This document shows positions 1-64,000 of a stretch of 64,000 nucleotides of DNA, one piece after another. The stretch is taken from NCBI GenBank assembly GCA_964016885.1, contig OZ024756.1, positions 17,484,001 through 17,548,000 on the forward strand, given 5' to 3'. The DNA is from Eledone cirrhosa (taxonomy: Eukaryota). The notes under the pieces are model-generated. The model made no database searches, was not told where the DNA came from, and saw only the letters and a list, made by a program, of their open reading frames with translations. Both the position numbers and the translations under genes were made by a program. Position 1 is the stretch's first letter; the number at the start of each line of letters is the position of its first letter.

Positions 1-401
1 TGTGTCTGTGTTTGTGAGAGAGTGAGAGAGTGAGAGAGAGAAAGAAAGAGAGAGAGAGAGAGAGAGAACGGAAAGGCGTATCGATGAGTCAAGCCATTAT
101 AAGTCATTTGTAGAATCAATCAATATGGAAGAGAACAAGATCTGTGGAATGGCAGAACCATTAAAGCGTGAGACAGAATATCTACTGATATTTGGGTTTA
201 CAGTCATTGATGATCTAAGTTCAAGTCTCTCAGGGATCAACTTTGTCTTTTATCTGTCCTGGCTCAATAAAATAAAACGTCAATCAAATATAGACATTGT
301 TTTAAGCGGTCATACTTTTGTCTGTGTAAAAGTGTTTAAAGTATGTATGACCTGACCCTCGTGTCATTTGTATGGAGAGCTTTGTAGTTGCAAGAAAATA
401 T

Positions 402-458
<57 letters not shown>

Positions 459-513
459 ATATATATGTGTGTGTGTACATATATATATACATACATATAT
501 AAGTGTGTATATA

Positions 514-554
<41 letters not shown>

Positions 555-556
<2 letters not shown>

Positions 557-750
557 CAAAGGAATTGTGGTAAGGAACCAGATGGACCATAACGCACCAG
601 AGTACTCAATACTTAGGGTAGTAAAGTGGGAAATAGGAAAAAATATGACCCCGACGGCAGAGCTCAAGCCGTTTCGACGGCTATTTCTGAGTCCAGAAAT
701 AGCCGTCAAAACGGCTTGAGCTCTGCCGTCGGGGTCATACTTTTTCCTAT
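555..750 (-). mobile_element. PLE pLTR 3' fragment (family A) with 5' fold-back, inserted in (TA)n
   Basis: Inverted arms about 633-689 and 694-750. Carries the HHR 3' half GAAA-CGGC-loop-GCCG-TC-GGGGTC. Homologues at 6910, 40271 and 55770. Confidence 0.7.
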
Positions 751-1120
751 ATATATATATATATACAGTATATATATATATTTGGTTATTAGTATTGGTG
801 CTCTGAAATAGCGATGTATGTATGAATGTAAGTATAGTATATTTGCTAATTATATTGTATGTTTATTTAAAAACATTTTGAAGACCATTCGCTATGAGTT
901 TTAAAGTAGTGACTATGTCACCCACTTGGTGTCGGCAAAAGCAAAAGGAAGCAGCCGACGGACGTTTCTCACTCCTTAGCGGTTATCAAGATTGTATATC
1001 CCTTCACTTCTGCTGAGATTTATAAAAGCTGGATTCTTATAGAATTCCAGTGATGTTTAAGAGCTGATAAACATACAGTATATTATCAAATATACTATAC
1101 ATACATTCATACATACATCG

Positions 1121-1800
1121 CTAGGTTAGCATCATCGGGGCTGTTTTCGTGCCCATCGCAATCTCAGATTTCTGTCTGTAGAATTTGTCATTGAATACGA
1201 AGTAGTTATTCTCCAAGACAAATTTGAGCTCTTCTATTATGAATTCTTTTATGATGCGGCGTGGGAGTTCATTGGAGTAATTTTCTAGCCAGAATTGGAT
1301 TGCTTCTATTCCTAGGTTGTGGGGGATATTGGAATATAGGTTGACTACATCAAAAGACACTAGTAGGGTTTGTTCATTATTAAGTGTTTTGGGGAGGTGG
1401 TTGAGCATATCAAGGTCATCCCTTATGTAGCTTTTAATGTGTTTAAGGAATGGTTTTAATAGGGTATCAAGGAAGTTGCTGAGTGGTGGGTTTCGTAAGC
1501 GGGGTCTGCTATTATAGGTCTTAATTTGAGGTCATTAGGTGAGGGTACATTGGTGAATATATCTGTGGCCGCCTTGCATGCCTTACTTATTTTTTTACTG
1601 TTATGTATCTTAGGAATACCGTAAAAAAGACTAGATTTACTTTTGAAGTCAGTGATATAGTTGTATTCCTTATCGGTAAGTCCTTCTCTGTAAAGCTTTA
1701 TAAGAGTTTTTAGGTTTCTCATTATTTTCTGTTGACTATAGTGTTCAGCTTTTCGTAGTATGCTTCATCTTCTAAAATGGAGGGCACTAGAGTTGTATAA
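1121..1800 (-). pseudogene. Penelope-like retroelement reverse transcriptase fragment, frameshifted
   Basis: Motifs FYGIPKIH, LRPII, LVSFDVVNLYSNIPH, LENNYFVFNDKFYRQ and AMGTKTAP are typical of PLE RT. Split over two ORFs. Confidence 0.92.
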
Positions 1801-1809
1801 AATTCCGTC

Positions 1810-2158
1810 TTCTCCCTCTACCACTTCCACTACCACAATTGTAGTTAACAACCAGTCAGACAATAACAAGGAACAAACCAACTTCTATTCCTAACCACCT
1901 TTTATATGTATGTAAACTATGTTATCTTATACACTCTTCTTATTAATATGAACCTTAATTTTATTATACACTTTTAATCATATTTCCTGTAGCATGAAGA
2001 AGCCTAAACAACTTTTGACTGAAACCGGTACGATTAATTGCTTTTTTAAAATAAATATTTTGCTGTTATTCTATGAGAAAATCCCATTAGCCTTTTCTAC
2101 TATTGTTCTTATTTTCCTAATATATATCAGCTCGTGAGTCACTTCTCAACATTCTATA
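1810..2158 (+). mobile_element. Probable inverted pLTR next to the PLE RT fragment, with a degenerate HHR
   Basis: aTGAAGA-AGCC...GACT-GAAA-CCGG-TA at about 1994-2020, followed by AATAAA and a T-rich tail. Opposite strand to the RT. Confidence 0.55.
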
Positions 2159-2330
2159 TATAAGAATAAAGGAACAAAGAGTCATGGTTGCATTGTTATG
2201 ATGCAACACTGATTCTCTGTTCCTTTATTCTTATACGATTATACTCTGCTCTGCGTGAGTATCGAGTGATCACCCGGCATACCGCTTACGGACGCAATTT
2301 TCTTGTACCTATACACCTATATATATATAT
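2157..2330 (+). mobile_element. Short fold-back element (family F)
   Basis: Imperfect inverted repeat TATAAGAATAAAGGAAC...GTTCCTTTATTCTTATA. Its 3' part resembles 58450-58555 in reverse (CCGGGTGA.CACTCGATA). Confidence 0.5.
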
Positions 2331-2344
2331 ATATATATATATAT

Positions 2345-2573
2345 ACTGTGGTTACCCGCAATTGAACCCGGGATAAACTTATTTATATATATATATATAC
2401 TGTGGGTAACCACAGTAAATAAGGTACTCAATACAAAGCAGAGTATAAATATTTAATATAGAAAGGCTTCTACAGGACTAGAACTGTTTCATCCGGGAGA
2501 AATCATCAGGGCTTCCTGATGATTTCTCCCGGATGAAACAGTTCTAGTCCTGTAGAAGCCTTTCTATATTAAA
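2345..2573 (-). mobile_element. PLE pLTR fragment (family B) with about 59-bp fold-back arms
   Basis: Arms 2452-2510 and 2515-2573. An inverted copy of the 3' end lies at 2345-2378. Homologues at 40541, 58890, 61062 and 3091. Confidence 0.75.
2510..2560 (+). ncRNA. Type I hammerhead ribozyme motif (family B)
   Basis: GGCTTC-CTGATGA-TTTCTCCCGGAT-GAAA-CAG-TTCTAGTC-CTG-TA-GAAGCC. Stem I is 6 bp and stem III is CAG/CTG. Confidence 0.75.
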
Positions 2574-2611
2574 CACACACACACACACACACACATACAT
2601 ATATATCTGTC

Positions 2612-2659
2612 CTTGTCTGATAACTTTGTAATAAACAGGCGAAACTCCAGAGTAACAAG
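2612..2659 (+). ncRNA. Type I HHR motif with one core substitution
   Basis: CTTGT-CTGATAA-...-GAAA-CTC-CA-GAG-TA-ACAAG. Confidence 0.6.
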
Positions 2660-2699
2660 ACACATAAATTAATATATATATTCACATTGTCGTGGTATA

Positions 2700-2943
2700 A
2701 GTATGGCCACTGTATTCGGTTGTTATTGAGGAGTATGAAAAGAAGGGGCTCAACAATATTTCTATGAACAATGCACGTAGACAGCTAAACTGTACTTTCA
2801 ACTTCTTAATTTTCTCCAAATAAAACAAGTTTCCTGTCGGTATATTTTCGTGAGTTTTTAACAGGCACTCACAAATAAACGTTTCTCATTGGAGGTGCTA
2901 TTACCAATGTTCTTACCCGTGCAACGCCGGGATACACTGCTAG
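2700..2943 (+). mobile_element. Helitron 3' end (5' boundary uncertain)
   Basis: Subterminal hairpin CCCGTGCAACGCCGGG followed by CTAG|T. Confidence 0.6.
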
Positions 2944-3395
2944 TACCTTATAAATGTTGTGTTTTATTCTAGACGATAATGTTTTTCTTCTCAATCCATT
3001 GAGTGCTTTGTGATTGCCTCAAACAAATCGATTAATACCTGCTGTATAGCAACTACAGCTTCGATTCATAGCCAATATATTTATTTTACTATAGAAATGA
3101 TTTCTACATGACTAGAACTGTTTCATTTACACGAAACCGCCAGAAAATGAATATACCTATCCTCTACTAATGTATGAAGTACTTTTATTTGACTGTGGTC
3201 GACTCCGGATTTCCATCGGGATTCCACACACACACACACACACATCATATATACATGTGTGTGTGTATGTGTGTGTGTGTGTGTGTGTGTATAAGGAAGA
3301 GGAATGAGTTACGTAGTCAAAATATCGGGCATTTGCCCTTCATCATGACTAACACAAAAGGAAAAGTGCAAAGAAAAGAAAATAACGTTAAAGAT

Positions 3396-3466
<71 letters not shown>

Positions 3467-3744
3467 TATATTACCTTCTCCTAGTCGTCATATAAAATTC
3501 TATGTGTATCTGTTATGGTTTTATTGCTGAAACCTATTATTTTGTGTTGTTTCTAGCTCCACGGACAGAGCTTTGGCTTGTGTCAGACGCTGTGACCCCA
3601 GGTGGACCAGCAGAACCGTCAGTAGGGGTCGAAACTGCCAAAGTTCATATCGATGGCTGAATACCTTGGATTCTGTGTAAGGTTGCCCCTTAAAATAATT
3701 TTTATCGTTGTATACAACGAACAAAACAAGGCATAATTGGGGCT

Positions 3745-4135
3745 GGAGCCTATAAAACAAATATGGATCTTGAGCCACCCATCCATGATATGTTGAGCCT
3801 AATCCACAAAACAAATATGGATCTTGAGCCACCCATCCATGATATGTTGAGCCTAATCTACAAAACAAATATGGATCTTGAGCCACCCATCCATGATATG
3901 TTGAGCCTAATCCACAAAACAAATATGGATCTTGAGCCACCCATCCATGATATGTTGAGCCTAATCCACAAAACAAATATGGATCTTGAGCCACCCATCC
4001 ATGATATGTTGAGCCTAATCCACAAAACAAATATGGATCTTGAGCCACCCATCCATGATATGTTGAGCCTAATCCACAAAACAAATATGGATCTTGAGCC
4101 ACCCATCCATGATATGTTGAGCCTAATCCACAAAA
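3745..4135. repeat. 54-bp minisatellite, about 7 near-identical copies
   Basis: Unit AAAACAAATATGGATCTTGAGCCACCCATCCATGATATGTTGAGCCTAATCCAC. Confidence 0.95.
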
Positions 4136-4167
4136 ACCTCGTTTTGTTCTTAATGATAATAATAATA

Positions 4168-4628
4168 ATAATTGTTTCTATATTTGGCACAAGGCCAGCA
4201 ATTATCCAGTACATTACTGGTACTTTTATTTTATCGACCCCGTAAGGATGAAAGGCAAAGTAAACCTCGGCAGGATTTGAACTCAGACCGTAAAGGGACG
4301 TAACTCTATGCTGCAAAGCACGACATCCACCAACCCTCTACTGATACTGCCAATCCACCGCCCTAATAAAAGAAGAGCCATCTCGCGATAATAATAATAG
4401 TAATAAACGAAAGATATATATAAATATATATATACATTATATCATCTCTATTTATTTCATTATATCAGTATCGGTAGAGGGTCGGACGCCATGATTTGGA
4501 GCATAGAGTTACGGCCCTTTATGATCTGAGTTCAAATCCCGCCGAGGTTAATTTTGCCTTTCATCCTAAAATAAAGTACCAGTAATGCACTGCGATAATT
4601 GCTGGCCTTGTGCCAAAAGTAGAAACAT
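4168..4628. mobile_element. Two divergent copies of a tRNA-derived SINE with a Nin-like domain (4168-4363 minus, 4466-4628 plus)
   Basis: A-box-like TGGCAGTATCGG, B-box GAGTTCAAATCC, central CTTTGCCTTTCATCCTTACGGGGTCGATAAAATAAAGTACCAG, tail GAAACAATTATT. Confidence 0.85.
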
Positions 4629-4878
4629 TTATATGTATATTTCGGAGTTGTAAAATTTTATGTCCTCCTTCCTCCTCAGACAAAATACAGAGAAGATGTA
4701 TGTTTCATGATATGCTGGTAGACAAACCAGCTGGACAGACTACCAAGAATATCTATATCTATCTATGCACACACACACACATACACACACACACACACAC
4801 ATACACACACACACATATATATTTTAACCAACATGACTTAGATTTCGTGAAAAAAAAAATATATATATATATATTATA

Positions 4879-4931
<53 letters not shown>

Positions 4932-4973
4932 TATATATATTATATATATATAATATATATAATATATATTATA

Positions 4974-5014
<41 letters not shown>

Positions 5015-5509
5015 TATATATATTATATATATATAATATATATATTATATATATATTATATATATATATTATATATATTATATATATTATATATATATAA
5101 TATATATATTATATATATGATATACTTTTAATGCCAAAAGAAGGAAGAAAATAATAAACTGGTGTCGCATAAGAAACTAAATATACTATTATTGCTGGCT
5201 GACTGTCTAATGAACAAGACAGATGTTATATATATATATATATATATTTCCTCTTCCCCCACCCCTCTATCCACACACGCACACACACTCCGACCTACAC
5301 CCCACCCCACACCTCTTCCTGAACATGCAACCCCGTTCTTCCCCCAACCCTTACTTTCACATACACACACACACTCACACACACACACGTACACCTACAC
5401 ACACACACACCACCTTCAGCCCTCCCCGCTCGGACACCCCGTCTCCCTCTCCCCACTCCACCCGCCACCACCCCTACACACCCTTCCACCACCTATTTTA
5501 CCCCATTTT

Positions 5510-5761
5510 AATTTTATTTTATTTTGATCATGCTTTTATTTTTAATTTCATTCGCACCGTTTCCTCCCACCCCCTTTTCGCTATATGTCTCTCCACCACT
5601 CCCCTACACACCCTTTGAACTCTCTTCCCACACGCTTTTCACCTGAAGAAGGGCTTATGCCCGAAACGTCGTTCCCCACCACCACCCCACTCTCCAGAGC
5701 GTGAAATTAATAAACATTCGTTGTACTGCCTCTCTGTTTTGTTCCTGTTCAAATTTTCCAT

Positions 5762-5762
<1 letters not shown>
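5510..5762 (+). mobile_element. PLE pLTR (family D) with an HHR-like core
   Basis: CTGAAGA-AGGGC-TTAT-GCCC-GAAA-CGTC at 5643-5670, then AATAAA and (TA)n. Near-identical inverted copy at 14966-15213. Confidence 0.7.
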
Positions 5763-5821
<59 letters not shown>

Positions 5822-5952
5822 CACACACGTGTATATGTGTGTGTGTTTATATATATATATATATAGATAGATACATACACGCACATATACTTAGATATAG
5901 ACACTAACCCTCGCTACACGTATACACACAGAGACGCCTGCAGATGTAATCG

Positions 5953-6350
5953 TAATAATTGTTTCTACTTTCGGCACAAGGCCAGCAATCACCCAGTACA
6001 TTACTGGTACTTTATTTTATCGACCCCCGTAATGATGAAAGGCAAAGTTAACCTCGACGGGATTTGAACTCAGAATGGCAAGGGCCGTAACTCTATGCGT
6101 CAAAGCATGGCGTCCGACCCTCTACCGATACTGCCAATTCACCGCCTTGATCGGATCTTAATAATTGTTTCTACTTTAGGCACAAGGCCAGCAATTACCC
6201 AGTGCATTACTGGTACTTTATTTTATCGACCCCGTAAGGATGAAAGGCAAAGTTAACCGCGGCGGGATTTGAACTCAGATCGTAAAGGGACGTAACTATG
6301 CTGGAAAGCATGGCGTTCGACCCTCTACCGATACTGCCAATCCACCGCCC
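5953..6350 (-). mobile_element. Tandem pair of Nin-like SINEs
   Basis: Two full copies, separated and flanked by the repeated TTGATCG(G)ATCTTAATAAT. Confidence 0.9.
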
Positions 6351-6385
6351 TTGATCGATCTTAATAATATATGGTTATTTGCACT

Positions 6386-6530
<145 letters not shown>

Positions 6531-6846
6531 GATATTAAATAAATGGAAACTATATTTATAAAACCATATTTATTTCATTATATATATTTCAGGGATATCA
6601 TATTAACAATATATATATATATATACACAGCTGTCAGCGCAGATAACCATATATATATATATATATATTATTCAAAATATTATTAATAAATGAAAAATAT
6701 TCTCATAACCAAAATATATACTTTGGTTATATATATATATATACACACACACACATATATATATATATATACAGATGTCAGCGCAGATAACCATATATAT
6801 ACATACATACATATATGTATATATATGTGTATATATGTATATATAT

Positions 6847-6868
6847 GTTCCTTACCACATTTCCTTCG

Positions 6869-6912
<44 letters not shown>

Positions 6913-7119
6913 CGAAGGAAATGTGGTAAGGAACCAGGTGGACCATAACGCACCAAAGTACTCAATACTTAGGGTAGTAGAGTGGGTAATAGGAACGAGT
7001 AGGACCCCGACGGCTGAGGTCAAGCCGTTTCGACGGCTAATTCTGGACTAAAAAAATATTTTTAGTCCAGAATTAGCCGTCGAAACGGCTTGACCTCAGC
7101 CGTCGGGGTCCTACTCGTT

Positions 7120-7123
<4 letters not shown>
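6847..7123 (-). mobile_element. Family A pLTR with about 65-bp fold-back, plus an inverted 3'-end stub across the (TA)n tract
   Basis: Arms about 6989-7055 and 7058-7123. Stub GTTCCTTACCACATTTCCTTCGTTA at 6847-6871. Confidence 0.75.
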
Positions 7124-7161
<38 letters not shown>

Positions 7162-7239
7162 CACATATATATATACATATGTCAGCGCAGATAACCACAT
7201 ATATATACATACATACATATATGTATATATATTAGTGTG

Positions 7240-7291
<52 letters not shown>

Positions 7292-7359
7292 TTTTCACCA
7301 TTATTTATATAATGTAATATCATTTAATTGTATTGATTTCCTAATGTTGGCAGTGTGCC

Positions 7360-8670
7360 GGGTGGTGGTGGTGAGGAGTGAGTGAGAGAGGGAGGAGGAG
7401 GGAGGATGTGGTGGTGATAGAGGGAGGTGGAGGGAGGAGGTGGTGGTGAGAGAGGGAGGAGGAGGAGGTGGTGGTGAGATGGAGGTGGAGGAAGGAGGTG
7501 GTGGTGAGAGGGAGGTGGAGGGAGGAGGTGGTGGTGAGAGAGGGAGGTGGAGGGAGGAGGTGGTGGTGAGAGAGGGAGGAGGAGGAGGTGGTGGTGAGAT
7601 GGAGGTGGAGGAAGGAGGTGGTGGTGAGAGGGAGGTGGAGGGAGGAGGTGGTGGTGAGAGAGGGAGGTGGAGGGAGGAGGTGGTGGTGAGAGGGAGGTGG
7701 AAGTAGGTGCTGGTGGTGAGAGAGGGAGGAGGTGGTGGTGAGATGGAGGTGGAGGGAGGAGGTGGTGGTGAGAGAGGGAGGAGGAGGTGGTGGTGAGGAG
7801 TGAGTGAGAGAGGGAGGAGGTGGTGGTGAGAGGGAGGTGGAGGGAGGATAAGAGGAGGGGTGAGGAGGGAGCTAGATGAAATGAAGGGGTGCAGGTGGGG
7901 GCTTATTAGAGACTTGCTGTTTGAACTGACACCGTGTATGACTGGTACTTAATGTTGTTCTTGTAATGACTTCAAAACTCCGCAACCATCACCACCAGCA
8001 CTATCACTCCCACCACCATCACCACCATCACCATCAGCATCACTACCACCACCATCAGCATCACTACTACCACCACCACCACCATCATCACCCCCACCGC
8101 CATCACCATCACCCCACCACCATCAACATCACTACTACCACCACCACCACCATCACCCCCCCCCCCCACCATCAGCATCACTACTACCACCGCCATAACC
8201 GTCATCACCGCAATCACCATCACTCCCACCACCATCACCATCACCTCCACCACCATCAGCATCACTACTACCGCCGCCACCACCATCATCACCGCCATCA
8301 CCATCACCCCCACCACCATCAGCATCACTACTACCACCGCCATCAGCATCATCACCGCCATCACCATCACTCCCACCACCATCAGCATCACTACTACCAC
8401 CACCACCACCATCATCACCGCCATCACCATCACTCCCACCACCATCAGCATCACTACTACCACCACCATCACCGCCACCACCACCACTACCACCATCACC
8501 ATCACCACTATCCCTCCCACCACCACCACCACTACTACCACCACCATCACCATCACCGCCACCGCCATCACTACCACCATCACCACTATCCCTCCCACCA
8601 CCATCAGCACCTCCAATACCACTACCCACCACACCCAACCACCAGCAGCACTATCACTGCCGCCGCCACC
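7360..8670. repeat. GGA/GGT-rich then CAC/CAT-rich compound trinucleotide repeats
   Basis: Low-complexity tracts; the ORFs are poly-His or poly-Gly translations. Confidence 0.9.
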
Positions 8671-8672
8671 AC

Positions 8673-9486
8673 GGTCGATAAAACAAAGTACCAGTAATAC
8701 ACTGGGGTAGATTTAGTCGAATTTCTCCTCCCCATAAATCAGAGGTGGATTGGCAGTATCGGTAGAGGATCGGACGCCATGTTTTGCAGCAAAGAGTTAC
8801 GGCCCTTTATGGTCTGAGTTCAAATCCCGCTGAGGTTTAACTTTGCCTTTCATCCTTACGGGGTCGCTAAAATAAAGTACCAGTAATGCACTGGGATAAT
8901 TGCTGGCCTTGTGCCAAATGTAGAAACAATTATTATTAAAGGGCAGTGGATTGGCAGTGTCGGTAGAGGGTCGGACGTCATGCTTTGCAGCATAGAGTTA
9001 CGGCCCTTTACGATCTGAGTTCAAATCCCGTCGAGGTTAACTTTGCCTTTCATCCTTACGGGGTCGATAAAATAAAGTACCAGTCACACACTGGGGTCGA
9101 TTTAATCGACTTTCCCCTCCCCCCCCCCCAAATTGCTGGCCTTGTGCCTTTATAAGAAACCATTGTTCAAATCCTGCCGAGGTAAACTTTGCCTTTCATC
9201 CTTACGGGGTCGATAAAATAAAGTACCAGTAATGCACTGATGAATTGCTGGCCTTGTGCCAATAGTAGAAACAATTAATATTAAATTAACAGAATCGGTA
9301 GAGCACCAGACAAAATGCTCTGTAGTGTCTCTTTTCTGCATTCTGAGTTCAAATCCTGCTGAGGTCAACTTTGCCTTTCATCTCCTCCGGAGCCCATAAT
9401 ATAAAGTACCAGTAATGAACTTGGGTCGGTTTAACCGACTATACCCTTCCCAAACGTTGCTGGCCTTGTTGGCTGTCTTAGAAACC
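8673..9486 (+). mobile_element. Cluster of 4-5 Nin-like SINE copies (full, partial and older)
   Basis: Copies start near 8742, 8941, 9164 and 9287. The copy at 8941 keeps the internal GGGGTCGATTTAATCGAC segment. Confidence 0.85.
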
Positions 9487-9487
9487 T

Positions 9488-10237
9488 TTGTTGTTGTTGT
9501 TGTTGTTGTCATCGATGTTGTTATATGTTTTGTTACTGTTATTGTTGTTGCTGTCGTTACTGTTATTGCGGTTGTTATTGTTGTTGCTGTTGCTGTTACT
9601 GCTGTTATTGCTACAGTATTGTTATTGCTGCTGTTACTGTTGTTGTTGTTGGTATTGTTGTTGCTGTTACTGTTGTTGTTGTTGTTGGTATTGTTGTTGC
9701 TGTTACTGTTGTTGTTGTTGCTGTTGTTACTGTTGTATGTTACTGTTATTGCTGTTGATATTGTTATTGTTGTTGCTGTTACTGTTGTTACTACTGTTGC
9801 TATTGTTGTTGTTGTTGTTACTGTTGCTATTGTTGTTGTTGTTGTTGTTGTTACTACTGTTGCTATTGTTGTTGCTGTTACTACTGTTGCTATTGTTGTT
9901 GCTGTTACTACTGTTGCTATTGTTGCTGTTACTACTGTTGTTGTTACTAAGTGTTGCTATTGTTGTTGTTACTACTGTTATTGCTGTTGGTATTGTTATT
10001 ATTGCTGTGCTGTTATTACCTTCATTGTTGTTGTTTTTGTGGTTGTTATTGTTGCTGTTGTTGTTATTATTGTTGCCCCCCCCCCCTCCCTCCACAAATC
10101 CCACGTGATTGGTATGAATAAAATATAACATTAAATCGATTTCATTGGAAATCTGGGGTAGAAATTATTTTAATTTGCATTGTCCCCTCCCTGGTGAACA
10201 CTAGATCCATCTTTCTGTTTAAGACTTCCTCTACAAA

Positions 10238-10295
<58 letters not shown>

Positions 10296-10383
10296 AAAGC
10301 AACAGCAGCAACAACAGCAGCAGCATCAGCAGCAGGACCAACAGCAACAACAGCAGCAGCAACAACAAAAGCAGCAACAGCAA

Positions 10384-10419
<36 letters not shown>

Positions 10420-10545
10420 AAGCAACAACAGCAAAAGCAACAGCAACAGCAGCAGCAGCAACAGCAACAACAGCAGCAACATCAGCAGCAACAGCAACAA
10501 CAAAAGCAGCAGCAACAGCAGAAAGACCAACAACAACAACAACAA

Positions 10546-10610
<65 letters not shown>

Positions 10611-10632
10611 GCAGCAACAGCAGCAGCAGGAA

Positions 10633-10664
<32 letters not shown>

Positions 10665-12775
10665 TCTCTCTCCACCAACGTGACCACCCCGCCATCAGAA
10701 TCTCTAAAGCAATTATCAAAGCCCCCCCCCAATCCAATAACAACACCATCCCCACCAACACCACCAACACCACCACTATCGCCATCACCGTCACCACCAT
10801 TACAATGGTTACTACTGACATCAATAACACCACCATCATCACCATCACCACCACCATCACCATCACCACCACCACCATCATCACCATCATCACTAACACC
10901 ACCATCACCACCACCACCATCACCACCATCATCATCACCATCACTAACACCACCATCACCACCACCACCATCATCACCACCATCATCACCATCACCATCA
11001 TCATCACCCACCATCATCACCATCACCATCACCACCATCATCATCACTACTAACACCACCATCACAACCAACAACACCAACAAAACCATCATCACAATCA
11101 CCACCAGTAAAAACCATTACCACAAACACCGCCATCACCACCACCACCACCACCACAAACACCACCATCACTACCACCACCACCATCATCACAACCATCA
11201 ACACCACCACCACCATCAACACCATCACCACCATCACAATCATCATCACAACCATCAACACCACCACCACCACCATCAACACCACCACCACCATCAACAC
11301 CACCACCACCATCACAATCATCACCACCACCATCATCACAACCATCAACACCACCACCACCATCAACACCACCACCACCATCACAATCATCACCATCACC
11401 ATCATCACAACCATCAACACCACCACCACCATCAACACCACCACCACCATCACAATCATCACCACCACCATCATCACAACCATCAACACCACCACCACCA
11501 TCAACACCACCACCACCATCACAATCATCACCACCACCATCATCACAACCATCAACACCACCACCATCAACACCACCACCACCATCACAATCATCACCAC
11601 CACCATCATCACAACCATCAACACCACCACCACCATCAACACCATCACCACCATCACAATCATCACCACCACCATCATCACAACCATCAACACCATCACC
11701 ACCACCACACCACCACCACCATCACAATCATCACCACCACCATCATCACAACCATCAACACCACCACCACCACCATCAACACCACCACCACCATCACAAT
11801 CATCACCACCACCATCATCACAACCATCAACACCACCACCACCATCAACACCACTACCACCATCACAATCATCACCACCACCATCATCACAACCATCAAC
11901 ACCACCACCACCATCAACACCATCACCACCATCACAATCATCACCACCACCATCATCACAACCATCAACACCATCACCACCACCACAACCATCAACACCA
12001 TCACAATCATCACCACCACCATCATCACAACCATCAACACCACCACCACCACCATCAACACCACCACCACCATCACAATCATCACCACCACCATCATCAC
12101 AACCATCAACACCACCACCACCACCATCAACACCACCACCACCATCACAATCATCACCACCACCATCATCACAACCATCAACACCACCACCATCAACACC
12201 ACCACCACCATCACAATCATCACCACCACCATCATCACAACCATCAACACCACCACCACCATCAACACCATCACCACCATCACAATCATCACCACCACCA
12301 TCATCACAACCATCAACACCACCACCACCATCAACACCACCACCACCATCACAATCATCACCACCACCATCATCACAACCATCAACACCACCACCATCAA
12401 CACCACCACCACCATCACAATCATCACCACCACCATCATCACAACCATCAACACCACCACCACCATCAACACCATCACCACCATCACAATCATCACCACC
12501 ACCATCATCACAACCATCAACACCACCACCACCATCAACACCACCACCACCATCACAATCATCACCACCACCATCATCACAACCATCAACACCACCACCA
12601 CCACCATCAACACCACCACCACCATCACAATCATCACCACCACCATCATCACAACCATCAACACCACCACCACCATCACAATCATCACCACCACCATCAT
12701 CACAACCATCAACACCATCACCACAAATACCATAATAACCACCAGTATAACCATCATCACAACCAACAACACCAT
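9488..12775. repeat. (GTT/GCT)n, (CAG/CAA)n and (CAC/CAT)n tracts, the last with a higher-order unit of about 57 bp
   Basis: Repeating ACCATCACAATCATCACCACCACCATCATCACAACCATCAACACC block from about 11150 to 12720. Confidence 0.9.
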
Positions 12776-13018
12776 GTCATTATTGTTGTATCAATAACTA
12801 TCGATCTAGTCAGAGATATTTACACGATAGTTGATCGATTCATTATTAAATCATGATAGAGACTTGTAAATAACAAAATGGCGTCAACTTTTACATTTTA
12901 TTGTTTCAACTTCTTTCTGTCAGTCTGTCTGTTTGTCTGTTAGTCAGCCTGTCTGTCTGTCTGTCAGTCTGTTTGCTTGTCAGTCAGTCTGTCTGTCTGA
13001 CTTTCTCTCTCATATATA

Positions 13019-13081
<63 letters not shown>

Positions 13082-13097
13082 TCCTAACAAGCTCATA

Positions 13098-13262
13098 TGT
13101 CCCAACGCTCTGATACCATCAACACTATAAACACAAAGCTGGCATATCTAAGAACTGACTAACTGCCTGATGAGGTCATAGCCATTCAATGGCTATCATC
13201 GAAATATATATAGCAGTAAATAAAGGATTATGAGTTCATGCAATTGACTTATGTTTCGTCAC
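13098..13262 (+). mobile_element. PLE pLTR fragment (family G) with an intact type I HHR at 13162-13217
   Basis: ACTGC-CTGATGA-GGTCATAGCCATTCAATGGCTATCATC-GAAA-TATATA-TA-GCAGT. Near-identical copy at 62659-62823. Confidence 0.85.
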
Positions 13263-13293
<31 letters not shown>

Positions 13294-13420
13294 TAGATCT
13301 GTTGAATATGCATGCCAATTCTAACACATATATATCCTAGAAACGATCGTTAAATAATGAACTTTTTTTGTTTAATATAAGGAACTGTTTCATTGTTTTA
13401 TTCATTATTTTTTTAATATT

Positions 13421-13485
<65 letters not shown>

Positions 13486-13488
<3 letters not shown>

Positions 13489-13692
13489 GGTGGAACACTG
13501 GAAGGTAATATCTGTAGTGGTAGAGCACTCAGTCCAAGGGACGAGTTAGGTAGAAGTGGTTACACAACAGTTAGTTCACCATACCGAGAACAATTGTTTC
13601 ACCTTAGCGGATCCTCAGCTCGGAATGGGCATGGTTATAGGAACAGGAAGGGACGGGACTAGAATGGTTTCACTGCTAGGACCAGTTGCATC
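13486..13692 (-). mobile_element. PLE pLTR fragment (family J) with a minimal type I HHR at 13584-13623
   Basis: Minus strand CCGAG-CTGAGGA-TCCGCTAAGGT-GAAA-CAATTG-TT-CTCGG, with palindromic stem III. A copy of the 3' end lies at 51700-51762. Confidence 0.85.
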
Positions 13693-14602
13693 TCACCACC
13701 ACCACCACCAACACCACCACCACCACCAACACCACCACCAACACCAGCAACAAGAACACCACCACCACCAACAACAACATCACCACCACCACCACCACCA
13801 CCACCACAACCCACCATCACCAGCAACAACAACACCACCACCACCACCAACAACAACAGCACCATCACCACCCACCCACCATCACCACCAGCAACAACAA
13901 CACCACCACCAACAACAGCACCACCACCCACCATCACCACCACCAACACCACCACCAACACCACCCACCACCTTCCCCAACATATATTTGTCGCTGGCTC
14001 TGGACCATAGCTATTCATTTCTAGAAGAAACTTGATGAAAAACAAACAAAAACAGAAAAAAAACAAAATTAGAAACATGATAAAATTGGAACAAATTTCT
14101 CTCAATCTAAATAAAATTAGAGAAAATGATACTTAAAAATACGTCCCTATTACACATGTACACACACATGTACACACACATGCACACACGCATGTACACA
14201 CATATACACACATTCAAACACACACATATAGACGCATTCAAACACACGCACATTCAAACACACACACACATTCAAACAAACACACATACACACAAATTCA
14301 AACACACACACACGCGCACATATATATATATACATATATATATATATATTTGTATATATATATATTTTTATATATATATATATATATATATACAGATATA
14401 CATATATATATATATATATATACCTGTATATATATATATATATATATATACAGATATACATATATATATACAGATATACATATATTTATATACCTGTATA
14501 TATATATATATATATACAGATATACATATATATATACAGATATACATATATTTATATACCTGTATATATATATATATATACAGATATACATATATATATA
14601 TA

Positions 14603-14639
<37 letters not shown>

Positions 14640-14664
14640 GTATATATATATATATATATATATA

Positions 14665-14741
<77 letters not shown>

Positions 14742-14773
14742 GTATATATATATATATATATGTATATCTGTAT

Positions 14774-14817
<44 letters not shown>

Positions 14818-14859
14818 TATACATAAATATATATACAGATATACATATATATATATATA

Positions 14860-14917
<58 letters not shown>

Positions 14918-14965
14918 GATATACATATATATATATATATCTGTATATATATATATAAATATATA

Positions 14966-15213
14966 TCATGGAAAATTTGAACAGGAACAAAACAGAGAGG
15001 CAGTACAACGAATGTTTATTAATTTCACGCTCTGGAGAGTGGGGTGGTGGTGGGGAACGACGTTTCGGGCATAAGCCCTTCTTCAGGTGAAAAGTGTGTG
15101 GGAAGAGAGTTCAAAGGGTGTGTAGGGGAGTGGTGGAGAGACATATAGCGAAAAGGGGGTGGGAGGAAACGGTGCGAATGAAATTAAAAATAAAAGCATG
15201 ATCAAAATAAAAT
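14966..15213 (-). mobile_element. Family D pLTR copy
   Basis: Reverse complement of 5510-5762. Confidence 0.75.
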
Positions 15214-15217
15214 ATAT

Positions 15218-15481
15218 ATTGTTATACTTTGGGAGGGTCATGTTGCCAATAAGAAACACACGCACCAGTTGCTTTCACTTCAATTTATTATAATAAATTT
15301 ATAAATTTAGGAATTTATAAATTTCCGGTTGGTTGGGTTGGTTCCACAACCAGATGGTTTGTTTATATATTGTCAAAGTTCTTTCGTCACACATTCTGTG
15401 ACCTCTTCAGTGTCTGGGGATTCTTTTCTTGTTTCTGTGCCTCTCCTTTGTTCTGTCCTACGCCATCTTGAGAAACAAGAT
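15218..15481 (-). mobile_element. Family C (Naiad-like) pLTR with HHR at about 15372-15414
   Basis: Minus strand CTGAAGA-GGTCAC...GTGAC-GAAA-GAAC-TT-TGAC. Small terminal hairpin CATCTTG-AGAAA-CAAGATG. Confidence 0.8.
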
Positions 15482-15558
15482 GTATATATATATATATATT
15501 ATATATATATATATATATAGTATATATATATACAGATATATATATATATATATACAGA

Positions 15559-15601
<43 letters not shown>

Positions 15602-15611
15602 ATATATATAC

Positions 15612-15746
<135 letters not shown>

Positions 15747-15814
15747 TATATATATATATATAATACAGATATATATATATATATATATATACAGATATAT
15801 ATATATATATATAC

Positions 15815-15873
<59 letters not shown>

Positions 15874-15902
15874 CATATATATATAAATATACATATACAT
15901 AC

Positions 15903-15935
<33 letters not shown>

Positions 15936-16178
15936 CCATATATTATATATACATATATATATATATATATACATACATATATATATATACATACATATAT
16001 ATATATATATACATACATATATAAATATATATAATACATATATATATATAATACATATATATATATATATAATACATATATATATATATATATATATAAA
16101 TACATATATATATATATAGATATATATATATAAATATAATATATAAGAACAGAAGATGGTTAAAGGAGTTCCATGTAT

Positions 16179-16243
16179 TTTATTATGCGCATTTCAAAAA
16201 CAAACATCATCATGCAATAATATTTGTGTTTTCATCAGATAAA
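16179..16243 (-). ncRNA. Type I HHR motif within a pLTR fragment (16145-16310)
   Basis: TTTAT-CTGATGA-AAACACAAATA...TGTTTGTTTTT-GAAA-TGCGCA-TA-ATAAA. Confidence 0.75.
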
Positions 16244-16542
16244 ACAGGAGGACATGATATGAAGGCTAAAAAACACTTGTGGATAGTGCAGTTTTAAATC
16301 AACATATCATATATAAATATATAAACATACATATACATAAATATACATATATATAAATATATAAATATATAAATATACATATATATAAATATATAAATAT
16401 ACATATATAAATATATAAATATACATATATATAAATACATATATATATATATATAAATACATATATATATACATATATATATATAAATATACATATATAT
16501 CTATAAATATACATATATATACATATATATACATATATATAT

Positions 16543-16613
<71 letters not shown>

Positions 16614-16680
16614 TATATATATATACACACATATATATATATGTGTGTATATATATATATATGTATATATATGTATTTAT

Positions 16681-16740
<60 letters not shown>

Positions 16741-16748
16741 GTATTTAT

Positions 16749-16829
<81 letters not shown>

Positions 16830-16896
16830 CACATATATATATATATAAACACACATATATATATATATATAAACACACATATATATATATATATAA

Positions 16897-16947
<51 letters not shown>

Positions 16948-17036
16948 CACATATATATATATAAACACACACATATATATATATATAAACACACATATAT
17001 ATATATATAAACACACATATATATATATATATATAA

Positions 17037-17122
<86 letters not shown>

Positions 17123-18394
17123 GTAGGTATGGATACTGGGATACTGTACAATACACTAATCAGGAAGGGTTGGCAAGAGAAATTCGATATATCGAACGGA
17201 AAGGAGACTCCCTCTCCACGGATTGTATTTAATGAAGTCAGACGTTTGTTACAAGGTAGGGCCGCCTGTGGTGGTGGGAGGCACACTGACCCGGGTGGTA
17301 GGGTGTAGGGAAGAGGAGATAGTACTAGGGAGGGAGGAGTGTATGAGGAGGAGGAGAAGGAGAAGTAGCATTGGAGGAGAAGAAGGAGAAGGAGGAGGAG
17401 GAGAAGGAGGAGGAAGTAGCAGTAGAGGAGGAGGAGAAGGAGGAGGAGTAGCAGTGGAGGAGGAGGAGAAGGAGGAGGAGAAGGAGGAGGAAGTAGCAGT
17501 AGAGGAGGAGGAGAAGGAGGAGAAGGAAGTAGCAGTAGAGGAGGAGGAGGAGAAGGAGGAGAAGGAAGTAGCAGTAGAGGAGGAGGTCAAGGAGGAGAAG
17601 GAAGTAGCAGTGGAGGAGGATGCCGAAGAGAAAGAGGAGGAAAGATTGAGTAAGAAGGAGGATGGAAGAGCAGGATGAGAAAAATATAGAAGAGGAGGAG
17701 GAGGAGAAAACAGAGGAAGTAAAAGTAGAACTGGAGGAGTAGGAGGAGGAGGGGAGATAGGGTAAGGAGAAAGAAGAGAAGGATGAGAAAAATATAGAAG
17801 AGGAGGAGGAGGAGAAAACAGAGGAAGTAAAAGTAGAACTGGAGGAGTAGGAGGAGGAGGGGAGATAGGGTAAGGAGAAAGAAGAGAAGGATGAGAAAAA
17901 TAAAGAGGAGGGGGAAGGGGAAAAAATGAAGAAGAAAGTTTGGTTTATTTGGGGGGGGGGGGGTAGTTTTCCTTATTCCATTTTTATTGCTGTTTAGCCC
18001 CGATTGAACACACTTATGACCAGAAGCGTACCGCTGTGATCATCCAAGGTTTTTAGGGTTGTATATAGGCCCCCATTATCCAATAGGCTACCCATAATAA
18101 TGATTTGAGTGAATTTGGCTGTTATTTCTACCAGATGAAGCGACCATATACAAGTTTACCCGCTGGCTCAGCTTTTAATTGCTTACATCATATTTCAGTT
18201 CCATATCACGAGACCATCAGGCTGCATTAGTTTTCAATTATACTGAGTCAGGATTCTGACATCGATGATTTCCGCTGCTGTCCGTGTCTTCCCGTAGCTT
18301 TCCGTTATCTAGTTTTACCAGATTCCTTGTTCTGAGCGCAGATTTAAAAATATAACTCAGTGAACAATTATTTTTATCGTTAAACCGAAACAGG

Positions 18395-18610
18395 ACGGCA
18401 GATTGGTGGAATCGTCACAGCGTCGGACAAAACGTTATGTAGCATTTAGTTACGGCCCTTTAGTTCCAAGTTCAAATCCCACCGAGGTCAACTTTGCCTT
18501 TCATTTCTTCTGGTGTCATTAAAATAAAGTACCAATCAAATCCTGGGGTTCATATAATCGACTTTCTCCTTCCGCCACATTGCAGACTTGTTGCCAATGT
18601 TAGATATACT
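18395..18610 (+). mobile_element. Older diverged Nin-like SINE
   Basis: GTTCAAATCCCACCGAGGTCAACTTTGCCTTTCAT. Confidence 0.75.
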
Positions 18611-18639
18611 GATTAACTCCAAATATTGATCGATGGTTT

Positions 18640-18955
18640 CTAACTTTTGACACTGGGACAATTTTGACATATGGTCAATTTTGAAACAACGTCAATTTTG
18701 TTATAAGGTCAATTTTGACACAATTTCAGTTTTGGCATAAGGTCAATTTTGGTACAAGGCCAATTGTAACAACGTCAATTTCGACACGATGTCAATTCTG
18801 ACACAACGTCAATTTTGATACAGGGTCAATTTTGACACGATGCCAATTTGACACACCGTCACTTTCGACACAAGGTCAATTTTGACACAAGGACAATTTT
18901 GAGACAAGGTCAATTTTGACATAAGGTTAGTTTTGACACAATGTCAATTTTGAAA
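18640..18955. repeat. Degenerate tandem repeat of about 19 bp (CAAGGTCAATTTTGACA)
   Basis: About 16 imperfect units. Confidence 0.8.
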
Positions 18956-19875
18956 GAGCAAAAAGTGGTGGCGTTTTCTCCGTCGGTTATCGACGATGAG
19001 CATTCAGATGTTGAACCAACTGATGTCCTCTTGAACTCATGTACTTTTATTTGTTCAAGAGATACTTTTATGGGGGACGCACATTAAGAGGGAGTCAGTG
19101 TACAATATGTGGTGTATTTTGTTGTGGTGGCAGAGAGGGAGAGCGGGAAACCCAAGAGCTGTCCCTGGCTGTACACACTCTCTAGCTAAGCTACTGGTGT
19201 TATCGGCTGCTCACAAGTGTAGACGGTTCTTTTTAAAGCAAACCGATCAAAACCTGGCGAAGGAAAGACAGGCATTGTTCGACAGGTGTCGTTACTAAAT
19301 CATTTCGTTCTGTTACAGAACAAACACAGGTTTCTAAAGAAATTTGATTTATCGAATCGATACATCGATAGTTGAATATTTGTTGAGATATTTTGTTGTT
19401 ATATTTAAAAAGCAAAACAGAAATAATGGAAATATATTTCGACATAATGCTAGTATATATAATGTAAGACAATGGTTTATGTTTATATATTTTGTGTACT
19501 ATACTGCAAACGCCCGCGCATGGCTGAACGGATTGAAGATAAATATTTGTAGAAAACATTATTCAAAGGACATTTAAAACTACATTTTATACAGCTTAAA
19601 ATAGTTGTTTGTTATACTATAGAAAAGGAGGAAAGAAAATAAACAATAACCGTTTTATTATTATTGTTATTATTATGTAAACCCTTGTGGTTAATAAAGA
19701 AAATATTATTATTGTTATTATTATTATTATTATTACTATTATTATCATCATCATCACCATATTCTAGACTGCTTGTAGTCACGCGTCCGTTCACATCTTT
19801 ATACACCTCACTTCACATGCTGCCTGTCTCATGTCAGGTCTTACATTTTGTCATCCATATTATGTGTGTGTGTGT

Positions 19876-19955
<80 letters not shown>

Positions 19956-20086
19956 GATCTGTTTACTTTTGTTTATCCTTTACTCAATGTGGTTACTGGG
20001 ACGGGGGGGGTGATCGGTGTACTCTCCTTCTCTCTTCACGTTACATTCTGTCGGAGATGATACAAGGATACGAAACTGTTGTCTTC

Positions 20087-20099
<13 letters not shown>

Positions 20100-20135
<36 letters not shown>

Positions 20136-20148
20136 TATATACATATAC

Positions 20149-20195
<47 letters not shown>

Positions 20196-20196
20196 C

Positions 20197-20243
<47 letters not shown>

Positions 20244-21544
20244 CATATATATATACATATATATATTCATACATATATATATACATATATATATTCATAT
20301 ATATATGTATACATATATATATTCATATATATATACATACATATATATATTCATATATATATACATACATACATATATATATTCATATATATATACATAC
20401 ATATATATATTCATATATATATACATACATATATATATTCATATATATATACATACATATATATATTCATATATATATACATACATATATATATTCATAT
20501 ATATATACATACATATATACATACATATATATATTCATATATATATACATACATATATATATTCATATATATATACATATATACATACATATATATATTC
20601 ATATATATATACATATATACATACATATATATATTCATATATATATATACATATATACATACATATATATATTCATATATATATACATATATACATACAT
20701 ATATATATTCATATATATATACATAGTATACATACATATATATATTCATATATCTATACATATATACATACATATACATATATACATACATATACATATA
20801 TACATATATATATACATATACACATATATATATATACATATACACATATATATATACATATACACATATATATATACATATACACATATATATATACATA
20901 TACACATATATATACATATACACATATATATATACATATACACATATATATATACATATACACATATATATACATATATATATATACATACATATATATA
21001 TATACATATATATATACATATATATATACATATATATATACATATATATATATATACATATATATATACATATATATATACATATATATATACATACATA
21101 TATATATACATATATACATACATATATACATACATATATACATACATATATATATACATATATATATACATATATACATACATATATATATACATATATA
21201 CATACATATATATATACATATATACATACATACATATATATATACATATATACATACATATATATATATATACATATATACATATATATATACATATATA
21301 CATATATACATACATATATACATACATATATATATACATATATACATATATACATATATACATACATATATACATACATATATATATACATATATACATA
21401 CATATATATATACATATATACATACATATATACATACATATATATATACATATATACATACATATATATATACATATATACATACATATATATATATACA
21501 TATATATATACATATATACATACATATATATATACATATATACA

Positions 21545-21575
<31 letters not shown>

Positions 21576-21976
21576 ATACATATATATATACATACATACA
21601 TATATACATACATATATATATACATACATACATATATATACATACATATACATATATATATATACATATATATATATACATATATATATATACATATATA
21701 TATATACATATATATATATACATATATATATATACATATATATATATACATTTATATATATACATATATATATATACATATATATATATACATATATACA
21801 TATATATATATACATATATATATATACATATACATATATATATATACATATATACATATACATATATATATATACATATATATATATACATATATATATA
21901 TACATATATATATATACATATATATATATACATATATATATATACATATATATATATACATATATATATATACATA

Positions 21977-22014
<38 letters not shown>

Positions 22015-22260
22015 CATATATATACATATATATATATACATATATATATATATACATATATATATATACATACATATATATATACATATATATATATACA
22101 TATATATATATACATATATATATATACATATATATATATACATATATATATACATATATATACATTATATATATACATATATATATACATATATATACAT
22201 ATATATATATACATATATATACATATATATATATACATATACATATATATATATACATAC

Positions 22261-22291
<31 letters not shown>

Positions 22292-22560
22292 CATATACAT
22301 ATATATACATATATATATATACATATATATATATACATATATATATATACATATACATATATATATATACATATATATATATACATATATATATACATAT
22401 ATATATATACACATATATATATATACATATATATATACATATATATATACATATATATATATACATATATATATACATATATATATATACATATATATAT
22501 ATACATATATATATACATATATATATATACATATATATATATATACATATATATATATAC

Positions 22561-22645
<85 letters not shown>

Positions 22646-22668
22646 CATACATATATATATATACATAC

Positions 22669-22715
<47 letters not shown>

Positions 22716-22762
22716 CATATATATATATACATATATATATATACATATATATATATACATAC

Positions 22763-22793
<31 letters not shown>

Positions 22794-22876
22794 CATACAT
22801 ATATATATATACATATATATATATACATACATATATATATATACATATATATATATACATATATATATATACATAC

Positions 22877-22907
<31 letters not shown>

Positions 22908-22927
22908 CATACATATATATATATACG

Positions 22928-22973
<46 letters not shown>

Positions 22974-23007
22974 CATATACATATATATACATATATATAT
23001 ATACGTA

Positions 23008-23039
<32 letters not shown>

Positions 23040-23058
23040 CGTATATATATATATATAC

Positions 23059-23099
<41 letters not shown>

Positions 23100-23100
23100 C

Positions 23101-23133
<33 letters not shown>

Positions 23134-23464
23134 CATATACAATATATATACATATATATATATACGTATATATATATATACATATCATATATATATATAC
23201 ATATATATATATACATATACATATATATATACATATACATATATACATATATATATATACATATATACATATATATATATACATATATATATACATATAT
23301 ACATATACATATATATATATACATATATATATATACATATATACATATATATATATACATATATATATACATATATATATATACATATATATATACATAT
23401 ATATATATACATACATACATATATATATATACATATATATATATACATATATATATATACATAT

Positions 23465-23509
<45 letters not shown>

Positions 23510-23567
23510 CATACATATATATATATATACATATATATATATACATACATATATATACATATACATA

Positions 23568-23605
<38 letters not shown>

Positions 23606-23658
23606 CATATACATATATATATATACATACATATATATACATATATATATATACATAC

Positions 23659-23694
<36 letters not shown>

Positions 23695-23791
23695 ATACAT
23701 ATATATATATATATATACATACATATATATATATATACATACATATATATATATATATACATACATATATATATATATATATACATACATA

Positions 23792-23883
<92 letters not shown>

Positions 23884-23902
23884 CATATATATATAATACA
23901 TA

Positions 23903-23940
<38 letters not shown>

Positions 23941-23950
23941 ATATATATAC

Positions 23951-23997
<47 letters not shown>

Positions 23998-24179
23998 CAT
24001 ATATATATATACATATATATATATATACATATATATACATATAATATATATACATATATATATATATACATATATATATATACATATATATATATATACA
24101 TATATATACATATATATATATAGTATATATATATACATATATATATATACATATATATATATACATATATATATATACG

Positions 24180-24211
<32 letters not shown>

Positions 24212-24326
24212 CATATATATATATACGTATATATATATATACATATATATATATACATATACATATATATATACATATATATATACATATATATATACAT
24301 ATATATATACATATATACATATATAC

Positions 24327-24359
<33 letters not shown>

Positions 24360-24368
24360 CATATATAC

Positions 24369-24399
<31 letters not shown>

Positions 24400-24422
24400 C
24401 ATATATATACATATATATATAC

Positions 24423-24476
<54 letters not shown>

Positions 24477-24545
24477 TATATACATATATATATATACATA
24501 TATATATATACATATATATATATACATATACATATATATATATAC

Positions 24546-24604
<59 letters not shown>

Positions 24605-24619
24605 CATATACAGACATAC

Positions 24620-24656
<37 letters not shown>

Positions 24657-24657
24657 C

Positions 24658-24692
<35 letters not shown>

Positions 24693-24740
24693 CATACATA
24701 TATATACATATATATATATACATACATATATATATACATA

Positions 24741-24776
<36 letters not shown>
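20100..24776. repeat. 4.7-kb (TA)n/(TACA)n microsatellite
   Basis: Direct inspection. Confidence 0.98.
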
Positions 24777-24951
24777 CGTCGACCGACAGTGAAGTGAAGT
24801 TAAATCCTTTTTCTGCCAACTCTGATGGTTTAGAAAGCTGGAGCTTAACTCCAGTTTTTCTATTGCTAAGTAGCTACGACATATTGAAATCATTCATTTC
24901 AGAATTGTACCTGTATGTTTAGCATTCCTGGCTCACTGGAACATATTTGCT

Positions 24952-25013
<62 letters not shown>

Positions 25014-25015
25014 GA

Positions 25016-25533
25016 GGCAAACTAGCTTACAGGCATAGAAGGGTTCTAGACAAACAAAAATTAAATATTAATATAGTTGAATGACCAGGTATTCCCATAA
25101 AAGCTCTAATTACTAAAGCATATCCCTTTAAAAAAAACCCTGCACTGTTAGGAAATAGATAGTCCGTAAATTCAGCTCACTAACTACCTGAAAAATTAGG
25201 AACGTAGTCGTAGTATATAGCATAAGATGTACTGCGGGGCAGTGTAGGAATAAGAACATAACATACATAGGGGAGACAGTCTGTAGCATATGAGAAAGAA
25301 TAAATGAACACTGGCGAGAACTCCAGGATGGGGAAAACTCATCAGTACTCCATCAACATGCCAAAATGGAACATGGGGGCACATTAGAGAACATAGAGAT
25401 ACAAATTATATCCACACACAGAAAAGCCGCAATGCTCAGATAAATCACAGAGGCAACAAATATAAACGAACTCCAACCAAAATCAAACAGAAAACATGAG
25501 TGGTATAGCAACAACATCACAACTAGTAATTAA
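25016..25533 (+). pseudogene. PLE GIY-YIG endonuclease C-terminus (Naiad-like), with stops and a frameshift
   Basis: Manual translation: GKLAYRHRRVLDKQKLNINIVE*PGIPIKALITKAYPF, then from 25141 CTVRK*IVRKFSSLTT*KIRNVVVVYSIRCTAGQCRNKNITYIGETVCSI*ERINEH...SVLHQHAKMEHGG...MLR*ITEATNINELQPKSNRKHEW. Not in the ORF track. Confidence 0.85.
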
Positions 25534-25699
25534 GGACAAAATGAAGACATACAGACACACACGAAAACCAAACTAATAAAACAAACCAGACACACAGATA
25601 GAACAAATAACCAACTAGTGACAAGCTAATAAACACATAGATAAATAAACACACACACACATTCGGATGTAACGCATGCGCAAACCAAACACAGCATAC

Positions 25700-25925
25700 A
25701 ACATACATAAACAAGATGGTGTAGGACAGAACAAAGGAAAGGCACAAAATAAGAAATCAGTCACTGAGGAGGTCACAGAATGTGTGACGAAAGAGCTTTG
25801 ACAATATATAAATAACCACCCGGTTATTGAACCAACCACCCGGAAATTTATAATAAATTGAAGTGAAAACCAACAGGTGCGGGTATTTTTATTGGCAGCA
25901 TGACCCTCCCAAAATATAACAATAT
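25700..25925 (+). mobile_element. Family C pLTR attached to the GIY-YIG fragment, with HHR at 25760-25802
   Basis: GTCA-CTGAGGA-GGTCAC-AGAATGT-GTGAC-GAAA-GAGC-TT-TGAC. Ends CATGACCCTCCCAAAATATAACAA then (TA)n. Confidence 0.85.
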
Positions 25926-25931
25926 ATATAT

Positions 25932-25983
<52 letters not shown>

Positions 25984-26062
25984 AACAGAAATAACAACAC
26001 AATCGGTACTGTATATGGAAGGAACATATTAGGTTAACGCTTACACACGTATATATACATAC

Positions 26063-26121
<59 letters not shown>

Positions 26122-26389
26122 CACGCAGTGGGATTGAACCGAGAATAGTGGAATAACTAAAGGATTAACGAGTATTTCATTAGGATCCTCAGCTGGGTAT
26201 AGCTGGAAGAAAAGTGTCTTGCCTGGTTTATTTGTCCTTGTTAATACATTCTAATGGATTATCAGACTTGGTTACACAGCAACTATCTTACAGATAGGCA
26301 AAGACATAGACAGATAGACAGATAGACAGATAGACAGACAGAGAGACAGATAGACAGATAGCTAGATATGTAGGTAGATAGATATATAG

Positions 26390-27535
26390 ATTTCTTTATT
26401 AGCCACAAGGGCGCACAAGAAAAGGGGACAATACAAAGACATGCCGGGGATTTTACATACAGTCGTGTAAAAAATATAAAAACAAACAATTACAACAATC
26501 GAAATCCACAATAGGGGGGAGGCGTCACAAATGGGTTGTTTAATACCCCGTCAATAGAACAACCTTCAACTTCAGGAGCGTGTTGTGCAAGTGCTCCTTT
26601 CTTCCTTTTTCTCTCTTCTTCACCCTACAAGCTTATATACAGAGAAGGCCCAATCACTCGGGCCATTTTCGCTTCATTCACCCACCTTTCAGTAAATTTA
26701 CTGGGGTGCAGTGCCTCTCTCTCCAGCCTGATTCTCCTTCTAAAGTGATACTTACTGGGGTGCAGTGCCTCTCTCTCCACCCTGATTCTCCTTCTAAAGT
26801 GATACTTACTGGGGTGCAGTGCCTCTCTCTCCAGCCTGATTCTCCTTCTAAAGTGATACTTACTGGGGTGCAGTGCCTCTCTCTCCACCCTGATTCTCCT
26901 TCTAAAGTGATACTTACTGGGGTGCAGTGCCTCTCTCTCCACCCTGATTCTCCTTCTAAAGTGATACTTACTGGGGTGCAGTGCCTCTCTCTCCAGCCTG
27001 ATTCTCCTTCTAAAGTGATACTTACTGGGGTGCAGTGCCTCTCTCTCCACCCTGATTCTCCTTCTAAAGTGATACTTAAAGAAGGGAATCAATTGTTGTC
27101 CGGAGAGAAAGGCATCTGTCCTCAGTCCTCTCAACCTCGTCCACCATATAACTAGATAGGTCAATATATATATAGATATATTTATTTATTTGCCACAAGG
27201 GCGCACAAGAAAAGGGGGACAATACAAGGACACATGCCGGGGATTTTACATACAATCGTGTAAAAAACATTTTCAACAAACAAATTCAACAATCGAAATC
27301 CCCAATAGGGAGGAGGCGTTACAAATGGGTTGTTTTATACCCCGTAGATAGAACAACCCTCAACTTCAGGAGCGTGTTGTGCAAGTACTCCTTTCTTCCT
27401 TTTGCTCTCTTCTTCACCCTACAGGTTTATATACAGAGAAGGCCCAATCACTCGGGCCATTTTTGCTACATTCACCCACCTTTCAGTAAATTTACTGGGG
27501 CGCAGTGCCACTCTGAGTCTCCTTCTAAAGTGGTA
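26390..27535 (-). mobile_element. Two 3' fragments of an L1/Tx1-like non-LTR retrotransposon in (GATA)n; the first has an internal 54-bp x7 tandem expansion (26700-27078)
   Basis: Minus ORF end VIWWTR...FFKYHFRRRIRVERE...FTERWVNEAKMARV, 3'UTR with AATAAA, (TCTA)n flanks. Confidence 0.6.
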
Positions 27536-27864
27536 GGTAGATAGTTAGATAGAAAAATAGAACGATAGATAGGTCAATAGATAGATAGAGAAATAGATAG
27601 ATAGATAGATTTCGTTACATAGATGTTTTATTTTCAAATTCAACTGCGTTGTTTCTTACCAATATGATTGGAAAGCTGACAATTTCGTGTGAGTTGATAT
27701 CGATTTAACATGATAAACCTGACCAATCTCTATAAATAACGTTTACTTTACAAATATATTCTTCTTACACAGACATTTCACCGAACAGGTGTCGACATTG
27801 TGGAAACAAACTATCGTCTGCATTTGATCATTTGGTGAGATGTAGTAAACTGTTGCATATTTGT

Positions 27865-27913
27865 GTGTGTGTGTGTATGTATATATATATATATATATAT
27901 ACATATACATATG

Positions 27914-27957
<44 letters not shown>

Positions 27958-27971
27958 CATATGTATGTATA

Positions 27972-28003
<32 letters not shown>

Positions 28004-28393
28004 CATATACATATGTATGTATATATATATATATACATATATATATATACATATACATATGTATGTATATATATATATACATATATATATATATACATAT
28101 ACATATGTATATATATATATACATATATATATATACATATACATATGTATGTATATATATATATACATATACATATGTATGTATATATATATATATATAC
28201 ATATACATATGTATGTATATATATATATATACATATATATACATATACATATGTATGTATATATATATATACATATACATATGTATATATATATATATAT
28301 ACATATACATATGTATGTATATACATACATATTTATGTGTATATATATATATATATATATACATATACATATGTATGTATATATATACATATT

Positions 28394-28429
<36 letters not shown>

Positions 28430-28445
28430 CATACATATACATATG

Positions 28446-28483
<38 letters not shown>

Positions 28484-28489
28484 CATATG

Positions 28490-28527
<38 letters not shown>

Positions 28528-28579
28528 CATATGTATGTATATATATATATATATATATACATATACATATGTATGTATA

Positions 28580-28611
<32 letters not shown>

Positions 28612-28671
28612 CATATACATATGTATGTATATATATATATATACATATATATATATACATATTCATATGTA

Positions 28672-28703
<32 letters not shown>

Positions 28704-28717
28704 CATATACATATGTA

Positions 28718-28749
<32 letters not shown>

Positions 28750-28811
28750 CATATACATATGTATGTATATATATATACATATATATATATATACATATAC
28801 ATATGTATGTA

Positions 28812-28843
<32 letters not shown>

Positions 28844-29317
28844 CATATATATACATATATATATATACATATACATATGTATGTATATATATATATACAT
28901 ATACATATGTATGTATATATATATATATATACATATACATATGTATGTATATATATATATATACATATATATACATATACATATGTATGTATATATATAT
29001 ATACATATACATATGTATATATATATATATATATACATATATATACATATACATATGTATGTATATATATATATACATATACATATGTATATATATATAT
29101 ATATACATATACATATGTATGTATATATATACATATTTATGTATATATATATATACATATTTATGTATCTATATATATATATATATACATATACATATGT
29201 ATGTATATATATATACACATATGTATGTATATATATATATACATATGTATGTATATATATATATATATACACATATGTATGTATATATACATATGTATGT
29301 ATATATATATACATATG

Positions 29318-29355
<38 letters not shown>

Positions 29356-29361
29356 CATATG

Positions 29362-29399
<38 letters not shown>

Positions 29400-30799
29400 C
29401 ATATGTATGTATATATATATACATATTTATGTATATATATATATACATATTTATGTATATATATACATATTTATGTATATATATATATACATACATATGT
29501 ATATATATATACATACATACATATGTATATATATATACATACATATGTGTATATATATATATATATACATACATATGTATATATATATATACATACATAT
29601 GTATATATATATACATACATATGTGTATATATATATATATAAACATATGTATGTATATATATATATATATATATATATACTCATATGTATGTATATATAT
29701 ATACATATGTATGTATATATATATACATATGTATGTATATATATATATATGTATGTATATATATATATACACATATGTATGTATATATATATATACATAT
29801 GTATGTATATATATATATATACATATGTATGTATATATATATACATATGTCTGTATATATATATATATATATGTATGTATATATATATATACATTTGTAT
29901 GTATATATATATATATATATATACATATGTATGTATATATATATATATATATATATACATTTGTTCTGTCCTACGCCATCTTGTTTTTGTCAAAAACAAG
30001 ATGGCGTAGGGCAGAACAAAGGAGAGGCACAAAAACAAAGAAAAGAATCCCCAGTCACTGAAGAGGTCACAGAATGTGAATGTGTGACGAAAGAACTTTG
30101 ACAATATATGAACAATCGTCTGGTTGTGGAACCAACCAACCAACCAACCGGAAATTTATAAATTTAATTTATAATAAATTGAAGTGAAAGCAACTGGTGC
30201 GTGTGTTTCTTATTGGCAACATGACCCTCCCAAAGTATAACAATATCGGTTCAACACACGTTTTCAGATAAAGAATCTTGCTAAGCAAATTCAGAAACGA
30301 TATACATATATATATATACATATGTATGTATATATATTCATATATATATATATATATATGATACATATATATATGATATATATATATATGACATATATGA
30401 TATATATATATATGACATATATGATATATATATATATGATATATATATATATGATATATATGATATATATATGATATATATGATATATATATATATGATA
30501 TATATGATATATATATATATGATATATATATATATGATATATATATATATGATATATATATATATATATATATGATATATATATTTGATATATATATATA
30601 TATGATATATATATATGATATATATATGATATATATATATATGATATATATATATATATATATGATATATGATATATATATATATATATATATATGATAT
30701 ATATATATATATGATATATATGATATATATATATATATATGATATATATATATATATATATATATATGATATATATGATATATATATATATGATATATA

Positions 30800-30840
<41 letters not shown>

Positions 30841-30914
30841 ATATATGATATATATATATATATGATATATATGATATATATATATATATATGATATATAT
30901 ATATATGATATATA

Positions 30915-30951
<37 letters not shown>

Positions 30952-31752
30952 ATATATGATATATATATATATGATATATATGATATATATATATATATAT
31001 GATATATATATATATATATGATATATATGATATATATATATATGATATATATGATATATATATATATGATATATATATATATATATATATGATATATATA
31101 TATATGATATATATGATATATATATATATGATATATATGATATATATGATATATATATATATATGATATATATGATATATATATATATATATATGATATA
31201 TATATATGATATATATATATATATATATGATATATATGATATATATATATATGATATATATGATATATATATATATATGATATATATATATATATATATG
31301 ATATATATGATATATATATATATGATATATATGATATATATATATATATGATATATATATATATATATATATGATATATATGATATATATATATATGATA
31401 TATATGATATATATATATATATGATATATATATATATGATATATATGATATATATGATATATATGATATATATATATATATGATATATATATATATGATA
31501 TATATGATATATATATATATGATATATATATGATATATATATATATATATATATGATATATATGATATATATATATATATATATGATATATATATATATA
31601 TATATATGATATATATATATATATATATGATATATATGATATATATATATATATATATGATATATATATATATATATATATATATGATATATATGATATA
31701 TATATATATATATATATATATGATATATATGATATATATATATATATATATG

Positions 31753-31783
<31 letters not shown>

Positions 31784-31872
31784 ATATATGATATATATAT
31801 ATGATATATATATATGATATATATATATATATATAATATATATGATATATATATATATGATATATATATATA

Positions 31873-31907
<35 letters not shown>

Positions 31908-31918
31908 ATATATATATA

Positions 31919-31965
<47 letters not shown>

Positions 31966-32104
31966 ATATATATGATATATAATATATATGATATATATAT
32001 ATATATATGATATATATATGATATATATATATATGATATATATATATATATGATATATATATGATATATATATATATGATATATATATATGATATATATA
32101 TATA

Positions 32105-32139
<35 letters not shown>

Positions 32140-32227
32140 ATATATATGATATATATATATATGATATATATATATATATGATATATATATATATATATGA
32201 TATATATATATAATATATATATATATA

Positions 32228-32276
<49 letters not shown>

Positions 32277-32301
32277 ATATATATATATATATATATATAT
32301 G

Positions 32302-32373
<72 letters not shown>

Positions 32374-32448
32374 ATATATATATATATATATATATGATAT
32401 ATATGATATATATATATATGATATATATATCATATATATATATATATG

Positions 32449-32479
<31 letters not shown>

Positions 32480-33185
32480 ATATATATATATATATATATG
32501 ATATATATATCATATATATATATATGATATATATATCATATATATATCATATATATATATCATATATATCATATATATATATATATATATCATATATATA
32601 TATATATCATCATATATATATAATATATATATATATCTATATATATATGATATATATATATATATATGATATATATATATATGATATATATATATATATA
32701 TATATATGATATATATATATGATATATATATGATATATATATGATATATATATGATATATATATATGATATATATATATGATATATATATGATATATATA
32801 TATATATGATATATATATATGATATATATATATATATATATGATATATATATGATATATATATATATATGATATATATATATATATATGATATATATATG
32901 ATATATATGATATATATATATATATATATATATCATATATATATATATATATATATGATATATATATATGATATATATATATATATATGATATATATATA
33001 TATATATGATATATATATATGATATATATATATATATATGATATATATATATCATATATATATATATATATATGATATATATATATATATGATATATATA
33101 TATATATGATATATATATATCACATATATATATATATGATATATATATATATATGATATATATATATCATATATATATATATATA

Positions 33186-33222
<37 letters not shown>

Positions 33223-33612
33223 ATATATATATATATATATGATATATATATATATGATATATATATATATGATATATATATATATGATATATATATATAT
33301 ATATATGATATATATATATGATATATATATATATGATATATATATATATATATATGATATATATATATGATATATATATATATGATATATATATATATGA
33401 TATATATATATATATATATGATATATATATATATATATATATATGATATATATGATATATATATATATATATATGATATATATATATATATATATGATAT
33501 ATATATATATATATATATATGATATATATATATATATATATATGATATATATATATGATATATATATATGATATATATATATATATATATATGATATATA
33601 TATATATATATG

Positions 33613-33645
<33 letters not shown>

Positions 33646-33700
33646 TATATGATATATATATATATATATGATATATATATATATATTACATACATATATA
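27865..33700. repeat. Long (TA)n-derived tracts (TACATATGTATG variant, then TATGA variant)
   Basis: Direct inspection; interrupted by a family C element at 29960-30300. Confidence 0.95.
29960..30300 (+). mobile_element. Family C pLTR with 5' fold-back and HHR at 30054-30102
   Basis: Palindrome TTGTTCTGTCCTACGCCATCTTGTTTTTG-T-CAAAAACAAGATGGCGTAGGGCAGAACAA, then GTCA-CTGAAGA...GAAA-GAAC-TT-TGAC. Confidence 0.85.
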
Positions 33701-33775
33701 CATGCATATTTGCATGTATAAATACGTACATATGCATACATCCATTCATACTCATAAAAAATAATTATAGTTTCC

Positions 33776-35166
33776 CCCACTTCATCAAACAACAGTGGCA
33801 CCATTTCATCAAACAACAGTGACACCACTTCATCAAACAACAGCTACAGTGACTCCACTTCACCAAACAACAGCTACAGTGACACCACTTCACCAAACAA
33901 CAGCTACAGTGACACCACTTCACCAAACAACAGCTACAGTGACACCACTTCACCAAACAACAGTTACAGTGACACCACTTCATCAAACAACAGCTACAGT
34001 GACTCCACTTCACCAAACAACAGCTACAGTGACTCCACTTCACCAAACAACAGCTACAGTGACTCCACTTCACCAAACAACAGCTACAGTGGTCCCACTT
34101 CACCAAACAACAGCTACAGTGACACCACTTCACCAAACAACAGCTACAGTGACACCACTTCACCAAACAACAGCTACAGTGACACCACTTCACCAAACAA
34201 CAGCTACAGTGACTCCACTTCACCAAACAACAGCTACAGTGACACCACTTCACCAAACAACAGTTACAGTGACTCCACTTCACCAAACAACAGCTACAGT
34301 GACTCCACTTCACCAAATAACAGCTACAGTGACACCACTTCACCAAACAACAGCTACAGTGACACCACTTCACCAAACAACAGCTACAGTGACTCCACTT
34401 CACCAAACAACAGCTACAGTGACTCCACTTCACCAAACAACAGCTACAGTGACACCACTTCACCAAACAACAGGTACAGTGACTCCACTTCACCAAAGAA
34501 CAGCTACAGTGACACCACTTCACCTAACAACAGCTACAGTGACACCACTTCACCAAACAACAGCTACAGTGACATCACTTCACCAAACAACAGCTACAGT
34601 GACTCCACTTCACCAAACAACAGCTACAGTGACTCCACTTCACCAAACAACAGCTACAGTGACACCACTTCACCAAACAACAGCTACAGTGACTCCACTT
34701 CACCAAACAACAGCTACAGTGACTCCACTTCACCAAACAACAGCTACAGTGACACCACTTCACCAAACAACAGTTACAGTGACACCACTTCACCAAACAA
34801 CAGCTACAGTGACTCCACTTCATCAAACAACAGCTACAGTGACTCCACTTCACCAAACAACAGCTACAGTGACACCACTTCACCAAACAACAGCTACAGT
34901 GACACCACTTCACCAAACAACAGCTACAGTGACACCACTTCACCAAACAACAGTTACAGTGACACCACTTCACCAAACAACAGCTACAGTGACTCCACTT
35001 CACCAAACAACAGCTACAGTGACACCACTTCACCAAACAACAGCTACAGTGACACCACTTCACCAAACAACAGCTACAGTGACTCCACTTCACCAAACAA
35101 CAGCTACAGTGACTCCACTTCACCAAACAACAGCTACAGTGACACCACTTCACCAAACAACAGCTA
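33776..35166. repeat. 30-bp minisatellite, about 46 copies
   Basis: Unit CAGCTACAGTGACWCCACTTCACCAAACAA. Confidence 0.97.
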
Positions 35167-35299
35167 ATGTTGCCCCATGTCAACTGTGACTGCAGGAGGG
35201 TTAGGTAGGCTCTGTTCTGTCATATCCTTCAAACCTTAGCTTTATTACTAAACTATTTCCTAGATCTCCATCGTCAACACTGATGAACCAGCCTCCAAC

Positions 35300-36375
35300 C
35301 CTTCAGTTTCCTCCTCCTCCATCTCTTTTTCTTCTTCCTCCACCACTTCAGTCTCTCCTTCATCTCCGACTCCTCCTCTTCTTCTTCCTCCTCCTCCCCT
35401 TCAGTCACTTCTTCCTCCACCTCTTCAGTCTCTCCTTCTCCTCCGCTGCCTCCTTCTCCCCTTCAGTTTCTTCTTCCTCCACCCCTTCAGTCTCTCCTTC
35501 TCATCCGCCTCCTCTTCTTCTTCCTACACTTCAGTCTCCTCCTCCTCATCATCATCTTCCACCTCTTCAGTCTCTCCTTCTCCTCCTCTTCTTCCACCTC
35601 TTCAGTCTCTCCTTCTCATCCTCCTCTTCAGTCTCTTCTTCCTCCACCCCTTCAGTCTCTCCTTCTCCTCCCCTTCTTCTTCCTCCTCTTCAGTCTCTTC
35701 TTCCTCCACCTCTTCAGTCTCTCCTTCTCCTCCCCTTCTTTCTCCTCTTCAGTCTCTTCTTCCTCCACCCCTTCAGTCTCTCCTTCTCCTCCTCTTCTTC
35801 CTCCACCTCTTCAGTCTCTCCTTCTCCCCCTTCTCCTCCACCTCTTCTCCTCCTCTTCAGTCTCTTCTTCATCCTCCTCTTCAGTCTCTTCTTCCTCTAC
35901 CTCTTTAGTCTCTCCTTCTCCCCCTCTTCTTCTCCCTCCTCTTCAGTCTCTTCTTCTTTCTCCACCTCTCCAGTCTCTCCTTCTCCCCCTTCTCTTCTCC
36001 TCCTCTTCCTCCACCTCTTCAATCTCTCCTCTCTCTCCTCCTCTCCCCTTCTCTTCTCTCAACAATTTCAACATTTCTTCCACGTCTTCTGCGGTATCAA
36101 TCTCTTGCTGTTCTTCGTTGGTGATTTATGATGATAGCCTCATAATGATGATAGTGGTGGAGGTGGTGGTGGTGGTGGTGGTGGTGGTAGCGGCGGTGGT
36201 GGTGGTGGTGGTGGTGGTGGTGGTAGCGGCGGTTGTGGTGGTGATAGCGGTGGTGGTGGAGGTGATGGTGGTGGTGGTAGCGGCGGTTGTGGTGGTGATA
36301 GTGGTGGTGGTGGAGGTGATGGTGGTGGTGCCGACCTCCCCCCCGTCCTTCCCCCACCACCACCACCACCACTAC
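35300..36375. repeat. Pyrimidine-rich repeat (recurring TTCAGTCTCT), then (GGT)n
   Basis: Direct inspection. Confidence 0.85.
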
Positions 36376-36604
36376 AGCAACAGCCAATAAGATTATCAAA
36401 GAAGAAATAAGAGGATTCAAAGCGACTAAGGAAGAATTATTGTTTTCTTAAACAAGAAAAAAAAAAAAAAAAATTGAAGATCCAAGATAGAAATAAAAAA
36501 AAAATAGAGGTGTGTGTGTGTGGGGGGGGGGGGGATATGTAGAGAAACATAGAGACAATGAAAGATATATATAGGTAGATAGATAGTTAGGTTGGTAGAT
36601 AGAT

Positions 36605-37428
36605 ATCTTTCTTTATTTGCCACAGGGGTGTACACAAATGGGACATTACAAGACGCGACGGCGAAGGTTTTACATAAAAATCATATAACTTTAACATTAA
36701 TAAATAACAATAAACTATATATAATAAAATAACAATTGAAATCCCCAATAGGGGGGAACGTTACTGCAGGGTTGTTTTACACCCCGTGGATAGCACAACC
36801 CTCAACACCAGGAACACGTTTTGTAGGTGTTCCTGTCTTCCCTCTGTTTATCTTCCTCAACCTACAGGTTTATATACAGAAAAGGCCCATTCACTAGGGC
36901 CATTTTCGCCACATTCACCCCCACCTTTCAGCGAATTTACTGGGGTGTAGCTTCTCCCTCTTCACTCTCACCTTCCTTCTGAAGTTTTAGGGAGGTAGAT
37001 AGGTAGATAGATAGATAGATAGGTAGGTAGATAGATAGGTCGATAGATAGGTAGATAGATAGATAGATAGATAGATAGGTAGGTAGATAGATAGATAGAT
37101 AGATAGGTAGGTAGACAGGTTGGTTGATAGATAGAGAGGTAGCTAGATAGATAATAGATAGATAGATAGATAAATAGATAGGTAACTAGATAAAAAGATA
37201 ATAGATGGTAGCTAGATAGATATATTTCTTTATTAGCCACAAGGGCGCACAAGAACAGGGGACAATACAAAGACTGCCGGAGATTTTACATACAGTCGTG
37301 TAACAAATATAAAAACAAACAATTACAACAATCGAAATCCCCAATAGGAGGGAAGCGCCACAAATGGGTTGTTTAATACCCCGTAGATAGAACCACCCTC
37401 AACTTCAGGAGCGTGTTGTGCAAGTGCA
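36605..37428 (-). mobile_element. Two more 3' fragments of the (GATA)n-associated Tx1-like element (36605-36990 and 37222-37428)
   Basis: Homologous to 26390-26700 (TTTATTAGCCACAAGGGCGCACAAG...GAAATCCCCAATAGG), embedded in (TAGA)n. Confidence 0.65.
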
Positions 37429-37448
37429 GCTAGACAGACAGACAGACA

Positions 37449-37515
<67 letters not shown>

Positions 37516-37643
37516 TTGTGTATAATGGTAGCTATGGTGCTTTCATAGGCGGTATGCCAAAACTAGCACTCAATATTCATACAGAGTAGAGTGTGGATAG
37601 TATAAAAAAACGAAAAATGCATCACTGATTTTTCGTTTTTTTA

Positions 37644-37746
<103 letters not shown>

Positions 37747-38195
37747 AATGTAGGTAGGAAGATAGATAGATAGACATAGACCGACACACAGACAAACAGA
37801 CATATAGATAGATAAAAAGAATGAAACTAACAAACAAACAAAAAGATAAAAAAATGGAAAGAAAGTACAAGAAAGAAAAAGACGCAGTAATAAATATAAG
37901 AATAACCAAGAACCCCCCCCCCCCCACAATAACACAAAGAGGGTTAATAAATAAATAAATAAATAAATAAATAACTAAATGATTGAAACGCAGACGATTG
38001 CTAGAATAATGTGAGCAGTGTTAAGAGAATGTGTAGGTTTTCCAGTGAAAAATATATGGAACGAAGATAATCGCTTTAATAGCTGAGATTATACAATCAA
38101 TTCTCCTCGTTTTGTTTCTTCTTCGTCTGAACAGAAAATATCGAATTCTTATAACTTCCGGTCAAAACTAGAGTTCACTCGGTAAATTGGGCTTG

Positions 38196-38250
<55 letters not shown>

Positions 38251-38290
38251 AGTGTATATATGTATATATATATATACACACACACACACA

Positions 38291-38332
<42 letters not shown>

Positions 38333-38485
38333 TGTATATATATATATATATATATAAGTGTATATATGTATATATATATATACACACACACACACTCATA
38401 TATATATATATATATATATGTAAGTGTATATATATATATATGAGTGTGTGTGTCTGTATATATATATATATATATATATACACTT

Positions 38486-38535
<50 letters not shown>

Positions 38536-38553
38536 TTTGTGTGTGTGCGTGTG

Positions 38554-38586
<33 letters not shown>

Positions 38587-39778
38587 GTATCATCATCATC
38601 ATCATCGTCGTCATATCATCGCCATTATTATTTATTTTTAAGTCATTTTCGGTTCAGAAACCATTTAAATAATTGTGTTGCGATTTACATATGATAGAAT
38701 TACTTGTTAGAGTGTTGTTTGACTTTCGAGAATAAATACACGATTGGGGCGATTCTACATCAGAGTTTTAGAATTAATCAGAATTTCAACCCTTTGACCT
38801 CACTAGTATTTTTTTGTGGGGTTGGGAGTAGTTTTCTAAAGCCGTGGCCGCTGTCTTTCTTCTGTGAACTAAATACCTTTATTTTAGAAATACGTTTTAC
38901 TTGTAACGCTTCTCTCCTGACATCCTTATTTGAAATTTGCATTAAAGGAAATAATCACCGTATCCTGATTATTCTTTGATTAAGTTTAAGCGAACAGCGG
39001 GTAATACAACTGGAATCAATGCTTGCTTAACTGGATTCGATGACAAAAATTAATCATAAACGATCGACAGAGAGGCTTTATTGAAATCCCATCAGACTCG
39101 CAGAGAACACATTAGTTAAGAGATTAAGAAGAATTACTATCGTAACGGCATAATTCCCTTAAGAAAATATCAATAGGAAACAACAATAACATCAACAAAT
39201 ATTTTCTAACTTTGGACAGAGGTGTTTCAAAAAAGAAAAAGATAAAGAAAAAAAAAATGTCCGCTACATCAATGTAGTAGGAATTTATTCAGTGCAAATA
39301 TGTCTACACTGCTAGCAAGATATTTGTGTGATTTACATGAAAACTAAGCTTGAAATTATTCAATATCATTTCTTTCATTCATCTTTCTTTCAGTTAGTTT
39401 TCTCTATATATATCGCTTTCCTATCTCGTTCCATCTATCGATCGTTCTCTCATCCTTTCTTTCTCCCTTACTTTCTTTCTCAATTCTCTCTCTGTCTCTG
39501 TATTATATATATATATATATACCCTGTATTTCTCCCTTATATATCTATCTCTAGATATATCCCTCATACTTCCCCGTCTTTTTCTACTGTTCTCTTTGAT
39601 ATTATTTCTTCATCGTTCCCATTGGATAATAGTTATTCTTCTGTCTGTTCGTCTGTTCTTCTTCTAATGTCTTGTAAGCTCTCTCCCCTCTCTCTCTATA
39701 TATATATATATATTTACATACATACAAATCTCTCTCTCTCTATATATATATACACACACATATATATATGTATGTATG

Positions 39779-39826
<48 letters not shown>

Positions 39827-39845
39827 CATATATAAGTAAACATGC

Positions 39846-39935
<90 letters not shown>

Positions 39936-40229
39936 CACCTTTCCTTTTGTCAGCCTATAAAAACTGACGGCCGGCAAACGTCAAAGCCAATTTGTTTTTA
40001 TATGTCTTTAGAGATGCAAACATCTAAACACGCCAAACTGTTGTACTTAAAATATGCCTGATCAATATTCTCCATTTTAATGTCACTAAAACTTTACCTT
40101 CCGCCATTTTGTTTCTTCCTCTTGAGTCAATGAATCAGGTTTTGACCATTTAATCTGGCCACGACACAATCGAGCTAATCTCTAAATTGATATTTTCTTC
40201 CTGTCAATTATATGTGTGTATGTATGTAG

Positions 40230-40270
<41 letters not shown>

Positions 40271-40274
<4 letters not shown>

Positions 40275-40456
40275 AGAGTCAGGACCCCGACAGCTGAGCT
40301 CCGGCCGCTTCGACAGCTAGATCCGAACTAAACCAGTAATATTCATACTGATTTAGTTCGGATCTAGCTGTCGATCCTATTACCCACTCTACTACCTTAA
40401 GTATCGAGTACTCTGGTGCGTTATGGTCCATCTGGTTCCTTACCACACTTTCTTTG

Positions 40457-40525
<69 letters not shown>

Positions 40526-40725
40526 TGCGCGCGTGTGTGTATAGAAATTACATCTAGAGGACTAGATCTGTTTCATTCGTATAAAATCACCAGGAATGAT
40601 GATTTCATACGAATGAAACAGTTCTAGTCCTGTGGAAGTCATTTCTATATAAAATTTCGAAAAATGTCTATACTCCACTAATGCATTGAGTACCTTTTTT
40701 TAAAACTGTGGTTACCCCACGACAC
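40271..40725 (+). mobile_element. Family A copy (40271-40460) and family B copy (40541-40725), both with fold-backs
   Basis: Homology to 555-750 and 2398-2573. HHR remnant TGATGA...GAAACAGTTCTAGTCCTG at about 40597-40640. Confidence 0.7.
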
Positions 40726-41158
40726 AACTTTCTCCGCATTTAACATTTTTCAATTTTCTGCTAAATCATTACAAGATATTAAAAAGTTGATTAACAACCT
40801 TCCATACACGATATTTAGAAAAAAATGACTACCTCACACTAACAATTAAAGTCTTTACTCTGAAACTCCAAATTTTCACAACAATCCATTCATTAGTAAA
40901 GACACTATAAACATTTGAATTAACAAAGGTGCTTTTAGATATTTTCTGCTTAATCATTATAAGATTTTTGATTCAGGCACAATTTTTGGGGAGGAGAAAT
41001 TCGATTAAATTGACCCCAGTGCATTACTGGTACTTTATTTTATTGACTCCGTCAGGATGAAAGACAAAGCTAATCTCAGCAGGATTTGAATTCAGATCGA
41101 AACAATTGTAATATGCAAATAAAGTTTGTACATATGCTGCAACACTGACTTCAACTCT

Positions 41159-41247
<89 letters not shown>

Positions 41248-41762
41248 GTGGCGGTGTGCGTTTGTACATTCAGTCATCACTTTTGCTTCGTTATTGTACG
41301 GACACGATGATTTTAACACACTGTTGACATCTCAGCTTTTGCTGCATAATTGCTGTCTATGTATGACTAAAGAGCTGAAACCACATATTCTGTCGTTGTT
41401 ATAATTCCATGGCTTTATCTCTATGACAACCATATTTCTATAGAAACTATATTCTTGAAGAAGGATATGGCTTCGCCGCTTCCATAATCAAATTGATTAT
41501 AAACTTCAAACAGAAATGTCAAACATCGCCGACTCTGATTCATGTACAACTATCACTCTCTCTCTCTCTCTCCATATATATATATATTATATATATATAT
41601 ATATATAAATCAAATTAAAAATGCGAGGAAATAATAGACAAAAATATACGCATTTTTTTTCTTCAAAGTCCCGACTGCAGTTTCGCCGAATTGCTTTGCG
41701 GCTATTATGCAAAACGGTAATTGGGCAAAACTGATCAAGGCCGGTGGTGCGCGCGCACACAT

Positions 41763-41822
<60 letters not shown>

Positions 41823-42071
41823 ATATATAGAGAGAGTCTGCGGTGTTGAGATCCAGGAGACTACTAATCATGGGAATACTCAATGCATGGGCGGGATGCA
41901 GAGTCGGTATATCTCTATGCCTTTATATATATATATATATTCATATATATATATATATATATTTATATTCATATATATATATATATATAAATATTTTCCA
42001 TCTTGACGTAATAGTCACTTATATGTATGAATTACTGTTGGCTTCTTGCTCACATTAATTTCTCTATTTTC

Positions 42072-42121
<50 letters not shown>

Positions 42122-42126
<5 letters not shown>

Positions 42127-42648
42127 AAAGTGGATGAATACTTCAACAGGCACTAAGTACTTGTAGAAATATGCAAGGTGTTTATAATATTTGTGGTTCG
42201 ATGGTACTAATTTGAGATACCAGAACAATATAAAAAGATCGGTTATCAAACAATTCTCTAAATAAATTAAAAAACGATTTAAATAATCACCTGTTCAATT
42301 GCTGTTACCAACGGTTTCACCATTCCCAAAATTGGAAATCCAGAGAATTTCCAATGGAAAGAAATGGATCTGCAGACAGCTTATTTCCATACTATAAGGT
42401 TGCCAGCCTTACAGCAAGTAAATATTTCGCTTCCTGCCCAACGCATGCGGCCAAGCCGTTAAAATGACACACACGCAAAATCAGGTCGCAGATAATAGCT
42501 GTTTATTATAAACATGTTGATACTGCCACTAAAACTAGCAGCATTATTCAACGTTTTGTTCTCTACATAAGGAGAAAAATTATAAAAGTGGATGAATACT
42601 TCAACAGGCACTAAGAACTTGTAGAAATATGCAAGGTGTTTATAATAT
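42122..42648 (-). mobile_element. pLTR unit of about 460 bp with a 68-bp terminal direct repeat and a type I HHR (42301-42380)
   Basis: Direct repeat TATAAAAGTGGATGAATACTTC... at 42122 and 42581. Minus strand GCTGT-CTGCAGA-TCCATT...long stem II...AATGGT-GAAA-CC-GTT-GG-TA-ACAGC. Confidence 0.7.
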
Positions 42649-43180
42649 GAGACCATCGGAAAACCATTAGTAGAAGACTGGAGCAAGAAGAAACAAAGTG
42701 TCTTGCTCAAGGAGGAGGCAACGCAATCGGGCGACTGAGACCATCGGAAAACGATTAGTAGAAGACTGGAGCAGGAAGAAACAAAGTGTCTTGCTCAAGG
42801 AGGAGGCAACGCAATCGGGCGACTGAGACCATCGGAAAACGATTAGTAGAAGACTTGAACAGGAAGAAACAAAGTGTCTTGCTCAAGGAGGCAACGCAAT
42901 CGGGCGACTGAGACCATCGGAAAACGATTAGTAGAAGACTGGAACAGGAAGAAACAAAGTGTCTTGCTCAAGAAGGAGGCAACGCAATCGGGCGACTGAG
43001 ACCATCGGAAAACGATTAGTAGAAGACTGGAGCAGGAAGAAACAAAGTGTCTTGCTCAAGGAGGAGGCAACGCAATCGGGCGACTGAGACCATCGGAAAA
43101 CCATTAGTAGAAGACTGGAACAGGAAGAAACAAAGTGTTTTGCTCAAGGAGGCAACGCAATCGGGCGACTGAGACAATCG
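42649..43180. repeat. Minisatellite of about 88 bp x6 containing a CORE-SINE-like segment
   Basis: Unit contains AAAGTGTCTTGCTCAAGGA, also present in the SINE at 46731-46830. Confidence 0.85.
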
Positions 43181-44079
43181 CTGAGGAAGCGAAATCTGAA
43201 AAGAGCCAGTTCAAATATTGCCAACAATTTAATCTGACATTCAAATCATTTATTTAGATATTTTTCGATCGAATTAATCATAAAATGGTGTCGTTCTATT
43301 CCTATCAATACTTTCTGATATACAATATGTATCAAAAATAAAATAAAATAAACAATTTATATGAATGTATTTAATATTCTCTCTCTCTCTTTCTCTCTCT
43401 ATCTATCAATTTATCTATCTATCCACCCACCCATCTATATGTCGAGCCCATTATCAATCACGTGTGTGTGTGTGTGTGCGTGTGCGTGTGTGTGCGTGTG
43501 CGTGTGCGTGTGCGTGTGTGTGTGTGTACGTTATTTTGCAATAAACTAGAAATACGTTAAACCGTTTATTTTCCTGTTTCCGTCGCTGCCACCATCACCA
43601 CCACTCACCGCCATCATTAATCGTCGCCATCAACATCATCACCATTCGCCACTAATGGAATATCCACAGTCGAATTAAATGGTTGAACAAACATTGCAAG
43701 AGCTAGAGATATGCCTTATAGCTATTAATTAGCCAGACTAAATTGGAAGAAGAAGAAGAAGAAGAAGAAGAAGGAGAAGGAGAAGAAGACAAATCCCATT
43801 AGTTTACTCTTTAAAACTGGTTGATTTCTTATGTAATCACAAAAAACTGATCTAGATATATATAATTCTTTCTAAGATTGGCTCAAGGCCAACAATTTCG
43901 AGATCATATCAGTTATGTAGATTATATCGACCACATTACATAACTGGTACTTTATTTCATCGATTCCAGAAGGAAGTTTGATCTCTGAACGTAGAAAGAC
44001 ATAAGTAAATGCCGCAAAACATTTCCCCCAACGTTCCAACAATTCTGTCAGTTCAGCTCCATATTCTAGCCATGTAATG

Positions 44080-45252
44080 GTGTCTGATTTAGAGACAAGG
44101 CCAACAATTTTAGAGGAGGGGAAAATTGATTAAATCGATCCCCAGTGCATTACTGGTACTTCATTTTATCGAGCCCAGTGCATTGCTGGTACTTCATTTT
44201 ATCGAGCCCAGTGCATTGCTGGTACTTCATTTTAGCGACCTCAGTACATTACTGGTACTTTATTTTATCGAGCCCAGTGCATTGCTGGTACTTCATTTTA
44301 TCGAGCCCAGTGCATTGCTGGTACATCATTTTATCGAGCCCAGTGCATTGCTGGTACTTCATTTTATCGAGCCCAGTGCATTACTGGTACTTCATTTTAG
44401 CGACCTCAGTGCATTACTGGTACTTTATTTTATCGAGCCCAGTGCATTGCTGGTACTTCATTTTATCGAGCTCAGTGGATTACTGGTACTTTATTTTATC
44501 GAGCTCAGTGCATTACTGGTACTTTATTTTATCGAGCCCAGTGCATTACTGGTACTTCATTTTATCGAGCCCAGTGCATTGCTGGTACTTCATTTTATCG
44601 AGCCCAGTGCATTACTGGTACTTCATTTTAGCGACCTCAGTGCATTACTGGTACTTTATTTTATCGAGCCCAGTGCATTGCTGGTACTTCATTTTATCGA
44701 GCCCAGTGCATTACTGGTACTTCATTTTAGCGACCTCAGTGCATTACTGGTACTTTATTTTATCGAGCCCAGTGCATTGCTGGTACTTCATTTTATCGAG
44801 CTCAGTGGATTACTGGTACTTTATTTTATCGAGCTCAGTGCATTACTGGTACTTTATTTTATCGAGCCCAGTGCATTACTGGTACTTCATTTTATCGAGC
44901 TCAGTGGATTACTGGTACTTTATTTTATCGAGCTCAGTGCATTACTGGTACTTTATTTTATCGAGCCCAGTGCATTACTGGTACTTTATTTTATCGAGCT
45001 CAGTGCATTACTGGTACTTTATTTTATCGAGCTCAGTGCATTACTGGTACTTTATTTTATCGAGCCCAGTGCATTACTGGTACTTCATTTTATCGAGCCC
45101 AGTGCATTACTGGTACTTCATTTTATCGATCCCGTAAGGATGAAAGGCAAAGCTAACCTCGGCGGGATTTGAACTCAGAACGTAAAGGGCCGTAACTCTA
45201 TGCTACACAGCTTGTTGTCCGGCGCCGTACCGATACTACCAACCCGCCGCCC
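44080..45252 (-). repeat. Nin-like SINE with an internal 33-bp unit amplified about 30 times
   Basis: Unit CCCAGTGCATTACTGGTACTTYATTTTATCGAG, flanked by the SINE 3' part (44080-44140) and 5' part (45130-45252). Confidence 0.9.
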
Positions 45253-45434
45253 TTATATTCTAGATATATAATAATAAAAAAAAAGTAAAAGAGAAGTTGA
45301 GTCCTTCATGCCGTTCTGGATGGTATTATGAGGGGAAAGGGAATAAGTTACCCTGCGTTGGGAATCTTAAAACATGGAAGTCGGGTGGCAACGTCTGCTC
45401 CCTGGACGTCATAGCTCTGTTTGGGTGGGAGACG

Positions 45435-45562
45435 ATGAGGAGGGCGATGAGGGCGATGATCAAGATAATGGCGGCGACGACGGCGATGATGATGATGATG
45501 ATGACGGCGATGATGATGATGACGGCGGTGATGACAACGGCGATGATGATGATGATGGCGGC

Positions 45563-45657
<95 letters not shown>

Positions 45658-45661
45658 CGGC

Positions 45662-45696
<35 letters not shown>

Positions 45697-46050
45697 CGGC
45701 GATGATGATGATGATGATGACGGCGATGATGATGATGACGGCGATGATGATGATGACGGCGATGACGACAGCAATGATGACGACGACGATGACGATCAAG
45801 ATGGTGATGACGACGATGATGATGATGACGACGACGATGATGATGATGACGATAATGACGACGATAATGATGATGACGATGATGATGACGACGATAATGA
45901 TGAGACGACGATGATGATGATGACGATAATGATGATGATGACGATGATGATGACGACGACGAAGATAATAATGACGATAATGATGACGACGATGATGATG
46001 ATGACGATAATGATGATGACGATAATGATGATGACGATGATGATGACGAT
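45435..46050. repeat. (GAT/GAC)n trinucleotide repeat
   Basis: Direct inspection. Confidence 0.95.
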
Positions 46051-46342
46051 ATGGACCATTGGTCCATCTCAGTCCTTGTATTTTAAATGTTTATATATAA
46101 TTTTTATAATTTTTCCATAATCGTTGACTCCATTCCATATTTTCCTATCCAGGTAACAGTGACATATCGATCATAACACACGCGACATTCAGTTATGATT
46201 GATTATATCCGGCCGCTCAATTGATTAAGATCTCCCCGTTGGTAAGGACCGCCATTTCCTCTAGTCCTATAGTGTAACTTCCTCGCCAGTTGTTTTCAGT
46301 TCTAGAGAAACACGCTTTTTAATGTTAAATTATTAACAACAA

Positions 46343-47521
46343 CTAGCAGATAAACCACCCCTCGGGTGGTTTATCTGCTAGCATGTGTAGTCTGCATATT
46401 GATATTATACGCAAGTATATATGCATATAGATATGATATGTCAAATAAAATCGTAATTGACAATATGCACAGAAATTGAACGAAGCCAGTGTTAGACTCA
46501 CTTATGTAATCAGTAAAGTAATCCATGATACATTAAATAAAAGACGATATTATATATAAACTGCATATATGATAAACTAAAATGTTATGAAAAAGGAGAA
46601 AATTAGCGACGGAAATATAAACCTTATATTTTTATCGATCGACTTTCGTCAAATCGGACCGAGGAAACAATGTTTCCGTTGGTCTTTCCAGTTGCTAGTA
46701 CTATCTATCGGTCGCAGCTCCAGGTAGAAGGAGCAACGTGAAATAAAGTGTCTTGCTCAAGGACATAACGCATCGCATGTTCCAGGAATCGAACTCAAAA
46801 CCTCAAGATTGTGAATCCAATTCCTTATCCAAACCTTATATAACGATGCAAATATATGAACATTTATATAAGCGATGTGATATACCGTACAGTGAAGTGT
46901 TATGATATAAGGGACGCTAACCGGAAGTGTTGACATTTGAAAAATTTTAAAGAAGTGAATGTTAAAATAAGCAATACTTTATATATAAGAATATTTATGT
47001 TTAATGAAGAGCGACAAAATTTAGTAGATAAATTATGTAATATTCATTCATTGTGGATTGGCAGTATCGGTAGAGGGTCGGACGCCATGCTCTCCAGCAT
47101 AGTTACATTCCCTTTACGGTCTGAGTTCAAATCCCGCCGAGGTTGACTTTGCCTTTCATCCTTACGGGGTCGATAAAATAAAGTACCAGTAATGCACTGG
47201 GTAATTGCTGGCCTTGTGCCTAAAGTAGAAACAATTATTTATTGGTGGATTGGTAGTATTGGTAGAGGGTCGGACGCCATGCTTTGACGCATAGAGTTAC
47301 GGCCCTTGCCATTCTGAGTTCAAATCCCGCCGAGGTTAACTTTGCTTTTCATCCTTACGGGGTCGATAAAATAAAGTACCAGTAGTACACTGGGTAATTG
47401 CTGGCCTTGTGCCTAACGTAGAAACAATTATTTATTCAAAGTAATCCAACTTATTTAACTAACGGGATAAAAAATATAAAATGGATGCACTCCCGCACTC
47501 CTCCCTTTATCCTATTATAGA
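46343..47521 (-). mobile_element. Non-autonomous Helitron containing nested SINEs (CORE-like 46630-46830; two Nin-like 47052-47433)
   Basis: 5' A|TCTATAATA, 3' palindrome ending CTAG|T. AAACCTTATA is duplicated around the CORE-like SINE. Homologue at 56024-56705. Confidence 0.7.
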
Positions 47522-47741
47522 TATACCGTATTTGCCGGCTTATATTTTACGTTATGTTTTGATGTTTACAGACAATTTTATGGACCACGTCCAATATTCG
47601 CGGATCTTCATTCTTCACTGATGATCTAGGAACGTAACCTCCGCGGGACAACTCTTATATACAAAAATCTATTTAATCGCTCGACTTGTTTTGCCTCAGT
47701 ACTGCGTGAGTAAATGTCACTGAAGATGAATAAAGATACTG

Positions 47742-47775
<34 letters not shown>

Positions 47776-48017
47776 TGAATATAACATAACCTAAAATAAA
47801 ACTATTTCAGTTATATCATAAATAGCTCAATACTATACAGGCTAAATACTATTTTCTAGAGCTTCATTTATACAAAATATATTTGGGTGTAACAATCTAC
47901 AGTATATTAAAAGAAAGCATTGCAAGCAAAAATACATTTTAAAAGAGAAATATAATTTTATCCACAAACACGTGCTTATACCGCAGTTTCGCTTGACAAA
48001 GAAAAGATACTAATTAA

Positions 48018-48445
48018 GAGCTATAACATTTGACAACACTGGCTCAAATTTAGAGCTATAACATTTGACAACACTGGCTCAAATCTAGAGCTATAACATT
48101 TGACAACACTGGCTCAAATCTAGAGCTATAACATTTGACAACACTGGCTCAAATTTAGAGCTATAACATTTGACAACACTGGCTCAAATTTAGAGCTATA
48201 ACATTTGACAACACTGGCTCAAATTTAGAGCTATAACATTTGACAACACTGGCTCAAATTTAGAGCTATAACATTTGACAACACTGGCTCAAATCTAGAG
48301 CTATAACATTTGACAGCACTGGCTCAAATCTAGAGCTATAACATTTGACAACACTAGCTTAAATCTAGAGCTATAACATTTGACAACACTGGCTCAAATC
48401 TAGAGCTATAACATTTGACAACACTGGCTCAAATCTAGAGCTATA
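48018..48445. repeat. 35-bp minisatellite, about 12 copies
   Basis: Unit GAGCTATAACATTTGACAACACTGGCTCAAATYTA. Confidence 0.95.
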
Positions 48446-48783
48446 GCAATACAACAGGTGAAGGGAAGCAGGAGCGAGGAGGAGATGAGATTGTTTCAGA
48501 TATAGAGCTATAACACTTGACAACACTAGCTCAAATATGGAACTATAGCAATAGAACAGGTGAAGAGGGAGGAGAGAAGATGAAAGATGAATCATGAATA
48601 ATGAGATTTTTGTTTGTTTTGACGACTGGGAACAAACGAAGCAGCTTGAAAATATGTCTGAGATAAGAACCAGACTGTAAATGTTAATTAGACAGGTAAA
48701 ATTTGTCAGACACAGACACAGCTTATGTCAATATCAATATGATACAACACTGACGTCTGTTTTTTGTTGTTAGTTTTGTTGGA

Positions 48784-48990
48784 TCTCCGTCGTTTCCGAC
48801 GACGAGTGCTCCAGTTAATTCAACCAACAGAACTGTCTGCTCGTAAAATTAACGTGTAAATTACTGAGCAATCCACAGACACGTGCAGCCTGAACGAGAT
48901 TCAGCGTGACACGGTGTGTGACAAGGCTGTCCCCCAGTCCCATGAAATTACTGGTACAAAACTCATTCTTGCATGCTGAGTGGATTAAAT
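48784..48990 (-). mobile_element. Diverged cephalopod-type SINE fragment (Ceph-domain-like)
   Basis: TCTCCGTCG..CGACGACGAG...GCTCGTAAAATTAACGTG...GATTCAGCGTGACAC resembles octopus SINE bodies (recalled, not searched). Confidence 0.55.
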
Positions 48991-50244
48991 GTAAAATAAG
49001 GCCAAGTCAGGCTTCAGCCTGTTTGTAGTACCATGTAACCAGATACAACCTGTCTCATGGTCGATTGGTCAACGACTAAGCCGGCTCACCCACCACTGAT
49101 CTAGTTAGGTCAGGCTTCTCTCTGCTACTGGTACCATGTAACCCAGCACAACCTGCTTCATGGTCCAGTGGCCGGCTAGGAAGGTGAGTGGAACCCCAGC
49201 AGTACAAACATGAAGAGCTGTTAAAAGGGGTGGATGAACTCCTCAGAGCCAATAGCTAGCCACCACAACTGTGGGTTAAATAGCCCCACTAACCCGCAAT
49301 TGGCCAAGTGTGGTGAGTACGGATACACCTCTGACATGATTAAAACCAAACAGAAAGCAGTGGAGATCAACCGTTGAGGGGTTCCTCTAACAGAAATGAG
49401 AAGGCCCTGGATTGGATTGGAAGGTTTGTTGCTCAAGGACACATCACCTGGTCCGGAAGTCGAACTCATGACTTCCGGATCGTAAGCCCAGTTGTTCTTA
49501 GTTTCTGGTTTTATCACGTTTCACATATTTCTGACGTACCTCAATATTAGGACCAGATTTCTTGTCTGAGAGGGTGACTTCCCCCCCCCCCCCCTCCAGC
49601 CCGACCCCTACTCTAAGAAGCTCTGAACTAAGTCAAAGGCACTGTCCCTCCTCCTCTTCGAGCTAAGATATTACACCAACCCCACCCCACTAAACTAGGC
49701 GGCCAAAACTGGGTCATGGGCACTGCTCCTCCCCTTCTTCCAGCTAAGATATCGCCCTCATCCACACCTACCTATCTACGAAGGTCTGAACTGGGCCATG
49801 GGCACTGTTCCTCACCCCCCCTCTTCCAGCTAAGATATCACCCCTACTCACTCCCACTAAACCAGGTGGCCCAAACTGGAAACAAGGTCATTGCACCCTC
49901 CTCCCTTGGCTAAAACATCATCCCATCACCACCTCACCTTACCAATCTAGGAAGCTCCGCTGGCTGTCACCCCCCCCCCCTCATACACACCCTTATCTTC
50001 TGTCTACGTCACCACCCGTTCTATATTAACATCGCACTATATTCTACTGTTCTAACAGCTAAATTATCATTTGTCTTTTATCATAAGATATTAAAACAAA
50101 GTAGCAGACGACATTCTTGAAGTTGAGAACAACAGCAGGCTGGTTTGGTGGAAATCGATGAAGTAATATTACAAAGCTATGAAAATAAGTATGTATATGA
50201 TTAAATAAATATAAAAATATATTGAAAAAAATATATAAATGAAT

Positions 50245-50705
50245 CAATGAATATATAAACGTATGAAATATATATGAATAAATATATATATAAACGTATG
50301 AAATATATATGAATAAATATATATATAGACGTATGAAATATATATGAATAAATATATATATAAACGTATGAAATATATATGAATAAATATATATATAAAC
50401 GTATGAAATATATATGAATAAATATATATATAAACGTATGAAATATATCTGAATAAATATATATATAAACGTATGAAATATATATGAATAAATATATATA
50501 TAAACGTATGAAATATATATGAATAAATATATATATAAACGTATGAAATATATATGAATAAATATATATATAAACGTATGAAATATATATGAATAAATAT
50601 ATATATAAACGTATGAAATATATATGAATAAATATATATATAAACGTATGAAATATATATGAATAAATATATATATAGACGTATGAAATATATAGGAATA
50701 AATAT
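50245..50705. repeat. 35-bp AT-rich minisatellite, about 13 copies
   Basis: Unit AAACGTATGAAATATATATGAATAAATATATATAT. Confidence 0.9.
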
Positions 50706-50715
50706 ATATATATAC

Positions 50716-50769
<54 letters not shown>

Positions 50770-50794
50770 GTATATATATATAAATATACATATT

Positions 50795-51335
50795 TAGTTT
50801 CTGAATTTGTTTAGCATGATTCTTCATCTGAAATCGTGTGTTGAAACCGATATTGTTATACTTTAGGAGGGTCATGTTGCCAATAAGAAACACACGCACC
50901 AGTTGCTTTCACTTCAATTTATTATAATAAATTTATAATAAATTTATAAATTTATAAATTTCTGGTTGGTTGGTTGGTTCCACAACCAGATAGTTGTTTA
51001 TATATAGTCATAGTTCTTTCGTCACACACTCTGTGCCTCTCCTTTGTTCTGTCCTACGCCATTTTGTTTCACAGAAACAAAATGGCGTAGGACAGAACAA
51101 AGGAGAGGCACAGAAACAAAGAAAGGAATCCCCAGTCATTGAAGAGGTCACAGAGTGTGTGACGAAAGAACTACGACTATATATAAACAACTATCTGGTT
51201 GTGGAACCAACCAACCAACCAGAAATTTATAAATTTATAAATTTATTATAAATTTATTATAATAAATTGAAGTGAAAGCAACTGGTGCGTGTGTTTCTTA
51301 TTGGTAACATGACCCTCCCAAAGTATAACAATATA
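50795..51335. mobile_element. Head-to-head pair of family C pLTRs forming a palindrome of about 480 bp
   Basis: Centre near 51070 (CCATTTTGTTTC-ACA-GAAACAAAATGG). The right arm has an HHR at about 51135-51177 with a C3 change; the left arm has an internal deletion. Confidence 0.8.
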
Positions 51336-51758
51336 CATATTTAAATATATATATATACGTATATATATATATATATATATAAATATATATACGTACATAT
51401 ATATATATATAGACATATGAAATATATAAATATATCTATACATATTATATATATACATATATACATATACATATATATATATATATAAGTTTAGGCATGG
51501 TTCAATCGGGGTAACCATAGTAAGTAAGGTACTCAATATAAAATAGGACTATATACATGAAAAAAAAAAATGAATAAATAAATATACAGACGTATGAAAA
51601 ATATAAATAAATAAATATATTGACGTATGAAAAAAAAAATGAATATATATATGTATGTGTGTATGTATACATACACACACATACATATATATATATAAAT
51701 AACTCGTCCCTTGGACTGAGTGCTCTACCACTACGTATATTACCTTCCAGTGTTCCAC

Positions 51759-51815
<57 letters not shown>

Positions 51816-51866
51816 CTTACATCTATAGTTATTTATTTATTTATATATTTCTCACATCTATAGTTA

Positions 51867-51920
<54 letters not shown>

Positions 51921-52012
51921 CATGCGTGTATGTATATATGTGTATATACACACACACACAGACACACATATATATATAAATAAATAACTATAGATGTATA
52001 GATGTAAGAAAT

Positions 52013-52047
<35 letters not shown>

Positions 52048-52048
52048 G

Positions 52049-52098
<50 letters not shown>

Positions 52099-52307
52099 TA
52101 TATATATATATATACACATGTATATATATATATACATATATATATATACATGTATATATATATATACATATATATATATACATATACATCTATATATATA
52201 TATACATACATGTATATATATATATATATACATGTATATATATATACATACATGTATATATATATATATACATGTATATATATATATATACATGTATATA
52301 TATATAT

Positions 52308-52423
<116 letters not shown>

Positions 52424-52709
52424 ATATATACATATAAGTCTATAGAGATAGGAAATAAATATATATGAACAAATAACTCTGTAGATAACTATAAATATAG
52501 AAAGGAGACGAGGGGAATGAAGAAAACCAAATCAATGTAGAAAAAAGAGGAAATTAGATGATGAAAAATTAAATAAAAACCTGGTGCTATATACTCAGCA
52601 AATTGGTTGATCTTTGAAACGGTAGGAACTGGAAGCTGTTAATTGATTGGACAAACAGAGAGAGTATAAAAATATACTTTAATAAATGAACAAATATAAG
52701 TAGCAATAC

Positions 52710-53080
52710 AACAATAATAATAACTATAATAATAACTATAATAATAACTATAAGAACAGTAAAAACAACAGTAGCAACAACAACAACCACAGTAATAAAA
52801 ACAACAGTAGCAATAAAAACAACAGTAACAATAACAACAGTAACAGCAACAGCAACAACAACTACAAAAACAACAGTAGCAACTACAACAACAACAACAA
52901 CAGTAGCAAAAACAACACTAGCAACAACAACAACAACAACAGTAGCAACAACAGTAACAGTAACAACAACAATAACAACAACAACAACAATAACAACAAC
53001 AGTAACAATAACATTACCTGAAGACAACAACATGCGCAACAACAATAATAGCAGACACAACAACACCACCACCACAGCCG

Positions 53081-53111
<31 letters not shown>

Positions 53112-54350
53112 GCACATCACCAACAAGAGACACAACGACACCAACAGTAACAACACACACCACCACCAACAGACACACCACCACCACAAACGCCACAGCC
53201 AACAACAGACACCACCTCCACCACAGCCGCCAGGGCCAACAACAGACACACCACCAACACAGCCGCCACAGCCAACACCAAACACACCACCAACACCAAA
53301 CACACCACCAACACCAAACACAACTGCCACAGCCAACAACAGACACACCACAAACACCAAACACAACAACAGTAACACCAACACCACCAACAACAAAACA
53401 CACCACCAACACCAAACACAACAACGACACACACCACCACCACCAACACAACCGCCACAGCCAACAACAGACACACCACCACCACCAACACAACCGCCAC
53501 AGCCAACAACAGACACACCACAAACACCAAACACAACTGCCACAGCCAACAACAGACACACCACCAACACCAAACACAACAACAGTAACACCAACACCAC
53601 CAACAACAAATACACCACAAACACCAAACACAACAACGACACCAACAAAAGACACAACAACCACACACACCACCACCACCAACACAACCGCCACAGCCAA
53701 CAACAGACACACCACAAACACCAAACACAACTGCCACAGCCAACAACAGACACACCACCAACACCAAACACAACAACAGTAACACCAACACCACCAACAA
53801 CAAATACACCACAAACACCAAACACAACAACGACACCAACAAAAGACACAACAACCACACACACCACCACCACCAACACAACCGCCACAGCCAACAACAG
53901 ATACACCACCAACACCAAACACAACTGCCACAGCCAACAACAGACACACCACCAACACCAAACACAACAACAGTAACACCAACACCACCAACAACAAACA
54001 CACCACCAACACCAAACACAACAACGACACACACCACCACCACCAACACAACCGCCACAGCCAACAACAGACACACCACCACCAACACAACCGCCACAGC
54101 CAACAACAGACACACCACAAACACCAAACACAACTGCCACAGCCAACAACAGACACACCACCAACACCAAACACAACTGCCACAGCCAACAACAGACACA
54201 CCACCAACACCAAACACAACAACAGTAACACCAACACCACCAACAACAAGCACACCACCAACACCAACAAAAGACACAACAACGACACCAACAGTAACAA
54301 CAAACACCACCAACACCACCGCCTACACCACCACCACCACCACCACCAAC
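52710..54350. repeat. (AAC/CAC)-rich compound repeat with higher-order blocks
   Basis: Recurring GCCACAGCCAACAACAGACACACC. Confidence 0.9.
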
Positions 54351-54479
54351 ACAATATGTTGGCGGTGTTCTAGGAATAAATGACTTGGTTAAAAACATTA
54401 CCAGCACGAAGAGGTTTACAGGGTAACATTCTTTACAGTTCCCACGAACACTTGAATGGTAAACTTTCATTATTTTTTT

Positions 54480-55062
54480 GGCAGTGGATTGGCAGTATTG
54501 GTAGAGGGTCGGACGCCATGCTTTGCAGCAAAGAGTTACGGCCCTTTATGGTTTGAGTTCAAATCCTGCCGAGGTTAACTTTGCCTTTCATCCTTACGGG
54601 GTCGATAAAATAAAGTACCAGTATTGCACTGGATAATTGCTGGCCTTGTGTCTAAAGTAGAAACAATTATTTTTTTGGCAGTATCGGTAGAGGGTTGGAC
54701 GCCATGCTTTCTAGCATAGTTAAGTCCCTTTACAGTCTGAGTTCAAATCCCGCCGAGGTTAACTTTGCCTTTCATCCCTACGGGGTCGATAAAATAAAGT
54801 ACCAGTAATGTACTGAGTAATTGCTGGCCTTGTGCCTAAAGTAGAAACAATTATTTTTTTCTCTCTTAGGGCGGTGGATTGGCAGTATCGGTAGAGGGTC
54901 GGGCGCCATACTTTGAAGCATAGAGTTACCTCCCTTTATGATCTGAGTTCAAATCCCGCCGGGGTTAACTTTGCCTTTCATCCTTACGGGGTCGATAAAA
55001 TAAAGTACCAGTAATGCACTGGGATAATTGCTGGCCTGGTGCCAAAAGTAGAAACAATTATT
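54480..55062 (+). mobile_element. Three stacked Nin-like SINEs
   Basis: Copies at about 54480, 54678 and 54869. TTTTTTCTCTCTTA is duplicated around the third. Confidence 0.9.
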
Positions 55063-55335
55063 TTTTCTCTCTTATCATCCATTTAAATAACAGTCTTGGA
55101 CGGTTGGTATCTAGGCTTACTTTACAACTACCACGTCAGGGTTCGATCTCATGCCTTCCGTGGTATCATGGGTAATGCCATGTGAATGAAATTTGCCTAA
55201 CGGATACAGTGCAGAAGCCTGTCGTGTGTATATATATATATTTATGTATGTAAAAGGTAAACAGAAATAACAACACAATCGGTACAGTATATAGAAGAGA
55301 TATCTTAGGTTAATGCTTGATATAGCAGGAAGAGG

Positions 55336-55388
<53 letters not shown>

Positions 55389-55594
55389 ATATAATAATAA
55401 GGGCGCTGCGGAGTTACATATGAAAAAAGTTTGTCCTTCAAACCATCATAGGCATTTCATCGCTTTAAAGACCATATACCTCCGGTTGGTGCGAGCAACG
55501 GCTAAAAAAAGTCGTTGGGACACGTAAATAAAGGGGACGCGAGGGTAAACAAACAAAATGGTGAAGCAACAGAAAGTGAGGAAGAAAGAGACAA

Positions 55595-55642
<48 letters not shown>

Positions 55643-55769
55643 GAAAGTGAGGTTTTTTTTACAAAATGAAAAAAAAAAAAACGAGGTGTCCTACACGAGT
55701 GAAAGTATAAGGAAAAATGATGAAATCGAAAATGCAACTGGAGTCTTTTTTAAAAAATATATATATTTC

Positions 55770-55905
55770 AAGAAATAGCCGCCGAAACGGCTTGAGCTCT
55801 GCCTACGGGGTTAAACTTTTTCCTATTACCCACTCTACTACCCTAAGTATTGAGTACTCTGGTGCGTTATGGTCCATCTGGTTCCTTACCACACTTCCTT
55901 CGTTA
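55770..55905 (+). mobile_element. Family A pLTR 3' fragment
   Basis: Homology to the reverse complement of 555-690. Confidence 0.75.
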
Positions 55906-56023
55906 TATATATATATATAACGTAAATAGCCGTAACTAAAACCCGCAACACATTTTGTCCGACGCTCTACCAACTCTGCCAACCAACCAAAACACTTATC
56001 TGTGTCCATGTAAAATGAATGCA

Positions 56024-56705
56024 TCTTAACTATAATAAAGGAAGGTCTGCGGGATTGCGTCCAGAATATATTTTTTTACCCCGTTTGTAAAATAAGTTGG
56101 ATTACTTTGAATAAATAATTGTTTCTACTTTAGGCACAAGGCCAGCAATTAATCAGTGCATTACTGGTACTTTATTTTATCGACCCCGTAAGGATGAAAG
56201 GCAAAGTTAACCTCGGCGGGATTTGAACTCAGATCGTAAAGGGACGTAACTATGCTAGAAAGCATGGCGTCCGACCCTCTACTGATACTGCCAATCCACC
56301 GAATGAATGAATATTACATCATTTATGTGCTAAATTTCGTGGCTGTTGATTATATATATTTTATAGCTTATTTAAAGATCTTTAAAATTCACTTCTTTAA
56401 AATTATCAAATGTCAACACTTCCGGTTAGCGGCCGTTATATTATAACACTTATAATCGCATATATTTCCGTCGCAAATTTTCTCCTAATGCAGTTTATAT
56501 ATAATGTCGTCTTTTTTTTAATGTATCATGAATTACTGATTACAGAAGACAGTGTAACATAGGCTTTGTTCAATTTCTGTGTATATTGTCAATTACGATT
56601 TTATTTGATGTATCATATTTACATGCATATATATTTGTGTATAATATCAATATACACACTACACATGCTAGCAGAAAACCACCCGAAGGGTGGTTTTTCT
56701 GCTAG
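56024..56705 (+). mobile_element. Non-autonomous Helitron with a nested minus-strand SINE (56115-56301)
   Basis: 5' A|TC...TATAATAAAG; 3' CTAGCAGAAAACCACCCGAAGGGTGGTTTTTCTGCTAG|T. Confidence 0.7.
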
Positions 56706-57222
56706 TTTATTATAATCATTCCTATCCGAGTAATTCTTAAAATGTAAACAATTTTCTTGTCAATATGTCCGCTTCTTCGATATTAAATGTCTTCTTACGC
56801 TGCCTCTCTATTAGTTTTGTAAAATTTCACAGACGGCGTTCAAAGGGTTAACACATATTGAATGTAATATAGATGACTTTGATGTAAACCACTGTAAAGT
56901 AATTTTAAAATTTAGTCGCTAGAAAAATCTGGAAAGAAGCCATTTTTCAAACGGCTCTCAGCAGCTTCGTAATTATCGATCTAGTCAATAGAGTGTAAGA
57001 ATAAGAGAAAAAAAGAGAGTTATTGTGTTTCCTATGTGATAGTTCTATTTTAAGTATATCGTGAGAGAGAGAGGGAGATAGATAGATAGATAGAGAGAGA
57101 GAGGGGAGATAGAGAGAGAGAGAGAGAGACAGAGAGTGAGAGAGGAGAGATAGATAGATAGAGAGGGAGAGTAGAAAGGAGAGAGAGAGAAAGGATGAGG
57201 AGAGAGGGAAGAGATGAGAAAG

Positions 57223-57256
<34 letters not shown>

Positions 57257-57604
57257 ATAACGAAGAAGGAGGAGAAATTAAGTTTGACAAACGAAGGAGA
57301 GCTTGCGAGTTAGCGAATTGAGTGAAAAGGTATTTCCGATTTACTTCTGTCGCTAATGTCCCCTTGAGGAAGACACCAACATCACATTTCCAAACCAGCA
57401 TGAGAACCCTCTACGTGTGGGTCATTTGACCTGCTAAAACTAGTAGCTAGATTTCTCTTAAATCACACCATACCGTCTAAGATGGTAGAGTTGATATTTC
57501 AAGCAGTCGAGCGACCACGTAGAGGGTCACTCGTTGACTCAAAACATCTTGGATGTTATCGTCTATTGTCAGAAAAATAATTTGATTGAGCGAAACTAAT
57601 GATA

Positions 57605-58010
57605 ATTTATGTTTGAAGTATATTCTTGTTTTGTTGACGTTGAAAAGGCATATGACCGCATTCCTCGGGACCTGCTGTGGAAGATTCTGCAGGAGTATGG
57701 GATTGATGGTCAGCTCCTAGCTGCCTTGATGTCTCTGTACGAATGCCCAAGTATTTGTGTTCGGATAAATGGTGCTAAATCGAAACCATTCAATGTGTGA
57801 GTCGGACTCTGCCAAGGATGTGTACTGTCAGTTCTCTTCATTTTTTTACATAAACAGGATAGACATGCGTAGCCGCGTTGGAAGTGGTGTCACGTCTGGT
57901 GGGTGTAAAATCAGTCGGTTTGAATTTACAGATGACACGGTGTTACTTAACTCTGCAGAAGGTGATCTCCGACTTGCACTTGATAGGTTTGATGCCGAGT
58001 GCATTATAAT
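57605..58010 (+). pseudogene. RTE-clade LINE reverse transcriptase fragment
   Basis: CFVDVEKAYDRIPRDLLWKILQEYGI...VRING..SKPF.V*VGLCQGCVLS...FTDDTVLL. Confidence 0.88.
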
Positions 58011-58064
58011 AAATATTGCATGTACAGGTAAAATTAAGTATGTATACATTTTGGTGGGACACCT

Positions 58065-58104
<40 letters not shown>

Positions 58105-58195
58105 AAAAGTTATGAAACGAAAGGAGCTGTGTGGTTACTAAAAATAAGGTTTAGGATGGTGGGTAGGAGGGAACAGGAGGAGAAAGGAAGAAAGG

Positions 58196-58315
58196 AGTTT
58201 CCATCGTCAGCTGTCAATGTTTCCCGAACCGATGTTTCGGCGCTGAATTACAGGACATCGGTGTAGTTCGGGTGCGCCCGAGGCCTTTTTTTTAAATCAA
58301 AAGGCCAGGTGAAAA
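58196..58315 (-). ncRNA. Candidate permuted/pseudoknotted hammerhead-like RNA
   Basis: CCGATG-TC-CTGTAAT-TCA-GCGCC-GAAA-CATCGG...ATTGACAG-CTGACGA; see findings. Confidence 0.45.
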
Positions 58316-58557
58316 AGGAGAGAGAAAGAGAGAAAAAAAATGGGGAGAAAAAAGGAGAGAGAAAAGGAAAGAGAGGGAAAGGAGGAAGAACAAGGAGGGG
58401 GGGGGGGAGATGAGGAGAGGGGATATATATATATATATATATATATACAGGGAGTGTAACGTGAAGTTACTGTAGGTTCACCCGGGTGAGCACTCGATAT
58501 TTAGGTTCACGTCAGTAGCGAGGTGTAGCGCTAGACAGAGTGTAATATAGTAATATC

Positions 58558-58738
58558 ATAATTGTTTCTACTTTTGGCACAAGGCCAGCAATTACCCAGT
58601 ACATTACTGGTACTTTATTTTATCGACCCCGTAAGGATGAAATGCAAAGTTAACCTCGATGGGATTTGAACTCAGACCATAAAGGGACGTAACTATGCTG
58701 GAAAGCATGGCGTCCAACCCTCTACCGATACTGCCAAA
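58558..58738 (-). mobile_element. Nin-like SINE
   Basis: Matches the family consensus. Confidence 0.9.
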
Positions 58739-59922
58739 TAATACAAGGACGATTCGTTAAGCCTTCATTACGCTTATTGATTGGTGACGCGCGTTTCGCA
58801 ATTGATCAGCTCAAGGTTCGATCTGTATCGATCTGGCCCGACTCTGGAATATAGATATATGTGTGTGTAGATTCCCGAGTTGTGTCTAGGAGGGGGGTAA
58901 CCACAGTTTTAAATTGTACCTAATACATTGGTAAAGTATAGGCATTTTTTAAAATTTCCTATAGAAATGACTTCTACAGGACTAGAACTGTTTCATTCGT
59001 ATGAAATCATCAACACACACACACATATATATATATACATCAGTGCAGGCTAGCATACTTCTGAGGTTGTGATCTGAAAATAATTTTAAATTAATTTCAA
59101 GTTATTATCCTAATGGGAAGAAAAGTCATTAGCTCTAATGAAATTTATTTTCAAGGGGTGGCGGATGGCAGTACTGAAATTTCTATCATCCAAAATCTAA
59201 TTGAAGATATGCAGTAGAAAGGGGGGAGGAGCTGTGGGAATAATTTTCCTTGCTACTACTACTACTACTACTACTACTACTAATAATAATAATAGTAATA
59301 ATAATAATAATAATTATTATTATTATTATTAGAGTTGTTACAATTCCAATTAATTAAAAATGTTGCCCTGTTCCTCACATCAAGTCTGGTAACCTGCTCT
59401 TAACTCTACATTCTTCATACAGATGGCACCCGTGGGAAATGTCTTAAAGTTATTACTTTTATGGCTTCAGCTTTCTTAATCAGTCAATGTTCTTCAAACA
59501 GAAAAAAAACAAACTATTGCTATGAGTCGTTGTGAGACCGTGTTTCGCTGTGGAGAAAGAATAAGATCGAAACATGCCCAGAGTTATCACTATAGCTATC
59601 ACAGATCAACCTCCCTCAACCTACCACCCCCATCATATTTACATTAAATTGTCTTATTGTTTAAAGTATCACGAATGATTTTTCCCTTTGCATCATCTCA
59701 ACCCAAGGCCACCAAAGTGGGGCGGGGTGGTGGTGGAGGTACTTTGGTTTAACAGCGACCTCGAAAGAAGGAAAATACTAAAGAACTAAAGGACGAAACA
59801 ACGAAAGGGCAATCTGACCTCGGCGGGATTTGAGCACAGAGAGCCAGAACAAATACCGAAGTATTTTAATCGGATGTCTTAACAACTCTGCCAGTTAGCC
59901 ATCATTTATATCAACATCAGAA

Positions 59923-60523
59923 GGCGGTGGATTGGCAGTATCGGTAGAGGGTCGGACGCCATGCTTTCCAGCATATTTACGTCCCTTTACGATCTGAGTT
60001 CAAATACCGCCGAGGTTGACTTTGCCTTTCATCCTTACGGGGTCGATAAAATAAAGTACCAGTAATACACTGGGTAATTGCTGGCCTTGTGCCTAAAGTA
60101 GAAACAATTATTTATATCAACATCTGGCGGTGAATTGGCAGTATCGGTAGAGGGTCGGACGCCATGCTTTGACGCATAGAGTTACGGCCCTTGCCATTCT
60201 GAGTTCAAATCCCGCCGAGGTTGACTTTGACTTTCATCCTTACGGGGTCGATAAAATAAAGTACCAGTAATACACTGGGAAATTGCTGGCCTTGTGCCAA
60301 AAGTAGAAACAATTATTTATATCAACATCTGGCGGTGAATTGGCAGTATCGGTAGTGGGTCGGACGCCATGCTTTGACGCATAGAGTGACGGCCCTTGCC
60401 ATTCTGAGTTCAAATCCCGCCGAGGTTAACTTTGTCTTTCATCCTTACGGGGTCGATAAAATAAAGTACCAGTAATACACTGGGTAATTGCTGGCCTTGT
60501 GCCTAACGTAGAAACAATTATTT
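59923..60523 (+). mobile_element. Three tandem Nin-like SINEs separated by a repeated target sequence
   Basis: ATTTATATCAACATC occurs at about 59904, 60110, 60315 and 60520. Confidence 0.92.
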
Positions 60524-60619
60524 ATATCAACATCTTACTCACGTAACAGTCTTCGATCATTTTATCGACGATATTCGACATCATATTTAATACTTTATAT
60601 TTACTTACAATAACTTTAC

Positions 60620-60677
<58 letters not shown>

Positions 60678-60680
<3 letters not shown>

Positions 60681-61016
60681 TAATATATAGTAAGAAACAG
60701 TAAACCGTGTGTCTAAAATTACAAGGGTTGAAAAACCACATATGTTTGAAATATTTAACCAAGAAGCAGACAGAATGATAACATAAAAATAAAAATATAT
60801 TATTATAATACAATAATATATTTTTATTTTTATTTTATCATTCTGTCTGCTTCTTGGTTAAATATTTCAAACATATGTGGTTTTTCAACCCTTGTAATTT
60901 TAGACACACGGTTTACTGTGTTTCTTACTATATATTATTAATCGGCTCAGTATTTATTTATACTTTATACTTAGAGCTTAATAGTTACAGGGTTCCAATT
61001 GAGTTTTAACTCTAAT

Positions 61017-61020
<4 letters not shown>
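60678..61020 (+). mobile_element. Fold-back element with arms of about 125 bp plus an 80-bp unique tail, in (TA)n
   Basis: Arms about 60680-60803 and 60813-60938, near-perfect. Confidence 0.7.
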
Positions 61021-61061
<41 letters not shown>

Positions 61062-61062
<1 letters not shown>

Positions 61063-61250
61063 GTTATTCCGGGTTGAATCGGAGGTAACCACAGTAAGTA
61101 AGGTACTCAATACATTGCAGAGTATAAAAGTTTTAATATAGATGAGATTCTACAGGACTAGAACTGTTTCATTCTTTAGAAACATCAGGAATCCTGATGA
61201 TTTCTAAAGAATGAAACAGTTCTAGTCCTGTAGAATCTCATCTATATTAA

Positions 61251-61253
<3 letters not shown>
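61062..61253 (-). mobile_element. Family B pLTR with fold-back; HHR core on the right arm
   Basis: CTGATGA (61194-61200)-TTTCTAAAGAAT-GAAA-CAG..CTG-TA-GAAT. Confidence 0.8.
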
Positions 61254-61297
<44 letters not shown>

Positions 61298-61300
<3 letters not shown>

Positions 61301-61590
61301 CTATATTTGGGGAGGGTCATATTGTTATAATAATAAAACACACTCACTGTTTGGTTTGGATTGGTTTTCGCTTCTGTATCTTTTATATCTCCATAGTTAA
61401 TTTAGTTGGCAATCAATGTCAGCTAAATTAACTATGGAGATAAAAAAGATACAGAAGCGAAAACCAATCCAAACCAAACAGTAAGTATGTTTTATTATTA
61501 TTTCTGGCAATATTACAACAATATGACCCTCCCCAAATATAACAATATTTGTTTCAACATACGATTTCATATCAAAAATTTTGCAAAATA
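61298..61590. mobile_element. Palindromic pLTR pair related to family C
   Basis: Arms end in ATGACCCTCCCCAAATATA; centre near 61412. Confidence 0.65.
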
Positions 61591-61763
61591 TATATATATA
61601 TAATATATATATATAATACATATATATAATATATATATAATATATACAATACATATATATATATAATATATATATAGTTATTAAAATAACAGATTAAAGT
61701 TTAAGCAAAGAATAGCTGCTTTCACCCTTAACGAGATCTTCTGAAACTAAAAAAAATCAATCA

Positions 61764-62400
61764 GTGAACGCAGAAGTAAATATTTCAAAAAACGCTGCAA
61801 CCGAAGCAAAACAGGAAGACGATACATTGGTTCGTGAAGACGTTCCCTGGCAATGCACGGAAAAAGCGAAAATTAACATCGAAGACGTCACCCATGTCAT
61901 AAGCAGCTGTCCAAAGATGTCATTGCGGTACTATCTACCTATGAGGCATGATGTAGTGGCCAAAACACTGTATAATGCAATCCGTAGCAAAGATAGCCCC
62001 GATAATAAACACATTAAAAGCTACAGCAATGTGGAAGACATACATATACATAATATGAAAGAGTACTGGTGGAATGTTCCAGTAAAAACCCCAATAAAAT
62101 GCAGGCATAACAGACCAGATATAATGATATGAGACAAGGGAAAGAAGTAGTGGAAGTTAGTTGCCCAGCGGATGACAATATTATGTCAAAGATTAGCGAA
62201 AAGGAGAATATCTATGCAGAACTAATGAGAAATCTGCAGATACTCCACCTTGACTATACCTTCATATTTATACCTGTGATTATTGGGGCACTGGGATATG
62301 CTATTAACTGCCTCAGTACAAATCTTGAGAAGCTGGGCTTCACAGGAACAGAAATAACACAACTAGTTAGGAAATTACAAGTACAATCCATTAATGGATT
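61764..62400 (+). pseudogene. R4/Dong-like non-LTR retrotransposon C-terminus (CCHC knuckle plus restriction-like endonuclease)
   Basis: EDVTHVISSC...RHDVVAK, YWWN..V, HNRPDI, VEVSCP, K..Y..L, IPVIIGALG; frameshifted. Confidence 0.85.
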
Positions 62401-62458
62401 ATATATATATATCAATAATATTAATAAATGGAAACTATCTTTATAAAACCATATTTAT

Positions 62459-62513
62459 TCTATTATATATATTTCAAGGGTACCAACATTTTGGTACGCC
62501 CTCATCAGATAAA
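62459..62513 (-). ncRNA. Type I HHR motif in a pLTR fragment (62412-62585)
   Basis: TTTAT-CTGATGA-GGGCGTACCAA-AATG-TTGGTACCCTT-GAAA-TATATA-TA-ATAGA. Confidence 0.75.
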
Positions 62514-62583
62514 ATACAAAAGTTGTTTTACAGATATAGTCACATATTCAAAATTAGAATTTAACGTTTTGAGTTCTGTTTGA

Positions 62584-62633
<50 letters not shown>

Positions 62634-62658
62634 ATGTGTGTGTGTGTACATATATATA

Positions 62659-62823
62659 CGTCCCAAGGCTCTGATACCATCAACACTATAAATACAGAGC
62701 TGGCATATCTAAGAACTGACTAACTGCCTGATGAGGTCATAGCCATTCAATGGCTATCATCGAAATATATATAGCAGTAAATAAAGGATTATGAGTTCAT
62801 GCAATTGACTTATGTTTCGTCAT
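62659..62823 (+). mobile_element. Family G pLTR with an intact HHR at 62723-62778
   Basis: Near-identical to 13098-13262. Confidence 0.85.
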
Positions 62824-62882
62824 TCTATATATATATATATATGTACATATGTACACATATATATGTACACTTACACACACAC

Positions 62883-62913
<31 letters not shown>

Positions 62914-62962
62914 AGAATAAACGTGCTGCGGAGTTGCAAATGGGTTACATATGAATAAAGTG

Positions 62963-63064
62963 GTCCTTCATCAGTGATCTTCCAACCATCATCGGTATTT
63001 CTTCGCTTTAAAGATCATATACCTCCGGTTGGTGCGAGCAACGGCTAAAGAAAGTCGTTGGGAC
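62963..63064 (-). ncRNA. Candidate permuted/pseudoknotted hammerhead-like RNA (element 62913-63080; partly deleted sister copy 55395-55600)
   Basis: GGTA-TA-TGATCTTT-AAA-GCGAA-GAAA-TACC...AAGATCA-CTGATGA-AGGAC. Confidence 0.5.
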
Positions 63065-63540
63065 ATGTAAATAAAGGGAATACACACACACACACACACA
63101 CACATATACGTGTGTGTATGCGTGTTCTCATATTTATGTGCGTGTGTGTGTGAATGAGTGCGCACGTATTCATGCGAGAGAAGAGAAAGAGGCAGAAAGG
63201 GAGAGAGAGAGAGAGAAAGAAAGAGAGAGAGAGAGAGGAATGCGTAAAGAGGAAGATAAGGATAAGGAGTAGGATTTTCTCAGTTCGAAGTATCGATTCA
63301 ATTTTGCCGTGAAAAAAAAATATGTGTGGCAGGTGGATGGGGGGGGGGGGGGGGGGGGGGGGGGGCAGGTGGGGGGGGGGGGATATTCCTGTTCCTTCTT
63401 TTCACGTTCAAACTCTGCAGTCTCATGACTCCTGTGAAGAAATCACATGCACAGGAACACGCGCACGCGCGCCTGCAGGCACGTGCACGTACGCATCTGC
63501 ACACCTGCGCACATTTGCCAGCACAGTTTCTCCGCCACCC

Positions 63541-63590
<50 letters not shown>

Positions 63591-63753
63591 GCACGCTTGT
63601 ATATGTATGTATGTATGTATGTGTGTATGTATGTATGCATGTATATATATATATGTATGTATCTATATATGCATGTATGTATTTATGCATGCATGGCTTT
63701 ATGTATGTATATGTTTGTCTGTCTGTATGTATGTACGCAGGTCTTTATGCATG

Positions 63754-63785
<32 letters not shown>

Positions 63786-64000
63786 TGTATGTATGTATGT
63801 ATGTATGTATGTCTGTCTATATATATGTATGTATGCGTTTATGTATGTAAGCCTCTATGTTCTGGTTTTATAACTTCACAAATTTTTACCAATACAGAGA
63901 GAGAGTCGGTTTCTAACATAGATAGAAGACTCATTGGAATTTACACAACATCAACTATGTAGATATGTATGTGTGTGCAGGTATGGATGGTTTTGTATGT

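Follow-up and report, generated by a model that had tools for sequence, protein, structure and literature searches.

Hammerhead ribozymes are assembled from three conserved blocks, S, G and C, assumed to be uninterruptible, and natural RNAs with the block orders SGC and CSG cleave in vitro (Eckert et al., 2023, PMC10085705). In that work, the type-SGC examples derive from metatranscriptomes only, with none from the genomes of known organisms, and type CSG is represented by two metagenome sequences. An extra base between positions 9 and 10.1 is conserved in Penelope hammerheads and present in CChMVd, animals express tandem hammerhead repeats in circular form, and an anole Penelope-like element is copied by target priming from an internal start (further background in PMC11167929, PMC3088659, PMC4209133 and PMC1636495). 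Non-LTR retrozymes have been searched for with type I descriptors, the only kind used in one preprint (10.64898/2026.07.22.740005). For Naiads, the published description reports no canonical hammerhead and flags some elements as having a 'core' or 'half core' (Craig et al., 2021, PMC8557442).

We describe a motif at 58.2 kb in a 64,000-nt stretch of the Eledone cirrhosa genome (GCA_964016885.1, contig OZ024756.1; this whole stretch is the window). We predict that it is the terminal part of a non-coding Penelope-type repeat with a complete site-GAAA-CUGAnGA core, and that it is self-cleaving, with stem II formed via a four-way junction and the cut after GUC at 58254 (between 58254 and 58253); we give this reading a probability of roughly 0.72. 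The blocks run in the type-SGC order (site, GAAA, CUGAnGA), and the core nucleotides CUGAnGA, GAAA and UH are all present. From 5' to 3' the elements are the 5' strand of helix IIa, hairpin IIb, the 5' strands of stem II and of a clamp helix, block S, a linker, block G, the 3' strands of the clamp and of stem I, CUGAnGA, and the 3' strand of IIa (Table 1). The strand following CUGAnGA and the strand preceding GAAA each pair with a strand of their own upstream of block S, and these two upstream partners (IIa 5' and stem II 5') flank hairpin IIb; in B and C types (subfamilies described below), IIa 5' runs into IIb without a linker. Its two strands, one following stem II 5' and the other preceding stem I 3', place the clamp where the published helix of stem I-stem II interaction lies. 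By analogy, the clamp and the short linker would together supply the tertiary contact that stem I makes with stem II.

Table 1. Coordinates of the 58.2-kb motif, its parts and related copies in the window
Feature	Position	Strand	Remarks
5'-truncated non-coding repeat copy, subfamily A	58103..58422	-	(TA)n on both flanks; monomer about 745 nt in tandem copies
Helix IIa 5' strand (closing helix), TTTTCA	58310..58315	-	pairs with 58198-58203
Hairpin IIb, inserted in the predicted junction	58279..58309	-	pair probabilities 0.93-1.0
Stem II proper, 5' strand ('splint'), GGCGC	58274..58278	-	pairs with 58239-58243, directly before GAAA
Clamp helix (stem I-stem II), 5' strand, CCCGAA	58267..58272	-	pairs with 58223-58228, TTCGGG
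Block S: stem III 5' strand, GUC triplet, stem I 5' strand	58247..58261	-	
Within block S: stem III strand and UC	58261-58254	-	
Within block S: stem I strand	58253-58247	-	
Linker from stem I to block G	58244-58246	-	3 nt, also typical of type SGC (PMC10085705)
Block G: stem II 3' strand, GAAA, stem III 3' strand (CATCGG)	58229..58243	-	GCGCC-GAAA at 58243-58235
Stem I 3' strand, CUGACGA core, helix IIa 3' strand	58198..58218	-	
Within this stretch: ATTGACAG	58218-58211	-	
Within this stretch: CTGACGA	58210-58204	-	
Within this stretch: TGGAAA	58203-58198	-	
Tail motif GYAACYMCRCAGC	58126..58138	-	common to subfamilies A-E
Subfamily B copy, same fold	62892..63080	-	monomer about 635 nt
Third B-type copy	55339..55596	-	deletion of CUGAUGA and of the stem I 3' strand
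Decayed copy of family F, same fold with flipped polarity of helix IIa	3473..3679	+	cut site and core mutated

Stem II is not formed here from the strands adjoining CUGAnGA and GAAA, and block C is interrupted. The motif is therefore set apart from type SGC, since all described forms have a direct stem II. The conserved RNA motif is real and, judged on its sequence, hammerhead-like by every criterion except the direct stem II.

The first-pass annotation had presented the locus as a second, highly diverged copy of a permuted hammerhead-like motif at 63.0 kb. All the elements that it listed are present at the positions given (minus strand, 58198-58315), and the spacings agree with its account: GAAA to CUGA measures 24 nt at 58.2 kb and 23 nt at 63.0 kb, and the stretch from stem I to GAAA is 8 nt at both. 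The idea of a second copy is wrong, as the 58.2-kb motif belongs to a separate high-copy subfamily (A). Nor is the bulged stem I a feature of the family, whose stem I runs unbroken over 6 bp; at 58215 only the window copy has G (T in 43 of 43 other A copies compared), and the bulge is thus a mutation. The order that had been read as C-B-A is real, and what escaped notice is its identity with the published type-SGC permutation. Similarly, the helices named 'splint' and 'distal' pair as claimed; the first most likely represents stem II proper and the second the clamp between stems I and II, identities that had been missed. A third point missed was the position of the motif at the end of a Penelope-type mobile repeat.

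The 58.2-kb motif forms the 3' part of a dispersed, high-copy, non-coding repeat in the 3.0-Gb genome. First-look candidates numbered 793 for subfamily A (58.2-kb sequence) and 2,999 for subfamily B (63.0-kb sequence). Exact patterns returned 502 matches for the A clade and 618 for a third clade (C), each against 0 in the reversed control, and the superfamily pattern GAAA-N19-26-RCUGAYGA-N0-1-GGA returned 23,979 against 1,690 (a few overlapping matches are possible), giving a superfamily of roughly 20,000 dispersed core matches. Copies of A and B are 94-99% alike among the best matches. As described for Penelope-like elements, Naiads among them (Craig et al., 2021), the copies are 5'-truncated at varying points, inserted in (TA)n and frequently arranged as partial tandems or inverted pairs; as in non-LTR retrozymes, the tandem units (periods of 445-785 nt) carry one ribozyme each. 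The longest ORFs were 52 codons in one A monomer and 61 codons in one B monomer. Downstream of the core, B copies end at 16 nt or at 54-66 nt, and A copies mostly at 97-109 nt. The tail motif lies 30-75 nt after the core in A-E, just upstream of the usual 3' ends, and is a candidate start signal for reverse transcription; a 12-nt word downstream of it is common to A and B.

Family F is an older repeat (about 75-80% alike) with the same fold, a flipped IIa, a 12-bp hairpin and a canonical G10.1-C11.1 pair. It is probably a separate lineage, because it seemingly lacks the tail motif of A-E. The ribozyme elements often have as a neighbour another frequent repeat, also inserted in (TA)n, whose internal inverted repeat contains GUCGAAAC. 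A tandem satellite of ~32 nt with CUGACGA-like words (C2:8.24-8.27 Mb) is a chance match to the pattern. The B/C-type pattern gave no matches in metagenome and viral contigs.

In the subfamily B copy at 63.0 kb, the cut is predicted after AUA, between 63018 and 63017. There is a Penelope-like RT remnant at 1130-1780 (-). Repeats at about 25740 (+) and at several other loci have CUGAnGA and GAAA in ordinary order; these hammerhead words, canonical or of a minimal type I-like form, lie within inverted (TA)n-flanked repeats or downstream of remnants of Penelope-like endonucleases. Two long near-perfect hairpins (51030-51114 and 60697-60918) have Rfam microRNA matches below the gathering score.

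A descriptor run beside shuffled sequence and an alignment of subfamily representatives both come out in favour of the fold. With the order cut site, GAAA, CUGAnGA and at least 4 pairs each in stems I and III, the descriptor finds exactly 2 motifs in the 64-kb window; shuffling in 500-nt blocks gave 100 control windows with a mean of 0.04 motifs each, and none of these had 2. The alignment was made on sequence only, from 20 B/C-type representatives drawn from clusters of parsed copies and from the window; 92.2% of its 652 cells are paired and 19 of 33 pairs show two-sided change, figures that overstate independence because the subfamilies are related and the rows were hand-picked from clusters already past the pairing thresholds. 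None of 500 shuffles scored as high, and slid controls were 28-44% paired. Two-sided changes occur in all six helices, including 5 of 6 pairs in stem I, 3 of 5 in stem III and 4 of 5 in the clamp (93% paired); hairpin IIb is paired in 96% of cells. Families A and F are absent from the alignment, as an all-family MAFFT alignment misregistered both. Of 37 A-clade copies, 33 have A-U and 3 have U-A as the proximal IIa pair, and in family F the proximal IIa pairs are flipped from CC/GG to GG/CC. Full parses were obtained for 192 copies in 53 clusters, with several pair types in every helix, a variety that is inflated because registers were fitted. The fold with compensatory changes, which had been argued from two families, is upheld across far more than two.

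Nested folding of the 58.2-kb motif gives z = -2.5, and an Rfam search returned no hammerhead family, only three unrelated matches at E 4-6; the order is pseudoknotted and outside the scope of both methods, which accounts for the low z-score and the lack of a match. For one B copy, the minimum-energy fold contains all of the nested helices IIa, IIb, clamp and III. In nested folding of subfamily A, a competing hairpin occupies the stem II and clamp strands; like the stem I mismatch of the window copy, this counts against the prediction.

A blind test took the loci around the first 100 listed matches of the superfamily pattern, in which 100 pattern matches were recovered, chosen on GAAA, CUGAYGA and GGA only. 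Stems I and III were found in 80 and all six helices in 75, the means being 0.65 and 0.4 when the upstream 100 nt were shuffled (20 rounds). Among the 25 that failed, many can be seen to be inverted or truncated at the 5' end. These results bear on the possibility that the pairings are a by-product of repeat descent, in which chance core words were amplified many times. Such descent is consistent with the non-independence of the copies, the persistence of 1,690 matches in the reversed control and the modest z-scores of nested folding, but it fits poorly with the excess of six-helix matches over shuffled sequence in the blind test, with two-sided changes in every helix, with the flipped helix of family F, and with the same layout, read by eye, in unrelated sequences of cnidarian, acanthocephalan and mollusc Naiads. 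We regard this explanation as already largely refuted and extremely improbable.

Only 48 of the 196 parsed copies could form a direct stem II of at least 2 pairs between block C and block G, so that the split helix, with stem II and IIa each paired upstream, is needed. One alternative is that the RNA is a plain type-SGC hammerhead whose direct stem II is very short (GG following the core, CC preceding GAAA), which would relegate the splint and IIa to a strand-exchanging off-state or a folding aid. A 2-bp stem with G10.1-C11.1 can indeed be drawn in subfamily A and in Naiad_Ovul, and a plain SGC reading with 3 bp of direct stem suits, by eye, the Naiad_Lpol and Ppla ends. In 148 of 196 parsed copies, however, no more than 1 direct pair is available, both the splint helix and IIa show covariation with their own partner strands, and in family F and Naiad_Plae the strand after the core is of CC type and pairs upstream. 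We consider the short direct stem improbable. The 10.1-11.1 pair, normally G-C in hammerheads, keeps this identity in A, F and the published Naiads; that it is unpaired in 10 of 12 scorable B/C-type representatives counts against the prediction.

The same fold appears, by eye, in published Naiads. We read by eye 29 of the 54 consensus 3' ends available in PMC8557442 (File S5), most for the last ~600 nt only. The split fold was read in 6 of 29, from three phyla and with different helix sequences: the Octopus elements Ovul and Obim, acanthocephalan Plae, box-jellyfish Naiad-2_Movir, coral Amil and, less cleanly, squid Esco. In these elements the six-helix layout lies after the ORF and the sequences are unrelated; in Naiad_Plae, for example, stem II appears as GGCCCC/GGGGCC and stem I as GAGGAG/TTCCTC, with IIa of the flipped type. 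Type CSG was read in 5 of 29 (Parc, Naiad-3_Nbra, Hpol, Smim and Naiad-1_Nbra), and plain SGC with a 3-bp direct stem II in 2 of 29 (Lpol and Ppla). By eye, the CSG-type elements, from nematodes and spiders, have an enclosing clamp helix, and the plain-SGC elements, from a horseshoe crab and a crab, have a long insert in the stem I-stem II linker. No hammerhead core was seen in the viewed part of 13 of 29, and Ptep, Sdum and Naiad-3_Dst are ambiguous. Four bivalve and hemichordate ends appear to have a different conserved stretch in common. To judge from these sequences, the split, CSG and SGC folds are likely to explain the reported absence of hammerheads in Naiads, and the split fold of the repeat most likely came from a Naiad 3' end.

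No coding element bearing the fold came to light in this genome among the Naiad RT and GIY-YIG loci examined, which counts against the reading. No Penelope-type ORF joined upstream of a ribozyme copy was found among the copies examined, and the repeat monomers lack the ORF with N-terminal GIY-YIG and RT that characterizes Naiads. The genome contains 59 Naiad RT matches, most with stops or short open frames; the split fold was absent at the 22 of these examined, all decayed. The Naiad remnants are about 70% alike and without the fold, and the decayed RT remnants resemble, by eye, the published Octopus Naiads. A word specific to Naiad_Ovul had 0 matches in the genome, and the pattern DFSTLYT had 8 against 10 in the control, some of these being decayed Naiad remnants. 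No sequence link to a Naiad was found in the repeat outside the ribozyme. Because the A and B copies are young, as their likeness indicates, the enzyme that acts on the repeat in trans probably does not come from this decayed Naiad family. Two decayed motifs (C1:229903711 and C4:374057216) carry the stem II-GAAA-stem III word of a published Octopus Naiad, and no ORF was detected upstream of either.

From 10,596 first-look GIY-YIG candidates, 150 were scored and 50 loci examined. All 50 are C-terminal-endonuclease elements, some with long intact ORFs and several with ordinary minimal hammerhead words. Of three split-fold copies near GIY-YIG loci, one is on the opposite strand and two were shown to be inserted separately. 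Penelope-like elements with a C-terminal GIY-YIG and intact, Neptune-like open frames of 844-1,096 aa occur at C1:145.87 Mb, C5:100.72 Mb and C1:83.81 Mb and are candidates for the active enzyme. In one Penelope-like family (two loci), the word UUGAUGG...GAAA or GAAU stands 3' of the GIY-YIG ORF, where a hammerhead core is expected, and is possibly a variant core.

We follow standard hammerhead numbering and the general stacking rules for four-way junctions in proposing a structure and a life cycle. Stem II, formed by the splint strand and the strand before GAAA, would stack on the G12-A9 pair, and the 3-nt linker and the clamp would keep stem I alongside stem II, a task that usually falls to a loop-loop contact. 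Helices IIa and IIb may stack on each other and lead the 5' and 3' ends of the RNA out between A9 and 10.1. The topology would then be that of the CSG/SGC cycle opened inside block C, between A9 and 10.1, with IIa and IIb inserted. Tandem transcripts could be cut to monomers after the triplet, and the monomers re-ligated to circles, by analogy with animal retrozymes, or the RNA left uncut. A Penelope-like reverse transcriptase/endonuclease supplied in trans would nick (TA)n and start near the tail motif, by target-primed copying from an internal start as in the anole Penelope-like element. Copying through the cut site would produce fixed 3' ends and partial tandems.

The ends of the copies are relevant to this scheme. 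Among 221 copies, 5' junctions fall within 1 nt of the predicted cut in 4, with no peak, which counts against the prediction, and most copies cross the cut site; the template is thus usually circular or uncut. Distinct A-clade junctions into (TA)n number 15, of which 9 fall 0-5 nt downstream of the cut and the other 6 upstream of it, a distribution confounded by TA microhomology. In several head-to-head inverted copies, few cases in all, one arm starts within about 5 nt of the predicted cut.

Read-through of the cut would also suit a conserved fold that cuts poorly or only with protein, its main role being as a binding or folding signal for a Penelope-like RT and the uncut RNA being the real template. 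Precedent exists, in that the literature describes weak cleavage by minimal Penelope hammerheads and an active Penelope-like element with a protein-dependent hammerhead, which insertion in vitro could do without and which gave no reads ending at the cut; moreover, the largest subfamilies have often lost the 10.1-11.1 pair. Copies that cross the site are, however, also expected from a circular template. In addition, subfamilies and phyla alike retain U16.1, a non-G position 17 and stems I and III around the scissile bond, which is a requirement of catalysis and not obviously one of a mere binding site. Position 17, which played no part in selection, is A in 125, C in 69, G in 1 and U in 1 of the 196 parsed copies. 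We therefore consider a mainly non-catalytic role rather unlikely and retain the prediction of self-cleavage.

We lean towards a broader interpretation, in which the motif is an active hammerhead whose catalytic core contains a four-way junction and whose arrangement would be a seventh, beyond the scheme of six permutations. The arrangement would be ancient in animal Naiads (cnidarians, acanthocephalans and molluscs) and, together with the CSG and SGC forms, would indicate that this clade was never without a ribozyme and instead uses a reverse-cycle hammerhead, the non-coding derivatives here being circular-RNA retrozymes in 20,000 copies. The literature searched, which included few subscription journals, yielded no hammerhead with helices inserted between A9 and 10.1 and nothing tying permuted hammerheads to Naiads, cephalopods or animal genomes. 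Activity of the split geometry is thus without citable precedent. A word search for 'octopus' in the available SGC alignments of the Eckert supplement gave 0 matches.

If the predicted cutting is true, these would be the first non-circularly permuted hammerheads in animal genomes, in tens of thousands of copies; previously such forms were found only in unassigned environmental sequences, bar one doubtful bacterial case. The split fold would contradict the published assumption of an uninterruptible CUGAnGA block, and it would bear on structure, on search descriptors and, because two helices could be swapped next to the core, on engineering. It also offers a direct, testable answer to the stated puzzle of Naiads 'lacking' hammerheads, since cut sites are predicted for published elements identified by name. 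The occurrence of CSG, SGC and split forms in one retroelement clade would provide a natural series for the evolution of ribozyme permutation.

Among described ribozymes, type SGC (HRIMA-1; PMC10085705) is like the present motif in the order site, GAAA, CUGAnGA, the full conserved core, the short stem I-stem II linker and the helix clamping both stems. It differs in having a direct stem II joining blocks C and G, whereas block C is interrupted here after A9 by IIa and IIb, and in being known from metatranscriptome sequences and not from a high-copy animal genomic repeat. The SGC descriptor in the supplement to that paper would miss the split form, because it requires a direct stem II and CUGAUGA. 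Type CSG has the same cyclic block order and clamp, and the split fold opened elsewhere gives CSG; unlike the motif here, it has a direct stem II, no inserted junction, and ends between stem III and the clamp (PMC10085705).

With the non-LTR retrozymes (PMC7229834; Li et al., 2026), the repeat shares non-coding tandem or partial-tandem monomers, one hammerhead per unit, a dispersed distribution and presumed mobilisation by Penelope-like elements. Those retrozymes carry type I hammerheads, whereas the order here is S-G-C, and the monomers here (445-785 nt) are pyrimidine-rich. Naiads (PMC8557442) carry an ORF, which the elements here lack, and resemble them in (TA)n targets, 5' truncation and tandem and inverted arrangements. 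Their 30-40 nt 'tail' is matched in subfamily B by two 3' end positions about 40 nt apart, and several of their published consensus 3' ends appear, by eye, to have the same fold.
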